Positions 1 through 64,000 of a stretch of 64,000 nucleotides of DNA are shown here, one piece after another. The stretch's first letter is position 1. Every line of letters starts with the position of its first letter. The notes beneath the pieces are model-generated. The model saw only the letters and a list, made by a program, of their open reading frames with translations. It made no database searches and had not been told where the DNA came from. This DNA is from Clostridium sp. CAG:524. Its GTDB lineage: Bacteria; Bacillota_I; Bacilli_A; RF39; UBA660. The translations under genes were made by a program, and so were the position numbers. Where the stretch lies: contig FR880112.1 of the NCBI GenBank assembly GCA_000434555.1, forward strand, positions 161 to 64,160, given 5' to 3'.

Positions 1-564
1 CTTGGTTATCCTATATTTTTATTATTATATAGACCAGAGTTTGAAGGAAGAAATAATATTCCTAAAAGTGGTAGTGTTATACTTGCTGGAAATCATACTA
101 ATAACTTAGATGCCGCGATAATGCTTGCTGGACCTACAAGAGTAGTTCATATGCTTGCTAAAAAAGAATTATTTAAAAGTAAAATAAGTAATGCATTTTT
201 TAGAAGTATGGGATGTATTCCAGTTGATAGGAAAATTCATGATGAAAATGCTAAAAGCGAAGCAATAGAAGTACTTAAAAATAATGAAGTAATCGGTATA
301 TTTCCTGAAGGGACAGTCAATAGAACAAATGATATAATTCTTCCATTTAAATATGGAGCAGTATCATTTGCAAAAAAGACAGGTGCCTATATTGTTCCAT
401 TTACTATAACAGGTAAATATAAATTATTTAGAAGAAGTATTAAAATAACATATGGAAAACCATATAAAGTTACTGATGACTTAGAAATTGAAAATAAAAA
501 ACTTATGAATATAATTACAAAAATGCTTATAAAGGAGAGAAGTAATGTTAAAAGAAAAAGATAA
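1..564 (+). CDS. 1-acyl-sn-glycerol-3-phosphate acyltransferase family protein (5' end outside window)
   Basis: Frame 1 is open from nt 1 into the listed ORF 121..564. It has the HX4D acyltransferase motif NHTNNLD (nt ~91-111) and an FPEGT motif. Confidence 0.8.
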   Translation, partial: LGYPIFLLLYRPEFEGRNNIPKSGSVILAGNHTNNLDAAIMLAGPTRVVHMLAKKELFKSKISNAFFRSMGCIPVDRKIHDENAKSEAIEVLKNNEVIGIFPEGTVNRTNDIILPFKYGAVSFAKKTGAYIVPFTITGKYKLFRRSIKITYGKPYKVTDDLEIENKKLMNIITKMLIKERSNVKRKR

Positions 565-2254
565 TTATTCATGGTATAAGTATTACAATGATATGAAAAC
601 TCATATTGAATATCCAAATACATCTATGTATTCTTTAATGAGAAAGTGTGCTTTAAAGTATCCATCTAATATTGCATATACTTATTTTGGAAATAAAGTT
701 ACTTATAAAAGTTTTCTTATGAAGATTGATACATGTAGTCGTGCTTTTATAAAATTAGGAGTTAAAAAGAGTGATGTCGTATCTATAATTATGCCTAATA
801 CACCTGAAGCAATTATATGTTTCTACGCATTAAATAGAATAGGCGCTATATGTAATATGATACATCCGCTATCTAGTGAAGAAGAATTTAAATATGATAT
901 TAATTTAACTAGTAGTAAATATGTTATTGTATGTGATCTTGCATATCAAAAATTATTTAATATTAAAGATGATATAAATGTACTTAAGATAATATATTTA
1001 CCTATAAGTGAAAGTATGGATATTGTAACTAAACTTGGTTATAAATTAACAAATGGTAGAAATGTATTAAAACCTGATAAAGATGTTATAATGTACTCAA
1101 GTTTCTTAAATGAAGCAAAGAATTATCATGAAGTTATTAAAGATACTGGTACAGGTGAAGATACTGCTGCTATATTACATAGTGGAGGAACTACTGGTAA
1201 ACCAAAAGGAATAGTTCTTACTAATATGAATTTTAATTCTCTTGTATTAAGTGAACTTGAAATAAATAAGTGTCTTGGAAATGGTATAAGCATTTTAGCA
1301 ATAATGCCAATATTCCATGGATTTGGTCTTGGATGTACATTTCATGCGACATTAGTATCAGGTGGGGCAGCTATTATATTACCTAGTGTTAATCCTAAAA
1401 AGTTTGATGAAACATTGCTTAAATATAAGCCTAATATTTTAGCATGCGTACCTAGTGTACTTGAAGGACTTACTAAAAGTAAAAAACTTAAAGAAACTGA
1501 TTTATCATTTATAAAATGTATAATATGTGGAGGAGATTCATTAAGTGGTGAACTTCAAGAAAAAATAGATAAATTTCTAAGTGATCACGGAAGTGAAACT
1601 CATGTTAGAACTGCATATGGTATGACTGAATGTACTGCTGGTGTAACTATGATGCCAAAAGAAGAAGTAAGAAAAGACAGTATAGGTATTCCATGTCCTG
1701 ATACAATTATTCGTATATTTGATGCTAATAATAAAGAATGTTTAAGTGGTGAAATAGGTGAAATATGTATATATGGACCAACAGTTATGAAAGAATATTT
1801 AAATGATAAAGAAGAGACTGATAATGTACTAAAGACACATAAAGATGGTAAAGTATGGTTACATAGTGGTGATCTTGGATATATGGATAGTGATGGATTT
1901 GTATATTTTAAATCAAGAGCTAAAAGAATGATTGTTTCAAGTGGATATAATATTTATCCAGGACAAATAGAACAAATAATACTTAAACATCCTTATGTAG
2001 AAGCATGCTCTGTAGTAGGAGTACCTCATCCATACAAAAAGGAAGTAGTAAAAGCATATATCGTTTTAAAAGAAGGACTTGTCTTAAATAGTGAAATTAA
2101 GAAAAGCATAAAAGAATATTGTGAAAAGAATATAGCAACTTATGCTCTTCCTTATGCTTACGGATATAGACATGAACTTCCTAAAACTAAATTAGGTAAA
2201 ATATCATATAAAGAATTAATGAATGGAGAAAATGAAGATGAAGAAGAAAAGTGA
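545..2254 (+). CDS. AMP-dependent synthetase/ligase (long-chain fatty-acid-CoA ligase-like)
   Basis: AMP-binding signature LHSGGTTGKPKG and the later GDLGYMDSDGF block. An AAGGAG RBS lies upstream. The 5' end overlaps the preceding gene's 3' end by 20 nt. Confidence 0.85.
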   Translation: MLKEKDNYSWYKYYNDMKTHIEYPNTSMYSLMRKCALKYPSNIAYTYFGNKVTYKSFLMKIDTCSRAFIKLGVKKSDVVSIIMPNTPEAIICFYALNRIGAICNMIHPLSSEEEFKYDINLTSSKYVIVCDLAYQKLFNIKDDINVLKIIYLPISESMDIVTKLGYKLTNGRNVLKPDKDVIMYSSFLNEAKNYHEVIKDTGTGEDTAAILHSGGTTGKPKGIVLTNMNFNSLVLSELEINKCLGNGISILAIMPIFHGFGLGCTFHATLVSGGAAIILPSVNPKKFDETLLKYKPNILACVPSVLEGLTKSKKLKETDLSFIKCIICGGDSLSGELQEKIDKFLSDHGSETHVRTAYGMTECTAGVTMMPKEEVRKDSIGIPCPDTIIRIFDANNKECLSGEIGEICIYGPTVMKEYLNDKEETDNVLKTHKDGKVWLHSGDLGYMDSDGFVYFKSRAKRMIVSSGYNIYPGQIEQIILKHPYVEACSVVGVPHPYKKEVVKAYIVLKEGLVLNSEIKKSIKEYCEKNIATYALPYAYGYRHELPKTKLGKISYKELMNGENEDEEEK

Positions 2255-3065
2255 TTCACAAAAAGAATTTGGTTATAAATTAATGAGACCATTTGTGACA
2301 ATTAAATTTAAAAATAAATATCATCCAGTTGTATTTGGGAAAGAAAATATTCCAGAAAAAGGTGGTATAGTAGTATGTGGTAATCATAGACATGTAGATG
2401 ATCAATATAATGCTCTTATCGCAACTAAAAGAGTAGTCCATATGCTTGCTAAAGATGAATACTTTAAAGGTAAAAAAGAATGGTTCTATAGAATGGCCGG
2501 GTGTATTCCAGTTGATAGAAGTATACATGATGAAAATGCTAAAAGCGAAGCAAGAGAAATACTTAATAATAAAGGAGCAATAGGTCTTTTTCCAGAAGGA
2601 ACTCGTAATGAAGTAACATCTAAAGAAGCAGAAATAGATAAAGTTGCTAAAATACTTGGCATTTCTCATGATGAAGTACTTGATAAACTTAAGAATAAAT
2701 GTACAAGAACTACACAAGTTAATTTACTTATAGAGTTATCTAATAGCCATAAAATTACTAAAGATGAACTTAAAGATTATATACTAAAACCAGATGAATC
2801 ATTATTAAAACTATTAAAAAAGAAAATAATAACTAAAGAAGAATATAAAGAATCTTTACTATTACCATTTAAGTTTGGTGCAGTATCTCTTGCAAAGAAA
2901 ACAAATTCTTTAATAATACCTTATGCGACAGTAGGAGATTATAATGGAGAACGTGATCAATTAATAACAAGAATAGGCTCTCCTATAGATGTATCTAATA
3001 TGGATTTAGAAGATGCTAATAAATTACTTCGTGAAAAAATAATAGAATTAATGCAAAAAATCTAA
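2223..3065 (+). CDS. Second PlsC-family acyltransferase, with an ~85-aa insertion
   Basis: HX4D motif NHRHVDD, FPEGTRN, and LPFKFGAVSLAKK, which is paralogous to the ORF at 1..564. An extra helical insert (EVTSKEAEID...KESLL) sits between the FPEGT and PFKFG blocks. Confidence 0.75.
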   Translation: MEKMKMKKKSDSQKEFGYKLMRPFVTIKFKNKYHPVVFGKENIPEKGGIVVCGNHRHVDDQYNALIATKRVVHMLAKDEYFKGKKEWFYRMAGCIPVDRSIHDENAKSEAREILNNKGAIGLFPEGTRNEVTSKEAEIDKVAKILGISHDEVLDKLKNKCTRTTQVNLLIELSNSHKITKDELKDYILKPDESLLKLLKKKIITKEEYKESLLLPFKFGAVSLAKKTNSLIIPYATVGDYNGERDQLITRIGSPIDVSNMDLEDANKLLREKIIELMQKI

Positions 3066-3105
3066 TTATGGTATATAATATATTTATGAGTGAGGTGTGT
3101 ATTCC

Positions 3106-4200
3106 ATGAAATTTATTTTAACTGCTGGTGGAACTGGAGGTCATATTTATCCAGCTTTATCAGTACTAGATGAAATAAAAAAGGATAAAAGTAATGAATA
3201 CTTATATATTGGAACTAAAGATAGAATGGAAAGTGATTTAATTCCAAGTATGGGAATTCCATATGAGGGACTTGAAATATATGGTCTTTCTAAAACTAAT
3301 ATAATTCGTGATATTAAAAATATTAAATGTATTAGTTCTTCATATAAAAAATGTTTAAAAATAATGGATGAATTTAAACCAGATGCAGTTATCGCATTTG
3401 GTGGCTATGTAACTTTACCAGTATGTTTAGCAGCTAAAAAGAAAGGAATAAGCGTATTTCTTCATGAACAAAACATGTTACCTGGTAAAACAAATATATT
3501 CTTATCATCTAAAGTAGATGCAGTATTCGTATCATTTAAAGATGGAACTAGAAAACTTAAATGTAAAAATATTATATATACAGGTAATCCAGTTAGTCAA
3601 AGAGCTATTGAAACAAAAAAATATAATAAAACAGATTTAGGATTTTCTAAAGATAAAAAACTTATAATAATAGTGATGGGATCTCTTGGCAGTACTTCTG
3701 TTAACGAAAGATTACTTGATTTCTTAAGAAGCTACGAAAGAGATGACACTGAAATTTTATTTATAACAGGTAAAAAGAGTTATGCAGATTTAAATAATAA
3801 TTTAATCGTACCTAAAAGTACTAAAATTGTACCTTTTTTTGAGAATCTACCAAGCCTAATGAAAAGTGCAGACTTAATTATATCAAGAGCTGGTGCTTCA
3901 ACTATCGCAGAAATTATGGCTACTAAAACACCATCAATATTAATACCAAGTCCATATGTAGCTAATAATCATCAATATTATAATGCACTTGATTTAGTTA
4001 ATAAAAAGATAAGTATTCTTATTGAAGAAAAAGATTTAGATAAAAATACACTTATTAAAGCAATAGATGAAATATTTGATGAAAATACTTTAAAAGAAAT
4101 AAAAAGTAATTTAAAAGAAATAAAAGACGTAGCATCTAGTACTTTAATAGTAAATAATATAAAAGCAATATTAAAGGAAAAGAATGCAAAAAAAGGTTAA
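3106..4200 (+). CDS. murG: Undecaprenyldiphospho-muramoylpentapeptide beta-N-acetylglucosaminyltransferase
   Basis: N-terminus MKFILTAGGTGGHIYPAL (MurG G-loop) and a C-terminal SRAGASTIAE block. I prefer the ATG at 3106 to the track's GTG at 3097. Confidence 0.85.
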   Translation: MKFILTAGGTGGHIYPALSVLDEIKKDKSNEYLYIGTKDRMESDLIPSMGIPYEGLEIYGLSKTNIIRDIKNIKCISSSYKKCLKIMDEFKPDAVIAFGGYVTLPVCLAAKKKGISVFLHEQNMLPGKTNIFLSSKVDAVFVSFKDGTRKLKCKNIIYTGNPVSQRAIETKKYNKTDLGFSKDKKLIIIVMGSLGSTSVNERLLDFLRSYERDDTEILFITGKKSYADLNNNLIVPKSTKIVPFFENLPSLMKSADLIISRAGASTIAEIMATKTPSILIPSPYVANNHQYYNALDLVNKKISILIEEKDLDKNTLIKAIDEIFDENTLKEIKSNLKEIKDVASSTLIVNNIKAILKEKNAKKG

Positions 4201-4861
4201 GAGAAAATTCAACTTTAAGAAATTCTTATTCTTTATAATATTTCTATTCTTATTATATATGGGACTTTCATACTTATTATCTATTAAGACAAAAAATATA
4301 GTTATATTAAATAATAGTTATTATAGTGATGATGATATAATTTATACTGCTAATATAGAAGATTATCCTAAGTTTATTCTATTAAATAAAAGCAAAATAA
4401 AAGATAAATTATTAAAACTTGATCTAATAGAAGATGTTACTATTAAAAAGAAATATGGATTTATTTTAGAAATTGATGTCAAAGAAAAGAAAATACTTTA
4501 TTATGTAAGAAGTACTGATACATATAAAGCATCTGATAATAATAATTATAAACTTGATAATATAATAGGCGTTCCTACATTAATTAATTATATTCCAGAA
4601 GATATAGAGAAAAACTTTGTTAAAAAGTTAAGTAATGTAGATAAGAGTATACTTGATATGATAAGTGAAATAGAATATAGTAAGACTTCATATGATGATA
4701 AAAGATTCTTACTTTATATGAATGATGGTAATATGGTCTATATTACTGTATCAAAAGCAGAACTTTTAAATAAATATGTTGAAATAATAAAAAAGGTTGA
4801 TAATAAAAAGGGTATATTATATTTAGATAGTGGAAACTATTTTGAAATTAAAGAGAAGTAA
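4184..4861 (+). CDS. divIB: Cell division protein DivIB/FtsQ-like (single TM plus POTRA)
   Basis: A basic N-terminus, one TM helix, then a POTRA-like region (NIVILNNSYYSDDDIIYTANI). It sits immediately after murG, overlapping it by 17 nt. Confidence 0.65.
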   Translation: MQKKVKRKFNFKKFLFFIIFLFLLYMGLSYLLSIKTKNIVILNNSYYSDDDIIYTANIEDYPKFILLNKSKIKDKLLKLDLIEDVTIKKKYGFILEIDVKEKKILYYVRSTDTYKASDNNNYKLDNIIGVPTLINYIPEDIEKNFVKKLSNVDKSILDMISEIEYSKTSYDDKRFLLYMNDGNMVYITVSKAELLNKYVEIIKKVDNKKGILYLDSGNYFEIKEK

Positions 4862-4895
4862 TTCATAATTTGCTTCTCTTTTAATATAATTTAAT

Positions 4896-5249
4896 ATGGA
4901 AAAGATAGATAAATTTAAAAAATTTGTTTCTAATCATCCTGAATTTGTAGATTATGTACATAAAAATAAAGTAACATGGCAATCTTTTTATGAATTATAT
5001 GATATATATGGAGAAGATATGGATGTATGGAATAAGTATATTAAGGATGATATAAAAGATAGTATTAATATAAAAGGAATATTAAGTACTCTTAAAAATA
5101 TTAATTTAGATTCACTTGAAGAAAACATTGGTTCACTTCAAAAGGCTATGTCTCTTGTAGAAGAATTAACAAGAGATAGTAAGAAAGATGAAGAAAAAGT
5201 AGAAGCAAAAGAAGAAAAGATTGATACTTTCTTTGGAGATGATAAATAA
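4896..5249 (+). CDS. Small acidic cytosolic protein, possibly YlbD-like
   Basis: 117-aa ORF with no TM helix. Its neighbour is YlbE-like. The resemblance is from memory only. Confidence 0.35.
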   Translation: MEKIDKFKKFVSNHPEFVDYVHKNKVTWQSFYELYDIYGEDMDVWNKYIKDDIKDSINIKGILSTLKNINLDSLEENIGSLQKAMSLVEELTRDSKKDEEKVEAKEEKIDTFFGDDK

Positions 5250-5473
5250 TGTACAAAGAAGTAAAAGAAAAACTTGATAAAGATCCTAGATTTAAAAAAT
5301 ATTTAAGAGAGAATTCTAATTGGTATACAGAACTTAATAGAGACCCATCTTCTTATGATAAATTTGTTAAAGAAATGAAAAAGAAATATAAACTTAGAAC
5401 TATAGATAAAGTAGATAATTTTGTTGACACAGTTGATTTAGTAACTAAGATAATTAATATTTCTAATGAATAA
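5249..5473 (+). CDS. YlbE-like small protein
   Basis: 74 aa. The pattern KE..E.L.KDPRFKKYLRENSNWYTELNRDP matches the YlbE family pattern (..FLREQPMWYRKLSRNP..). It abuts the upstream stop codon. Confidence 0.45.
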   Translation: MYKEVKEKLDKDPRFKKYLRENSNWYTELNRDPSSYDKFVKEMKKKYKLRTIDKVDNFVDTVDLVTKIINISNE

Positions 5474-5496
5474 TTTATAGAATATCTATAATATTA

Positions 5497-5525
5497 TTGA
5501 CTTATAAATTTAGTTAAATTAAAAT
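5497..5525 (+). promoter_or_regulatory. Sigma-A-type promoter of pilin paralogue A
   Basis: TTGACT, a 17-nt spacer, then TAAAAT. Confidence 0.5.
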
Positions 5526-5563
5526 TATATTGTAAGATTATAGATAGAAATGAGATGTTAATT

Positions 5564-6073
5564 ATGAAAAAATCAAGTGTTATTATATTTGGAGTACTAA
5601 TAATTTTTGCTATTTTAGTTGTTCCAAAGTTAATTAAAAAGTTTAGTAATGATAGTAAAGTTGATAATACAAATACTACTACTAAAATTAGTAATGATAG
5701 ATTTATTGTTGAAACAAAAAGAATGATAAGAAATGTTCAACATCAATATTTAAGTGATTTTGGTAAATGGAATTATTATGCTTTAGATGGATCAAGGGAT
5801 AAAAATTCAAATCCTGTAACTACTAAAGAATGTACATCAGCTAATGGTATCGATGTAACAACTGATGTTAGCGGAAATATTAAACAATATTGCAGAATAC
5901 ATCATGAAAAAGAAATAATATTTAAAAGTTTTATAGTTACTTTTAATGCTAGCGATGGTCAAGTAAATACATTATATGCTAATGATGGTACATACGAATA
6001 TACTTTCAATAGCAATGGTGGTACAGTTGCATTTGATGCTACTAAAGTTACAGCTACTGAAATTGGTAAATAA
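5564..6073 (+). CDS. Pilin-fold paralogue lacking the prepilin cleavage motif (signal-anchor N-terminus)
   Basis: The body and C-terminus are homologous to the two pilins downstream (FIVETKRMIRNVQHQYLSDFGKW; the last ~45 aa are almost identical to 6192..6668). The N-terminus is MKKSSVIIFGVLIIFAILVV, with no G/FTLVE site. Confidence 0.6.
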   Translation: MKKSSVIIFGVLIIFAILVVPKLIKKFSNDSKVDNTNTTTKISNDRFIVETKRMIRNVQHQYLSDFGKWNYYALDGSRDKNSNPVTTKECTSANGIDVTTDVSGNIKQYCRIHHEKEIIFKSFIVTFNASDGQVNTLYANDGTYEYTFNSNGGTVAFDATKVTATEIGK

Positions 6074-6075
6074 TA

Positions 6076-6096
6076 AAAGCCTTAGGGCTTTTTTTT
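6076..6096 (+). terminator. Intrinsic terminator (AAAGCC-TTAG-GGCTTT plus T-run)
   Basis: Hairpin followed by a T6 run. The same hairpin recurs after each of the three pilin genes. Confidence 0.75.
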
Positions 6097-6119
6097 GACA
6101 AAACTATTTTAAAAATTTA

Positions 6120-6148
6120 TTGACTTATATATTTTTATAATTTATAAT
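6120..6148 (+). promoter_or_regulatory. Consensus sigma-A promoter of pilin B
   Basis: TTGACT, a 17-nt spacer, then TATAAT. Confidence 0.65.
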
Positions 6149-6191
6149 AAATATTGTAAAGATAATAGTAGAAAGGATTGTGATATTTATT

Positions 6192-6668
6192 ATGAAAAGA
6201 CAAGGTTTTACATTAGTAGAGTTATTAGCAGTTATTGCTATCTTAGCTATCTTAGTTATTATTGCACTTCCAAATGTACTAGGAATGTTCAATCAAGCTA
6301 AAAAAGATACATTTACTACTGAAACAAAAGAAATGGTTAAGATTACACAACAACAATATCTAGCTACTTTTGGTAAGTACACAAAATATGCTGTTGACAA
6401 GTCATTACCAAAAGGCGAAACTGATGAAACAAAAGCAATAAATACTGTACCTTGTACAAGTGCTTCTGGAGCTAGTGCAGAACAATATTGTAAAATTGAT
6501 AAAGAAGCTGGAAATTTAAAAAGTTTTATTTTAACTTTTAATGCTAGCAATGGTCAAGTAAATACATTATATGCTAATGATGGTACATACGAATATACTT
6601 TCAATAGCAATGGTGGTACAGTTGCATTTGATGCTACTAAAGTTACAGCTACTGAAATTGGTAAATAA
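6192..6668 (+). CDS. Type IV pilin / competence pseudopilin-type prepilin (class III signal peptide)
   Basis: MKRQG|FTLVELLAVIAILAILVIIALP. This has the short basic leader, Gly-1, Phe+1 and Glu+5 that define the prepilin N-terminal cleavage/methylation domain. Confidence 0.85.
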   Translation: MKRQGFTLVELLAVIAILAILVIIALPNVLGMFNQAKKDTFTTETKEMVKITQQQYLATFGKYTKYAVDKSLPKGETDETKAINTVPCTSASGASAEQYCKIDKEAGNLKSFILTFNASNGQVNTLYANDGTYEYTFNSNGGTVAFDATKVTATEIGK

Positions 6669-6669
6669 T

Positions 6670-6689
6670 AAAAGCCTTAGGGCTTTTTT
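6670..6689 (+). terminator. Intrinsic terminator (same hairpin as 6076..6096)
   Basis: AAAGCCTTAGGGCTTT plus a T-run. Confidence 0.75.
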
Positions 6690-6718
6690 CTTTTTAACAA
6701 AACTATTCTAAAAATTTA

Positions 6719-6747
6719 TTGACTTATATATTTTTATAATTTATAAT
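6719..6747 (+). promoter_or_regulatory. Consensus sigma-A promoter of pilin C
   Basis: TTGACT, a 17-nt spacer, then TATAAT. It is near-identical to 6120..6148. Confidence 0.65.
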
Positions 6748-6789
6748 TAATATTGTAAAGATAATATAGAAAGGATTGTGATATTTATT

Positions 6790-7269
6790 ATGAATAAGAA
6801 AGGTTTTACATTAGTAGAGTTATTAGCAGTTATTGCTATCTTAGCTATCTTAGTTATTATTGCACTTCCAAATGTACTAGGAATGTTCAATCAAGCTAAA
6901 AAAGATACATTTACTACTGAAACAAAAGAAATGGTTAAAATTGCTCAACAACAATACTTAGCTACTTTTGGTAAATTCACTAGATATGCAACTGCTGGTT
7001 CAGCAGACGTTCCTAATGCAGCTACTAACATCGTTCCTTGTACTAGTAGTACTGAAAAATTAGATGCTGGAAAGTATTGTAAAATTGATAAAGAAGCTGG
7101 AAATTTAAAAAGCTTTGTAATCGAATTTAAAGCTAGTGATGGACAAGTAGATACTATTAAAGCAAATGATGGAACTTATAAATATGAACTTACAGGTGGC
7201 AATTATGATGCTACTAAAGTTACAGCAACTGAAATAGGTGCTACAACAACTACAAAAGCAGGAAAATAG
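6790..7269 (+). CDS. Type IV pilin / pseudopilin-type prepilin
   Basis: MNKKG|FTLVELLAVIAILAILVIIALP. The first ~60 aa are almost identical to pilin B. The central and C-terminal parts diverge. Confidence 0.85.
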   Translation: MNKKGFTLVELLAVIAILAILVIIALPNVLGMFNQAKKDTFTTETKEMVKIAQQQYLATFGKFTRYATAGSADVPNAATNIVPCTSSTEKLDAGKYCKIDKEAGNLKSFVIEFKASDGQVDTIKANDGTYKYELTGGNYDATKVTATEIGATTTTKAGK

Positions 7270-7291
7270 TTGTAAATCATAATAAGATATT

Positions 7292-7310
7292 AAAGCCTTA
7301 GGGCTTTTTT
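7292..7310 (+). terminator. Intrinsic terminator (same hairpin)
   Basis: AAAGCCTTAGGGCTTTTTT. Confidence 0.75.
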
Positions 7311-7350
7311 ATTTTAAAAAAATATTTTATAATGTTAATGGTGATGTAAA

Positions 7351-8232
7351 ATGAATTTAATAATAGGTAGTCATGTAAGTTTTAATAGCAAGAAACAATT
7401 ACTAGGTAGTGTAGAAGAAGCACTTAGTTATAATGCAAATACATTTATGATATATACAGGTGGTGCTCAAAGTACTATAAGAAGTAATATAAACGATGAA
7501 TATACATATGAAGCATTTAAATTAATGATAGAGAATAATATTAATCCTAAAAACATTATTGTTCATGCTCCATATATAGTTAATTTAGCAAATAAAAGTG
7601 ATGAGAGAAAATATGAATTTTATATAGAATTCTTAATAAATGAATTAAATAGAGTAAAAGAGTTAGGACTTGATAAAATAGTTCTTCATCCTGGTAGTGC
7701 TACTACATGTACAAAAGAAGAAGCTATCTCTAATATTACTGAAGGCATAAATAAAATATATGAAAAGACTACAGATGTAATGATACTTTTAGAATATATG
7801 GCTGGTAAAGGTAATGAAGTAGGTACTTCTATTGATGAACTTAAAAGTATCATTGATAAAATAAATGATAAAGATAGAGTTGGCGTATGTATAGATACTT
7901 GCCATATGAATGATTCTGGTGTTGATATATCTAAATTTAATGAATTTTTAGATGAATTTAATAGTAAAATAGGTATTAATAAAATAAAATGTGTTCATGT
8001 AAATGATAGTTTAAATCCTATTGGTAGTCATAAAGATAGACATGCTAATATTGGATATGGTACTATTGGATTTGATAACTTAATTAATGTTGTTTATAAT
8101 GATAGATTAGAAGGTATACCATTTATATTAGAAACTCCATATATAAATAGAAATAATAAAGATGCTTATGCTCCATATAAAATGGAAATAGAGAGTATTA
8201 GGAATAAAAAGTTTACTGATTTTATTCAATAA
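7351..8232 (+). CDS. nfo: Deoxyribonuclease IV (endonuclease IV)
   Basis: IGSHVS start, HAPYIVNLA, VLHPGS, LLEYMAGKGNEVG, CIDTCH and ILETP blocks, which are the Nfo TIM-barrel metal ligands. Confidence 0.9.
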   Translation: MNLIIGSHVSFNSKKQLLGSVEEALSYNANTFMIYTGGAQSTIRSNINDEYTYEAFKLMIENNINPKNIIVHAPYIVNLANKSDERKYEFYIEFLINELNRVKELGLDKIVLHPGSATTCTKEEAISNITEGINKIYEKTTDVMILLEYMAGKGNEVGTSIDELKSIIDKINDKDRVGVCIDTCHMNDSGVDISKFNEFLDEFNSKIGINKIKCVHVNDSLNPIGSHKDRHANIGYGTIGFDNLINVVYNDRLEGIPFILETPYINRNNKDAYAPYKMEIESIRNKKFTDFIQ

Positions 8233-8476
8233 ACTTTTTATATTGATTATATTTTTCAATTATTGTTCTATATAGATCTGGATTGAAATTTAATTTATAA
8301 TTTGAAATATAACTCATGAAATTAGTTTCTAATATCTCTTCATAGTCATTCTTAATAGCATTATATATCATATCTATTTCTTCATTTGATGCTGGTATAC
8401 ATTCTTTACTTAAATAATTTATTATATCTTGTTTAGTTAGTTTTGATATATAATTCTTAAGTAGTTCTTTTTTCAA
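8222..8476 (-). CDS. Small helical hypothetical protein
   Basis: 84-aa ORF convergent with nfo. An RBS-like GGAGG lies upstream on the minus strand. I recognise no motif. Confidence 0.4.
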   Translation of the reverse strand: MKKELLKNYISKLTKQDIINYLSKECIPASNEEIDMIYNAIKNDYEEILETNFMSYISNYKLNFNPDLYRTIIEKYNQYKKFIE

Positions 8477-8517
8477 ATAAAAACCTCCTACTAATAGTTT
8501 ATTAGTAAGAGATTTAT

Positions 8518-9747
8518 TTATTCATTTAAATGTGATATTGCATTAATAAGTGATATTTTTCCATATTCATATGTAAGTGCTCCTTGTTCATATATTACGA
8601 ATGGTTCTCTTAATGGTCCATCACATGATATTTCTATTGAACTTCCTTGTATAAATGAAGAAGAAGCCATTATTATTTCATCAGTATAACCTGGCATAGG
8701 GGATGGAATAGGGTTAATATTTGCATCTATTGCTCCACTATGTTGGATACCTTCAGCATACTTTATCATTTGTTCTCTATTATTAAAATATATAAGTTCT
8801 ACTATATCAACTCTATGTTCATTATATCTTGGGCTTACTTTAAACCCTAGAGCTTCTAGTACTTTACTCGTTAGAATAGCTGTCTTTAAAGCAGAAGATA
8901 CTACTGAAGGTGACAAATATAGTCCTTGTAAGAACTCACGATTAGCACTTCCACTAGGTCCTACTTCTTTTCCTTCTCCTACCACATTTAATCTTTCAGC
9001 ACATAATTCTATAAGTTCTTTTTTACCAGCAATATAGCCACCATTACGAGCAATACCGCCACCTAAATTCTTTATTAAACTTCCAGCAATTAAGTCTGCT
9101 TTAGGATTTATTGTTTCTACAAATTCACAGTAGCAATTGTCTACAAATATTATTATATTTTTATTTATATTTTTAATGAATTCTATTACTTTATTAACTT
9201 TATTTACATCTAATGAATCTCTAAGAGAGTAGCCTCTACTTCTTTGAATATGTATCATTTTAATATTGTTATTTTCTATTTTCTCTTTAATTTTATCATA
9301 ATCAAAATCATTGTCTTTTAAATCTATTTCTTTATAATTAATATTGTAACTCATAAGTGAACTATTATTAGGCTTAATACCAATTACTTCATGTAATGTA
9401 TCATATGGAGTACCTGTTATTGTTAAAAGCGTATCATTTGGTCTTAAAATAGCAAATAAAGCAGTACTTATCGCATGACTTCCAGATATTATTTGTGTTC
9501 TTACAAGAGCATCTTCAGTATCAAGAATATATGCAAAAATACTTTCTATCTTATCTCTACCAATATCATTATAACCATATCCAGTAGTTCCATTTAAATC
9601 ACTTTCACTTATATTATACTTATGAAAAGCATCTAATACTTTTTTACTATTGTTAAATGTATTATTATCTATTTCACTAAAAATATCTATTAATTCTTTT
9701 TCTTCATTATTAACTAGTTCTATATATTTTTGATTAAGTTTTAACAT
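8518..9747 (-). CDS. YnbB / aluminium-resistance family PLP-dependent enzyme (Cys/Met metabolism fold)
   Basis: Family blocks TGYGYNDIGRDKIE, EDALVR.QI.SGSHAI, PYDTLHEVIGI, HIQRSRGYS, VDNCYCEF, AGSLIKNLGGGIA, MPGYTDEIIMA and QGSSIE.S.DGPLREP. Confidence 0.8.
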   Translation of the reverse strand: MLKLNQKYIELVNNEEKELIDIFSEIDNNTFNNSKKVLDAFHKYNISESDLNGTTGYGYNDIGRDKIESIFAYILDTEDALVRTQIISGSHAISTALFAILRPNDTLLTITGTPYDTLHEVIGIKPNNSSLMSYNINYKEIDLKDNDFDYDKIKEKIENNNIKMIHIQRSRGYSLRDSLDVNKVNKVIEFIKNINKNIIIFVDNCYCEFVETINPKADLIAGSLIKNLGGGIARNGGYIAGKKELIELCAERLNVVGEGKEVGPSGSANREFLQGLYLSPSVVSSALKTAILTSKVLEALGFKVSPRYNEHRVDIVELIYFNNREQMIKYAEGIQHSGAIDANINPIPSPMPGYTDEIIMASSSFIQGSSIEISCDGPLREPFVIYEQGALTYEYGKISLINAISHLNE

Positions 9748-10475
9748 TTTTTACCACCATCTATTCTTATAACTGAATCATTTATATAACTTGCATCCTC
9801 ACTAGATATAAAATATATAAGATTAGCAATTTCATTTGGTTCAGCAAATCTCTTAAGTAATATTTTATCTTCTTCTTGCTTTCTAAATTCCATGTCCATA
9901 TCTTTATTCATAGGAGTATTTATCCATCCAGGACATATTGTATTAACTCTTATTTTAGGACTTAAATAGTTTGCTAGATTATGACTTAAATTAATTATTC
10001 CAGCTTTAGAACTATCATAATCAAGACTATATTCATAATAAGTATCTATTCCATTAGTTGAACTTATATTTATAATACTACTATTATCACTCATTATAGT
10101 AGACATTATTTTAGATACAAGAAATGTTCCAACTAAATTAACTTCTAATATTTTCATATAGTTTTCCTTTGTTTTATCACTAAATGTTGTATCTATCGCT
10201 ATACTAGCATTATTTACTAAAACATCTAATTTATTAAATTTATTTATTATTTCTTGTCTTAAATTTTCAATATCTTCTTCTTTTGATATATCACACTTTA
10301 TTACTAAAGATTCAGTATTATATTTATCTTTTATTTCTTTTTGTAATTTTATTGCTTCATCTTTATGACTATTGTAAGTAATAATAGTATTATATCCCAT
10401 ACTCGCATATTTTCTTATTATTGATGCTCCAAGTCCTATACTAGAACCTGTTACTAAAACACACTTTTTATTCAT
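9741..10475 (-). CDS. Short-chain dehydrogenase/reductase (SDR) family oxidoreductase
   Basis: TGSSIGLG dinucleotide motif, NNAS, and the YxxxK catalytic pair (YDSSKAG). The start is placed at the internal Met (MNKKCVLVTG) preceded by GGAGG. The track ORF extends to 10508. Confidence 0.8.
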   Translation of the reverse strand: MNKKCVLVTGSSIGLGASIIRKYASMGYNTIITYNSHKDEAIKLQKEIKDKYNTESLVIKCDISKEEDIENLRQEIINKFNKLDVLVNNASIAIDTTFSDKTKENYMKILEVNLVGTFLVSKIMSTIMSDNSSIINISSTNGIDTYYEYSLDYDSSKAGIINLSHNLANYLSPKIRVNTICPGWINTPMNKDMDMEFRKQEEDKILLKRFAEPNEIANLIYFISSEDASYINDSVIRIDGGKKC

Positions 10476-10544
10476 ATTTCCTCCGCTTTTTCGTATGTAT
10501 TTTATCATGTTTAATGATTTTTCTCAATAAAAACATAAAATCTC

Positions 10545-10573
10545 TTGTCATTATTTGTTTTATTTGTTATAAT
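10545..10573 (+). promoter_or_regulatory. Sigma-A promoter upstream of rpmG-efp
   Basis: TTGTCA, a 17-nt spacer, then TATAAT. Confidence 0.5.
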
Positions 10574-10602
10574 CTCTATGTAAAAAAAGGAGGAAACCTA
10601 TA

Positions 10603-10770
10603 ATGGCAAAGAAAGAAAATAGAGAAGGTATTGCATTACAATGTACTGTATGTAAAGAAATTAATTATTTAACAAGTAAGAATAAAAAGAATACTGAAGG
10701 AAAAATGGAAATTAAGAAATTCTGTTCTAGATGCAATAAAACAACTGCTCACAAAGAAAAGAAAGCGTAG
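10603..10770 (+). CDS. rpmG: 50S ribosomal protein L33
   Basis: Absent from the ORF track because it is too short. Read directly: [55 protein letters not shown], with the CxxC...CxxC zinc-ribbon L33 pattern. An AGGAGG RBS precedes it. Confidence 0.85.
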
Positions 10771-10781
10771 GTATTTAATAT

Positions 10782-11339
10782 ATGTTTAATGTTAATGATA
10801 TTAAAAATGGTATGACTATTAAATATGAAGGAGTTATCTACCAAGTAGTTGAATTCCAACATGTTAAACCAGGAAAGGGTAGTGCTTTTGTTAAAACTAA
10901 ACTTAAGAATTTAAGAGCTGGTACTACTCAAGAAATTACATTTAATGCTGGTATTAAGATGGAAAAAGCTGATGTACGTAAGAATCAACTTTCATATTTA
11001 TATAATGCTGGTGATAAGTATGTATTTATGGATAATAATACTTATGATCAAATTGAACTTGACGCAAAACTTATTGGTGATGATGCTAAATTCTTAAAAG
11101 AAGGAATTAATGTTGAATCAATGAGTATTGAAGGAGAAATTATTGGAATTAGTTTACCTGAAAAAGTTTCTTATAAAGTAATTAGTGCTCCTGATGCAGT
11201 TAAAGGAAATACTACAAGTGGTGCACAAAAAGATATTACTATTGAAACTGGATATACTTTAAAAGCCCCATTATTTATTAGTGAAGGTGAAGAAGTAGTT
11301 ATCACAACAAGAGATGGTAAATATTTTAGTAGAGCTTAA
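10782..11339 (+). CDS. efp: Translation elongation factor P
   Basis: 185 aa. It contains VEFQHVKPGKGSAFVKTKLKNL, the conserved loop carrying the modified Lys. Confidence 0.95.
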   Translation: MFNVNDIKNGMTIKYEGVIYQVVEFQHVKPGKGSAFVKTKLKNLRAGTTQEITFNAGIKMEKADVRKNQLSYLYNAGDKYVFMDNNTYDQIELDAKLIGDDAKFLKEGINVESMSIEGEIIGISLPEKVSYKVISAPDAVKGNTTSGAQKDITIETGYTLKAPLFISEGEEVVITTRDGKYFSRA

Positions 11340-11340
11340 G

Positions 11341-11362
11341 ACTAACGAAATGTTAGTTTTTT
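11341..11362 (+). terminator. efp intrinsic terminator
   Basis: ACTAAC-GAAAT-GTTAGT hairpin plus T6. Confidence 0.6.
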
Positions 11363-11511
11363 ATTTGGCTTTTCAGTTTTAGTACATTAATTAGTAAAAT
11401 AAATTAAGCAGTAAAAACATTGTAATTAGTACAAAATACTTTCAAAGATTAGTATAAATATGTTAAAATAACTAAGTAGAAAGAAAAATAAAAATTAATT
11501 TAGGGGGATTT

Positions 11512-12306
11512 GTGAAAGAAAATTATATAGCTTACTTTGATGAAACCGGTGATGACGGTAACAATACAAATTCATCAGACATATTTTTATTAACGAGTAT
11601 TTATATGTCAATAAACAGTTGGCAAAAGAATTACGATATCATGTTGGAATTAAGAAAAAAGTTAAAACAAAAATATAATTTTTTTCTTAAAGAAGAAATG
11701 CATACAAAACATTTTCTATGTGATAAGGATCCTTATAGGAAGCATAATTGGTCCATTAATGATAAACAAGAAATATTAAAAGAATATACATTGGCTATTA
11801 GTAAACTAGATATTTCAATAATTAATGTGATGATTGATAAAAGGAAAATTAAGAGAAACGATTATAAAGTTTTGGAAAATGCATTAACCTACAATATTCA
11901 ACGAATTGAAAATGATAGTGCAGGAAAATGGAATTATTTAATTATAACTGACAAAGGAAGATTATCGCCAATGAGAAAAACTGCAAGAAGGATTAGGGCA
12001 TATAATCCAATTCATTCAAAATATTCTCAACAAATAAAAAATCAACCAATACATAGTTTAATTGAAGATATTTTAGAAAAAGATTCGACTGAATCTCATT
12101 TTATACAAGTTTGTGATTTTATATCATATTTCACACATTTGTATCAAAAATGCTGTGTAGAAAAAAATGAGTTGCCTAATAGGATTGCAAATTGTATAGA
12201 TAAAAAATTCATTGGTAGTGTAATGAAAACACTAAAAGTAAATGGCAAAATTAACTTAAATGCTAATAAAGATAGTGCTTATGGTATTGTAAAATATCCA
12301 AAATAA
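11512..12306 (+). CDS. DUF3800-like protein
   Basis: GTG start after a GGGGGA RBS. The N-terminal IAYFDETGDDG and C-terminal IQVCDFISY match the two acidic signature blocks of DUF3800 as I remember them. Confidence 0.65.
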   Translation: MKENYIAYFDETGDDGNNTNSSDIFLLTSIYMSINSWQKNYDIMLELRKKLKQKYNFFLKEEMHTKHFLCDKDPYRKHNWSINDKQEILKEYTLAISKLDISIINVMIDKRKIKRNDYKVLENALTYNIQRIENDSAGKWNYLIITDKGRLSPMRKTARRIRAYNPIHSKYSQQIKNQPIHSLIEDILEKDSTESHFIQVCDFISYFTHLYQKCCVEKNELPNRIANCIDKKFIGSVMKTLKVNGKINLNANKDSAYGIVKYPK

Positions 12307-12410
12307 AAACACTACCCTACATGCATTCGCATTTCAAGTAGTTCACTTATATTATAGCAAATTATTTATATCTGTCAATGAAATTCAAACTATAAAAATT
12401 TAAAATGTAA

Positions 12411-12652
12411 TTGACAATATATTAAAAATAATATATACTTTTGTTATTAAATGTTGATGAAATTATTAGTATTTATAGAAATAATCTATAGAGAATTAGT
12501 GGTTGGTGTAAACTAATGAATTTTTATAAAGAAGTTACTGATTTTTGAATTTAATGGTGATGCTTTATAGTCATAAGAGAAATAGTTTAACTATAAAATA
12601 AGGTGGTACCACGGCAATAGTCGTCCTTTGATACCATCTTTTATTTTGGAGG
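12411..12652 (+). promoter_or_regulatory. Promoter plus T-box leader (tRNA-sensing riboswitch) upstream of dut-tyrS
   Basis: TTGACA-17-TATACT promoter at 12411-12439. It has an AGAGA K-turn element and a distal stem AUUAGUGGUUGGUGUAAACUAAU. The T-box core AAGGUGGUACCACGG lies at ~12599-12614. The downstream strand GAUACCAUC plus a U-run can pair with it as the terminator. Confidence 0.75.
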
Positions 12653-12657
12653 TAAAA

Positions 12658-13143
12658 ATGAGAAAATTTGAGAAGATTAGTTTTGAACAATTTAAGAAAG
12701 ATATTAGTGATGATAAAGAACTATATGAAAGTTATTTATTACCAAAAAGAAGTACTAAGAATAGTGCTGGATACGATATAGCTAGTTTAGAAGAATATAC
12801 TTTAAAACCAGGAGAAGCTCATATATTTGTTACTGGACTTAAAGTAAGTATGAATAGTGATGAAGTTTTATATTTATATGGAAGAAGTTCTTTTGGATAT
12901 AAATATAATATTACACTTGCTAATAGTGTTGGTGTTATTGATAGTGATTTTTATAATAATGTTGATAATGAAGGACATTTTAAAGTTAAACTTATTAATC
13001 ATGGTGATACAGAAGTAAAAATTAATATAGGGGACAGAATTGCTCAAGGAATATTTATGAAGTATTTAACTGTTGATGATGAAGAAGAAATAGAAAATGA
13101 AAGAACTGGTGGAATTGGTTCTACCAATAAGGAGGGAAAATAA
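12658..13143 (+). CDS. dut: dUTP diphosphatase
   Basis: SAGYDIAS, GRSSFG, NSVGVIDSDF and R.GGIGST motifs of trimeric dUTPases. The ATG at 12658 follows GGAGG. The track start at 12628 lies inside the T-box terminator. Confidence 0.85.
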   Translation: MRKFEKISFEQFKKDISDDKELYESYLLPKRSTKNSAGYDIASLEEYTLKPGEAHIFVTGLKVSMNSDEVLYLYGRSSFGYKYNITLANSVGVIDSDFYNNVDNEGHFKVKLINHGDTEVKINIGDRIAQGIFMKYLTVDDEEEIENERTGGIGSTNKEGK

Positions 13144-14345
13144 TGACATTTTTTGAAGAATTAAAATGGAGAGGACTTGTTAAAGATATAAGTAGTCCAG
13201 ATTTAGAAGAAAAACTAAATAATGAGAGTTTAACATTTTACTGGGGAACAGATCCTACAGCTGATTCATTACATTTAGGACACTATAGTTCACTTGTAAC
13301 AGCAAAAAGATTAATGCTACATGGACATAAACCTATACTTTTAGTAGGCGGAGCTACAGGATTAATTGGAGATCCTAGACCTACTGCTGAAAGAGAAATT
13401 ATATCTAAAGAAACAGTAGAAAAAAATATAGAAGGATTAAAAAGACAAGTTACAAGATTATTAGATAATAAAGCAGAAGTAGTAAATAATTATGATTGGA
13501 CTAAAAATGTTACATTCTTAGATTTCTTAAGAGATATTGGAAAGTATATTAATGTTAACTATATGCTTAATAAAGATATAATAAGTAGAAGACTTGAAAG
13601 TGGTATTACATATGCAGAGTTTTCATATACATTACTTCAAGGATTTGATTTTCTACATCTATTTAAAAATAAAAATTGTACACTTCAAGCAGCTGGATCT
13701 GATCAATGGGGAAATATTACAACAGGTATAGAACTTATAAGAAAGATTGAAGGCGTTGAAGCATATGGATTTACAATGCCATTAATACTTGATAAAACAG
13801 GTAAAAAGTTTGGTAAAAGTGAAGGTAATGCTTTATGGCTTGATAAAGAAAAAACTAGTCCATATTTAATATACCAATACTTACTTAATTCAGATGATTC
13901 TAAAGTTATTGAATACTTAAAAGTATTTACATTCTTAAATAAAGAAGAAATAGATGCTTTAGAAGAAAAAGTTAAAACAGAACCAGAAAAGAGAGAAGCA
14001 CAAAAAACACTTGCATATGAAGTAGTTAAAGATTTACATGGAGTAGAAGAAGCAGAAAAAGCAAAGAAAACAAGCGAAGAAGTATTTACTAAAGGATATA
14101 GTAGTGAAGGAATGCCAAGCGAAACAATTGAATATAAGGACAATATGAATCTTATGGATATACTTGTTATGACTAAAATAACTACATCAAAAAGTGAAGC
14201 AAGAAGACTTATCATTGGTAATGGAATAAGTGTTAATAATGAAAAAGAATTAAACCCAGAAAGAATATTTACAAAAGAAGAAATTAATGATTTAATAATC
14301 AGTAAAGGTAAAAAGACACATATTAAAGTTAACTTAGTAAAATAG
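13143..14345 (+). CDS. tyrS: Tyrosine--tRNA ligase
   Basis: HLGH (HIGH) motif, KFGKS (KMSKS) motif and a C-terminal S4-like domain. The ATG overlaps the dut stop (TAATG). Confidence 0.95.
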   Translation: MTFFEELKWRGLVKDISSPDLEEKLNNESLTFYWGTDPTADSLHLGHYSSLVTAKRLMLHGHKPILLVGGATGLIGDPRPTAEREIISKETVEKNIEGLKRQVTRLLDNKAEVVNNYDWTKNVTFLDFLRDIGKYINVNYMLNKDIISRRLESGITYAEFSYTLLQGFDFLHLFKNKNCTLQAAGSDQWGNITTGIELIRKIEGVEAYGFTMPLILDKTGKKFGKSEGNALWLDKEKTSPYLIYQYLLNSDDSKVIEYLKVFTFLNKEEIDALEEKVKTEPEKREAQKTLAYEVVKDLHGVEEAEKAKKTSEEVFTKGYSSEGMPSETIEYKDNMNLMDILVMTKITTSKSEARRLIIGNGISVNNEKELNPERIFTKEEINDLIISKGKKTHIKVNLVK

Positions 14346-14407
14346 TTAACTTTTTCTTTAAAATAAATCTTATATGTTATATAATTTAATAGTAAGGACG
14401 TGATAAA

Positions 14408-15103
14408 ATGAATAAATTAAGTAAAGATAGAGAATGGTATATAAATTTATTAATATGTTTATGTGCGTTTTTAAGTCTTGAGATATTTCCATTTATAGTA
14501 TCAAGTACACTTAAGAATGTTATTAAAAATGGCGTTATACTTAATCTTATAAATAGTGCTCTTATGATTTCATTTTTGATATTCTTATTTTATAAAGATT
14601 TAAAAGTCGAATTTAAGACATTTAAAAAGAATTTATCATCTTCACTTAAAACAGGATTTAAATATTATGTAATGGGAATAGGGGGCATGATTATATCTTC
14701 TTTAATCATAACACAATTTACAGGCGGAACTTCAGCTAATGAAAGTAGCGTACGTGAATTACTTCTTGCAAGTCCAGTGTTCATGCTTATTAATATTTCA
14801 ATACTTGCACCTATAACAGAAGAATTAATATTTAGAAAAAGTATACAACCTCTTATTAAAAATAAATGGGTAAGAGCGATCATTTCTGGAATTTTATTTG
14901 GAGGTGCTCACTTACTCACTGGAGATGCTATTAGATTAGTTGACTTATTATTTTTACTTCCTTATGGTACACTTGGATTTGTATTTAGTCTTATGGATAA
15001 TGATACTAAAACAACATTTACATCAATAAGTTTTCATGGATTACATAATGCCGCTACTGGAATATTACTTTTACTTATATCTAGTTTAGGAGTTGCTATT
15101 TAA
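14408..15103 (+). CDS. CPBP family intramembrane glutamic endopeptidase (CAAX protease-like)
   Basis: Polytopic protein with the EELIFR, FGGAH and HGLHN motifs. Confidence 0.8.
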   Translation: MNKLSKDREWYINLLICLCAFLSLEIFPFIVSSTLKNVIKNGVILNLINSALMISFLIFLFYKDLKVEFKTFKKNLSSSLKTGFKYYVMGIGGMIISSLIITQFTGGTSANESSVRELLLASPVFMLINISILAPITEELIFRKSIQPLIKNKWVRAIISGILFGGAHLLTGDAIRLVDLLFLLPYGTLGFVFSLMDNDTKTTFTSISFHGLHNAATGILLLLISSLGVAI

Positions 15104-15996
15104 TGGAAAAGGGTAAAAAAGAAGAACAAGAAAAGGAAGAAAAAGTAGAAAAGAAGAGTCATTTCTTTATAAAGTTCTTAATGTTAATTATAGTTATTAT
15201 ATGTTCTCTATATTTCTATGCTAAATATGTTGGTGTTAAAGGATTAGTCGTAAAAGAATATAGAATTAATAGTGAAATTTTAAGTGAAAATTTTGATGGT
15301 ATTAAAATAGTACATTTTAGTGATATACTTTATAATTCTACATTTGATTTAAATGATTTTAAAGAATTAGTGAGTAATATAAATAAGTTAAAACCTGATA
15401 TTATAGTATATACAGGAGACCTTATTTATAGTAAAAAAATAAGTAATAGTGATAAAGAAAAGATTATTGAATATTTAAGTTCATTAAACGCAAGTATTGG
15501 TAAATATGCAATATATGGTGAAAATGATTATAATTATAGTGAGTATGAATATGTAATTACAAAAAGTGATTTTAAATTACTTAGTAATAGTTATGAAGAA
15601 ATATATTATAAAACTAATGAGCCTATATTTATAGTAGGACTTCCAAGTAGTGATAAAGAAGAAGTTAATTTAGACGAATCATTTAAGTTTTATAAAGAAG
15701 AAGATAGAAAATATATAATATGTTTAGTTCATGATGGTAAAACTATTAAGTATATAGATGATAGTACTTATGAAGTTGATTTAATACTTGGAGGACACTC
15801 TTTAAATGGCAGTATAGATGTACCATATTATGGAGCATTATTTTTAGATGACTTATCTTATAAATATTATAGTGAACATTATGAAAAAGGTATTACTAAT
15901 ATTTATATTTCAAGTGGACTTGGTACTAGAAAATATCATTATAGATTTAATAATAAACCTTCATTTAATTTATATCGTTTAAAAGCACAGAAGTAA
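15103..15996 (+). CDS. Membrane-anchored metallophosphoesterase (YkuE-like)
   Basis: N-terminal TM helix. Calcineurin-like motifs HFSD, GDLIY, GENDYN, VHDG and GGHS. Confidence 0.8.
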   Translation: MEKGKKEEQEKEEKVEKKSHFFIKFLMLIIVIICSLYFYAKYVGVKGLVVKEYRINSEILSENFDGIKIVHFSDILYNSTFDLNDFKELVSNINKLKPDIIVYTGDLIYSKKISNSDKEKIIEYLSSLNASIGKYAIYGENDYNYSEYEYVITKSDFKLLSNSYEEIYYKTNEPIFIVGLPSSDKEEVNLDESFKFYKEEDRKYIICLVHDGKTIKYIDDSTYEVDLILGGHSLNGSIDVPYYGALFLDDLSYKYYSEHYEKGITNIYISSGLGTRKYHYRFNNKPSFNLYRLKAQK

Positions 15997-16032
15997 CTGT
16001 GTTTTTTTCATAAGATATACTAGAGGTGAATT

Positions 16033-16197
16033 ATGTATAGTAATGTAAAATATTCAAAAGATAGATTTGGATTTGCTGCTCCATTCTTACTTGGCGCTTT
16101 AACTGGTGGTGTAGCAGTAGGTGCTTTTAATCCTTATAGACCAAGACCAGTATATTATAGTAATCCTTATCAATATCAATATTATCCTTATTATTAA
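16033..16197 (+). CDS. Small membrane protein with a Tyr/Pro-rich tail
   Basis: Not in the ORF track. Read directly: MYSNVKYSKDRFGFAAPFLLGALTGGVAVGAFNPYRPRPVYYSNPYQYQYYPYY. A GAGGTG RBS lies 6 nt upstream. Confidence 0.4.
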   Translation: MYSNVKYSKDRFGFAAPFLLGALTGGVAVGAFNPYRPRPVYYSNPYQYQYYPYY

Positions 16198-16283
16198 TTT
16201 AAATTTTATTTAATGATTGAAATAGTTATCATTGATTTAAAGTTTATTTTGTAGTATAATATGCCTACTTTGTGGGGAATATT

Positions 16284-16925
16284 ATGGAAAAAGAAAATAA
16301 AGAATTATGTAAAAAATGTGGTGGATTTTGTTGTATAAAATCCGGATATGATTATAGTGCTAAAGACTTTGATGATTTAAGATATGATGCATTATATAAT
16401 ATATTAATGGAAGGTAAAACATCTATAGTAGCTTTTCTATCAATTGAAAAGAATAAATTTGGACGTGAATATGTAACACCATTCTTATATTTAAGAGCTA
16501 GAAATACAGGTAGAGATGCAGTTGATTTATTAAGTTTTAAAACAAAATGCTCACTTCTTACTGAAAATGGATGCGAATATGATGCATCAAAAAGACCAAG
16601 TGGAGGATTAAATTTAATACCTGCTGAAAATGGATGTTATCCTCTTGAAGATCCACTTGAGATTGTAATGACATGGAAGAACTATCAAAAAGTACTTGCT
16701 AAACTTGTTAAAAGAATTACCGGTAAATCAGTAGAAAAGCAACTTGAATGTGACATAGAAAAATTATTTAATGATATATTAAATGAGAATCTTGAAAATG
16801 TTACTTATAGAGAAAGACATGAAATAGGTCCTCTTGTTACAAAATTAGCACATATGTATCCAAGCATTTTACATAAATCAGTAAGTAAAAAACAAAGTAG
16901 TGAACTTATCTTACAAAAGAAATAA
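16284..16925 (+). CDS. YkgJ-like cysteine-cluster protein
   Basis: The N-terminal CKKCGGFCC cluster is typical of the putative Zn/Fe-chelating YkgJ family. The start is placed at the ATG at 16284. Confidence 0.5.
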   Translation: MEKENKELCKKCGGFCCIKSGYDYSAKDFDDLRYDALYNILMEGKTSIVAFLSIEKNKFGREYVTPFLYLRARNTGRDAVDLLSFKTKCSLLTENGCEYDASKRPSGGLNLIPAENGCYPLEDPLEIVMTWKNYQKVLAKLVKRITGKSVEKQLECDIEKLFNDILNENLENVTYRERHEIGPLVTKLAHMYPSILHKSVSKKQSSELILQKK

Positions 16926-16942
16926 TGTTAATAATAGTAATT

Positions 16943-18121
16943 CTAATATACTGGAATTACTATTTTTACTTCTGTATATAAATTTAACTTAGAAGTATAT
17001 TTAATCGTACCATTATGTAATTCAATAATCTCTTTAGATAAACAAAGACCAAGACCAGTACCAAATGATTTCTTTGAATAGAATGGAGTAAATAAATTAT
17101 CAATAGTCTCTTTATCCATACCATGTCCATTATCTTTTATAATTGTTATTAATTTATTATTTTCTATATAACTTTTTATATCAATTTTTCCATTATCACT
17201 TAATGCCTCAGTAGAATTTTTAAGTATATTTATAAGTACTTGTTTCATTCTATTATAGTCAGCATTAACAAATAGTTCTCTAGGAGAGTTAATATTTAAT
17301 TTAATATTTTTATCATTAAAAAATGGTAATATTGTTTCTTTAGCTTCCATAAGTAAATCATAATAATTAATATTATTCTTTTTAATATCTAAATGATTTA
17401 TAGAAGAAAAGTCTTTTAAAACATTTAATGCGTTTTCTACTTCTATTTCTAATATATTTTTATATTTTAAACACTTATCACTATCATATGGATCAAATAT
17501 ACTTAAATATCCTTTTATTACTGCAAGAGGATTTTTTATTTCATGAGTTACTTTAAATATACTTGTTTTAATTAATTTATTATTTTCTATATCTTCAAGA
17601 GTATAATATAATTTCATACGTTTTTTAAGTAATATTATTAGGTTATATATTAGATATATGCTTATTAAAAATATGATATTGTAATTATCAAGTAAGAACA
17701 TATATATTATATTTAATATTGTATATGTACTTATAAAATCTTTCTTATTTTTAATAATGAAATATAAAGTAAATAAAATTATATAATAACTTAATAGGTA
17801 AAATATATTTATATCAAGAAGATACAAAGTCATAAAAATATTTATTATTGATAAGAATATATTTAATTTATATTTATCAAATATGAATGATAATATGATA
17901 GGTAAGGTTATATAATAAATATATTCTATCTTAAATACTCTAATAAACACATATAAACATAAAAAATATACAAGAAGTATAGTCAATTCTAATGTAACAT
18001 TATTATGTAATTTATTTATTTCATCTTTTATATGAAAGAATATTATATATATCATAATTGGTATTATAACTATACTATTAAAAATATAATTTATTTCTAT
18101 ATGATTCATTTTATTCACCAT
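16943..18121 (-). CDS. Sensor histidine kinase with a polytopic N-terminal domain
   Basis: About 170 aa of hydrophobic helices, then an H-box THEIKNPLAVIKG, an N-box, G1 DNGHGM and G2 GTGLGL. No response regulator is adjacent. Confidence 0.8.
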   Translation of the reverse strand: MVNKMNHIEINYIFNSIVIIPIMIYIIFFHIKDEINKLHNNVTLELTILLVYFLCLYVFIRVFKIEYIYYITLPIILSFIFDKYKLNIFLSIINIFMTLYLLDINIFYLLSYYIILFTLYFIIKNKKDFISTYTILNIIYMFLLDNYNIIFLISIYLIYNLIILLKKRMKLYYTLEDIENNKLIKTSIFKVTHEIKNPLAVIKGYLSIFDPYDSDKCLKYKNILEIEVENALNVLKDFSSINHLDIKKNNINYYDLLMEAKETILPFFNDKNIKLNINSPRELFVNADYNRMKQVLINILKNSTEALSDNGKIDIKSYIENNKLITIIKDNGHGMDKETIDNLFTPFYSKKSFGTGLGLCLSKEIIELHNGTIKYTSKLNLYTEVKIVIPVY

Positions 18122-18141
18122 CTATATCTTAACACAATCAA

Positions 18142-18171
18142 TTTGTCGAATTTTGTCGAATTATGTCAAAA
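18142..18171. repeat. Three tandem 10-bp direct repeats in the kinase promoter region
   Basis: TTTGTCGAAT TTTGTCGAAT TATGTCAAAA, lying between the upstream terminator and the kinase start. Confidence 0.6.
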
Positions 18172-18192
18172 AAAATAAGAAAATTGAATTTC

Positions 18193-18510
18193 TTATTTTA
18201 AATCAGTCATATATTTTTTTATTTGTTTTGAATTAGGACCTAATATAATTTTAAGTTCATTATCAATTTCAACTATACCTTTAGCTCCTAATTTTTGTAT
18301 TCCTTCTTTGTTTACAATACTTGTATCTTTAAGTCTTACTTTAAGTCTTGATAGATTTATTTCAGCATCTATTATATTATCTTTACCACCTAGGTATTGT
18401 ATTAACTTATTAATTTCAATATGAAAATCTTTTCTTTTCATTTTGATAACTATAAGTGATACAATTAAACATACAAGAATTATAACAACGTATTGCCAGT
18501 AATTTCCCAT
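18193..18510 (-). CDS. Membrane-anchored protein with a degenerate PTS EIIB-like domain
   Basis: A TM helix, then LIQYLGGKDNIIDAEINLSRLKVRLKD...LGAKGIVE. This has the shape of a glucose-family EIIB domain, but the phospho-Cys of the C-x-TRLR motif is replaced (NLSRLK). Confidence 0.5.
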   Translation of the reverse strand: MGNYWQYVVIILVCLIVSLIVIKMKRKDFHIEINKLIQYLGGKDNIIDAEINLSRLKVRLKDTSIVNKEGIQKLGAKGIVEIDNELKIILGPNSKQIKKYMTDLK

Positions 18511-19082
18511 TATTTTCCTCCTTTAAATTCTACTATATAATTATTTATTTTATCTTTGAAATTATCTATATTATTTTGATTCCAATATAATGATGGAGTA
18601 GTTTTACCATTTATAATTGAAGTTTCATTATCAGTATACATTATTTTACCATCTTTAATGATAACTAAATATGGTACTGATATATATAAGTTTCCTTCAT
18701 CATTCATCATTAAATATTTTTCAAGTAAATTTACTAGTTTTTTATATTTAATATTGTTACTTTGTCTATCTTTTTTAATATCATAATATATTATTTCTTT
18801 TATATCATTATCTTTAGCAACTTCATTTAAGTATTTAGCATAGTAGTTAGACCAAGTATTTTCTTTAAAACCCATAAATATTATACCACTTTTATTAAAC
18901 GTATCTAATACTTCATCAATATTACCATATTTATATACATTTTCTTTGCTTACTAAACTATATTCTTCATTAAAATTTTTATTATTATTTATATTTTCAT
19001 TTTTACTAAAGTGATTATATATTAAATAAGCTCCAATTATAGCCATAATTATTATAAGCATTATACTGCTTTTTTTCTTCAT
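18510..19082 (-). CDS. Membrane-anchored thioredoxin-fold-like protein lacking CxxC
   Basis: Signal anchor. The fold-like pattern GIIFMGFKENTWSNYYAKYLNEVA sits where TlpA-like proteins carry WCxxC. This call is tentative. Confidence 0.35.
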   Translation of the reverse strand: MKKKSSIMLIIIMAIIGAYLIYNHFSKNENINNNKNFNEEYSLVSKENVYKYGNIDEVLDTFNKSGIIFMGFKENTWSNYYAKYLNEVAKDNDIKEIIYYDIKKDRQSNNIKYKKLVNLLEKYLMMNDEGNLYISVPYLVIIKDGKIMYTDNETSIINGKTTPSLYWNQNNIDNFKDKINNYIVEFKGGK

Positions 19083-19133
19083 AGTTCACATCCTTACCAT
19101 TATATTTTATCATATTATTATTTATTATAAAAG

Positions 19134-19880
19134 TTATTTATAGAATTGTTTCATTATTGCTTCATTTTTATGTTTAACATAATATTTTGTATCAATTAAA
19201 TTATTCATTAACTCTTTGAATGTTTTTCTTTTTCTATTTTGAAATTTAACGTGTGTAAATTCAGGATTAATTCTTGTTTTTTTATTCTTTTTCATATAAT
19301 CAAGTAATGCGACTATGCATACGATAGTGATTATGCATCCAAAAATATTGATGTATATATTTTTATTTTCAATAAGATATTTTATTATATTATTATTTGT
19401 ATTAAATGCATTTAAGCTTAAAAGTGCAAAACTTAATATTACAAATATATCAAGTATTACTGTTTTAATTTTACCAATGATGCTTGATTGAACATTACCA
19501 CCAAATCTATAAGTAGAGTAGTTAGTATATAATATTGAAAGTTCAAGTATTAGTGGAGCAAACATGATATTATATTCTATACCAAGTATTATAAATGATA
19601 TACCATTTAATAATTTGTCACTAAATGCATCTAACATTGAACCTAAAAATGTTGATATTTTAAGTCTTCTTGCTAAAAAGCCATCAATTGCGTCTGTTAA
19701 AAAAAGTATTATTGTAATTAAAGCACATACACTAGGGCCATGGTATACATATATAAATGGTAATGCAAAAGCACCTAATAATCTTGTAGTAGTTATTAGA
19801 TTTACAAATACAAGTTCAATAATTTTTAATGCACTATATTTCATAAGTATTATTTTATGAAATATTATTTTATTTGTCAA
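19134..19880 (-). CDS. CDP-alcohol phosphatidyltransferase family protein
   Basis: DAIDGFLARRL...GSMLDAFSDK, which is the D(x)2DG(x)2AR...G(x)3D(x)3D motif. The start is uncertain and the Met at 19844 is also possible. Confidence 0.8.
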   Translation of the reverse strand: MTNKIIFHKIILMKYSALKIIELVFVNLITTTRLLGAFALPFIYVYHGPSVCALITIILFLTDAIDGFLARRLKISTFLGSMLDAFSDKLLNGISFIILGIEYNIMFAPLILELSILYTNYSTYRFGGNVQSSIIGKIKTVILDIFVILSFALLSLNAFNTNNNIIKYLIENKNIYINIFGCIITIVCIVALLDYMKKNKKTRINPEFTHVKFQNRKRKTFKELMNNLIDTKYYVKHKNEAIMKQFYK

Positions 19881-19913
19881 TGCAAAGATTTTGTGATATA
19901 ATTATGTACACAT

Positions 19914-20266
19914 GGGGATGCATTGATTCGACAGGATTATGTTTGGGTAGAATGCAAGTAGTAGGCGTACTTTAAACGTAAAAACAAAATAATCGGAAAC
20001 GATTTTAATTTTTCTCCAGCTTTTGCCTAAGTTAGGTAAAAAGGAGCTTCCACTTTTAACTTTTGTTCACGAGTTTTAAGAGGGGAGTCATAAAGTGAAC
20101 TATATTATAAATTTGTTTATGATTTATAACGAATGATTAGTAAACTTTGAATAGTAAGAGAAGTTGGCAATCTACATTATTATTCGAGAATAAAAACCAA
20201 CTAAACTTGTAGATGTTCTATTGGAATGAATCTTGGACAGGAGTTCGCTACTCCTCATCTCCACCA
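19914..20266 (+). ncRNA. ssrA: tmRNA (SsrA)
   Basis: The 5' GGGGATG pairs with the 3' CATCTCC, giving a G3:U70 wobble, followed by ACCA. There is a T-arm GGAG-TTCGCTA-CTCC. The tag frame reads ...GNDFNFSPAFA with a stop at 20028-20030. A TTGTCA / TG-n-TATAAT promoter lies upstream. Confidence 0.9.
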
Positions 20267-20328
20267 AATATGTTATTTACTCTTTAAAAAGAGTTTTTCT
20301 TTTGATATAATTTTATTGTTGTTAATAT

Positions 20329-20403
20329 TGCCCTGTGGCCAAGTGGTAAGGCTCTGGACTCTGACTCCAGCATGCATAGGTTCGAATCCTATCAGGGCAA
20401 CCA
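20329..20403 (+). tRNA. tRNA-Gln (anticodon CUG)
   Basis: Cloverleaf folded by hand. U1:A72 acceptor TGCCCTG/CAGGGCA, anticodon stem CTGGA/TCCAG with loop CU-CUG-AC, T-arm ATAGG-TTCGAAT-CCTAT. CCA is encoded. Confidence 0.85.
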
Positions 20404-20404
20404 T

Positions 20405-20480
20405 GCCAAAATAGCTCAATTGGTAGAGCAACTGAATCGTAATCAGTAGGTTGGGGGTTCGATTCCTCTTTTTGGCACCA
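20405..20480 (+). tRNA. tRNA-Thr (anticodon CGU)
   Basis: Acceptor GCCAAAA/TTTTGGC, D-arm GCTC-AATTGGTA-GAGC, anticodon stem ACTGA/TCAGT with loop AU-CGU-AA, and a T-loop TTCGATT. CCA is encoded. The T-stem has two G:U pairs. Confidence 0.75.
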
Positions 20481-20592
20481 TAAAGAAATTTTATTGTATT
20501 ATATAAATGTTAAAATTAGTTGCGTAATTTCCATAGAATATTGGTAGAATATACTTACTTAAAATGCTATTATCTTTTTGAAAGGAGAAAGT

Positions 20593-21171
20593 ATGAATTT
20601 AGGAAATAAAATAATGACTTTAAGAAAAAAGAATAATCTTTCACAAGAAGATTTAGCAGAGAAAGTAGGTGTAACAAGACAAACAATATCTAAATGGGAA
20701 CTTGAAGAAACAACACCAGATATTAATCAAGCAAGGAAACTATCTATGATATTTAATATAAGTCTTGATGAACTTGTTAATAATGATGTAAATAGTATAT
20801 TAATAGAAAAAGTAAGTAATACAGAAAGACTAGCTGGTATAATTATTAAGATATTAAAGGTATCAGGTATATTACTTATATTATTTATTGTTTTAATGCT
20901 TACATTACTTATAATGTTTAATTTTAAAAGATTTAATAATGATAGAGTTATAGTTGGAAAAGCTAGTGTTTCTTGTAAACTTAATAGTGAAGAATATTTA
21001 TATGAAGTTGAATATAATAAAAACTATCAAGTTATCAATGCTGGAGGAGATGCTTTTATACCTAATCATATAGATGTTGAAAAATATGAAGACATTAATC
21101 AAATTATTGCTCATATTGAAGATTATTTTAGTGAACATAATGGTTCTTGTGAAGTTAATTATTCAAAATAA
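20593..21171 (+). CDS. XRE-family HTH transcriptional regulator with a TM helix and extracytoplasmic domain
   Basis: LRKKNNLSQEDLAEKVGVTRQTISKWE is a Cro/C1 HTH. A hydrophobic helix GIIIKILKVSGILLILFIVLMLTLLIMF follows. The ATG at 20593 follows AAGGAG. Confidence 0.8.
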   Translation: MNLGNKIMTLRKKNNLSQEDLAEKVGVTRQTISKWELEETTPDINQARKLSMIFNISLDELVNNDVNSILIEKVSNTERLAGIIIKILKVSGILLILFIVLMLTLLIMFNFKRFNNDRVIVGKASVSCKLNSEEYLYEVEYNKNYQVINAGGDAFIPNHIDVEKYEDINQIIAHIEDYFSEHNGSCEVNYSK

Positions 21172-21246
21172 AATAACAGGTTGTATTAGTACAACTTGTT
21201 TTTAAATAGATGTATGTTATAATAAATAACTAAAGTGAGGTATGTT

Positions 21247-22167
21247 ATGAAGAAAATTGATGTATTAGAAAATGAATTATATGGATGCATATATACTATT
21301 CCAAGACTTAAAAACTATGATAAAATATGGTCTAAAATAAGTAGTGATAAAGAAATATTAAAGGAAGCAATAACTATCACTAGAGATAAATTTGACGAAA
21401 ACGACACTGTAGTTGCTCCTACTATATGCTATTCAATATTATTTGATTATGAACAAGTAGATAAAGAAGTATATGAAGATTTAGTAAGAAGTATATATAG
21501 TAATAGAGATATTGCAAGAATTGTTATGGATGGAGCATCTAATGGTGGAAACTCATTCTTACTTATGACTTTATGGAATCAAAATTTAAAATTAACTGAA
21601 GAACAAAAAGCATTCGCAGTAGATGAAGCAATGAACAAGATAGGTACAGTTCGTTACCAAAATAATAGAGAAGAATATAACAAAGCTTTAAAAAATAAAG
21701 GAATAAGTGATAAAATGACTATTAATATTCCTGATACTAATATTCCAATTGGACTAGAAACATATTATATGCGTATTAATTATTTAGCATCACTTTTGTC
21801 TACAACACAAGCACATGGAACAGGAGAATTTGATATTAGATTTTGGATTCTTAGAAATCCTAATTGGTCAAATCTTGAAAAAGAAAAACTAGTTTATGAC
21901 TTTTGGTATGATGAAGAAGATTTCAAAACATGCTTAATAGAATGGAAAAGTGCTATTATAAATGAGCCTGTAAACTTTAAAGATTCAGAATTCTTATTTG
22001 AAACATTTGATATTTATGAATGTACATATCAAATGTTATTAGAATTTTATAAAGATAAAGAAACTGCAGATAGAATATATGATGAAATAGAATTTTGTAA
22101 AACTATGCGTAAATTAAGAGAACGTTCAAATAGAAAAGAATTCATACCTAAAAAAGAAATTAAATAA
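21247..22167 (+). CDS. Hypothetical protein (C-terminal module shared with 32594..33091)
   Basis: Long ORF with a GAGG RBS. I recognise no motif. The C-terminal tail ADRIYDEIEFCKTMRKL resembles ASARIIHEEIELCRELKKF in the other ORF. Confidence 0.5.
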   Translation: MKKIDVLENELYGCIYTIPRLKNYDKIWSKISSDKEILKEAITITRDKFDENDTVVAPTICYSILFDYEQVDKEVYEDLVRSIYSNRDIARIVMDGASNGGNSFLLMTLWNQNLKLTEEQKAFAVDEAMNKIGTVRYQNNREEYNKALKNKGISDKMTINIPDTNIPIGLETYYMRINYLASLLSTTQAHGTGEFDIRFWILRNPNWSNLEKEKLVYDFWYDEEDFKTCLIEWKSAIINEPVNFKDSEFLFETFDIYECTYQMLLEFYKDKETADRIYDEIEFCKTMRKLRERSNRKEFIPKKEIK

Positions 22168-22256
22168 AAAATTAACAATTAAACTAACATATAGTTAGTT
22201 TTTTTAATATACCTATGTTATAATTATTTTAGTATTTAGAATATTAGAGGTGCAGT

Positions 22257-23885
22257 ATGAAAAAATTTAAAAATTATTTAATGTTAATAAGTTTATTGAT
22301 AATACCAAATATTGTTTTAGCGAGTACTAATAATACAATTTCTCTTTATGAAGCAGTATTTTATGAATTTTTTGCTACAATATTTGCTACTCTTTTTGTT
22401 TTAAAGCCATTATCAAAATTATTTTCAGAAACAGAAAGTGAAAAGCTTTTTTGGAAATTATTTGGTATTAGAGCACTAATATTGATTATATTTGATCTAT
22501 TTATCTCTACTAATATATATAAAACTGATATGTTAGTAATAGCTATTTTTGGAATATTTATTGTACCTATATGTAGTATAATAAAGAAAAAAGATCCTTA
22601 TAAAAAAGTACAATCTGTGCCTAATATAACAGTAACATCACAAATGGCTAATAAAACAAAAACAGAAGTTATCATCAAATGTGCTAAATGTGGCAATGTA
22701 ATGAATGTTAATGACAAATTTTGTACTAATTGTGGTGAAGCATTTAGTGGTAATAATGCTATCGTTAGTGAAGAAGTTGTAGAAGTAGTAGATCCATCTA
22801 AATTTGATATAATCTTTCAAGCAAAAGATGATGATAAACTATTAGAAGCATTTATATATAGAGAACTTAAAAAAGCAGAACTTAATCTTGATACCCCACT
22901 TATACCACAAGAATTAATGAAAAGAAAAAATGTCTTCAATATTATATTTTCAGTATTGATATTTGCTTATGTATCTCTTATATTCTTTCACTTTCCACTT
23001 ATAACATATATTATAGGTATAGTAATATTATTTATATTATCAAAATTAACTAAAAAATATAATTTAATGAATTATTTAAAGAAAGAGGTTAAATCAAGAC
23101 CAGGTGAAAAAATATCTAATATAATTATGAATACTAAAGTTTCATTAATTGAAGATACTAGTAAAAAGAAAAATATAGTATTTATATTAATCGCAGTTAT
23201 TATTCCTCTTGTAATATTCTATGAACCTAGAATATTGTATGAAGAAACAACTGGTGGTTATGCAGTTAGATTTTATACTTTTGGACTTACTAATTATAAA
23301 ACTGCAACTATACCTGAAACATATAAAAATAAAAAGATTGTTGAATTAAGAGGTAATACATTTTCTAATATGCCATTCTTAGAAAGTGTTAGCCTTCCAA
23401 ATACTATTAAAGAAATAAGGGGTCAAGCTTTTAAAAATGATAGAAAACTAACAACAGTAAATATTCCATCAAGTTTAGAGTACTTGGGCGGTGGTGCTTT
23501 TTATAATTGTACTAGCATTACTGAAATAATACTTCCTGATACATTAACTGAATTAGGTGGAGAAGCATTTTATAATGCAAGTTCTCTTAGAAATATAAAA
23601 CTATCAGAAAATCTTATTGAAATAAAAGGAAATACTTTTGAAGAATGTACATCTCTTACTAGTATTGTAATTCCTGATAAAGTTACTAGAATAGGAGGAC
23701 ATGCATTTTATCATAATACTTCATTATCAGGTGTTACAATATCAAAAAATAGTAAACTTACTGAAATAGGATCAAGTGCTTTTAGACAATGCCCAAGCCT
23801 TCAAAATATAATATATCCATGCAGGACTTATGTTAATGAAAGAGCATTTAAAGAAAGCCCTACAAGCATACAATGTTATAGATAG
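22257..23885 (+). CDS. Polytopic membrane protein with a zinc ribbon and a C-terminal BspA-type leucine-rich-repeat domain
   Basis: Signal peptide plus TM helices. The Zn ribbon is CAKCGNVMNVNDKFCTNCG, with further TM helices after it. Then come ~23-aa repeats of the LRR_5 type (I..IGG.AF..C.SL..I.IP). Confidence 0.7.
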   Translation: MKKFKNYLMLISLLIIPNIVLASTNNTISLYEAVFYEFFATIFATLFVLKPLSKLFSETESEKLFWKLFGIRALILIIFDLFISTNIYKTDMLVIAIFGIFIVPICSIIKKKDPYKKVQSVPNITVTSQMANKTKTEVIIKCAKCGNVMNVNDKFCTNCGEAFSGNNAIVSEEVVEVVDPSKFDIIFQAKDDDKLLEAFIYRELKKAELNLDTPLIPQELMKRKNVFNIIFSVLIFAYVSLIFFHFPLITYIIGIVILFILSKLTKKYNLMNYLKKEVKSRPGEKISNIIMNTKVSLIEDTSKKKNIVFILIAVIIPLVIFYEPRILYEETTGGYAVRFYTFGLTNYKTATIPETYKNKKIVELRGNTFSNMPFLESVSLPNTIKEIRGQAFKNDRKLTTVNIPSSLEYLGGGAFYNCTSITEIILPDTLTELGGEAFYNASSLRNIKLSENLIEIKGNTFEECTSLTSIVIPDKVTRIGGHAFYHNTSLSGVTISKNSKLTEIGSSAFRQCPSLQNIIYPCRTYVNERAFKESPTSIQCYR

Positions 23886-23899
23886 AAAGAGTGATAAAC

Positions 23900-25639
23900 A
23901 TGAATAATACAAAATTTATACATCTATTATATGTTCCAACTATGGCATGTAATATGGCATGCAAATATTGTTATCTTGAAGATAATACAAAAGATGAATA
24001 TAGTAATATTGATTCCATTGAAACATTAAAATATGCGATTAATAAATTCAAAAAAAATAATGTTATTCCATTTAATATTTCACTTCATGGAGGAGAAGTA
24101 ACAACACTTTCTAAAAAAGAATTCCATGATTTAATAAAATACATAAGTGATTACTATAAAGAAAATAAAAATATTATAACAAACGCAGGATTCAAAGTAG
24201 GAAAGCCACATATAAAAACTAATCTATATGGATTAGATAAACATATAGATACAATAAAAGAATTTAATGTGTCTATTTCTGGTAGTTTAGATTTACCACT
24301 ATCACTTCATGATGAATATAGAGTTACTAAAGGAAACAATAAAACACTAGATAAAATACTTAGTAATATAGAACTATTAAAAGATATTCCAAATAAAAAG
24401 AAAATTTCTTCTACAATATTTAAAGAACATTATGAAAAAATAGATGAAATAATTAATGATATTAAATTTTTACACAAAAATACTTGTTTAGATATGAATG
24501 ACTTTAATTTTATGATAGGATTTGACTATAATTCAAATGGTATACTTCATCATATAACAGAAGAAGAACAAGTATCATTCTATGAAAGAATGCATAAAGA
24601 ATTTGATGGTACAGATTTGGATTATGGAGTAAATGGTCCATGGTTTGATGAATTTGGTCCTGAATATTGTTCTAATTGTGATAACTGTGGTAAAAAGTTC
24701 TTCTTACTTGAAAAAAATGGTGATATCTATTCATGTGTAAGAGGTCAAAAAAATAAAGATTATTACTATGGAAATATATATAAAAACACTATAGAAGAAA
24801 TACTAACTAATGCAGAATTAAAAATATTTAATAACCATAATAAACTATCATTTAATGATGAATGTGCTAAATGTGGATACTTATATTTATGTAAAACAGG
24901 TTGCCCATTTGTGAAGAATAACTATAATACTAATAAAAGTTATACATGTTTATTACAACAAAAAATGTATAAAGATAGAAATTATTCAAAAGATATATAT
25001 AATGATGAAACAGTTTATAGATATCTATCTAATATGAGAAATATAGATCTTACTAAATATATACCAAATAGGATAAGTAATAACAATCAAGATTTAGTGA
25101 GTATAATTAATAATGATAAAAACTTAAAATATATTTATGATGATGATTCATTTATATTATCAGTAGATGGAATAGAATTTAAATTAGAGTCTCAAATTAT
25201 AAAGAAAACTAGAGATATAGTTTATATCGCTAAAACATCTAAAATAGAAATATATATGAAAAAGAATTTAATAAATGAAGTATGTGATTATCCTGAAAAT
25301 AATTCATTATATATAATGTTATTATCTGGCGATTTAATCACATATGGAGATGAAAATAGAACTAAACAAAGACATATTGCAACACATCAAATATATAAAG
25401 GCGTTTTAGATAACAATGTTTCATCTAAAAAAGGATATTATAAATATGATATATCATCTTTAATAAAAGAATATAGTAAAGAATACTCAATGAGTGATCC
25501 AAATAATATATTCTTTACTACATCATCTTTAAGAGATTATCATTATTTAAAGCAAAAGAATAATGCATATTATCATATAAATGCTATAAATTTACCATTT
25601 CAAAATATTGAATTTTATTATATAGATAAGGAGTTATAG
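23900..25639 (+). CDS. Radical SAM / SPASM-domain enzyme with an ~240-aa C-terminal extension of unknown function
   Basis: CNMACKYC (CX3CX2C) at nt ~23948-23971. The full SPASM pattern is present: C-x10-G-x4-C (CGKKFFLLEKNGDIYSC) and CAKCGYLYLCKTGC (CX2CX5CX3C). The ATG at 23900 is preferred to the track's GTG at 23891. Confidence 0.85.
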   Translation: MNNTKFIHLLYVPTMACNMACKYCYLEDNTKDEYSNIDSIETLKYAINKFKKNNVIPFNISLHGGEVTTLSKKEFHDLIKYISDYYKENKNIITNAGFKVGKPHIKTNLYGLDKHIDTIKEFNVSISGSLDLPLSLHDEYRVTKGNNKTLDKILSNIELLKDIPNKKKISSTIFKEHYEKIDEIINDIKFLHKNTCLDMNDFNFMIGFDYNSNGILHHITEEEQVSFYERMHKEFDGTDLDYGVNGPWFDEFGPEYCSNCDNCGKKFFLLEKNGDIYSCVRGQKNKDYYYGNIYKNTIEEILTNAELKIFNNHNKLSFNDECAKCGYLYLCKTGCPFVKNNYNTNKSYTCLLQQKMYKDRNYSKDIYNDETVYRYLSNMRNIDLTKYIPNRISNNNQDLVSIINNDKNLKYIYDDDSFILSVDGIEFKLESQIIKKTRDIVYIAKTSKIEIYMKKNLINEVCDYPENNSLYIMLLSGDLITYGDENRTKQRHIATHQIYKGVLDNNVSSKKGYYKYDISSLIKEYSKEYSMSDPNNIFFTTSSLRDYHYLKQKNNAYYHINAINLPFQNIEFYYIDKEL

Positions 25640-25640
25640 A

Positions 25641-26021
25641 ATGAATAAAGAACCAGAAACATATGAAGAATTAATAAGACAAAAAAGATGTATTGACTTA
25701 ACTAAATATTATGAACTTAGTATGGATGATTTAAATAAAATATATACTTTTTTAGAAGAAAATAAAGATGGACAAGTAAGAGGCGGTCTAACAGAACTTT
25801 CACTTGTGAAAAAGAATGTAAAAGAAAATGAAACTATGAAAGTAAATCTTATAAATAAAAGTATTGATGGACTTGTAATGGATAATGAAAAATTTAGCCT
25901 TATACCACATTATGAACCTACAACGTGGAGTAGTAGTGGATATAGTGGAAGTTATAGTGGTGGATCATCAAATAACAATAATAATAATAACAATAACAAC
26001 AATAATAACAATAATAGGTAG
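25641..26021 (+). CDS. Hypothetical 126-aa protein with a Ser/Gly/Tyr tail and a 15-residue poly-Asn tract (candidate rSAM substrate)
   Basis: The start lies 1 nt after the rSAM stop. The C-terminus is PTTWSSSGYSGSYSGGSS-N15-R. Confidence 0.6.
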   Translation: MNKEPETYEELIRQKRCIDLTKYYELSMDDLNKIYTFLEENKDGQVRGGLTELSLVKKNVKENETMKVNLINKSIDGLVMDNEKFSLIPHYEPTTWSSSGYSGSYSGGSSNNNNNNNNNNNNNNNR

Positions 26022-26029
26022 GTGATAAT

Positions 26030-27043
26030 ATGTCATTAATATCAGAAGATACACAATATAATAAATTAAGAAAATTACATATAAATATTAAAACAAAATA
26101 TATAACTGGTAATAAAATACTAGAACGTAATACAGATAACAGTTATAATGATGATATCTTAGATGGTATAAGATGTAAAAAAGAATATTATCTAAATGAT
26201 AAATTAGTTCATACAGAAAATAAATTTGATTCAAGAATTACATATACATTTATATCAAAAGAAATGGAAAATAAAGATTATAAATGTCCTAACTGTGGTA
26301 TGAGTGGTAAACTACATGACTTCTTAGATGGTTGTCCATATTGTAAAACATATTATAATATAGACTATACAGATAAAGAACTAGGCAGTAAGTATCATTA
26401 TGATAGAGTACTTAGAAATACAAAATATAGAATCTTTACAGGAATAATAGATATTATAATAAGTTTATTTCTTACATATTTATATATAATTAATACATCA
26501 AGAACATTTAATTCTTATGATATATCTAAAATATTTATATATGGATTTATATTATCATTAATACTTTATTATTTCTTTTATATAATAGATGCTTATATAA
26601 TATTAGGGCCTATTAAAAGATATAAAGATAAACAAAATCAAAAACAAATTGACTTTTGGAAAAGTACAAAAATAAATAAGAAAAACTTTTTTAATAATTA
26701 TAACTATGAAGTAAGAAATAAATATTATTCTAAATCTAATATTATTGATTATGATGTTATTGATTTTGATGATTTTAAAAGTTATAAAAAGAATAATGAT
26801 TTATATATTGATATTGATGCTTATGTAAGAATTGTATACTTTGATAACGGTAAAATAACGTCAAAGTATTTAGAAGAAAAATATACATTTAAAAAAATAA
26901 GTAATGATGTGTTAGATTTAAAAGATGGGGCTAATATAATTAAATGTCATAATTGTGGTGCTTCTATTGATGCGAAAAAAGGTGAATGTGAATTTTGCCA
27001 TACTAAAATTAAATATCTTCAAGAATGGATAATTATAGAATAA
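26030..27043 (+). CDS. Zinc-ribbon membrane protein (Zn ribbon, 2 TM helices, C-terminal domain ending in a second Zn ribbon)
   Basis: CPNCG...CPYC near residue 90. Two TM helices follow. The C-terminal domain ends in CHNCGASIDAKKGECEFC. Its RBS overlaps the upstream stop. Confidence 0.6.
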   Translation: MSLISEDTQYNKLRKLHINIKTKYITGNKILERNTDNSYNDDILDGIRCKKEYYLNDKLVHTENKFDSRITYTFISKEMENKDYKCPNCGMSGKLHDFLDGCPYCKTYYNIDYTDKELGSKYHYDRVLRNTKYRIFTGIIDIIISLFLTYLYIINTSRTFNSYDISKIFIYGFILSLILYYFFYIIDAYIILGPIKRYKDKQNQKQIDFWKSTKINKKNFFNNYNYEVRNKYYSKSNIIDYDVIDFDDFKSYKKNNDLYIDIDAYVRIVYFDNGKITSKYLEEKYTFKKISNDVLDLKDGANIIKCHNCGASIDAKKGECEFCHTKIKYLQEWIIIE

Positions 27044-27101
27044 AAGAATGTATAGAATGATTAATAATTAAATAACTAATTATTAAAATATTAAGCTTGG
27101 G

Positions 27102-27671
27102 GTGATAAACATAAATAGTACAATAAAAGATATTACTGATTTTATTTTTATAGGAAAAACTATTGACGAATTATCTCATTATGATTTGTTAATTATAAAT
27201 GCTGATTGGGCTGAAGAAAGTCTTGCTAACGACATGCAAATAATGTTTAAAAGGAATATAATAGATGAAAACACTTTATTTATTATATGTGAAGGTCATG
27301 GAAATAATAATGTAAGAAGTGCTAGTATATTAGTAAACTTATTAAAAGAAAAAGGATTGTTAAATAAAATCATAATTAGTGATAAGTACATTAGTAATCC
27401 TGAAATATTAAAAAATATAAATAAACTTGTTGATATAAGTAAATTTAATAGAATTTTAAGAATTGCAAAAGATTTTGTTGCTAGAAGATGGTTTATGAAT
27501 GCTAGAAAATATAATTTTCCAATAGATAAATGTGATTTTTATGGAATAGTTGATAATAGAAATATTAGTAAAAGTGATTGGTGGAAAAGTGAAATTGGAA
27601 TTAATCAAGTTATGATGGAATTTATAAATATAGGTAAATTAACTATTGATAAAGAATTAAAAATTGATTAG
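27102..27671 (+). CDS. Hypothetical protein, possibly YdcF/DUF218-like
   Basis: 189-aa ORF with a GTG start. The layout loosely resembles DUF218. The call is weak. Confidence 0.3.
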   Translation: MININSTIKDITDFIFIGKTIDELSHYDLLIINADWAEESLANDMQIMFKRNIIDENTLFIICEGHGNNNVRSASILVNLLKEKGLLNKIIISDKYISNPEILKNINKLVDISKFNRILRIAKDFVARRWFMNARKYNFPIDKCDFYGIVDNRNISKSDWWKSEIGINQVMMEFINIGKLTIDKELKID

Positions 27672-27912
27672 ATAATTAAAATACAAGTTATAACTGATTT
27701 AAAAACAAGATGTATTATTACAGTATGTCTAGTGATATTACTGATAATTCACTTGAATATTATTTAGAAAATACATCAAATGAATGGTGTGAACCAGTAA
27801 ATGATGAAGAATATAACAATTTATAGTAAGTAGTAAAAAAGTGTAAAGATAATAGTAAAAATTCTGTTTATATGTTAAAATAAATGTATAAAAATCAAAG
27901 GGGGAAAGTTAT

Positions 27913-28845
27913 ATGAAAAACGAAATAATTTTATTTGAAAATCAAAATGTAAAACTTGAAGTTAATATGAAGGATGAAACAGTATGGTTGAGTCAAGACC
28001 AAATGGCAAAGTTATTTGGAAAAGCAAAGTCAACTATCAATGAACACATAAAAAATATTTATAAAGAAGAAGAATGCCTTAAAGAACAAACTATGACTAA
28101 ATTCGGAAATTCCGAATTTAATGGAAAGCCAACATATTATTATAATTTAGATGTAATAATTAGTGTCGGTTATCGTGTTAAATCACAAAATGGTATTATT
28201 TTTAGAAAATGGGCAAGTCAAATATTAAAAGATTATATGATTAAAGGATATGCGGTTAATCAAAAGAGATTAGAATATCTAGAAAAAACAGTTAAACTAA
28301 TCGATATTGCTAATAGAATAGATGGAAAATTAAATAATGGTGATGCAAGGGAAATATTAAAAGTAATAGGTAACTATTCAAAAGCTCTTGATCTTTTAGA
28401 TGATTATGATCATAAGACATTATCAAAACCTAAAGGAAGTAATAGTAAAGAACAAATTAAATATGAAGACTGTTTAGATGTGATTAATAAATTAAGATTT
28501 AATGAAGAAAGTGATATTTTTGCTATTGAAAGAGACAAAGGATTACAGGCAATAATTGGAAATATATATCAAACATTTGATGGAAATGATGTATACAAAA
28601 GTATTGAGGAAAAAGCATCTAATTTCTTATATATGATTGTTAAAAATCATGTCTTTATCGATGGAAATAAAAGAATAGCAGCAACTTTATTTATATATTT
28701 TTTAAACTATTATAACATTTTATATAAAGAAGATAAGCAAGTTATTGATAATAACACTTTAACAGCACTAACTATATTAATAGCAGAATCTAATCCAAAA
28801 GAAAAAGAAGTAATAATTGATTTAGTTATGAATTTTTTAAATTAA
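27913..28845 (+). CDS. RhuM-family N-terminal domain fused to a Doc/Fic-type domain
   Basis: The N-terminus ILFENQNVKLEVNMKDETVWLSQDQMAKLFGKAKSTINEHIKNI is RhuM-like. The C-terminus HVFIDGNKRIAATLF fits the Doc motif HxFx(D/N)(A/G)NKR. Confidence 0.75.
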   Translation: MKNEIILFENQNVKLEVNMKDETVWLSQDQMAKLFGKAKSTINEHIKNIYKEEECLKEQTMTKFGNSEFNGKPTYYYNLDVIISVGYRVKSQNGIIFRKWASQILKDYMIKGYAVNQKRLEYLEKTVKLIDIANRIDGKLNNGDAREILKVIGNYSKALDLLDDYDHKTLSKPKGSNSKEQIKYEDCLDVINKLRFNEESDIFAIERDKGLQAIIGNIYQTFDGNDVYKSIEEKASNFLYMIVKNHVFIDGNKRIAATLFIYFLNYYNILYKEDKQVIDNNTLTALTILIAESNPKEKEVIIDLVMNFLN

Positions 28846-28864
28846 ACTGAAAGAAAATAATAAT

Positions 28865-29353
28865 ATGAACAAAAAATTAATAGTTTATTTTTCATATACT
28901 GGCAATACTAGAAAAATAGCAAACATGATTAAAAACAAACTAAATTGTGATATTTTAGAACTTAAGCCAGTAGAACCTTATAGTACTGATTATCAAAAAG
29001 TAGTAGATGAAGAGCAAAATCTTGAAGGAAGTAATCATTTAAGAGAATATCAAGATATAAATGTTAACTTAAATGATTATGATACAATAATACTTGGAAC
29101 TCCTGTATGGTGGTATAGAGAAACACCAGTAATAAGAACATTCTTAAAAGAAAATGATTTATCTAGTAAAACAATAATTCCTTATGCGACAAATGCAGGA
29201 TGGCTTGGTAAAACATTTATCGAAATAAAAAAGTTATGTCAAAACTCTAAAGTAGAGAGTGAAATGAATATTGTCTTTGAAAGTTATAGTAATGAACTTG
29301 TTACATCAAAAAGTGATATAGATAAATGGATTAATGATATAAAAGAATTATAG
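28865..29353 (+). CDS. Flavodoxin family protein
   Basis: LIVYFSYTGNTRKIA FMN-phosphate loop and the GTPVWW block. Confidence 0.8.
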   Translation: MNKKLIVYFSYTGNTRKIANMIKNKLNCDILELKPVEPYSTDYQKVVDEEQNLEGSNHLREYQDINVNLNDYDTIILGTPVWWYRETPVIRTFLKENDLSSKTIIPYATNAGWLGKTFIEIKKLCQNSKVESEMNIVFESYSNELVTSKSDIDKWINDIKEL

Positions 29354-29457
29354 AAAAAAGGCTTTAATTTACAAAAAATATAGATATTTTAATTTGACTT
29401 AATTGCAAAATTAATCGTTGACATTAATTTTAAAATTCAAAAATAATTTATGTAAGT

Positions 29458-29486
29458 TTGACGTTTAACCTTTTATGTGCTATAAT
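29458..29486 (+). promoter_or_regulatory. Consensus sigma-A promoter for the J-domain gene
   Basis: TTGACG, a 17-nt spacer, then TATAAT. Confidence 0.6.
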
Positions 29487-29533
29487 CAAATAACTGATTA
29501 AGCAATGGGGGTTGCAAAAAAAGTGAAATTGAG

Positions 29534-29561
29534 ACTCGTTGTATAATCAACGAGTTTTTTT
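29534..29561 (+). terminator. Intrinsic terminator inside the 5' leader of the J-domain gene (attenuator)
   Basis: ACTCGTTG-TATAAT-CAACGAGT hairpin plus T7. It ends ~13 nt before the start codon and just before the AGAGGGG RBS. Confidence 0.65.
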
Positions 29562-29574
29562 AAGAGGGGTTATT

Positions 29575-30288
29575 ATGAATTATAGTGAAGCATTAAAATT
29601 ATTTGGTTTTACAGGTGAATTTACTGAGGAAAATTTAAGAAAAAAATATTTAGAACTTTCCAAAAAATATCATCCAGATATGGGTGGAAGTGATGAAATG
29701 ATGAAAGCGGTAAATACTGCTTATGATACTTTAAAAGGTAAACCAATTAATTGTGATTCATCATACTATAATACTTTAAAAGAAAAATTACAAATATATG
29801 TTAGTAAAAAAGTTTATGAACCTGGAAGTGCTGAAGAAAAGTGTGTTAATAAAATTAATGAACTTGTAAATTCTTTACCATTGATTTCGGATAAAAATGA
29901 ATTGTATTTAGCATACAAAAGCATATTATCTTGCATTGACTTTATATTAGGAAATTATAGACAAAAAATTTATCACGATATTCCTGATAGATTTCTAAAA
30001 AGATATAATAATGAAAGCAATCCTAAAACAATAGATGAATATATTGAGAAAGTATGTGGCGTAAGAGAAGATTATATGAAAATTGAGAATACATTGAATA
30101 AAATAGTTCAATCAGTGTGTACAGCTATAAATGCAAATAGTTCAGTAGAAATAAGTATACATTATATAAAAAATGCTGTTTTAAATGATATTATTGATGA
30201 TAAAATTAGTCTAGAAGATGGTGTTAATCGACTTTGCCGTGATATAATGACTTTATTTGTGTCAGAGGGACATGAAAAAGAATTATAG
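29575..30288 (+). CDS. Orphan J-domain (DnaJ-like) protein with an uncharacterised C-terminal domain
   Basis: LRKKYLELSKKYHPDMGGSDEMMKAVNTAYDTL contains the HPD tripeptide and J-domain helices II/III. It has no G/F region and no Zn finger. Confidence 0.7.
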   Translation: MNYSEALKLFGFTGEFTEENLRKKYLELSKKYHPDMGGSDEMMKAVNTAYDTLKGKPINCDSSYYNTLKEKLQIYVSKKVYEPGSAEEKCVNKINELVNSLPLISDKNELYLAYKSILSCIDFILGNYRQKIYHDIPDRFLKRYNNESNPKTIDEYIEKVCGVREDYMKIENTLNKIVQSVCTAINANSSVEISIHYIKNAVLNDIIDDKISLEDGVNRLCRDIMTLFVSEGHEKEL

Positions 30289-30329
30289 AAACTTATGATG
30301 CTTTAATGGATAGCTACGCTTGAATGAAA

Positions 30330-30410
30330 GAATCAAATATCTACGATAATGAACAAATTAAGACTAATTTAGAAGTATTCAAAAGTGATATAGATAAATA
30401 GATTAATGAT
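30330..30410 (+). pseudogene. Remnant of a flavodoxin 3' end
   Basis: 30381-30410 (AAAAGTGATATAGATAAATAGATTAATGAT) matches 29309-29338 at 29 of 30 nt. The single difference turns TGG (Trp) into TAG. Upstream similarity is weaker. Confidence 0.45.
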
Positions 30411-30413
30411 TTA

Positions 30414-30436
30414 ATGACACTATGAAGTGTCATTTT
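30414..30436 (+). terminator. Intrinsic terminator
   Basis: ATGACACT-ATGA-AGTGTCAT hairpin plus a T-run. The track ORF start at 30427 lies inside it. Confidence 0.6.
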
Positions 30437-30468
30437 ATTGTGATATAATTTTCTTAAGGAGAGTGACT

Positions 30469-31461
30469 ATGTTATTATTTGATACATTTAAAGATACAAT
30501 ATTTTTAAAAGAAGATTCTACTCTTGAAAAGCAAAGAGATGCATTAAATAAGCTGTTGAAAGAATATTCAAATAGAGAAGATATAGTAGAAGAACTATAT
30601 TTAATTAATAAAGGTATTGCTGGTGAAAAAGAAATAAAATATCAACTTAGTAAATCTAATATTGGTATGTATGTTTTACATGATGTAAATCTTCAAAACG
30701 CTGATTTAAAGGCTCAAGTAGATTACATTATTATTACAAAAGTATGTGCTTATTTTATTGAATGCAAAAACTTAGTTGGAAATATTACTATAAATGAAAG
30801 AGGAGACTTTATACGTGAATTTGTAATTAATAGTAAAAAGATCAAAAAGGGAATGTACTCACCAATTAGACAAGTAGAAGCTCAAAGAGATGTTTTTAGA
30901 AAGATATGGGAAAGTAATATAGATGGAAATGTGCTTTTAAAAGCATTTAAAAAGTACTATGGAAATAAAAATTTTAATGATAATTATAGAGTTTTAGTAG
31001 TAACAGCGAATAATGAAACAATCTTAAACACTAGATATGCACCTAAAGATATAAAAAATAAAGTTATTAGAAGTGATGCATTAATAAGAAAAATAGAAGA
31101 AGATATTAAATATAGTGATAGAAACTTATGGTTGGGTAAGAAAGAAATGGAATCATGGGCAAGTTCACTATTAAGTTATAATGTATCAAATGATATAGAT
31201 TACCATGATTATTATAAGAGTAAATTTATAAAAGAAACAACAATTGATAATGATAATCTTAAAAACAAATTAATTAATTTTAGAAAAGAAAGATCAGCCT
31301 CTATGAATATTCCAGCATATTATGTATTTACTAATGAAGAACTTGATAAATTAGTAGAATTAAAGCCAAAAGATATAAGTGAACTTAAGAGTATCTTAAC
31401 ACCTATAAAGATAAAAACACATGGTAATGAGATTATCAATATAATTAAGGAAAACAAATGA
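30469..31461 (+). CDS. NERD-domain protein with a C-terminal HRDC-like helical domain
   Basis: GEKEIKYQL...HDV...QVDYIIITKVCAYFIECKN is the NERD nuclease-related pattern. The C-terminus IPAYYVFTNEELDKLVELKPKDISELKSI is HRDC-like. The ATG at 30469 follows AAGGAGAG. Confidence 0.7.
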   Translation: MLLFDTFKDTIFLKEDSTLEKQRDALNKLLKEYSNREDIVEELYLINKGIAGEKEIKYQLSKSNIGMYVLHDVNLQNADLKAQVDYIIITKVCAYFIECKNLVGNITINERGDFIREFVINSKKIKKGMYSPIRQVEAQRDVFRKIWESNIDGNVLLKAFKKYYGNKNFNDNYRVLVVTANNETILNTRYAPKDIKNKVIRSDALIRKIEEDIKYSDRNLWLGKKEMESWASSLLSYNVSNDIDYHDYYKSKFIKETTIDNDNLKNKLINFRKERSASMNIPAYYVFTNEELDKLVELKPKDISELKSILTPIKIKTHGNEIINIIKENK

Positions 31462-31967
31462 CATATAGTTTAAAATATAAAACACCAGTAGCCTTTGATG
31501 ATATAGTTTTATATAGTGATGGAGAGTACTTAACTGGACTTATTTTTGATAATGATAAAACTGATTTTAACTATAAGAAATTAGATGTATTTGATGAAAC
31601 TATTAAATGGTTAGATATATATTTTAGTGGCAAAATGCCTGATTTTATACCAAAGATAAAACATACAAATTTAACATCTTTTAGAGAGATGGTATATGAT
31701 ATTAATATAAAAGTACCATATGGAAAAATTATTACTTATGGGGATATAGCAAGTGAAATAGCCAAAAAGAAAGGTATTAAGAAAATGTGTTCAAGAGCAG
31801 TAGGAAATGCTCTTCATGTAAATCAAATATGTTTAATAATGCCTTGTCATAGAGTAATAGGCTCTAATAATAATTTAACAGGTTATGGTGGCGGTATTAA
31901 TAATAAGATAAAGTTATTAGAATTAGAAGGTATAGACATAAGTAAATATAAATGCAAAAGGAAATAG
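31458..31967 (+). CDS. ogt: Methylated-DNA--protein-cysteine methyltransferase
   Basis: PCHRVIG active-site motif. It overlaps the upstream gene by 4 nt. Confidence 0.85.
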   Translation: MTYSLKYKTPVAFDDIVLYSDGEYLTGLIFDNDKTDFNYKKLDVFDETIKWLDIYFSGKMPDFIPKIKHTNLTSFREMVYDINIKVPYGKIITYGDIASEIAKKKGIKKMCSRAVGNALHVNQICLIMPCHRVIGSNNNLTGYGGGINNKIKLLELEGIDISKYKCKRK

Positions 31968-31970
31968 ATT

Positions 31971-32510
31971 ATGAAAAGATGTAAGTGGTGTAATTTAAAT
32001 AATCCAAAATATGTAGAATATCATGATAATGAATGGTGTAAATTAAATAAAAATGATAAATATTTATTTGAAATGTTAATTCTTGAATCATTTCAAGCAG
32101 GTCTTTCATGGGAATGTGTTTTAAATAAAAGAGATAGCTTTAGGAAGTGTTATGATAATTTTGATATTGATAAAATTTGTAATTATGATCAAAATAAAAT
32201 ATATGAGCTTCTAAATAATAAGAATATTATAAAAAATAAATTAAAAATTAATGCTAGTATCAATAATGCAAAAATATTTAAGAGTATACAAAATGAATAT
32301 GGAAGTTTTTATAATTATTTAAAAAGATTCACAAATGATAAAATTATATATGAAATAGATAAAACTCATAATGATATATCAGATAATATATCAAAAGATT
32401 TAATAAAAAGAGGTATGAAATTTGTAGGTACAACTATAATATATTCATATTTACAAGCGATAGGCATCATTTATTCTCATGATAAAGAATGTTATTTGTA
32501 TAAAGAATAA
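31971..32510 (+). CDS. tag: DNA-3-methyladenine glycosylase I
   Basis: RCKWC...YHDNEW zinc-snap N-terminus and the LESFQAGLSW block. Confidence 0.85.
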   Translation: MKRCKWCNLNNPKYVEYHDNEWCKLNKNDKYLFEMLILESFQAGLSWECVLNKRDSFRKCYDNFDIDKICNYDQNKIYELLNNKNIIKNKLKINASINNAKIFKSIQNEYGSFYNYLKRFTNDKIIYEIDKTHNDISDNISKDLIKRGMKFVGTTIIYSYLQAIGIIYSHDKECYLYKE

Positions 32511-32593
32511 TATTTTTTTGTTTGCAACTTTGTTCAATTTTCCTTGAAATTTTCATATAAATGTTGTATACTATGGTTCCTGAGGTGAAGAGG

Positions 32594-33091
32594 ATGAATA
32601 AAATGGGATTGAATAGATTTGATTATAAAACTGATTATATTAAGTTTTTAGCAGTAGCTCTTAGCAGTGATGCAGTTGTTATGGATCAAGGTCTTAAAGA
32701 AATGTTTGAAAAACAAATAATAGATATGTTTCGTGAACCAGATATGTATGCTGATTTATTTATGTTTAAGAAATTTATACTTGGAAACCCTGATATAGAT
32801 GATAAAGTAAAAAAAGATTTACTTGAAAGTATTTGGGGAAGTGATGAAGAATATGATGATATGATAAGTAAACTTGAATGGCAAGTAATTGGAACAATTC
32901 CTGCTAGTGAAGGATTCGTAATTCCTAGTGATAAAGTTAGTATGTATGATTATAGTTTACAAGATTTAGAAAAAATGTATCAAAATCCTGCTTCTGCTAG
33001 AATTATTCATGAAGAAATAGAATTATGTAGAGAATTAAAAAAATTTAAACCTGAAAATAAAGGTGCAGTATTAGAAAAGAAGGTAAATTAG
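32594..33091 (+). CDS. Hypothetical protein (shares a C-terminal module with 21247..22167)
   Basis: The ATG at 32594 follows GAGGTG. I recognise no motif. Confidence 0.45.
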   Translation: MNKMGLNRFDYKTDYIKFLAVALSSDAVVMDQGLKEMFEKQIIDMFREPDMYADLFMFKKFILGNPDIDDKVKKDLLESIWGSDEEYDDMISKLEWQVIGTIPASEGFVIPSDKVSMYDYSLQDLEKMYQNPASARIIHEEIELCRELKKFKPENKGAVLEKKVN

Positions 33092-33379
33092 ATGAAAGAT
33101 AAAGGACCAATAGTATATTGTTATGATGATGATGTTAGAGTAATGATAAGTAGTGATGGAATAGTTTTAGCATCATGTGGGCTAAGTAGTTTGATATGTT
33201 ACGACCCATCAAAAACTTATGAAAGTGAATCAACATTTAGAGGTATGACAGTAGAGGAATTATCAGGTATACTACATGATTATGGAAATGTACATGTTGC
33301 TGAATCATTTGATGAAGTAGTACTTGGAGAACGTAAAAAAACAAATATATTACAAAGAATATTTAGAAATAGAAGATAA
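33092..33379 (+). CDS. Small hypothetical protein, translationally coupled to 32594..33091
   Basis: TAG-ATG junction with no gap. 95 aa with a basic C-terminal tail. Confidence 0.4.
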   Translation: MKDKGPIVYCYDDDVRVMISSDGIVLASCGLSSLICYDPSKTYESESTFRGMTVEELSGILHDYGNVHVAESFDEVVLGERKKTNILQRIFRNRR

Positions 33380-33425
33380 GGTTCTATTTCTTTTATTTTT
33401 TTGATAAAATATATGTGGTGAATAT

Positions 33426-34079
33426 ATGGAAAAGAAAGAGAGAATAATTGTACCTTCATATACTTTAGGAGAAGAACTTGTTAATGCTATATCACACGGA
33501 ATATTTGCATTACTTAGTGTCTGGGGACTTGTAATGCTTATCATTAAAGCACATGGAGGACTAGAAATAACAACTGTTACATTATATGGAACGACAATGA
33601 TACTCTTATATACTATATCTTGTATATATCATTCATTAAGTCCCAGAATAACAGGCAAAAAAGTAATGAGAGTTCTTGATCACTGTAATGTATTTTTACT
33701 TGTATTTGGTACAATCATACCTATTGCTTTAGTTGGAATAGGAGGATACCTTGGATGGATATACTTTGGAATAAGTGCATTTATTACAGTTATAGGTATT
33801 ACTTTTAGTGCTATTAACGTAGATAAAAATCAAAAAATAGAAGTAGCGTGTCACTTAATAAATGGATGGAGTGCATTATTTTTAATAAAGAAACTTATTA
33901 GCAATATTGGAAAATATGGTGTAATACTAATTATTGCAGGAGGACTTATTTATTCAATTGGAACAATATTATATGTTCTTGGATCTAAAAAGAAATATAT
34001 ACATTCAGTATTTCATTTCTTTTGTATAGCAGCATCAATATGTCATTACTTTGCAATATACTTATTTGTTTTGAGGTAG
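33426..34079 (+). CDS. Hemolysin III / PAQR family channel protein
   Basis: Seven TM segments. EELVNAISHG N-terminal motif and the later HSVFHFF motif. Confidence 0.85.
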   Translation: MEKKERIIVPSYTLGEELVNAISHGIFALLSVWGLVMLIIKAHGGLEITTVTLYGTTMILLYTISCIYHSLSPRITGKKVMRVLDHCNVFLLVFGTIIPIALVGIGGYLGWIYFGISAFITVIGITFSAINVDKNQKIEVACHLINGWSALFLIKKLISNIGKYGVILIIAGGLIYSIGTILYVLGSKKKYIHSVFHFFCIAASICHYFAIYLFVLR

Positions 34080-34082
34080 ATT

Positions 34083-34889
34083 ATGTTAGTAATAGAAAAA
34101 GATAAAGATAAAATGAGAAATTATCATAGATGTAAGGATATGATAAATTTAATTGATTATTTTCCTGAACTCAGTCCAATTGTTGATTTAACTATTGTTA
34201 AGGATTATAAAGATTATTTAGATAATTATGATGTAACAAGTAAATTATTATGCACTAGAAATGATACGTTAATTACTAAGCCTTCAATGAAAAGCGTTGA
34301 GACTAAAGGTATAAAAGATAATGTTGAAGAAATATTTAAGAAAATAAAAGAAATAGATAAAGATGGTGTATTAGTATTATTTAATTTAAATCATGAACCT
34401 AGTCAAAGATATAATAGATATGCAGGTATAGCAGTAAGTGTAAGTTTAGGTAATGAGATTATTATTGAAGCAGTAGGTAAAGGGTTTGATGGTAGAGAAG
34501 TATCTAAAGGAATCTGTACTCATGAAAGATATTGTATTCCATGGTATGAAATAAGAAATGTTAGTATTGGTAATTTTAAAAAATATAATACTTATTTAAT
34601 AAAAGATGAAGAATATAAAAATACTAGAAAAGATAGAATTAATTTTTTAAAGAGTGTTATACATAATGAAGATGTAGAAAAATATATACCAGAAAACTAT
34701 AATGAGATACCAGACTTTATATGGATGGATGTAATAAAAAATGTAATAAAGAAATTAGAAAAGATGGAAGATGAACTAAAAAACTATAATATGAATGAAT
34801 TCTCAATAAGTGGCCACACTGAAGGAAAAAGATATTTGCCATGGCAAATGTTTGATAAAAGTAGATATGTAAGGAGTAATCATGAATAA
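34083..34889 (+). CDS. Hypothetical protein
   Basis: 268-aa soluble ORF. I recognise no motif. Confidence 0.45.
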   Translation: MLVIEKDKDKMRNYHRCKDMINLIDYFPELSPIVDLTIVKDYKDYLDNYDVTSKLLCTRNDTLITKPSMKSVETKGIKDNVEEIFKKIKEIDKDGVLVLFNLNHEPSQRYNRYAGIAVSVSLGNEIIIEAVGKGFDGREVSKGICTHERYCIPWYEIRNVSIGNFKKYNTYLIKDEEYKNTRKDRINFLKSVIHNEDVEKYIPENYNEIPDFIWMDVIKNVIKKLEKMEDELKNYNMNEFSISGHTEGKRYLPWQMFDKSRYVRSNHE

Positions 34890-35619
34890 ATATTTAATAA
34901 TACCAATTACTATTATAATAATAGTGTTTATAGGAGTAATAACTTCATTATTTAAGAAGGAAGATGTAAATAATATGATAGATATGAAATTTGATAATAT
35001 TAGTGAACTTGATATTGATACTAAAAGTATAACTATAAATATTCAAAATAGTGATGAATTTAGGGTTAAAACTGATTGTGATTGCATTAGTATTAAGAAT
35101 GAAAATGGTAAACTTGAAATAGAAGAGAATAAATATATAGTTGATAAAATGAGAAAGATTGTATATCTTTATATACCAAGTAATACTATATTTAATGATG
35201 TAGATATTGATATTAAGAGTGGTCTTATAGAAATTGATAACTTAAATACTAAAGAATTTGAAATTGATAATATGAGTGCTAGTATTAAAATAAACAATTT
35301 AAATGTAAGTAGTAATTTTGATATGGATAATACTAGTGGAACAATTGATATAGAAAATAGTAATATTAATAATATTGATACTAATATTAAGAGTGGCATA
35401 ATTAATATAAATGGTTTACTTACAGGTAATAATCATATAGAACTTAAAAGTGGAACAGTTAATTTAAATTTAAAAGGTGATGATTATAGATTTAAAACTA
35501 CTAAAATATCTGGTATAATAAGTATTAATGAAGAAAGGGAGAATGTTAACAGTAATGGTAATACTTTTATTGATATAGAAGTAATAAGTGGTACTGTTAA
35601 TGTGTTAACAAAGTGGTAA
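34882..35619 (+). CDS. DUF4097-like beta-strand repeat protein (membrane-anchored)
   Basis: N-terminal TM helix. Repeated I.I.N / SG.I.I strand motifs (SGLIEIDN, SASIKINN, SGTIDIEN, SGIININ, SGTVNLN). Confidence 0.5.
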   Translation: MNKYLIIPITIIIIVFIGVITSLFKKEDVNNMIDMKFDNISELDIDTKSITINIQNSDEFRVKTDCDCISIKNENGKLEIEENKYIVDKMRKIVYLYIPSNTIFNDVDIDIKSGLIEIDNLNTKEFEIDNMSASIKINNLNVSSNFDMDNTSGTIDIENSNINNIDTNIKSGIININGLLTGNNHIELKSGTVNLNLKGDDYRFKTTKISGIISINEERENVNSNGNTFIDIEVISGTVNVLTKW

Positions 35620-35623
35620 AAAT

Positions 35624-36586
35624 ATGAAATTAATTGACATAACATGTCCTAAATGTAAGGCAGTAATGAAAGTTGATAAAAGTAAAAAGGAATTAACTTG
35701 CGAGTTTTGCGGTAATAAAATTCTTATTGATGATGAAGTAAAGAAAGTAAAAATATTACATGCAGGACAAATAACTGAAGAACAAGAATTTAATAATGCT
35801 GAAGCAAATCTAAAATTTAAAGATTATCAAAAAGCATATTATGGATACAAAAGATTATCTATGAGATATGCTGATAATAAAGAAGTATGGCTTGGATTAC
35901 TTAGAAGTGCAACAGAAGATTTTACTAAAAAAGAATATAATCCTGAATATGAAGAATATTTTAATAAATATGAAAGTTTAGCAGATGAAAAAGAATTATC
36001 TAAATATAAAACTAAGTATGATAAATATATGAGTACTTTTAGTGAAAAAGATAAAAAAGAAGCAATAAAGAAATTAAAGAAAAAATTTTCACCATCTGTT
36101 CTTGAAATAATAGTTAGTATGTTTGCTGTAGTTATATTCATAGGTGCATTTGGTTCAATAATATTTACAATTATCAAAGAATCTAATAATAATCAAAAAG
36201 AAACATATCAAACAAAAGAAGAATATCAAACTGAAATAGATAATTTACAAAGTCAAATAGATCAAGAATTTAATACTATTAAGGATGAATACAATAAATT
36301 AAAAGAAGAGGTAAAGCCTACTAAAGATAAAATAGATGATTTAGAATTAAAACAAAATGCTGAATTTAGAAAAAATGGTTTTAGTAAGAAATATAATGAC
36401 TATAAAAATCAAATTAATGATCTTGAAGATAGTATTGCTGATAAAAAAGGAAATTTACACAATTATAAGTTATGTATAGAAGATAAATTTTGTTATTTTG
36501 GAACTAGTAGTGCTATGAAAAAATATGATAGTTTGGTTGAGAAAAAAGATAAATTAGAAAGAGAAATGAATGAAAAATATAATTAA
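35624..36586 (+). CDS. Zinc-ribbon / TM / coiled-coil protein
   Basis: CPKCKAVMKVDKSKKELTCEFCG, one TM helix (VSMFAVVIFIGAFGSIIFTII), then a long heptad-rich tail. Confidence 0.5.
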   Translation: MKLIDITCPKCKAVMKVDKSKKELTCEFCGNKILIDDEVKKVKILHAGQITEEQEFNNAEANLKFKDYQKAYYGYKRLSMRYADNKEVWLGLLRSATEDFTKKEYNPEYEEYFNKYESLADEKELSKYKTKYDKYMSTFSEKDKKEAIKKLKKKFSPSVLEIIVSMFAVVIFIGAFGSIIFTIIKESNNNQKETYQTKEEYQTEIDNLQSQIDQEFNTIKDEYNKLKEEVKPTKDKIDDLELKQNAEFRKNGFSKKYNDYKNQINDLEDSIADKKGNLHNYKLCIEDKFCYFGTSSAMKKYDSLVEKKDKLEREMNEKYN

Positions 36587-36602
36587 GGAGAATATGTAAT
36601 AT

Positions 36603-37289
36603 ATGAAATTAATATTATTAAGACATGGGGAGAGCATTTGGAATAAAGAAAATAGATTTACTGGATGGACTGATGTAGATTTATCTAGTAAGGGTGTAGA
36701 AGAAGCTATTAATGCTGGTAAAATAATGAAAAATAATAATATTACATTTGATGTAGCTTTTAGTAGTGTACTTTTAAGAGCGAAAAGAACATTAGATTTA
36801 GTACTTAAAGAAATGAATGTAAATGTACCAGTATATTATAGTTATAGATTAAATGAAAGACACTATGGAGCCTTACAAGGTCTTAATAAAGACGAAACTA
36901 GAAAGAAATATGGAGAAGAACAAGTTCATATATGGAGACGTAGTTATGATGTAAGACCACCTATGTTAACTATAGATGATCCAAGGTATCCAGGTAATGC
37001 TCCATTATATAAAGATTTAAGTAAAGATGAGTTACCACTTACAGAATGTTTAAAAGATACATTAGAAAGAGTACTTCCATATTATAATAATGAAATTAAA
37101 AATCATTTATTAAAAGGAGAAAACGTTCTTATAGTAGCTCATGGTAATAGTATAAGAAGTATTATTAAATATATAGAAAATATAAGTGATGAAGATATTA
37201 TGAGTGTTGAAATACCTACCGCTGTTCCTTATATATACGAATTAGATAATGAACTTAATATAGTAGGTAAGACTATACTAAATCATTAA
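36603..37289 (+). CDS. gpmA: 2,3-bisphosphoglycerate-dependent phosphoglycerate mutase
   Basis: [18 protein letters not shown] and VAHGNSIR catalytic His motifs. Confidence 0.9.
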
Positions 37290-37366
37290 AATATAGTATA
37301 ATATAAAACCAATCTGGAGGATATATGTTAAAACGTGAATTCAAAATGAAAAATGGGAGGTATCAT

Positions 37367-38128
37367 ATGAATAAACAAAACACAAAAAAATTAGTTATTT
37401 ATGGAGTAATAGGACTATTCTTAATTATAACTATATTTAGTAGTTTTCAAACAATTAAGAGTGGTGAAGTAGGACTTAAAGTAAGATTTGGTAAGATAGT
37501 TAATACTCAATTAAATGAAGGATTAAATTTAAAAATACCTTATATTGAAGATATAGTTACAGTAAATATAAAGGTACAAAAATTAGAAATTGATACAGAA
37601 AGTTCTAGTAAAGATTTACAAACAATACAAACAACTTTAGCAGTAAACTATAGAATTAATAGTGATAAAGCAACATACCTTTATAGAACAGTTGGTAATA
37701 ATTATGAAGCAACTATATTAGAGCCAGCTATTAAAGAAAGTATTAAAGCAACTATAGCTAAATATACAGCTGCAGAAGTAATTACTGAAAGAGCAGAAGT
37801 ATCAAATAATTGTTTAGATGATCTACAAAAGAAAGTAGAAAAATATGGTATAACAATTGATAATTTCAACATAACTAATTTAAGTTTTAGTGAAGAATAT
37901 AGTAAAGCAATTGAAGATAAACAAGTAGCAGAACAAAAATTAGAAAAAGCAAAACTTGATGCTGAAAGTAAACTTGTTGAAGCAGAAGCAACTAAAAAAG
38001 CAAATGATTTATTAAAACAAAGTCTTACTGATAACTTAATCGCAAAAGAATTTATCAATAAATGGGATGGCAAACTTCCAACTAGTTATGCTGGTAAAGA
38101 TATATTAAGTATATTTAACGTAAAATAA
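37367..38128 (+). CDS. SPFH/prohibitin-family membrane protein
   Basis: A TM helix, then the band-7 pattern GEVGLKVRFGKIV and a coiled-coil AEQKLEKAKLDAE. The ATG at 37367 follows GGGAGG. Confidence 0.8.
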   Translation: MNKQNTKKLVIYGVIGLFLIITIFSSFQTIKSGEVGLKVRFGKIVNTQLNEGLNLKIPYIEDIVTVNIKVQKLEIDTESSSKDLQTIQTTLAVNYRINSDKATYLYRTVGNNYEATILEPAIKESIKATIAKYTAAEVITERAEVSNNCLDDLQKKVEKYGITIDNFNITNLSFSEEYSKAIEDKQVAEQKLEKAKLDAESKLVEAEATKKANDLLKQSLTDNLIAKEFINKWDGKLPTSYAGKDILSIFNVK

Positions 38129-38198
38129 ATTTAAAATATAATAAAGAAGTAGAAATTACTTCTTTTCATTTGATAAAATATTTTTAGGAGGAAAGAAT

Positions 38199-38891
38199 GT
38201 GAAAAGAGAAAAAATTTATGTTGCTTTAGTTATTTGTTTGAGTATTATTTCAATTAGTCTGATAGGCTATATAATTTATAACCATAAAAGTGAAAAGGAT
38301 GATAATAAGACACCAAATACACCTAACGAAGTAATACCAGGAAATAATGATAACGATGAAAATGATAATAATAAAGAAATTATTAATATTGAACTTACAA
38401 ATAATGGTATTAAAGAAATAGAAAGTGATATTGAAAAAGCAGAATCAGTTACATATAAAGTTAAAATAAATAATTCATTATTAGAAATATATTATAGTAA
38501 AGGTTATATATATTTTGATATAAATGGGGAACTTTTTTCAGTTTATACAGGCGATAACAATGCATTATATAGATTAGAAAAGTATAATGATTATGTATTT
38601 GTTACCTTAAATTGCCAATGTGGAATACCAGCAGTAGATTATGCAATTGATTTAAAAGAAAAGAACTTTACTGAAAAGTTATGTTCTCCATCAAATAATG
38701 GAACATGTAATGGATACAAATATACAGGACTATTACCAAATCAATATTTAGAAATTCAATATAATGTAAATTATAATACAAAAAATATATCTATAAGTAA
38801 AAGTGAAAAATTTAATTGTGATGATTATAAAGAATGCAATAATGATACTTGTAAAAGAAGAATAGAATTTTGTAATCCATATGTTGATTAA
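38199..38891 (+). CDS. Membrane-anchored Cys-rich hypothetical protein
   Basis: GTG start after AGGAGG. It has a TM helix, an Asn/Asp-rich linker and a Cys-rich C-terminal half. Confidence 0.45.
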   Translation: MKREKIYVALVICLSIISISLIGYIIYNHKSEKDDNKTPNTPNEVIPGNNDNDENDNNKEIINIELTNNGIKEIESDIEKAESVTYKVKINNSLLEIYYSKGYIYFDINGELFSVYTGDNNALYRLEKYNDYVFVTLNCQCGIPAVDYAIDLKEKNFTEKLCSPSNNGTCNGYKYTGLLPNQYLEIQYNVNYNTKNISISKSEKFNCDDYKECNNDTCKRRIEFCNPYVD

Positions 38892-39011
38892 TATTTAAAA
38901 GAAGTAGAAATACTTCTTTTATTATGGCAAATTCGCTACATTTGAAATTACTTTTTAAATATGATATAATATATCTCGCTTGCTTAAAAATGAGGAGTGA
39001 TTAAAAATTAT

Positions 39012-39575
39012 ATGATATTAAGTAAATTATTTATTACTTTAAGTTTATTTGCAAATATATTTGAAAGTAATAAAGAAATAACGATTAATCATGATTATTT
39101 AGATAGTCATATTAATTTAAGTGTTAAACACTTTGAAGTTGAAAAGGAAGAATATGAAAAGATAAATACTTTTAATGGAGAAACAGTAGATGAAATTGCT
39201 CGTAAATTAAATAGATACTTAAATTCTACATTAAAAGGTAAAGGCGAATTTATAGCTAAATATTCTATAGAGGTTGGAATGGATCCTTATCTTGCGACTG
39301 GTGTTATGCTTCAAGAAACTGGATGTCAATGGACTTGCAGTTACCTTACTAGGGTATGTAATAATGTAGGTGGTAACAAAGGTAAACCAGGTTGTAATGG
39401 AGGAAGTTATAGAAAATTTAATTCTATTGAAGAAGGAATTAAATTTGCAATTAATAAGTTAAATTCATATTATAAAAAAGGACTTACAACAACTGAACAA
39501 ATTGGACCAAAATATGCAAGTGATCCAAAATGGTCAGTAAGAGTTAATAGATATATAAATAAATTAAGGAAATAA
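39012..39575 (+). CDS. Glucosaminidase-domain (mannosyl-glycoprotein endo-beta-N-acetylglucosaminidase-like) protein
   Basis: The pattern DPYLATGVMLQETG...NNVGGNKG resembles the catalytic Glu region of GH73. The start is ambiguous (38997 GTG or 39012 ATG). Confidence 0.55.
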   Translation: MILSKLFITLSLFANIFESNKEITINHDYLDSHINLSVKHFEVEKEEYEKINTFNGETVDEIARKLNRYLNSTLKGKGEFIAKYSIEVGMDPYLATGVMLQETGCQWTCSYLTRVCNNVGGNKGKPGCNGGSYRKFNSIEEGIKFAINKLNSYYKKGLTTTEQIGPKYASDPKWSVRVNRYINKLRK

Positions 39576-39606
39576 TTATTTGAAAGTCAGGGGGGATAAA
39601 AAGAGT

Positions 39607-40263
39607 ATGGATGATAATATTTATTTACATGCAATAAATGCTACTAATAATGGTGTTTATATTGATACATATGATACATATATCTTATTATGCAAGATAC
39701 TTAAATGCCATGCTCTTTTATCTTCAAGATTACAAAAAGCAATGTCTAATGAAGGATTTAATGGTGTTGATTATGTATCACTTTGTGATTATTCTAAAAG
39801 AGATATTTTTAATGGAGTTAACGATGATTTTAATGCATTTTGCACATATATAAGATATTCATTATCAATTATGTTTCCTAAAGATAAATTTGATGCTATA
39901 GAACCAACTATAATAGAAGCACCAACACTTAGAACTGCAAAAGATTATGCTAAAATGAAAAAGCTAGGTTTGCTTAAAGGTAATCAAAGATATAGTGATA
40001 TGCCTGATGAAGTACAAGTTCGTGATAAAGTTTCACTTGAACATATGATAGGTCTTACTTATCCTATACATTTAGTACGTGATAACGGAGAAAGTTTTTC
40101 AAAGAAAATGGAAAGAATAATGTGTGACTTAGATACTATGAATTATGCACTAAGTGAAAATGGATATAATGTACCAATTTATGATGTTGATACACTTGCT
40201 AAATTAGATAGTTCAAGTGAGGTAGAATACGTTCTTAGACATGAAATGAGATATTATAAGTAA
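39607..40263 (+). CDS. Hypothetical protein
   Basis: ATG after a GGGGGGA RBS. I recognise no motif. Confidence 0.45.
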   Translation: MDDNIYLHAINATNNGVYIDTYDTYILLCKILKCHALLSSRLQKAMSNEGFNGVDYVSLCDYSKRDIFNGVNDDFNAFCTYIRYSLSIMFPKDKFDAIEPTIIEAPTLRTAKDYAKMKKLGLLKGNQRYSDMPDEVQVRDKVSLEHMIGLTYPIHLVRDNGESFSKKMERIMCDLDTMNYALSENGYNVPIYDVDTLAKLDSSSEVEYVLRHEMRYYK

Positions 40264-40487
40264 GAGTTAATTCTTGCCTTTTATTATGCTTAATTCTAAA
40301 AAGATGAATAGTAATAATAATGATAGATATATAAATGGAATATTAAATGATTAGATAACTATTTAATTAAAATTTAATAAATTATATTTTATGTTCACTT
40401 TGATATAATTATTTTGTAAATAGAAAATATGAATGGAGTAATTTATGGAATAAGTAAATCAATCAAGTGAAAGCAGTAAAAAAACTA

Positions 40488-40740
40488 TTGACAAAATGGT
40501 ATCAAATAAACTATAATCTACTCATAAGCAATGAAGGAAAGTAGTAGTTATTTATCTTCCTTAATAGAGAGTTAGTGTTTGGTGGAAACTAATAATAGGT
40601 GAATAATGAATAAAAAGTACGTGACAATTTCCAGAGCAAATAAGCATGTCTGCTATAAAGACTAAAAGGTAGAAATAATGAATCTATGAAGTAAGATGGT
40701 ACAGCGAACAAAATCGCTCTTACAGATTAGATTCTTTTTT
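40488..40740 (+). promoter_or_regulatory. Promoter plus T-box leader with an Asp (GAC) specifier upstream of aspS
   Basis: TTGACA-18-TATAAT at 40488-40517. AGAGAG K-turn and distal stem UUAGUGUUUGGUGGAAACUAA. GAC followed by A lies at 40623-40626, next to AUUUCC, which pairs with the 5' GGAAA. The T-box core AGAUGGUACAGCG is at ~40694. A long terminator helix AATCTA..GTAAGA/TCTTAC..TAGATT plus T6 ends at 40740. Confidence 0.75.
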
Positions 40741-40761
40741 GTTTATAAAGGAGGAATTATT

Positions 40762-42498
40762 ATGGCTAACAAATATAGAAATATATATTGTGGTGAAGTA
40801 ACAAAAGAATATGAAAATAAGGAAGTAAGAGTTGCTGGATGGATTGAGAATGTAAGAAATTTAGGAAGTCTAGTATTCATAGCATTAAGAGATGAAACAG
40901 GTATAGTACAACTAATTAGTGAAAATACTGAATATAGCCGTCTTAATCGTGAAAGCACTGTTACTGTTCTTGGAAAAGTAGTTTCAAGAACACCTGAAAT
41001 GGTTAATAAAAACATGAAAACTGGTGAAATTGAAATTGAAATTAAAGAGTTAGAAGTACTAGGTGATGTATATAAAACACTTCCATTTGAAGTTAAAAAC
41101 AGTAAATCTTCTAGTGAAGAAACAAGACTTAAATATCGTTATTTAGATTTAAGAAATAAGAGTGTTCATGATGGTATTAGATTTAGAACAGATGTAATTG
41201 ATTTCATAAGACATACAATGAAGGATATGAAATTTACTGAAATACAAACACCAATCTTAACAGCATCTAGTCCAGAAGGAGCAAGAGACTTTATCGTACC
41301 AAGTAGAAAGTTCAAAGGTAAATTCTATGCGCTTCCACAAGCACCTCAAATATTTAAACAATTATTAATGTGTAGTGGATTTGATAGATATTTCCAAATC
41401 GCACCTTGCTTTAGAGATGAAGATCCAAGAAGCGATAGATTATATGGAGAATTTTATCAATTGGATTTTGAAATGTCATTTGCTACACAAGAAGATGTAT
41501 TCCTTGTAGGACAAAGGGTATTTTATGATACATTTAAGAAATTTGGCAATAAAGAAGTATCTCCAGTACCATTTAGAAGAATACCATTTAAAGAAGCAAT
41601 GGAAAAATACGGTAGTGATAAGCCAGACTTAAGAATACCATTTGAAATTGTTAATATTACTGAATTACTTTCAAAGAGTGAAAGTGTTGTGTTTAAAGAT
41701 AAAGAAGTAAAATGCATGGTTCTTCCTGAAAATGATAAATCTAACAGTTTCTATAAAAAACTAGAAGAAGAATATAAGAATTTAGGTGCTAGCTCACTTG
41801 GATTCATTAAATATAATGATGAAATAACTGGTTCAATGGCTAAATTGTTTAGTGATAGTGAAAAAGAAGAACTTGTTAAAACATTAAAACTTGAAAAAGG
41901 AAATACTGTAGTAATTATTTGTGGTAACAAAGGTGAAAAGTTTGATAAACTTTGTGGTTCATTAAGACTTAAACTTGGTAATGAATTAAATCTTGTAGAT
42001 AAGAGTAGATTTGAATTCTGTATCATTGTTGACTTCCCATTCTATGAATGGAATGAAGAAGATAATAAATGGGATTTTACACACAATCCATTTAGTATGC
42101 CAAACGGTGGTCTTGATGCTTTACTTAATAAAAATCCTGGTGATATAGTTGCTTGTCAATATGACTTTGTATGTAATGGCCTTGAAATGGCAAGTGGTGG
42201 TGAAAGAAATTATAGCCCAGTAATACTTAAAAAAGCATTTGAAATTGCTGGTTATGATGAAAGTGTTGTTGAAAGTAAATTCCCATCATTATATCAAGCA
42301 TTTCAATTTGGTGCGCCACCTCACGCTGGTATGGCTCCTGGTCTTGATAGAATTCTTATGCTTTTAAAAGATGAAGAAAATATTCGTGAAATGGTAGCAT
42401 TCCCAATGGCTGCTAATGGAGCTGATGCATTAATGGGATGTCCAAACGAAGTATTTGAAAAACAACTTAGAGAAACTCATATCAAGGTACGTGACTAA
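40762..42498 (+). CDS. aspS: Aspartate--tRNA ligase (bacterial type)
   Basis: Class IIb motifs FRDED, GGERN and GLDR. It has an OB-fold N-terminus and a GAD insertion. The ATG at 40762 follows AAGGAGG. The track start at 40696 lies in the T-box terminator. Confidence 0.95.
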   Translation: MANKYRNIYCGEVTKEYENKEVRVAGWIENVRNLGSLVFIALRDETGIVQLISENTEYSRLNRESTVTVLGKVVSRTPEMVNKNMKTGEIEIEIKELEVLGDVYKTLPFEVKNSKSSSEETRLKYRYLDLRNKSVHDGIRFRTDVIDFIRHTMKDMKFTEIQTPILTASSPEGARDFIVPSRKFKGKFYALPQAPQIFKQLLMCSGFDRYFQIAPCFRDEDPRSDRLYGEFYQLDFEMSFATQEDVFLVGQRVFYDTFKKFGNKEVSPVPFRRIPFKEAMEKYGSDKPDLRIPFEIVNITELLSKSESVVFKDKEVKCMVLPENDKSNSFYKKLEEEYKNLGASSLGFIKYNDEITGSMAKLFSDSEKEELVKTLKLEKGNTVVIICGNKGEKFDKLCGSLRLKLGNELNLVDKSRFEFCIIVDFPFYEWNEEDNKWDFTHNPFSMPNGGLDALLNKNPGDIVACQYDFVCNGLEMASGGERNYSPVILKKAFEIAGYDESVVESKFPSLYQAFQFGAPPHAGMAPGLDRILMLLKDEENIREMVAFPMAANGADALMGCPNEVFEKQLRETHIKVRD

Positions 42499-43211
42499 TG
42501 AACACAATTGATTTAAACGAATTTGATGGTGAAAACGCATTCTATCATTTTACGAGTAGAGATAATTATGAAAGTATAAGTTTAAATGGACTTATACCTT
42601 CTATTGGTGATAATGCAAACGGTATAGAAAAAACATCTAAAGTATTCTTTTCAAAAGGAAACATTGGTTTTCTTAGAATATGTGATGTATGGATTAACTG
42701 GTTCATATATAGAATTAGTTTATATAATTCAGTTCTTAAATATAAAGACATTACTAAGGAAGAAAGAATGAATCTTAAAAGAAAGTTTAGAGAAGATTTT
42801 ACTAATGGACTATACTATACAGAAGATAATGTTAACTATGCTATAACATGGATGATGGAATATATGAAATCTAATATAGTATTAAAACTTGATATTCCTC
42901 ATGATGATTATGATGAGTTAGATATAGACGAAGCTAAATTACATGAAAAAGAAGAATTTACTAATAGAATGTATTTAGGATATATAACAAGTAGTGATAA
43001 AGTAGAATCATTTAATATGCATACTAAAAGTGGAGTAGGAGTAGATAAAGAAAAAATATCTAAAGTTACTACAAATGATGATGACTCAGCTTTATCCATA
43101 TTAAAAGAAATATACAAAGAAGAAAAAGAAAAAAATAATGGCCTTGAATTTGCATTTCTTGATAGATTTATGAATTATGTAAATTCTATAGACCAAGATA
43201 TTAAACTATAA
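42498..43211 (+). CDS. Hypothetical protein wedged between aspS and lysS
   Basis: The ATG overlaps the aspS stop (TAATG). lysS starts 13 nt after its stop. I cannot confidently assign any family. Confidence 0.5.
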   Translation: MNTIDLNEFDGENAFYHFTSRDNYESISLNGLIPSIGDNANGIEKTSKVFFSKGNIGFLRICDVWINWFIYRISLYNSVLKYKDITKEERMNLKRKFREDFTNGLYYTEDNVNYAITWMMEYMKSNIVLKLDIPHDDYDELDIDEAKLHEKEEFTNRMYLGYITSSDKVESFNMHTKSGVGVDKEKISKVTTNDDDSALSILKEIYKEEKEKNNGLEFAFLDRFMNYVNSIDQDIKL

Positions 43212-43224
43212 AGGAAGTGAAAAA

Positions 43225-44718
43225 ATGGAAAGACAATTTACAGAACAAGAACTTGTTCGTAGAGAAAAGATGGAAAAAATAAGAAGTCTTGGTATGGATC
43301 CATTTGGTAGTAGATTTGATAGAGATAGTTTTGCTGCTGATTTAAAGGAAAAGTACAAAGATGTTGAACATGAAGAATTCGAGAGTATGACTGATACAGC
43401 TACTGTTGCTGGTAGAATTATGTTTATTAGAAAGATGGGTAAAGCATCATTCTTTAGTATTAAAGATAAAACTGGTCCAATTCAAATATATATTTCTATA
43501 AATGATATTGGAGAAGAATCTTATAATTTATTTAAGAGTGCTGATATTGGCGATATAGTTGGCGTTTATGGTAAAATTATGAAAACTAAAACAGGTGAAC
43601 TTACTATTAAATGTTTAAAATATACACCACTTGTTAAAGCATTAAAACCACTACCAGAGAAATTCCATGGTCTTACTGATATTGAAGAAAGATATAGACG
43701 TAGATATGTTGATTTAATTATGAATGATGACTCTAAAAAAGTTGCCTTCACAAGACCTAAAATTATTAGATGTATTCAAAATTTTATGGATAGTCGTGGC
43801 TTTACTGAAGTAGAAACTCCTATTTTAAATACATTATTAACTGGTGCTAGTGCTAGACCATTTATTACACATCATAATACTCAAGACATGGATATGTATT
43901 TAAGAATAGCACTTGAACTTCCATTAAAAAGACTTTTAGTTGGTGGTATGGAAGCAGTTTATGAAATAGGAAGAACATTTAGAAATGAAGGAATGGATCC
44001 TATGCATAATCCAGAATTTACATTAATGGAAGCATATCTTGCATATTCTAACCTTGAAGGTATGATGGAAATGACTGAAAGTATGTTTAAAACAATAGCT
44101 GAAAAAATATTTAATAAATATACATTTAACTGGAATGGTAATGAAATTAATCTTGAAGGAACATGGAAAAGAATAAGCATGGTTGATTCTATTAAAGAAG
44201 TAACTGGTATTGATTTTAAGAAAGAAATGTCAGTAGAAGAAGCACTTAAACTTGCTAAAGAACATGATATTGAAGTAGAAGAGCATCAACATAATGTTGG
44301 TCATATAATAAATTTATTTTTTGAAAAATATGTAGAAGAAACATTAATTCAACCAACATTCTTATATGGTCATCCAGTTGAAATAAGCCCACTTACTAAA
44401 AAGAATCCAGAAGATCCTAGATTTGTAGATAGATTTGAATTATTCATAGGTGGAAAAGAATTTGCTAATGCATATACTGAACTTAATGATCCAATTGATC
44501 AATTAGAAAGATTTGAAAGTCAACTTAAAGAAAGAGAACTTGGTAATGATGAAGCAAATGATATAGATATGGACTTCATTGAAGCACTTGAATATGGTAT
44601 GCCTCCTGCTGGTGGTATTGGATATGGTATTGATAGACTTGTTATGTTCTTTACTGAATCAGCAAGTATAAGAGATGTAATATTATTTCCAACAATGAAA
44701 GAAAGAGATAGAAAATAA
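43225..44718 (+). CDS. lysS: Lysine--tRNA ligase (class II)
   Basis: Class IIb blocks FRNEG, ELNDP and GIGIDRLVM. Confidence 0.95.
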   Translation: MERQFTEQELVRREKMEKIRSLGMDPFGSRFDRDSFAADLKEKYKDVEHEEFESMTDTATVAGRIMFIRKMGKASFFSIKDKTGPIQIYISINDIGEESYNLFKSADIGDIVGVYGKIMKTKTGELTIKCLKYTPLVKALKPLPEKFHGLTDIEERYRRRYVDLIMNDDSKKVAFTRPKIIRCIQNFMDSRGFTEVETPILNTLLTGASARPFITHHNTQDMDMYLRIALELPLKRLLVGGMEAVYEIGRTFRNEGMDPMHNPEFTLMEAYLAYSNLEGMMEMTESMFKTIAEKIFNKYTFNWNGNEINLEGTWKRISMVDSIKEVTGIDFKKEMSVEEALKLAKEHDIEVEEHQHNVGHIINLFFEKYVEETLIQPTFLYGHPVEISPLTKKNPEDPRFVDRFELFIGGKEFANAYTELNDPIDQLERFESQLKERELGNDEANDIDMDFIEALEYGMPPAGGIGYGIDRLVMFFTESASIRDVILFPTMKERDRK

Positions 44719-44755
44719 TCTATCTTTTTTGTTATAATAAATCTAGGAGTGATAT

Positions 44756-45937
44756 ATGAAAGATAAAATTACAATAGGAATATTTGTTGATACATTTTTT
44801 CCTATGACTGATGGAGTTATCATGGTAGTAGATAACTATGCTAGAAGGCTTATTAAATACGCTAATGTTATAGTTTTCACACCTAGTTATATAGGAAGTG
44901 ATTTTGATGATTCAGCATTACCTTATAAAGTAGTAAGATGTTATTCATTAAAAACATATTTTTGGGATTATAATTTACCAATACCTAAACTTGATAAAAA
45001 GTTTAAGAAAATACTTGATAGTTATAAACTAGATATAGTACATATTAACTCACCATTTACATTAGGTAAAGAAGGTGTGAGATATGCTAAAAAACATAAT
45101 ATTCCATGTGTTGCGACTATGCACAGTCAATATAAACAAGACTTTATGAAAGCAGTTAAAAATGAATGGATTGCTAATATACTAACTCATAATGTAATAA
45201 AAGTATTTAATAAGTGTGATGAATGTTTTGCTGTTAATAGTGAAGTAGCACGTATATATTATGAAGATTATCATTATAAATGTTTACCTAAAGTACTTAA
45301 TAATGCTACTGAAATGGAACTTGTTAAAGATACAAGATATGCCCATAAATATATAAATAAATTATATAATATAAAAGAAAGCGATATTGTCTTTCTATTT
45401 GTAGGTAGAATTAATACATTAAAAAATATATTCTTTATTGTTGATTCTCTAAAAGTATTAAAAGAAATGAAACCTAGATTAAGATTTAAAATGTTATTTG
45501 TAGGTTCTGGTCAAGATGAAGATAAACTAAAAGAAAAGATACATGAACTTGATATGGATAATGATGTTATTATGTGTGGTAAAGTAACTGATAGAATTAT
45601 TCTTTCATATTATTATAATAGAGCAGACTTAATGCTTTTCCCATCAGTATATGATTGTTCTTCTATCGTTCAAATAGAAGCAGCTAGTCAAAAAACTCCA
45701 ACTGTATTTTTAGAAGGCACTGCTACTAGTGCTACTGTCACTGATAATGTTAATGGTTATTTATCCAAATATAGTGTACAAGATTATGCTAATAAAATAA
45801 TAGAAATATTAGATAATAAAAAGCTTTATAAAGAAGTATCAGAAAATGCATATAGAGATTTATATGTTAACTGGGATACAGTTATTCATGATGTGTATTC
45901 TATGTACAAAGAAATAATAAAAAATAAAAATAGTTAA
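44756..45937 (+). CDS. GT4-family glycosyltransferase (diacylglycerol glucosyltransferase-like)
   Basis: IGIFVDTFFPMTDGV N-terminus and the C-terminal E-x7-E region (FPSVYDCSSIVQIEA). Confidence 0.8.
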   Translation: MKDKITIGIFVDTFFPMTDGVIMVVDNYARRLIKYANVIVFTPSYIGSDFDDSALPYKVVRCYSLKTYFWDYNLPIPKLDKKFKKILDSYKLDIVHINSPFTLGKEGVRYAKKHNIPCVATMHSQYKQDFMKAVKNEWIANILTHNVIKVFNKCDECFAVNSEVARIYYEDYHYKCLPKVLNNATEMELVKDTRYAHKYINKLYNIKESDIVFLFVGRINTLKNIFFIVDSLKVLKEMKPRLRFKMLFVGSGQDEDKLKEKIHELDMDNDVIMCGKVTDRIILSYYYNRADLMLFPSVYDCSSIVQIEAASQKTPTVFLEGTATSATVTDNVNGYLSKYSVQDYANKIIEILDNKKLYKEVSENAYRDLYVNWDTVIHDVYSMYKEIIKNKNS

Positions 45938-45972
45938 AATGTAACCAAATTTATTATTGAAACATTAGAAAT

Positions 45973-46200
45973 TTTGCGGTCACAAATCGTGACCTTAGAA
46001 ACAAAATATTCAAAACAATAACTAATTTATTATAAGTTTAAAATTATATTCTAAGGTCCCAATTTGGGACCTTAGAAATAACGCATTCACGATAATAACT
46101 ATAATTTATGGGTTTAAAGCAATATTCTAAGGTCCCAAATTGGGACCTTAGAAATAACGCATTCACGATAATAACTATAATTCATAAATTTAGAATACTA
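45973..46200. repeat. Three tandem ~76-bp units, each with a GGTC..GACC palindrome followed by a conserved spacer
   Basis: Units 2 and 3 are near-identical (ATTCTAAGGTCCCAA(T/A)TTGGGACCTTAGAAATAACGCATTCACGATAATAACTATAATT, starting at 46048 and 46124). Unit 1 (from 45973) is diverged and carries a hybrid palindrome. Confidence 0.8.
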
Positions 46201-46236
46201 AAAAGTCATATAAAAACTTAAGCTTTGCTCAAACTA

Positions 46237-46343
46237 TTGACGATTATCATAATTTGTGATAAATTTTATACCAATTGGTACTTTTATGAAACTTTTGAAG
46301 CCATAAGTCGTCAAATCTCTATGAAATATCATAGAGATTTTTT
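46237..46343 (+). ncRNA. Candidate small transcript 1 (promoter to intrinsic terminator, no credible ORF)
   Basis: TTGACG-17-TAAATT at 46237-46265. Terminator AATCTCTATGA-AATAT-CATAGAGATT plus T6 at 46314-46343. Confidence 0.3.
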
Positions 46344-46402
46344 GTTGAAAATTACACTATTAAATTTGAGTTACAAAAAATAATATTTAAAATAAAAAAT
46401 TA

Positions 46403-46550
46403 TTGAATTTGGTATATATTAATTGTATAATATATCTTACATTAATTACTTGCCATGTTAATGTGACAATTTGGACGATAAAGTATACTTTTTAGGCAAG
46501 AAAAGGTATGCATGATGCGGAATATATCTAATAGATGTATTCCGTTTTTT
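46403..46550 (+). ncRNA. Candidate small transcript 2 (consensus promoter to intrinsic terminator)
   Basis: TTGAAT-17-TATAAT at 46403-46431. Internal helices ACATTAA/TTAATGT and CTTGCC/GGCAAG. Terminator CGGAATA..TATTCCG plus T6 at 46518-46550. Confidence 0.35.
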
Positions 46551-46571
46551 AGTCTAAAGCTATAAGAAATA

Positions 46572-46602
46572 ATTTTGCGGTCAAAATTTTTGACCGCAAA
46601 AT
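46572..46602. repeat. 31-nt perfect palindrome (P1 type)
   Basis: ATTTTGCGGTCAAAA-T-TTTTGACCGCAAAAT, 28 nt upstream of the ORF6N start. Confidence 0.85.
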
Positions 46603-46629
46603 GATAATAATCACAAGGAGAATATCAAC

Positions 46630-47484
46630 ATGGATGAGATAACTGAAACAGAAAAAATAGAAAATATGATTTATGAAATAAGGGGTAAACAAGTGATGCT
46701 AGATTATGATTTAGCTAGACTTTATGAGTGCAAAAATGGTACAAAATCAATTAATCAAGCAGTTAAAAGAAACCTTAATAAATTTCCAGAAAGATATATG
46801 TTTAAATTATCTAAAGAAGAATATTTTAATTTAAAATCACAATTTGTTATTTTAGAAATAGAAGGACAAGGTAAATATAGCAAATACTTGCCTTATGCTT
46901 TCACAGAACAGGGAGTTGCTATGCTCGCTACAATATTACGTACAAGTGTTGCTGACATAGTAAGTATGAAAATAATAGATGCATTTGTATATATGAGAAA
47001 ATATTTAACATATAATAATAAAGACTCTTTAATTTTAAATCATGAAGAGCGAATTTTAAAACTTGAAGAATCATTTGATAAATTATCAGCTAAACAAAAT
47101 TCAATAATATATGAAGGATGTATATATGATTCATATTCATTATTATTAGATATACTTAATGAAGCATATGAAGAAATAATTATAGTTGATAATTATGCAA
47201 ATAAGGAATTGTTTGATATATTAAAAAATATAAATAAAAAGATATATGTTATATCAAAAAACTTAGATAATATTTTAATAAACAAATATAGTAAACAATA
47301 TTCAAATGTTACATTTATAAATAATGATTTATTTCATGATAGATATATTATTCTTGACAGAAAAACAGTTTATGTAAGTGGCATGTCACTTAAAGATTTA
47401 GGTAAAAAATATAGTTATATGTATAAAATGAATGAAAAAATATTTATTAATGATTTAGTTAGCAGAATAGAAATATTACTTTGA
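46630..47484 (+). CDS. ORF6N-domain DNA-binding protein
   Basis: IYEIRGKQVMLDYDLARLYECKNGTKSINQAVKRNLNKFPERYMFKL...PYAFTEQGVAMLATILR is the ORF6N pattern. The C-terminal half is uncharacterised. Confidence 0.75.
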   Translation: MDEITETEKIENMIYEIRGKQVMLDYDLARLYECKNGTKSINQAVKRNLNKFPERYMFKLSKEEYFNLKSQFVILEIEGQGKYSKYLPYAFTEQGVAMLATILRTSVADIVSMKIIDAFVYMRKYLTYNNKDSLILNHEERILKLEESFDKLSAKQNSIIYEGCIYDSYSLLLDILNEAYEEIIIVDNYANKELFDILKNINKKIYVISKNLDNILINKYSKQYSNVTFINNDLFHDRYIILDRKTVYVSGMSLKDLGKKYSYMYKMNEKIFINDLVSRIEILL

Positions 47485-47505
47485 TTAATGAGATACATAA
47501 TGTAA

Positions 47506-47532
47506 TTTGCGGTCCCAATTTGGGACCGCAAA
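47506..47532. repeat. 27-nt perfect palindrome (P1 type)
   Basis: TTTGCGGTCCCAA-T-TTGGGACCGCAAA, 22 nt after the ORF6N stop. Confidence 0.85.
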
Positions 47533-47616
47533 AATAATCATTAAGCTATAATCTTTCACTTAAACAATTTACTATAAAACAATTTAATGATATAATCTAA
47601 TCTTGAGGAGATATGT

Positions 47617-48297
47617 ATGAATAAAAGAGCAGTGTTATTACCAATAATTATAATAGATATAATTTTTATTTTTATAATTCAAAAATATTTTTTTCCTCAT
47701 AATTATATTAATTTTAAAGATTGGGATAAAGTAGATAATTTAATGATAGTAGCACATCCTGATGATGAAACACTTTGGGGATCATCTTACTTGATAAAAG
47801 ACAAATATTTAGTAGTGTGTATAACATGTGGTAATAAAAGAGTAAGAGATAAAGAAATAGAAAGTGCTCTTAAAATAAGTGATGATAAAGTAGTATTCTT
47901 AAAAATGCCTGATAAAGTTCATGGTAAAAGAAGTGAATGGAAAAAGGAAAAGAAAAGAATCAAAAAAGAGTTAGACTACATTATGCATAAAAAAGAATGG
48001 AATGATATAGTTACTCATAATAAACAGGGAGAGTATGGACACATTCATCATAAAATGACAAATAAAATAGTTACTAGTATTTACGATAATAATCCTGTAG
48101 GCAAACTAAAATATTTTGGAAAATACTACTCTAAAAAGAAAATCAAAAATAAAACTGATAATAACGGATTATTAGATGAATATACATATAATAAAAAACT
48201 AGAAATGATTGAAGTATACAAGAGTCAAAAATTCATTAAGAAAGCATTTAATCAAATGTTTAAATATGAAGATATAACTGAGTACAAGAAAAAATAA
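47617..48297 (+). CDS. PIG-L / LmbE-family deacetylase
   Basis: An N-terminal TM helix, then the VAHPDDETLWG zinc-binding motif and HIHH. Confidence 0.75.
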   Translation: MNKRAVLLPIIIIDIIFIFIIQKYFFPHNYINFKDWDKVDNLMIVAHPDDETLWGSSYLIKDKYLVVCITCGNKRVRDKEIESALKISDDKVVFLKMPDKVHGKRSEWKKEKKRIKKELDYIMHKKEWNDIVTHNKQGEYGHIHHKMTNKIVTSIYDNNPVGKLKYFGKYYSKKKIKNKTDNNGLLDEYTYNKKLEMIEVYKSQKFIKKAFNQMFKYEDITEYKKK

Positions 48298-48351
48298 CAT
48301 TTGTATTGACAAACTAATGTTTGGTATAATACAATGATATTGGTGAAGGGT

Positions 48352-49221
48352 ATGATATATTTAAAAAGTTTTACTTTACTTGATGATAAAGAAGAAAACA
48401 ATTATGTACTTGGTAGTGATATAAGAAATATATATAATAATTATTATCCTATTGGAATATTCAGTAGTAAAAGATTAAAAGATATAAAATTTGGTTCTAT
48501 TACATGCTTTTATGGTGGCAATGGTAGTGGCAAAAGTACAATATTAAATATCATATCTGAAAAGATAAACTCTAATAGAAAAACAAAAATAGATAAAGGA
48601 TCATACTTTAATATATATGTAAAACATACATCATATGAAATGAGTTTTGAAACACCAATTACAATAAAAACAATAACTAGTGATGATGTATTTGATTATT
48701 TACTTGATATAAGAAGTATTAATACTCATATAAATCGTAGAAAAGAAAAATTAGCACATGATTTTTTAGAAAATAAATATAGTAATAGTGATACAATGTA
48801 TTTTGATGACTTTGAGAGTATAAGAGATACATTAGATTCTAAAAGAAAGACTATGTCTAAATATATAAGAGATAGACTTGTTAATAATAATATAGTTGAG
48901 TCATCAAATGGCGAATCAGCATTAATGTTTTGGGAAAAAGAAATAGAAGAAGATAGTATTTATATATTAGATGAGCCAGAGAATAGTTTAAGTGCTGAAA
49001 ATCAATTAAAACTTAAAAAATATATAGAAGATTCAGTAAGATTTTATAATTGTCAATTTATAATATCAACACATTCACCATTCTTTTTATCAATGAAGGA
49101 TGCGATTATTTACGATTTAGACAGCATACCAGTTGAAACTAAGAAATGGACAGAACTTTCTAATGTAAAAATATATAAAGAGTTCTTTGATGAACATAAG
49201 AATGAGTTTAAGGAGGGATAG
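48352..49221 (+). CDS. ABC-type (AAA_21-like) ATPase without a transporter partner
   Basis: Walker [10 protein letters not shown], Walker B/D-loop [11 protein letters not shown], and H-loop STHSPFF. Confidence 0.75.
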
Positions 49222-49222
49222 C

Positions 49223-49543
49223 ATGTCAAAATATAATAAACTCGTAAGAGATAAAATACCAGAAATAATAGAAAGTAATGGTGAAAAGCCTATCACAAGA
49301 ATATTAGATGATGTAGAATACAACGAAGAACTAATCAAAAAACTAAATGAAGAATATCATGAAGTAGTTGAAGCAAATGAAGAAAGCATTATTGAAGAAC
49401 TTGCTGATATGTTAGAAGTAATGGAATCAATTGCAGAACTACATAACAAAACACTAGAAGATATATTAGACACAAAAGAAAAAAAGAAAATCAAAAGAGG
49501 AGGATTTTCTAAAAAATTATATTTAAAAGGTGTAGAAAAATAA
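49223..49543 (+). CDS. MazG-like all-alpha NTP pyrophosphohydrolase (house-cleaning type)
   Basis: [13 protein letters not shown]..., EELADMLEV and RGGF blocks. The AAGGAGGG RBS lies inside the ATPase 3' end. The ATG is 1 nt after the ATPase stop. Confidence 0.75.
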
Positions 49544-49606
49544 AAATTATGTCAACATTCTTGATATAATTTTTTTAAATATGTATAATGAAATAGGTGA
49601 AGTGAA

Positions 49607-52600
49607 ATGAAAGATATAAGACTATTAAAATTAGCAAATACAATTAAATTAAATGAAAATTTCACTAAATATTTAGAAAATGCTGAATTAAAAGAAGTGC
49701 TTCTAAATAAGAAAACTAATAAAATGACTATAGTTATCATTAATGATTTCTTATTTCCAATAGATATGTTTCATGAATTATATGAAAAAGGTACTTCACT
49801 TGATGGTGTTGATAAAATAAGATATAAATTCATTATTAAAGAAAATAATAAATACTTTCAAGAATACTTTTTATACTACTTTGATATATTAGTTAAGTCA
49901 TGTCCTATGCTTGAATGTATAAAAAAAGATAAAATTACTTTTGATGGAAATAGTGTTAATATTGAAGTGTTAAATAGTGCTGAAAAGAATAAGATAGAAG
50001 AACTTACTGATAAAATAGAAGTATTTTTAAGTGATATGGGCTTTGATGATATAAATATTAAAGCAACTATTAATGAAAAAGAAAGAGAAAAATTTAAAGA
50101 ATCATTAATAGAAGTACATGATGAAGTTAAGAGTAAGAAGACAAGAACTACTATTAAAGGTAATCCTATTGCTGGAGATGCATCACAAATAAAGAATCTA
50201 ATTGCAGCTGAAGACAGGGTTGTACTTATAGCAAAAGTATTTGGTGTTGACTCAAAAAGTACTCAAAGTGGTTGGTTTATAATAACTCTTAAATTAACTG
50301 ATTATACTGATAGTATCATTGCCAATATTTTTACTAAAAAACAAGAGGAATTTGATTATTTACTTTCTAATATCAAGAAAGATAAATGGTATAAATTTAA
50401 AGGTACTACAAAGTATAACACAAGAAGTAACGACTATGAATTTAGTGTTAATGATATAGAGACATATGAAAAAACTGAAAATAAAATAGTAGATAATGCA
50501 GAAGTTAAAAGGGTAGAATTACATGCTCATACTATGATGAGTCAGATGGATGGACTTACTAGATTAGATTTAGGTGCTCATACATGTGAACTTGTAAGTA
50601 GAACTATTGAGATGGGTTATAGAGGAGTAGCAATTACTGATCATAGTGGTTGTCAGGCATTCCCTATCGCATATCAAATTATAAAAGGATACAATAAAGG
50701 TGTTAGAAAGAAAGTCAAAGAAACACTTGATAACTTAAAAAGTGAACTTAATGATAATTTATCTGAAGAAGAAAAAATAGAACTTAATAAAAAAATAGAA
50801 AAAGCAAAAAAAGACGTAGAAAATCCACCAATATTTAAAGGACTTTTTGGAACCGAACTTACTCTTGTTGATGATACAGTTAAGATAGTTGTAAAAGGAA
50901 CTGACTTACCACTTGAAGGAACAGAATTTGTAGTATACGATACAGAAACAACTGGATTTAACGCAGCTAATGGAGATCAAATGATTGAAATAGGTGCGGT
51001 TAAAATAAAAGATGGAGTTATAACAGATAGATTTGATAAATTTATTAATCCAGGAAGACACATTCCAGATAAAATAACTGAACTTACATTTATAACAGAT
51101 GAAATGGTTAAAGGTGCAGATGATGAAGGTACTGTTACAAAAGAATTTTTGGATTGGGCTGGGGACGCTCCAATGGTTGCTCATAATGCTAAATTCGATA
51201 TTTCATTTATTGAAATGGCTATGAAAAAATATAATCTTGGAGAATTTAACAATACAGTAATAGATACATTAGAACTATCAAGAGCACTTGATCAAGGATT
51301 TGCAAGACATAGTTTATCAGCACTTGTTAAAAGATATAATGTACCATGGGATGAAGAAAGTCACCATAGAGCAGACTACGATGCTGAAGGTACAGCACTA
51401 GTATTTCATAAAATGTTACAAAAATTAATAGGTCAAAATTATGATACAATTAATTCACTTGAAAGATTAATTCCTAAAGATGAAATACATAAATTTGGTA
51501 GAACTTTCCATTTTAATGCAATAGCCTTAAATAGAACAGGACTTAAAAATTTATTTAAAATTATTTCACTTGCGAACACTACATATTTATATAAAACACC
51601 TAGAATCTTAAGAAGTAAACTAAATGAATTAAGAGAAGGATTACTTATTGGTAGCGGCTGTTATGAAAGTGAAGTATTTATAGAAGCAAGAAGTAAGGAT
51701 GGAGAAGAACTTACTAATATAATTAATTTCTATGATTATGTAGAAGTTCAACCACCAGAAGTATATGATCATTTGATACAAACAAGTGATTTTGCTAATA
51801 TATTTGAACTTAAAACACATATAAAGAAAGTGATTGATGCTACTAAGAGTGCAGGAAAGATAATTGTTGCAACAGGAGATGTACATCATTTTACAAGAGA
51901 AGATAAAATATATAGAGAAATAATTATTAATCAAAAAGTACCAGGAGGTGGAAGACATCCTCTTGCTAAAAGTAATATAACAAATATACCATCACAACAC
52001 TTTAGAACTACTGAAGAAATGTTAAAAGATTTTGATTTCTTAGATAAAGATTTAGCATATGAAATAGTAGTTACTAATACAAATAAAATATGTGATATGG
52101 TAACTGAATTTGAAGTAATTATGGATACAAAAGGTATTCCATTTAGTCCAAGAGTTAAAGCTGATGATGGAAAAACATACCTTGATTGCCCAAGAGTAGT
52201 TACAGATCTTGTATTTGAAAAAGCTGCGTCTTGGTATGGAAGTCCGCTTCCACATAATATTGAAGAAAGAATTTCTAAAGAATTATATGGAGATGCAGTA
52301 TATAATTATTGGTATAATAGATTAAAAAGCGAAAATGAAGGAATAAGTGAAGACAAACTTATAGAAAAAACATTTGATAATTTACATGAAACACTTATTG
52401 CTGGATTTGATAAGGTTAAAGAATTAATTGGTGAAAAAGTAAAGAGTGAATGGACAGAAGAAGATGGAGAACTTAATGAAAAGAGTCTTGCTTCTAAAGT
52501 TAAAAAAGAACTTGGAGGTATCATAGGTGGAGGATTTGATCCAATATACTTAATTGCTCAAAGACTTGTTAAACACTCTAATGATGATGGATATATTGTT

Positions 52601-54325
52601 GGATCAAGAGGTTCTGTTGGTAGTAGTTTTGTAGCAACAATGATGGGTATTACAGAAGTAAATCCACTACCAGCACATTATAGATGTTTAAAATGTCAAA
52701 CAAGTTTATTTAATGATGAAGAAGGTAATCCTCTTGGCTCTACTTATTCGAGTGGTTTTGATTTACCTGATAAGAAATGTCCTAATTGTGGAGAGTATAT
52801 GAAAAAAGATGGTCAAGATATGCCATTTGCTACTTTCCTTGGATTTAATGCAGATAAAGTTCCAGATATAGACCTTAACTTCTCAGATCTAAATCAAGCA
52901 TCAGCTCATGAGTATACAAAAGTACTATTTGGTGTTGATAATGTTTATAGAGCAGGTACAATTGGTACTGTTGCTGAAAAAACAGCTTATGGATTTGTAA
53001 GAGGTTACTTTGAAGATAAGGGAATCTTAGATAAAAGAAGTTGTGAAATAGAAAGACTAGCTATGGGTTGCACTGGAGTTAAAAGAACAACAGGTCAACA
53101 TCCAGGTGGTATAGTAGTTGTTCCAGATTATATGGATGTAAGTGATTTTACACCATTCCAATTCCCAGCAGAAGATCCAACTTCAGCATGGAGAACAACT
53201 CACTTTGATTACCATTCAATTGAAGAAAATTTGCTTAAACTAGATATTTTAGGACATTCTGATCCAACACAGCTAAGACTTATTCAAGATTTAAGTCATA
53301 CTAATGTACTTGATGTTCCACTTGATGATAAAGATACAATGAGTATATTTACAAGTACTAAAGTACTTGGAGTTACAAATGAACAAATAATGTGCCCAAC
53401 TGGTACTCTTGGTATTCCAGAATTTGGTACTCCATTTACAATAGGTATGGTTGCTGAAACTAAGCCAACTACTTTCGCAGAACTTGTTAAAATATCAGGA
53501 CTTTCTCATGGTACTGATGTATGGTTAGGTAATGCTAGAGACTTATGTACACCTGATGAAAATGGTAATATAAAAGTTCCATTTAAAGATGTAATTGGTT
53601 GTCGTGATGATATAATGGTATATTTAATGTATAAAGGTATGAAGCCAATAAAAGCATTCAAAATAATGGAATTTGTTCGTAAAGGAAAAGCATCTAAAGA
53701 CCCAGTTACATGGGCAGAACATAGAAAGACAATGGAAGAGGCAGGTATTGAAGAATGGTACATTGATTCTTGTCAAAAGATTAAGTACATGTTCCCTAAA
53801 GCACATGCAGCAGCGTACGTAACAAGTGCTTTTAGAATTGCATGGTATAAAGTACATATGCCAGCATACTTCTATGCTTCATGGTTTAGTACAAAAGCAA
53901 CAGACTTTGATATAGAATCTATGATTAATGGATATGATGCAATAAAAAATAAAATACTTGAAATTAAAAATAAAGGCTATGACGCTACTAATAAAGAAAA
54001 TGGAGTTCTTGAATGTCTTAATGTAGCACTTGAAATGTCCGCAAGAAATATAAAAGTAGCTCCATTTGATTTATATAAAAGTAAAGGTCTTACATTTGAT
54101 GTACAAGATGATAATACAATTATTCCACCATTCATAACAATTGATGGTCTTGGTGAAACAGTTGCTAAAAATATAGAATCAGAAGCAAAGAAACATCCAT
54201 TTATAAGTATTGAAGACTTTCAAACAAGATGTAAAGTTTCACAAACACTTATAGATAAAATGAGAGCAATGGGTATATTTAATAGTATGCCAGAAAGCTC
54301 ACAACTTAGTTTATTTGATTTTTAA
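49607..54325 (+). CDS. polC: DNA polymerase III PolC-type
   Basis: 1572 aa. It has the PHP motif ELHAHTMMS, the DEDD exonuclease motif VVYDTETTGF, the Zn module CLKCQ...CPNCG, and pol III alpha core blocks. Confidence 0.95.
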   Translation: MKDIRLLKLANTIKLNENFTKYLENAELKEVLLNKKTNKMTIVIINDFLFPIDMFHELYEKGTSLDGVDKIRYKFIIKENNKYFQEYFLYYFDILVKSCPMLECIKKDKITFDGNSVNIEVLNSAEKNKIEELTDKIEVFLSDMGFDDINIKATINEKEREKFKESLIEVHDEVKSKKTRTTIKGNPIAGDASQIKNLIAAEDRVVLIAKVFGVDSKSTQSGWFIITLKLTDYTDSIIANIFTKKQEEFDYLLSNIKKDKWYKFKGTTKYNTRSNDYEFSVNDIETYEKTENKIVDNAEVKRVELHAHTMMSQMDGLTRLDLGAHTCELVSRTIEMGYRGVAITDHSGCQAFPIAYQIIKGYNKGVRKKVKETLDNLKSELNDNLSEEEKIELNKKIEKAKKDVENPPIFKGLFGTELTLVDDTVKIVVKGTDLPLEGTEFVVYDTETTGFNAANGDQMIEIGAVKIKDGVITDRFDKFINPGRHIPDKITELTFITDEMVKGADDEGTVTKEFLDWAGDAPMVAHNAKFDISFIEMAMKKYNLGEFNNTVIDTLELSRALDQGFARHSLSALVKRYNVPWDEESHHRADYDAEGTALVFHKMLQKLIGQNYDTINSLERLIPKDEIHKFGRTFHFNAIALNRTGLKNLFKIISLANTTYLYKTPRILRSKLNELREGLLIGSGCYESEVFIEARSKDGEELTNIINFYDYVEVQPPEVYDHLIQTSDFANIFELKTHIKKVIDATKSAGKIIVATGDVHHFTREDKIYREIIINQKVPGGGRHPLAKSNITNIPSQHFRTTEEMLKDFDFLDKDLAYEIVVTNTNKICDMVTEFEVIMDTKGIPFSPRVKADDGKTYLDCPRVVTDLVFEKAASWYGSPLPHNIEERISKELYGDAVYNYWYNRLKSENEGISEDKLIEKTFDNLHETLIAGFDKVKELIGEKVKSEWTEEDGELNEKSLASKVKKELGGIIGGGFDPIYLIAQRLVKHSNDDGYIVGSRGSVGSSFVATMMGITEVNPLPAHYRCLKCQTSLFNDEEGNPLGSTYSSGFDLPDKKCPNCGEYMKKDGQDMPFATFLGFNADKVPDIDLNFSDLNQASAHEYTKVLFGVDNVYRAGTIGTVAEKTAYGFVRGYFEDKGILDKRSCEIERLAMGCTGVKRTTGQHPGGIVVVPDYMDVSDFTPFQFPAEDPTSAWRTTHFDYHSIEENLLKLDILGHSDPTQLRLIQDLSHTNVLDVPLDDKDTMSIFTSTKVLGVTNEQIMCPTGTLGIPEFGTPFTIGMVAETKPTTFAELVKISGLSHGTDVWLGNARDLCTPDENGNIKVPFKDVIGCRDDIMVYLMYKGMKPIKAFKIMEFVRKGKASKDPVTWAEHRKTMEEAGIEEWYIDSCQKIKYMFPKAHAAAYVTSAFRIAWYKVHMPAYFYASWFSTKATDFDIESMINGYDAIKNKILEIKNKGYDATNKENGVLECLNVALEMSARNIKVAPFDLYKSKGLTFDVQDDNTIIPPFITIDGLGETVAKNIESEAKKHPFISIEDFQTRCKVSQTLIDKMRAMGIFNSMPESSQLSLFDF

Positions 54326-54326
54326 G

Positions 54327-54348
54327 GATACTAGAAATAGTATCTTTT
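54327..54348 (+). terminator. polC intrinsic terminator
   Basis: GATACTA-GAAA-TAGTATC hairpin plus T4. Confidence 0.6.
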
Positions 54349-54390
54349 CTTCTATTTATATTGTATAATATCAATTACTTTAGTGATAGT

Positions 54391-54531
54391 ATGAAAAAAA
54401 ATAAAAATTTAGAAATGAAAATATATGAATTATTAGGAGTTAAAATATTTAGAAAAATAGCTTTTTCTTTAGCATCCATTATAAGTTTACCTAAAAAAAG
54501 AAATCGGTTCAAAAGAATTATTCAAGTATGA
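54391..54531 (+). pseudogene. 46-codon ORF, possibly the collapsed remnant of a membrane acyltransferase-like gene
   Basis: MKKNKNLEMKIYELLGVKIFRKIAFSLASIISLPKKRNRFKRIIQV-stop. A terminator hairpin follows at ~54576-54606. The assignment is speculative. Confidence 0.2.
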
Positions 54532-54684
54532 CTTATTAATGAGAAAAGCTATGGAAATAGTTACAAAATAAATATAAAAAGAACATCTTGATCTTCAAGA
54601 TGTTTTTATTTGATTAAAAATTACTTTTTTGAAAACGAAAGATTTCATATTGAAATTGATAGAATAATATGTTATATTAAAAAT

Positions 54685-54832
54685 ATGAATAAAGTAGTTA
54701 GTTTCCTGAGACAATATTTAGTTATTATTTCAGTGCTTGTAGGAATAAGTATTCTTTTAAGTGTTACTTTTTCAAACTTTATCGTTACATCAAACAATCA
54801 TAAAGCAGCAGAAATGTATATTGGTACTTTAA
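54685..54832 (+). pseudogene. 5' fragment of a paralogue of the gene at 63771
   Basis: MNKVVSFLRQYLVIISVLVGISILLSVTFSNFIVTSNNHKAAEMYIGTL aligns with MTKVLDFLKEHKYLMVTLVLVGISITLGVTYSNYIVTSNNHKAAEMYIGTL. Nucleotide similarity stops at GGTACTTTAAA (54833). Confidence 0.65.
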
Positions 54833-56539
54833 ACACATGATCCTAATGATTTTGAAGTAGGAAATAGACATAATTTAGAAAGAATTGTCATAATGAATGA
54901 AGATGCAACTATGAATGAACTTACCGGTAAATATAATGGTATGACAAGAGAACAATGTAGAAGTGAATTACTTAAAGATTTAGAAAAAGAAGGACTACTT
55001 ATTAGTGTTGAAAAGATGACACATAGTGTAGGGCATTCTGAAAGAACACGTGCAGTAGTAGAACCTTATCTTTCTAAACAATGGTTTGTTAGTATGAAAG
55101 GTATGAGTGAAGACTTATTAAATGCTCAAAAATCTAAAGATAAAAAAATAAACTTTATACCAAAGAAATTTGAAAAGATACTTAATCACTGGATGGAAGA
55201 TTGCCATGATTGGTGTATAAGTAGACAATTATGGTGGGGACATAGAATTCCTGCTTGGTATAAAGATGATGAAGTTAAAGTACAAGTAGAATGTCCAGGA
55301 GAAGGATGGACTCAAGACAATGATGTTTTAGATACATGGTTTAGTAGTGCATTATGGCCATTTAGTACTCTTGGTTGGCCAAATAAAACAGAAGATTTAG
55401 AAAGATATTTCCCAACAGATGTTTTAGTAACAGCATATGATATAATATTCTTCTGGGTAGCAAGAATGGCATTTTCATCACTTAAACAAATGAATAATCG
55501 TCCATTTAAAGATTGTATAATTCATGGACTTATAAGAGATAAACAAGGTAGAAAAATGTCTAAATCACTTGGTAATGGAATAGATCCAATGGACTTAATA
55601 GATGAATATGGATGTGATGCTTTAAGATTTTATTTAACAACAACATCTGCAATGGGAATGGATATAAAATTTGATACAGAAAAAGTCGCATCAACTTGGA
55701 ACTTCATAAATAAATTATGGAATGCATCAAGATTTGTACTCATGAAACTAGAAAACTTTAAGAAGGAAGACTATAAATTAGAAAATTTAAATGATGCTGA
55801 TAAATGGATGCTTACTAAATTAAATGAAACAATTCATGCAGTAACAAAATCAATGGATAAATATGAATTTAATAATGCAGGAAGTTGCTTATATTCATTT
55901 ATATGGGATATATTCTGTGATAAATATATAGAAATGTCTAAATTCAGTGAATCAAATGGTACAAAGAGTACACTTCTATATACAATAACATGTATTATAA
56001 AAATGTTACATCCATTTATGCCTTTTGTAACAGAAGAAATATATAGTAATTTTGAAATAAAAGATACAGAATTACTATTACAAAGTGAATATCCAACATA
56101 TAATAAAAAACAAATATATAACGATATCACTAAAGAAATAGATAATATGTTAGAATATATAACATTATTTAGAAATAAAAAACTAGAAAATAAAATATCA
56201 AATGATATAGAAATAATAGATTATAACAAGAATACATTATTAAATAAGATGTTAAAACTAGAAGATAAAATAGTAGAAACTCCTACATATAAAGATAAAT
56301 TAACTATAGAATTATATAGTTATAAATTTGATATATATTTTGATAATTCTAAAAATAGTGAAGAAGAAAAGCAAAAGATACAAGAAGAAATATTAAAACT
56401 AGAAGTATCTATAGAAAGACGTAAAAAACTTCTTTCTAATGAAAACTATGTTAATAAAGCACCTGAAGCAATAGTTAATAAAGAAAGAGAAGATTTAGCT
56501 AAAGAAGAACATAAACTTGGAATATTAAGAAAGAATTAA
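54833..56539 (+). pseudogene. valS: Valine--tRNA ligase lacking its N-terminal third (no HIGH motif)
   Basis: The frame opens at 54833 and reads THDPNDFEVGNRHNLERIV..., a mid-CP1 block of ValRS. It continues through WCISRQLWWGHRIP, KMSKSLGN and the C-terminal coiled coil. An in-frame TAA sits at 54830-54832. There is no T-box or promoter. Confidence 0.8.
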
Positions 56540-56597
56540 TGAGATTAAGTTCTCATTTTTTTCTTGTCATGTTATAATTATAAAGCAGGAGAATTAT

Positions 56598-57191
56598 ATG
56601 AAAATAAATGCTAAAAAAGATAAATTTATGCCTACAATAATATTAGATATAACACTAGAAATATTCTTTCTAATTCCAACAATATTAGTGTTCTTTTTAG
56701 CATTAGATATAAAAATAGAATTACTAGGAATAATTATATCATTATTTATATTGTCAGTACCAAATGTATTTTTAATAGGTAATATCGTAACAGGTATAAA
56801 GTATTATAAAGGTATAAGTATTGTTATTGAAGAAGATACATTATATTTGAATCTCTTACTTCCATCAAAAAACATATCAAAAAAAGATAAAGTATATAAC
56901 CCATATAAACTTATCACTATACCAAGTAATAAATTTAAATGTGGAGCATATATTCCTAAAAAATATAAAGTTGATTTAAAAAATATAAAAGAATATGGTT
57001 ATAAAAATGACTTAAATATAAGTAATTATCTATATGATGGTAGAGATATAATAATTATATCTAATGATAAAAGATATTATATAATAACAGATAATTTTAA
57101 TTATAAAGATATAATAGATTTAATAAATGAAATATATAAAATAACTAAAATAGAACCTACAGGTGAATTAAAAAATATAATTGTTAAATAA
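56598..57191 (+). CDS. Membrane protein (two or three TM helices plus a small soluble domain)
   Basis: Hydrophobic N-terminal ~60 aa. I recognise no motif. It lies directly upstream of the HerA-like ATPase. Confidence 0.5.
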   Translation: MKINAKKDKFMPTIILDITLEIFFLIPTILVFFLALDIKIELLGIIISLFILSVPNVFLIGNIVTGIKYYKGISIVIEEDTLYLNLLLPSKNISKKDKVYNPYKLITIPSNKFKCGAYIPKKYKVDLKNIKEYGYKNDLNISNYLYDGRDIIIISNDKRYYIITDNFNYKDIIDLINEIYKITKIEPTGELKNIIVK

Positions 57192-57252
57192 TTAGTACTA
57201 GCAATAGTACCTTTTTAATGATATAATTTTAATAGAATAAGAAGGTGCTTAT

Positions 57253-59106
57253 ATGTTTGGAAAAATAATATCAATATTTGAACAAAATATTAAATTAGAA
57301 AACTTATCAAAAAGAGTAGAAACAACTTTAGTTGGAGTACATATAGTATTTGAAGATAAATTTAAAGTAGTTGCTGAAATTACATCAATAACTAGAGATG
57401 AAATATCTTGTATTTTAGTAGGTGAATTTATTAATAATCAATTTTATAGTGGTGTTTTAAATAAACCTACTGCTGATGCTAAGGCTAGAATAGTTAATAA
57501 AGATGAAGTAATCGCACTTGTTGGTAATCAACAAATAGATACTCCAACTGATCTTTATATTGGTAAAAGCCTTATATATGATGGATTTAATGTATCTGCT
57601 AATATAGATAATTTCTTCTCAAATCACTTTGCTATAATAGGTAATACAGGTAGTGGTAAAAGTTGTAGTGTAACAAGATTATTTCAAAATCTATTTTATA
57701 GAAAGAATTATATTCCAACTAATGCTAATATAGTATTATTTGATGTATATGGTGAATATCATTATGCTCTTGATAGAATAAATCAAACTAAATTTTGTAG
57801 ATGTAAAACACTTACTACAGACCCAGGATTTACAAGAAGTGAAATAGTTAAAATACCACCATATTATCTTGAAGTTGATGATATAGCATTACTTTTAAAT
57901 GTAGATTCTCCATCACAACTTCCTATTATTGAAAAAGCACTTAAGTATGTATATTTATTTACTGAAGATGAAGAAAAAGTAAAAGATATGAAAAACAATA
58001 TCATTGCTAAAGCAATATTAGATATACTTACAAGTGGTAAAAGTTCAGCACAAATAAGAGATCAAGTAGTAGCTGTACTTTCTACATTCTATACAAAAGA
58101 TATAAATTTAGAGAGTAAGATAATTCAACCGGGATATACGAGAACATTAAGACAATGTTTAAATATAGATCAAACTGGTAAAATAAATACAATGCAGTTA
58201 GTAACTGAATATTTGGAAGGTTATGTAAGTGAAGAATTAAAATTAAATAGAAATATGAAACCTAAATTTTATACTCTTAAGGACTTATATAATGCATTTG
58301 AATTTGCTCTTATTAGTGAAGGTGTTTTAAAAAGTGATAAAGTTTATGATGTTAATAATATATTAAAAGTAAGATTAGATACTATAATTAATGGAGACTA
58401 TGGAATATATTTTGAAGTAGATGAATATATACCTAAATCTGATTATATTAAAAATATATTTACTGCTCCTACTGGTGAAAAAGCTCAAATAGTAAATTTT
58501 AACTTAAATTATGTTGATGAAAGATTTGCTAAAGTACTTACTAAAGTATATTCTAAGTTATTCTTTGATTATGCGATTAGTTTAGAAAACAGGGGAGGCT
58601 TCCCAATGCAAATAATATTAGAAGAAGCACACCGTTATGTTCAAAATGATAATGATATTAATACAATTGGATATAATATATTTGATAGAATTACTAAAGA
58701 AGGAAGAAAATATGGTGTTATTTTAGGACTTATTACTCAAAGACCTAGTGAACTATCTAATACTGCACTTAGTCAATGTTCTAATTATTTAGTTCTTAGA
58801 ATGTTCCATCCAGCAGATCTTGAAATTGTTAAAAATATTACTCACAGCATAAGTGAAACAGATGTAGAAAGATTGAAGACATTAAGACCAGGTGTTGCAT
58901 TATGCTTTGGAAATGCCTTTAATATACCAACATTTACTAAAATAGATAAACCAGATCCAACTCCAAATTCAAGTAATGCTCATATTGGTACTGAGTGGTT
59001 CAGAAGGAGTGAAGAGTTACTTAAAGAACAAGAACAATTTAAATTAAATCAAATGCAAAATAATAATACAAATATTATTACAAATGAAAACCCTATAATT
59101 CAATAG
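57253..59106 (+). CDS. HerA-like (DUF87) FtsK/HerA-superfamily ATPase
   Basis: N-terminal HAS-barrel-like region. Walker A IIGNTGSGKS, Walker B QIILEEAHRYV, and GRKYGVILGLITQRPSEL. Confidence 0.75.
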   Translation: MFGKIISIFEQNIKLENLSKRVETTLVGVHIVFEDKFKVVAEITSITRDEISCILVGEFINNQFYSGVLNKPTADAKARIVNKDEVIALVGNQQIDTPTDLYIGKSLIYDGFNVSANIDNFFSNHFAIIGNTGSGKSCSVTRLFQNLFYRKNYIPTNANIVLFDVYGEYHYALDRINQTKFCRCKTLTTDPGFTRSEIVKIPPYYLEVDDIALLLNVDSPSQLPIIEKALKYVYLFTEDEEKVKDMKNNIIAKAILDILTSGKSSAQIRDQVVAVLSTFYTKDINLESKIIQPGYTRTLRQCLNIDQTGKINTMQLVTEYLEGYVSEELKLNRNMKPKFYTLKDLYNAFEFALISEGVLKSDKVYDVNNILKVRLDTIINGDYGIYFEVDEYIPKSDYIKNIFTAPTGEKAQIVNFNLNYVDERFAKVLTKVYSKLFFDYAISLENRGGFPMQIILEEAHRYVQNDNDINTIGYNIFDRITKEGRKYGVILGLITQRPSELSNTALSQCSNYLVLRMFHPADLEIVKNITHSISETDVERLKTLRPGVALCFGNAFNIPTFTKIDKPDPTPNSSNAHIGTEWFRRSEELLKEQEQFKLNQMQNNNTNIITNENPIIQ

Positions 59107-59125
59107 GGCTTTTATTTTGAATAAA

Positions 59126-60271
59126 TTATCTTACAACATATGGATCAGTTTCAGTACCATTACCAGATTTAAATAATGCTCTTTTATTAACATATGCAGT
59201 TAATATGAATCTTCTTTCTAAACTAGCTCTTGCTGTGTTGAAAGCAGCACCATTTAAATAATAAACTGAATAATTATTATCTTCTGTATCAAGTGCTGTT
59301 AATGACCATGTATTCCATCTTTCATGATATAAATAATTATAATTTGAACATGATTCACTAGTAGCTATTTTACAATTTTCATCAAGACTTGCTCTCATAT
59401 ATTCATATGGAGTAATAAGTCCAAACATATATTTATCATTTGATTTAACTGAACATTCAACAGTACCATTTTTTGTTTCATCATTAAGTTTTCTTTTAGC
59501 AACGCATAATTCTTTAGAAACAATAGCATTTCTTAAATTTTCATTAACTATCTCTTCATTACTTTCAAAAATTTTTAATGTTTCTTTAGCTCTACTAAGT
59601 TCAAATGTATTGTATCCCCAAGTAGCATCTCTATCTTCATTATATCTATTATCCCAAGGATATTGTTCTCTTTTACCAGTTTCATTTATTATTTTAACTG
59701 TATTATCATCTTCAATGCTAACTATTCTCCATAGGTATGGAACATCTTTATCATTAATATTTATAGTTCCAAAAGTTATATAATTATTTTTAACTTCACC
59801 TCTAAAGTAGTATCCACCATTTTCACTTTCATAAAGTCCACTACCTTCAGTAACGACAGGTGAATTTTCTTTAATAACTTTGTATAACTCTTTAGTTTCA
59901 TAACTACCTGGGCAAGTTAGATATGGAAGATATGCTATATTATCTCCACTTTTATTAACTACTATTTCTACAGTACAATTATCTCCATCTTTAAGTATTT
60001 CATTAAGAGGTTTAATATGTTTTCCTTCAACTAATGTACTATATTGAATAGTATAATCTCCATCAGTAGTAGGTACTAAAGTAGGATTAGTTTCATAATA
60101 ACTTTTAACCGCTAAAGTAATTTTTTCTTCAACTTCCTCATAAGTATAATAGTGTGGCTTAACAATAGATATAATCCATGTTGCAAGTAAAACTACAACA
60201 AGAAATCCTACTAAAGAAGCACCTATTATTATTAATTTTTTCTTATCAATAGATTCAAACATTTTTGTCAC
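59126..60271 (-). CDS. Membrane-anchored extracytoplasmic hypothetical protein
   Basis: An N-terminal TM helix (LIIIGASLVGFLVVVLLATWII) followed by ~340 aa that include conserved Cys residues. Confidence 0.5.
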   Translation of the reverse strand: MTKMFESIDKKKLIIIGASLVGFLVVVLLATWIISIVKPHYYTYEEVEEKITLAVKSYYETNPTLVPTTDGDYTIQYSTLVEGKHIKPLNEILKDGDNCTVEIVVNKSGDNIAYLPYLTCPGSYETKELYKVIKENSPVVTEGSGLYESENGGYYFRGEVKNNYITFGTININDKDVPYLWRIVSIEDDNTVKIINETGKREQYPWDNRYNEDRDATWGYNTFELSRAKETLKIFESNEEIVNENLRNAIVSKELCVAKRKLNDETKNGTVECSVKSNDKYMFGLITPYEYMRASLDENCKIATSESCSNYNYLYHERWNTWSLTALDTEDNNYSVYYLNGAAFNTARASLERRFILTAYVNKRALFKSGNGTETDPYVVR

Positions 60272-60316
60272 TCCTTTTTATAAATTAATTATACACTAAA
60301 TAATCCAAATAAACAA

Positions 60317-60676
60317 TTACTTAATCATATTAAATACATCACTTACATCCATATTATTTTTCTTATTATAACTAGGAATAATATGTAAATGATAATGTTT
60401 AACTTCTTGTAATATTCCATTATTTTGAACTAGTTTATACCCATTAGGCTTTAATTTTTCATCAAGGATTTTAATTACTTCTTTACTAGCCTTATTAATT
60501 TCGCTTAGATATAGAGTATCTATATCATAAATATCTTTAAAATGTTTCTTAGGTATAATTAATGTATGTCCCATAGAATTAGGATTAACATCTAAAAAAC
60601 ACTTTACATATTCATTTTCATATATTGTATATGATGGAATATCTCCTTTAATAATTTTACAAAAAATACAATCCAT
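60317..60676 (-). CDS. HIT-family (Hint-like) nucleotide hydrolase
   Basis: CIFCKII start and the histidine triad HYHLHIIP. Confidence 0.85.
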   Translation of the reverse strand: MDCIFCKIIKGDIPSYTIYENEYVKCFLDVNPNSMGHTLIIPKKHFKDIYDIDTLYLSEINKASKEVIKILDEKLKPNGYKLVQNNGILQEVKHYHLHIIPSYNKKNNMDVSDVFNMIK

Positions 60677-60786
60677 TTTCTTTCACCCATATATATTATA
60701 TATTAAATAATAAACTACTTCAATTATTATATTTGTTATAAAACAATTTATTTTACATGTATATATTATATTAGGTGAGGTATAAG

Positions 60787-61971
60787 GTGAATAATAAAAA
60801 TGAATTTCCTATGAAAGAAAAAAGTCTAATATATTTTGATAATGCTGCTACTACATTTAAGCCTTATAGAGTTATAGATAAAATGAATGAATATTATTAT
60901 GATTATAATGCTAATTCACATAGAGGAGATTATGATATAAGTTTTAAAGTAGATGATGAAATAGACTATACAAGAGATTTAGTTAAAATGTTTATTAATG
61001 CTAAAAGAACAGATGAAATAATATTTACTAGAAATACAACTGACTCACTAAATATGATATGTTTTGGCTATTTCTTAAATTATTTAAAAGAAAATGATGA
61101 AATAATATTATCAAGTAGTGAACATGCATCTAATATACTTCCATGGTTAATATTATCTATAAAAAAGAATATTAAGATAGTATTTGTAGATTCAGTAAAT
61201 GAAAAATTAAATATAAATGATTTAACAAGTAAAATAACTAATAAAACTAAAGTAATATCACTTGCTCATATAACAAATGTAAGTGGAGATAAAAGAGATA
61301 TAAAAACTATTTGTAAGATAGCTCATAAACATAATATATTAGTAGTAGTTGATGGAGCACAAAGTGTTCCTCATATTAAAACTGATGTTCAAGATTTAGA
61401 TATAGATTTTCTAGCATTTTCTGCTCATAAAATGTGTGGACCAACAGGGGTAGGAGTGCTTTATGGAAAATATGATTTATTAAAGAAAATGATACCATTT
61501 GAATATGGTGGTGGAATGAATCTAATATATGATAGTAATTCATTAAGACTTGCTGAACTTCCATATAGATTTGAAGCAGGTACTCCTAATTTAAGTGGAA
61601 TAATAGGCTTTAGTGAATCAATAAATTATCTAAATGAAATAGGTATGGATAATATAGAAAGACATGAAAAATATTTAAAAAAATATTTGATAAAAGAACT
61701 AGAAAAGATACCATATATAAAAATATATAATAAAGATACAGAAGGTAGTATAGTATTAATTAATATAGATGGAGTATTATCAGGAGACTTAGGACTTTAT
61801 CTAAATACTAAAGGTATTTGCGTAAGAAGTGGTAAACATTGTGCTAAAATGGGTGATAACACAGAAGATACTGTTAGAATAAGTTTATATTTCTATAATA
61901 CATATGAAGAAATAGACTATTTAATAAAAGTATTAAAGAATAAAAAAGAAATCTTTGAGTTTGCTAATTAG
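60787..61971 (+). CDS. Class V aminotransferase, cysteine desulfurase (SufS/CsdA-like)
   Basis: YFDNAATT, the SAHKMCGPTGVG PLP-Lys block, and RSGKHCA (catalytic Cys loop). The start is ambiguous (60775, 60787 or 60811). Confidence 0.8.
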   Translation: MNNKNEFPMKEKSLIYFDNAATTFKPYRVIDKMNEYYYDYNANSHRGDYDISFKVDDEIDYTRDLVKMFINAKRTDEIIFTRNTTDSLNMICFGYFLNYLKENDEIILSSSEHASNILPWLILSIKKNIKIVFVDSVNEKLNINDLTSKITNKTKVISLAHITNVSGDKRDIKTICKIAHKHNILVVVDGAQSVPHIKTDVQDLDIDFLAFSAHKMCGPTGVGVLYGKYDLLKKMIPFEYGGGMNLIYDSNSLRLAELPYRFEAGTPNLSGIIGFSESINYLNEIGMDNIERHEKYLKKYLIKELEKIPYIKIYNKDTEGSIVLINIDGVLSGDLGLYLNTKGICVRSGKHCAKMGDNTEDTVRISLYFYNTYEEIDYLIKVLKNKKEIFEFAN

Positions 61972-62000
61972 TTAAAAAAGTTACATTTTTTTGTAATTTT

Positions 62001-62113
62001 TTTAATTTTACCTAAAATTAAATTTTAGGTATAAAAACATATCCGAAAACTATATTTTTCTCTAAAGAAAAATTAAATTTTCACTATAAAAAACTATCTC
62101 AAAATTAAATTTT
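62001..62113. repeat. Three exact copies of a 13-nt A/T box plus a 22-nt palindrome upstream of the SSB-like gene
   Basis: AAAATTAAATTTT occurs at 62014, 62069 and 62101. The palindrome TTTAATTTTA-CC-TAAAATTAAA lies at 62001-62022. Confidence 0.6.
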
Positions 62114-62171
62114 ACCAATTTGAAACACTATATTTATTTATGTTATATTCCTCATGAAAGGAGGAAACATA

Positions 62172-62504
62172 ATGATAAATCAAGTAATTATAACAGGTAG
62201 AATAGCAAATGATCCTGAAGTAATAGTTGGTGAAAATAATAAGAAAAGAACTTATATAACACTAGCAGTACCAAGAGCTTACAAGAATATGGAAGGACAA
62301 TATGATACTGATTTCATAAGATGTACATTATGGAATGGTATTGCTGAAACCACTTGTGAGTATTGTAAGAAAAGTGATTTAGTTGGTGTTAAAGGCAGAC
62401 TTCAAACTTCACAATATGATAAAGATGGTGAAACTAAATATGTAATGGACGTAATCGCAGAAAAAGTATCGTTCCTATCAAGTTATAAAAAACCTGAAGA
62501 ATAA
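62172..62504 (+). CDS. Single-stranded DNA-binding protein lacking the acidic C-terminal tip (SsbB-like)
   Basis: The OB-fold start MINQVIITGRIANDPE and the later block GVKGRLQTSQYDKDGETKYVMDV. It ends SSYKKPEE with no DDD(I/L)PF. The ATG at 62172 follows AAGGAGG. Confidence 0.8.
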   Translation: MINQVIITGRIANDPEVIVGENNKKRTYITLAVPRAYKNMEGQYDTDFIRCTLWNGIAETTCEYCKKSDLVGVKGRLQTSQYDKDGETKYVMDVIAEKVSFLSSYKKPEE

Positions 62505-62510
62505 TAAGAA

Positions 62511-62534
62511 AGTGGTATCAAAACTACCACTTTT
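62511..62534 (+). terminator. Intrinsic terminator after the SSB-like gene
   Basis: AGTGGTA-TCAAAAC-TACCACT hairpin plus T4. Confidence 0.6.
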
Positions 62535-62546
62535 GTCATGTGAAAA

Positions 62547-62565
62547 GGTGCGACACTGTCGCACC
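62547..62565. repeat. GC-rich 19-nt palindrome, with an identical copy inside the downstream CDS
   Basis: GGTGCGACACTGTCGCACC. The identical sequence occurs at 62946-62964. Confidence 0.85.
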
Positions 62566-62619
62566 AATTGAAAGAATATCTATTTAAGAAGATTATACAG
62601 TTTTATTTAATGATTGAAA

Positions 62620-62639
62620 ACGCGCACCACTGGCGCGTA
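62620..62639. repeat. Second GC-rich hairpin inside a fragment homologous to the YhcG-like 5' region
   Basis: ACGCGC-ACCACTG-GCGCGT, preceded by TTTTATTTAATGATTGAAAA. This flank matches TTTTACTTAATGATTGAAAA at 62927-62946. Confidence 0.7.
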
Positions 62640-62693
62640 TTTTAATCTTGAACCATAAATTTATCAAAAAAGAAAGGATAGTAACAAGAACAA

Positions 62694-63578
62694 ATGAATT
62701 ATTATGAAGATATAAAGAAAGAATTAATAAATAATGAAATAAATAGAAAAGTAAAAACACATTCAATTAATAAAAGTGATTTAACCACTTATTATAATGT
62801 GGGAAAAACGTTAAGTGAAGCAGGTAAATGTTATGGAGAAAGTATAATTAAAGAATATTCCAAAAAACTAACAAATGAATTAGGCAAAGGATATGGCGTA
62901 TCTAATTTAAAAAGATTTAGACAGTTTTACTTAATGATTGAAAAAGGTGCGACACTGTCGCACCTTTTGACATGGAGCCATTATATAGAAATAATACCAA
63001 TAAATAACGTAACAATCATAAATTATTATATAAATATATGTATATACCAAAATTTATCAGCTAGAGAACTTAGGAATAAAATAAAAAACAAAGAATATGA
63101 AAGACTTGATGAAGAAACTAAAAATAAACTAATTGATAATGAAAAATTAAATATTAAAGATAATATAAAGAATCCAATATTAATAAAAAATATTCATAAT
63201 TATACAGAAATAACAGAAAAAATATTACAAAAACTAATACTTGAAGATATCTCATTATTTATGAAAGAACTAGGAGATTCATTTAGTTTTATAGACAATG
63301 AATATAAAATCAAAATAGGTGATAGATATAATTATATAGATTTACTTCTATTTAATATTGAATTTAATTGTTATGTAGTGGTTGAATTAAAAGTAACAGA
63401 ATTAAAGAAAGAACATATAGGGCAAATACAAGTATATATGAATTATATAGATAAAAACTTAAAAAAGATTAATCAAGATAAAACAATAGGTATTATCATT
63501 TGTAAAAAAGAAAATAAATATGTAATAGAATACTCAAGCGATGCAAGGATAATAACAAGAACATATGAATTGCTATGA
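62694..63578 (+). CDS. YhcG / DUF1016-family PDDEXK nuclease-like protein
   Basis: The N-terminal FRQFY...LTWSHY block and a C-terminal D...ELK restriction-endonuclease-like block (YIDLLLFNIEFNCYVVVELK). Confidence 0.7.
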   Translation: MNYYEDIKKELINNEINRKVKTHSINKSDLTTYYNVGKTLSEAGKCYGESIIKEYSKKLTNELGKGYGVSNLKRFRQFYLMIEKGATLSHLLTWSHYIEIIPINNVTIINYYINICIYQNLSARELRNKIKNKEYERLDEETKNKLIDNEKLNIKDNIKNPILIKNIHNYTEITEKILQKLILEDISLFMKELGDSFSFIDNEYKIKIGDRYNYIDLLLFNIEFNCYVVVELKVTELKKEHIGQIQVYMNYIDKNLKKINQDKTIGIIICKKENKYVIEYSSDARIITRTYELL

Positions 63579-63770
63579 TAAAACTATCAAAATAAAGCAA
63601 AAAATTAATATGAACCTTATACACTATTAATAAATAATTAAAAAGAATTATGGTATACCAATAAAAGAATAAACAATATATAAATAAAATTATTATATGA
63701 AAATATAAAACTTCAAAGAAGCAATTGATAATATTTGCTAATAATGATAAAATAATTTTGGAGAATAGAT

Positions 63771-64000
63771 ATGACTAAAGTATTAGATTTTTTAAAAGAA
63801 CATAAATATTTGATGGTAACTTTAGTACTAGTAGGAATTAGTATTACTTTAGGAGTAACATATTCAAATTATATTGTTACATCAAATAATCATAAAGCAG
63901 CTGAAATGTATATTGGTACTTTAAAATACTCAATGACTGTCGATGGAACAACTACTAACACTTTATCAGTACCAAGTGGTGAAACAATAGTAGATGTAAC
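63771..64000 (+). CDS. Membrane-anchored protein, 3' end outside window (full-length paralogue of the fragment at 54685)
   Basis: GGAG RBS. It reads MTKVLDFLKEHKYLMVTLVLVGISITLGVTYSNYIVTSNNHKAAEMYIGTLKYSMTVDG... and is open to the window end. Confidence 0.55.
   Translation, partial: MTKVLDFLKEHKYLMVTLVLVGISITLGVTYSNYIVTSNNHKAAEMYIGTLKYSMTVDGTTTNTLSVPSGETIVDV

Follow-up and report, generated by a model that had tools for sequence, protein, structure and literature searches.

An anSME-like radical-SAM/SPASM enzyme encoded beside proteins with a Ser-polyAsn C-terminal tail: a candidate protein-maturation system

Introduction

Several SPASM radical-SAM enzymes, among them anSME, DynA, PapB, DarE and the triceptide maturases, abstract a side-chain hydrogen from peptide or protein substrates. 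In the case of anSME (TIGR03942; PDB 4K36-4K39), the substrate is a full-size protein, not a RiPP precursor, and the C-beta of a Ser or Cys is oxidised. DynA (NF041298) and DarE (NF038005) are the dynobactin and darobactin maturases, respectively, and their substrates are short, exported RiPP precursors with Trp or His partners. The C-C bond made by DynA involves the Asn beta-carbon, a precedent for the attack of a SPASM enzyme on Asn C-beta. For the triceptide maturases (YhhB, FxsB, GrrM/OscB and AmcB), the substrate is encoded next to the enzyme. MftC and PqqE each have a dedicated carrier encoded next to them, MftA and PqqA, respectively, and modify residues at its C-terminus or close to it; these carriers comprise ~20-30 residues and need an RRE chaperone (MftB, PqqD) as well as peptidases that release the cofactor. 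Finally, QhpD (TIGR03906), which functions in the maturation of quinohemoprotein amine dehydrogenase, introduces Cys-to-Asp/Glu thioethers into QhpC, a protein subunit and not a natural product.

Herein, we describe an operon whose second gene encodes a SPASM radical-SAM enzyme. The operon occurs in a 64-kb stretch of DNA, the whole of which is referred to as the window. According to family and system searches and the literature, the combination of genes fits no described system, as a sequence-only reading of the window had suspected.

Results

The four genes are co-directional on the forward strand: ORF1 (22257-23885; 542 aa), ORF2 (23900-25639; residues 1-579, with an alternative GTG start at 23891), ORF3 (25641-26021; 126 aa) and ORF4 (26030-27043; 337 aa). 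Their coordinates and the intergenic gaps of 14, 1 and 8 nt agreed with the sequence-only reading, as did the overlap of the ORF4 ribosome-binding site with the ORF3 stop codon: read from the sequence, AGGTAGGTGA (26016-26025, forward strand) spans the TAG. The order and tight spacing are retained in 77-78 other species, with median spacings of 17 nt (ORF1-ORF2), -4 nt (ORF2-ORF3) and 11 nt (ORF3-ORF4); ORF2 and ORF3 overlap or are separated by 11 nt or less in 77 species. These data support the earlier proposal that the four genes are one unit, and show this unit to be conserved. Over ~250 species of one lineage, ORF2 is 67-80% identical and each species has a single co-linear cassette, the flanks of which vary between species. 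As had been observed for the window, no protease, ABC exporter or sulfatase was found consistently near the operon or its homologous loci.

The N-terminal portion of ORF2 (residues 1-355; 23900-24964, forward strand) comprises a radical-SAM core and a SPASM domain. These had been recognised from their cysteine motifs, and profile searches bore out the assignment: ORF2 matched Radical_SAM PF04055 (E 2e-11), SPASM PF13186 (E 1e-6) and TIGR04085 (45 bits, cut-off 27). The radical-SAM cluster motif CNMACKYC (CX3CX2C) contains Cys17, Cys21 and Cys24, and the SPASM domain contains eight further invariant cysteines (257, 263, 279, 322, 325, 331, 335 and 350), judged on ORF2-family alignments spanning 30-96% identity. 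The top structural match of the AlphaFold model (pLDDT 89) was anSMEcpe (4K36, E 2e-14), and the nearest relatives by sequence and fold are anSME, DynA, PapB, DarE and the triceptide maturases. Nevertheless, ORF2 scored far below every curated family cut-off, the closest family being the anaerobic sulfatase maturase, and an N-terminal RiPP recognition element is absent. Overall, the family matches and fold relatives support the assignment of ORF2, anticipated in the earlier reading, to the protein- or peptide-modifying type of SPASM radical-SAM enzyme, outside the described families.

The remainder of ORF2 (residues 356-579; 24965-25639, forward strand) is a predicted, family-specific domain of helices and a beta-sandwich. 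The sequence-only reading had recognised no motif in this stretch, and family profile searches likewise identified no match for the last ~225-230 residues. Within the ORF2 family, the domain is very highly conserved, including the motifs YGDExRxKQxH, TTxxLRxxHYxKQxxNAxYH and NLPFxNxxF, and its invariant positions include many polar residues (N, Q, H, Y, K, R and D). A search of the PDB with its sequence returned no match. A model of the domain (pLDDT 84) yielded nothing significant against the PDB (best E 6e-3, TM ~0.3) and no significant match in BFVD. When 1.84 billion representatives were searched exhaustively with HMMER, only 101 clusters were retrieved. Every full-length match was a protein of 588-616 aa in which the domain is C-terminal; those inspected had the same architecture as ORF2. 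Across this search space, the predicted beta-sandwich domain is confined to the ORF2 enzyme family.

ORF3 is predicted to be soluble, with neither a membrane helix nor a signal peptide, and matched no family. Its 106 database homologues are 105-130 aa in length. In 77 species, a homologue lies directly 3' of an ORF2 homologue, most often with an overlap of 4 or 8 nt. ORF3 begins 1 nt after ORF2 and ends in GGSS-N15-R (25959-26018, forward strand; Asn run 25971-26015, terminal Arg 26016-26018), both as first read. In that reading the tail was set aside as low complexity; instead, a Ser or Thr preceding an Asn run at the very C-terminus proved to be a feature conserved across phyla. Specifically, a (G)SSS-N(8-20)-R tail is kept in 94 distinct ORF3 homologues from gut Bacilli and Clostridia. 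A reported resemblance between ORF3 and the stretch of ORF2 that follows the SPASM domain is present, with 9 of 20 residues identical, but was attributed to chance: the profile-profile probability was 0.5%, and members of the ORF2 family do not as a rule retain the shared IDLTKY (I 5%, L 11%, T 21%).

Codon usage in the Asn run was also distinctive. The run is encoded by a mixture of AAT and AAC, unlike the remainder of the operon: AAC accounts for 38% of Asn codons inside the runs versus 10% elsewhere in the window's operon. In a GC-rich clade, the AAC share is 62% in the runs versus 84-95% in the radical-SAM genes (two of those genomes). Codon usage in the runs thus shifts to a mixture from both directions, which argues for selection on the protein. 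Plausibly, mixed Asn codons also limit replication slippage.

The same kind of C-terminal tail occurs in unrelated proteins encoded beside distant ORF2 relatives of 30-40% identity. In Betaproteobacteria and Myxococcota (54-68% GC), partners of ~145 residues end in S-N(8-19)-G (for example, ...ERNSNNNN...G). In Campylobacter prophages, the C-terminus of the tail fibre is STNNNNY, and in large phage contigs small partner proteins end in SSNNNNNNRG and similar sequences. Using as a criterion a neighbouring ORF with a run of at least four Asn inside its last 12 residues, the tail was present at 115 of 122 ORF2-family loci. By contrast, it was present at none of 105 control loci of other radical-SAM genes (1.1 Mb, 9720 ORFs). 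When tails were trimmed, profile comparisons among the ORF3 family, the proteobacterial ~145-aa proteins, the small phage proteins and the tail-fibre C-termini gave probabilities of 0.3% or less; untrimmed, the alignments were confined to the tail. Judged from these profiles, the carriers have only the tail in common. The residue preceding the run is usually Ser, and also Thr, Cys or Gly; the following residue differs by clade (R, G or Y). No reactive residue other than Asn is universal in the tails. The fibres of two Campylobacter-type prophages, L089 and L090, end only in GNNF or GNNS, indicating that a long Asn run is not obligatory. The literature yielded no account of such a pairing. Together, these data describe a widespread system that has apparently not been reported before: next to the gene of a special radical-SAM enzyme there is nearly always one for a protein with a Ser-Asn-run tail.

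The phage loci provided a further comparison. In CAM-P21 and related prophages, the gene for the fibre ending in STNNNNY is followed by that for a 211-aa protein and then by the radical-SAM gene. In the phages, the enzyme gene lies within the fibre module, between the fibre and a tail-assembly chaperone. The fibre N-termini of phage PC10 and a Helicobacter pullorum prophage are 93% and 74% identical, respectively, to that of the CAM-P21-type fibre, and both phages lack the enzyme. Their fibres end in ...SFMELR and ...SFIRYS, respectively, and a DUF4376 protein is encoded next. The presence of the enzyme and the fibre C-terminus change together, in a natural swap experiment.

The sequence-only reading had described ORF1 and ORF4 as zinc-ribbon membrane proteins, ORF1 with a BspA-type leucine-rich repeat, and Pfam searches and hydropathy agree. 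In ORF1, N-terminal membrane helices precede a cytoplasmic-type zinc ribbon (Cys142/145/156/159), which is followed by further helices and a BspA-type repeat domain at residues ~340-540 (Pfam LRR_5, E 2e-48; zinc-ribbon matches weak). ORF4 has a soluble N-terminal region, a first zinc ribbon (Cys86/89/102/105), two membrane helices (~135-193), a second soluble region and a second zinc ribbon (Cys306/309/320/323). Its eight cysteines are each 99-100% conserved, and Pfam zinc-ribbon matches were only weak. Of 79 Bacilli/Clostridia loci, 78 have an ORF1 orthologue, 40-85% identical and often full length, immediately upstream of the ORF2 homologue, and ORF4 is co-linear in at least 71 loci (48-99% identity). 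ORF1 was not found in the proteobacterial or phage versions. ORF4 had no relative in the PDB and is unrelated to the ~150-aa membrane partner of the proteobacterial version. Co-occurrence of ORF2 homologues with their neighbours, suggested as a check in the earlier reading, held across phyla for the ORF3-type tail, and for ORF1 and ORF4 only within the Bacilli/Clostridia; other lineages have other partners.

Discussion

We consider it reasonably likely that the operon represents, in Bacilli/Clostridia, a widespread protein-maturation system in which the enzyme modifies the Asn tail of its partner. ORF3 had been put forward as a candidate substrate; tail conservation and co-occurrence, rather than aromatic triplets, make it the best candidate, very probably through its Ser-polyAsn tail, and the Ser plus Asn run is probably the site of modification. 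ORF2, with its three [4Fe-4S] sites, is a radical-SAM/SPASM enzyme of the anSME-like type. In the proposed mechanism, its C-terminal domain, in place of a RiPP recognition element, would bind the Ser/Thr-(Asn)n-X tail and feed it into the radical-SAM active site. The 5'-deoxyadenosyl radical would abstract a hydrogen, most likely from a C-beta in the Ser/Asn stretch, and the fully cysteine-ligated auxiliary clusters would then accept the electron, generating an oxidised or crosslinked C-terminal appendage. In the window, the substrate would be ORF3, translationally coupled to ORF2, and the lineage-specific ORF4 and ORF1 would probably serve to accept, anchor or display the matured protein at the membrane or cell surface.

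Alternatively, the Asn-tailed protein might be a docking partner (a scaffold, regulator, chaperone or inhibitor) of an enzyme that acts on something else, such as a protein, lipid, the cell wall or a small molecule. The C-terminal domain could serve as a docking module, and ORF4, ORF1 and the proteobacterial ~150-aa membrane protein hint at an envelope-linked process. However, the closest relatives by sequence and fold work on polypeptides, the tailed phage protein is the fibre itself or a small fibre-region protein, no other partner is common to all clades, and small-molecule pathway genes are not conserved nearby. We therefore regard this explanation as unlikely.

A triceptide-like cyclophane synthase activity of ORF2, with crosslinking of WSS/YSG in ORF3 as an unusually long RiPP precursor, is very unlikely. 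The sub-threshold matches of ORF2 to AmcB, YhhB, GrrM and FxsB (E 1e-16 to 3e-7) amount to 30-60 bits versus curated cut-offs of 310-445. Moreover, although Tyr or Trp occurs near the tail of the adjoining ORF3 in many species, the ORF3 family does not conserve the WSS, YSG and YSG triplets initially suggested as crosslink sites, and the proteobacterial and phage partners contain no such triplets. In many ORF3 homologues, the segment that separates PHY from the Asn run is free of aromatic residues (e.g., ...SSGSGSSGGSSSN...). Neither a protease nor an exporter is conserved nearby, and the carriers include a structural tail fibre of 368 aa.

An anti-phage defence role, or another accessory (moron) function, for a cassette that happens to occupy a mobile island here and a phage cargo hotspot is more doubtful still. 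The window's cassette does follow closely after tmRNA and two tRNA genes and is near a RhuM-Fic/Doc gene matching PADLOC candidate system PDC-S23 (E 5e-119); its flanks differ between species, and the CAM-P21 cassette is between tail-fibre and sheath genes. Nevertheless, ORF1-4 have no PADLOC match, the phage gene is inside the fibre module and swaps along with the fibre C-terminus, and such identity of a single co-linear cassette in ~250 species is unusual for defence islands. Finally, a neutral origin of the Asn run, through low complexity or slippage in an AT-rich genome (~24% GC in the window, with Asn at 7.7% of residues in its long ORFs) and with no link to ORF2, is hardly credible and already contradicted by the available data: the run is the only one of at least four Asn among ORFs of the window, its position and flanking residues are conserved in the 94 homologues, its mixed codons oppose genomic bias in both directions, control loci lack such tails, and runs of 8-19 Asn in genomes of 54-68% GC indicate that it is not a low-GC artefact.

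Compared with the known systems, QhpD resembles ORF2 only weakly (E 4e-11; 42 bits versus a cut-off of 453) and a Cys pattern comparable to that of QhpC is absent here. The match to MftC is also weak (E 1e-8), and the RRE chaperone and downstream peptidases of the MftC and PqqE systems are absent. The triceptide maturases fall, with ORF2, into one broad anSME-like SPASM clade and, as proposed here, are encoded next to their substrate, but ORF2 scores far below their cut-offs and its partners do not conserve the aromatic-x-x motif. Over its whole length, C-terminal domain included, ORF2 is matched by the phage cluster phrog_1802 ("radical SAM domain-containing protein"; E 1e-45). This cluster also matches the phage homologue in locus L092, indicating that the phage branch of the family has already been clustered; the PHROG entry holds no function and no link to tail fibres or Asn tails. 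DynA is the second-best family match (E 3e-24; 86 bits versus a cut-off of 450); unlike the substrates of DynA and DarE, many tails here lack an aromatic partner and the carriers are proteins. The best match is anSME (E 7e-25; fold E 2e-14 over ~390 aligned columns), which, like ORF2, lacks an N-terminal recognition domain and whose eight auxiliary-cluster cysteines are spaced almost as in ORF2. Nevertheless, ORF2 scores only 88 bits versus the anSME cut-off of 349, and neither a sulfatase nor a C/S-x-P/A-x-R motif is found nearby. ORF2 further differs from anSME in its additional ~225-residue C-terminal domain and in its partner, which carries a Ser-polyAsn C-terminal tail.

Organization and conservation of the operon

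ORF1–ORF4 are co-directional on the + strand of the window, which is ~24% GC. ORF1 (22257-23885) encodes 542 aa; ORF2 (23900-25639), for which GTG at 23891 is an alternative start, encodes 579 aa; ORF3 (25641-26021; 126 aa) directly follows ORF2; and ORF4 (26030-27043; 337 aa) is the last of the four. The intergenic gaps are 14, 1 and 8 nt, respectively, and the TAG stop codon of ORF3 falls inside the Shine-Dalgarno sequence of ORF4, AGGTAGGTGA. Re-reading of the sequence, together with domain searches, bore out these coordinates and gaps as described in the sequence-only reading, as well as the CNMACKYC and SPASM motifs of ORF2, the LRR region of ORF1 and the zinc ribbons.

When one genome was scanned for each GTDB species, 252 stretches encoding relatives of ORF2 were recovered. 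The best 80 of these 252 loci were nearly all from uncultured gut Bacilli, 'Tenericutes', 'Mycoplasma sp. CAG' or Clostridia MAGs, and in them the homologues of ORF1-ORF2-ORF3-ORF4 were co-linear wherever the contig was long enough. Identity to the window proteins was 67–96% for ORF2, 39–85% for ORF1, 48–99% for ORF4 and about 50% over residues 1–93 for ORF3. The median spacing across loci was 17 nt between ORF1 and ORF2, −4 nt (an overlap) between ORF2 and ORF3, and 11 nt between ORF3 and ORF4. Such co-linear, tightly spaced homologues in other species support the earlier proposal that the four genes constitute one unit. The flanking genes of the window were common to its nearest relative, L002, only. 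In the two long contigs inspected, whose neighbourhoods were unrelated, there was no protease, exporter or sulfatase.

Rfam contained no match to a regulatory RNA within or ahead of the operon. The promoter and terminator scan was uninformative because its matches were no commoner than in shuffled sequence. A terminator-like hairpin at 23945-23962 sits within the codons of the ORF2 CX3CX2C motif. Among promoter-like matches in the region, the best, TAGACA-18-TATAAT (11/12) at 23783-23812, falls within the 3′-terminal part of ORF1, ~90 nt upstream of ORF2. ORF2-4 could be transcribed from it as an internal promoter, with the proviso that such matches are no rarer in shuffled DNA.

A tmRNA (19914-20266), a tRNA-Gln (20329-20403) and a tRNA-Thr (20405-20480) are located directly upstream of a gene block that is not conserved in other species, ordered as an HTH regulator, a 310-aa unknown protein and then the operon. 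The tmRNA/tRNA stretch (19914-20480) could mark the edge of an integrated island. The regulator (20578-21171) is of the XRE type (HTH_3, E = 9e-18) and is not kept beside the cassette in other species. It is possibly membrane-anchored, because its C-terminal half carries a single strongly hydrophobic helix at residues 95–113. At 27913-28845, a 310-aa protein with a RhuM-family N-terminus fused to a Fic/Doc domain matches the PADLOC candidate system PDC-S23 (E = 5e-119) over almost its whole length. Relatives of this protein are encoded near the cassette at a few other loci (L031, L046 and L050) but not as a rule.

ORF2 is a SPASM radical-SAM enzyme with a distinct C-terminal domain

ORF2 belongs to the radical SAM superfamily according to its PF04055 match (E = 2e-11; 44.7 bits versus a cut-off of 29.5) and its CNMACKYC sequence, which satisfies the CX3CX2C motif and in which Cys17, Cys21 and Cys24 are invariant. 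In this superfamily the motif ligates the SAM-binding [4Fe-4S] cluster within a partial TIM barrel, and the modelled ORF2 fold matched radical-SAM structures. ORF2 also matches Fer4_12. SPASM proteins carry a C-terminal extension with 7–8 cysteines for two auxiliary [4Fe-4S] clusters, including CX2CX5CX3C. ORF2 exceeded the cut-offs of both SPASM models, TIGR04085 (45.3 bits versus 27) and PF13186 (29 versus 21.5), and its Cys257, 263, 279, 322, 325, 331, 335 and 350 are invariant from Firmicutes to Proteobacteria. The spacing of these eight residues mirrors that of the fully ligated two auxiliary clusters of anSME. The initial assignment of ORF2 as a SPASM radical-SAM enzyme is thus confirmed by three domain models and the cysteine motif.

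No specific-family model of NCBIfam reached its cut-off with ORF2; the best matches, all under cut-off, were anSME (88 bits versus 349), DynA (86 versus 450), DarW/DarE, PapB, HxsB and the cyclophane maturases. The AlphaFold model of ORF2 (pLDDT 89) most closely matched the fold of anSMEcpe (4K36; E = 2e-14), over the first ~390 alignment columns, followed by CteB, SuiB and ChlB. The protein begins directly with the radical-SAM core and is without an N-terminal recognition domain. phrog_1802 spans ORF2 end to end, indicating that a phage branch of the family exists.

The last ~225 residues of ORF2 form a separate domain. An exhaustive HMMER search covering 1.84 billion representative proteins found this domain in 101 clusters only. 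Full-length matches were without exception proteins of 588–616 aa in which the domain is C-terminal, and the seven that were read were all radical-SAM/SPASM proteins like ORF2. The invariant polar motifs of the domain are YGDxxRxKxxH, TT..R..HY, NAxYH and NxP; ORF2 residues 482–492, 540–559 and 564–566 carry every invariant position of the proposed family's motifs. The domain was modelled as helices plus a beta-sandwich (pLDDT 84). Its fold yielded insignificant, generic beta-sandwich matches only in the PDB and BFVD, and its sequence had no match in the PDB.

The sequence-only reading had noted a 20-residue likeness between ORF3 and ORF2 (9/20 identical). This did not hold up: the residues are not kept in the ORF2 family and the profile-profile probability was 0.5%. 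We therefore rejected the possibility that ORF3 is a duplicated piece of the ORF2 C-terminal domain.

A Ser/Thr-polyAsn tail accompanies the enzyme

Searches of Pfam, NCBIfam, PHROGs and PADLOC gave no family match for ORF3. The genome scan yielded 77 homologues of ORF3, all of which share the ending ...IPHY(T/V/E)PSS...GGSSS-N(n)-R, except that the L015 protein stops before the Asn run. Among 94 distinct ORF3-family sequences, the run is 8–20 residues long (median 13), is preceded by SSS in 76 and is followed by a single Arg in 83. ORF3 of the window ends SS-N15-R, the sole Asn run of 4 or more among the ORFs of the 64-kb window. The proportion of AAC codons was 38% in low-GC Asn runs versus 10% elsewhere in this operon, and 62% in GC-rich Asn runs versus 84–95% in the enzyme genes of two of those genomes. 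Mixed codons, shifted both ways, are what protein-level selection for a stable Asn run would produce.

We scored loci for any ORF whose final 12 residues include at least four consecutive Asn, using as a control set 105 fetched loci with other radical-SAM genes that do not encode the C-terminal domain (1.1 Mb, 9720 ORFs). An Asn-tailed ORF was present in 115 of 122 family loci and in 0 of the 105 control loci. In four of the seven exceptions (L016, L019, L024 and L147), the contig ends before the tail, in or just past the enzyme gene or where ORF3 begins. The L015 homologue of ORF3 ends ...YYSRGSS, ahead of any Asn run. The other two are prophages with fibres ending GNNF or GNNS. We propose that family members be recognized by an adjacent product ending in Ser/Thr-(Asn)n plus 0–6 residues, as ORF3 does.

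Distant ORF2 homologues (30–40% identity) are also encoded beside tailed proteins, here termed carriers. The proteobacterial/myxobacterial version, at 54–68% GC, occurs in Ferribacterium, Rhodoferax, Uliginosibacterium, Formivibrio, Archangium and metagenome contigs. The cassette of the Betaproteobacteria and the myxobacterium comprises three genes, encoding a ~150-aa membrane protein, the enzyme and a ~145-aa carrier that ends (N/Q/S)S-N(8-19)-G. In three large phage-like contigs, a small protein encoded just upstream of the enzyme ends ...TSSNNNNNNRG, ...FSNNNNNNLAGNV or ...RNNNGNNNNSCSGGW. In a metagenome scan, the Firmicute clade again made up most of the matches listed. Overall, the carriers range from 84 to 368 aa, and one is a structural tail fibre. 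In profile comparisons, carriers with trimmed tails had no detectable kinship, and those with their tails on aligned over the tail only. Hidden homology of the ORF3 family to the proteobacterial small proteins, the phage small proteins or the fibre C-termini was accordingly discarded, all tests being negative except for the tail.

Several further features of the tailed proteins were observed. In L091, one of the phage-like contigs, the small protein before the enzyme (L091:7208-7534) ends ...FSNNNNNNLAGNV and the preceding 1000-aa protein (L091:4196-7198) ends ...YHGNNNS; this locus may have two substrates. Most proteobacterial carriers (L140-L145) have a moderately hydrophobic Gly/Ala/Leu-rich segment, such as LVMLGTAALLLNLPG, about 20–30 residues before the Asn run. 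This segment is absent from the Firmicute ORF3 family and could be a membrane-associating element. Finally, Tyr/Gly/Asn-rich ORFs of 61–65 aa with one membrane helix and NNNN near the C-terminus sit about 5–6 kb from the cassette in three Bacilli genomes (L013:16214-16399, L027:12143-12328 and L054:15317-15514, minus strand). These may be additional Asn-tailed targets or may be unrelated.

The enzyme and an Asn-tailed fibre in Campylobacter phages

In the Campylobacter phage CAM-P21 and related prophages, a tail fibre (PF12571, E = 4e-40; phrog_1162, E = 8e-88) is encoded two genes upstream of the enzyme. Fibres of this type end ...YAPSGSTNNNNY and, in one relative, ...SCNNNNN. The gene order in CAM-P21 is the Asn-tailed fibre, a 211-aa protein, the enzyme, a DUF1353 tail-assembly chaperone and a second fibre-related protein. 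The fibres of PC10 (also CGC-2007/CJIE1) and of a Helicobacter pullorum prophage are 93% and 74% identical, respectively, to the CAM-P21 fibre over the first ~150 residues. Neither of these has a family enzyme; their fibres end ...SFMELR and ...SFIRYS, respectively, and a DUF4376 protein is next in both. This natural swap shows that the Asn-tailed fibre end and the enzyme travel as a module. The enzyme of CAM-P21 belongs to the fibre region and is no random cargo gene.

All phage versions encode a protein of 141–211 aa directly upstream of the enzyme (L001:5351-5986, L092:7508-7954 and L115:7545-7970; phrog_10241 in CAM-P21), which occupies the DUF4376 position of related phages. This protein may have adapted as a chaperone to the Asn-tailed fibre, or may be accessory to the enzyme. 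The two CAM-P21 genes that follow the radical-SAM gene encode proteins of ORF3 and ORF4 size (128 and 337 aa) and were considered as homologues of these; they are the DUF1353 chaperone and the fibre-related protein, unrelated to ORF3 and ORF4.

Membrane partners

Several membrane helices are predicted in ORF1, which also has a zinc ribbon and a BspA-type LRR_5 region (E = 2e-48). In ORF4, two CxxC...CxxC ribbons lie on either side of two membrane helices, and each of the eight ribbon cysteines is 99–100% conserved; the ORF4 sequence had no significant match in the PDB. The only likeness found between ORF1 and ORF4 was the generic zinc ribbon. Both proteins are confined to the Firmicute version, and the Proteobacteria instead have an unrelated small membrane protein; a membrane partner is therefore a recurring theme. 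It might serve, we would guess, to anchor or display the protein once matured. Profile tests for a relationship of ORF4 or ORF1 to the proteobacterial membrane protein or to the phage 211-aa protein were negative.

The proteobacterial membrane protein (L140:7531-7980; homologues in L141-L145) is without family assignment. It has a highly conserved cytoplasmic motif, GPRYLICG ... ERDKFPTGARK.DKIA.NKAAKF, and Uliginosibacterium encodes two tandem paralogues.

Proposed function and comparison with known systems

In the best-supported reading of these data, the family enzyme acts as a maturase on the C-terminal Ser/Thr-(Asn)n tail of a dedicated partner, which in the window is ORF3. Asn is the sole universal residue of the tail; the residue before it is mostly Ser and sometimes Thr, Cys or Gly, and the final residue is clade-specific, being Arg, Gly or Tyr. 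The C-terminal domain would replace the missing recognition element and bind the tail, and its invariant Asn, Gln, His, Tyr, Lys and Arg residues would suit hydrogen bonding to Asn side chains. By analogy, catalysis would start when a hydrogen is abstracted from a side-chain carbon in the Ser/Asn stretch, and oxidation or crosslinking would follow, since the nearest relatives, anSME and DynA, work in this manner. anSME acts on the Cβ of Ser or Cys and DynA on the Cβ of Asn.

We see about an even chance that this is a new post-translational modification system, in which the C-terminal polyAsn tails of otherwise unrelated Firmicute, Proteobacteria, Myxococcota and phage proteins are chemically remodelled by a dedicated radical-SAM/SPASM enzyme that has a new substrate-binding domain. 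If this is true, the phage target would be the distal end of the tail fibre, making it the first phage receptor-binding protein matured by a radical-SAM enzyme, and the chemistry on asparagine would probably be new.

Alternatively, the tailed protein may be a partner of the enzyme that is not its substrate. A role of the cassette in defence was suggested by the nearby tmRNA/tRNA genes and RhuM-Fic protein (PDC-S23). However, ORF1–4 have no match in PADLOC-DB 2.0, in which only the unrelated neighbour at 27913-28845 does, and the phage copies sit inside a fibre module. That the Asn run is neutral low-complexity sequence is contradicted by the GC-rich examples, the control loci and the codon data.

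Much new peptide chemistry comes from radical-SAM/SPASM enzymes. To our knowledge, nearly all characterized members of this group act on short RiPP precursors or sulfatases. The apparent target of the present family is a tail of homopolymeric Asn on proteins of full size, a substrate motif not met in the literature searched, and the enzyme uses a recognition domain without known relative. The family is plentiful in Bacilli of human and animal guts (relatives in about 250 species-representative genomes; >2000 database proteins), and its presence in tail-fibre modules suggests that some phages chemically mature their receptor-binding fibre tip. The system is small, an enzyme plus one partner, and gives homopolymeric Asn runs, usually written off as low complexity, a specific testable function.

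Known systems differ from this one in several respects. ORF2 scored 87.9 bits versus 349.45 and 60.9 versus 484 with the anSME equivalogs (TIGR03942/PRK13745), and no sulfatase, the substrate marked by a C/S-x-P/A-x-R motif, was found near the window operon or in any fetched context. With the dynobactin/darobactin maturases (NF041298, NF038005 and NF041300), it scored 60–86 bits versus 450–650, and no short Trp-containing precursor of this type is present. The possibility that ORF2 is a triceptide-type enzyme, forming three-residue cyclophanes, fails on both enzyme and substrate: scores were 30–60 bits versus 310–445 (NF041707, TIGR04269, TIGR04261 and NF041718), and there is no conserved aromatic-x-x motif. 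WSS and YSG, put forward from the sequence as crosslink sites, are variable or absent in ORF3 homologues, and the motif is absent from the proteobacterial partners. A canonical RiPP cluster combines a short leader-core precursor with an RRE and a leader peptidase and/or exporter; here, no RRE, protease or ABC transporter is conserved nearby, and the carriers are 84–368 aa long. No curated model in Pfam or NCBIfam covers ORF3 or the ORF2 C-terminal domain, and a full-text search of the libraries consulted found nothing joining radical-SAM enzymes to polyAsn tails or tail-fibre maturation, nor any paper on the pairing, in agreement with the initial impression that it matches no described system. 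We regard the system as built on a radical-SAM maturase of the SPASM type whose proposed recognition domain, substrate motif and target class, phage tail fibres among the latter, are all new.
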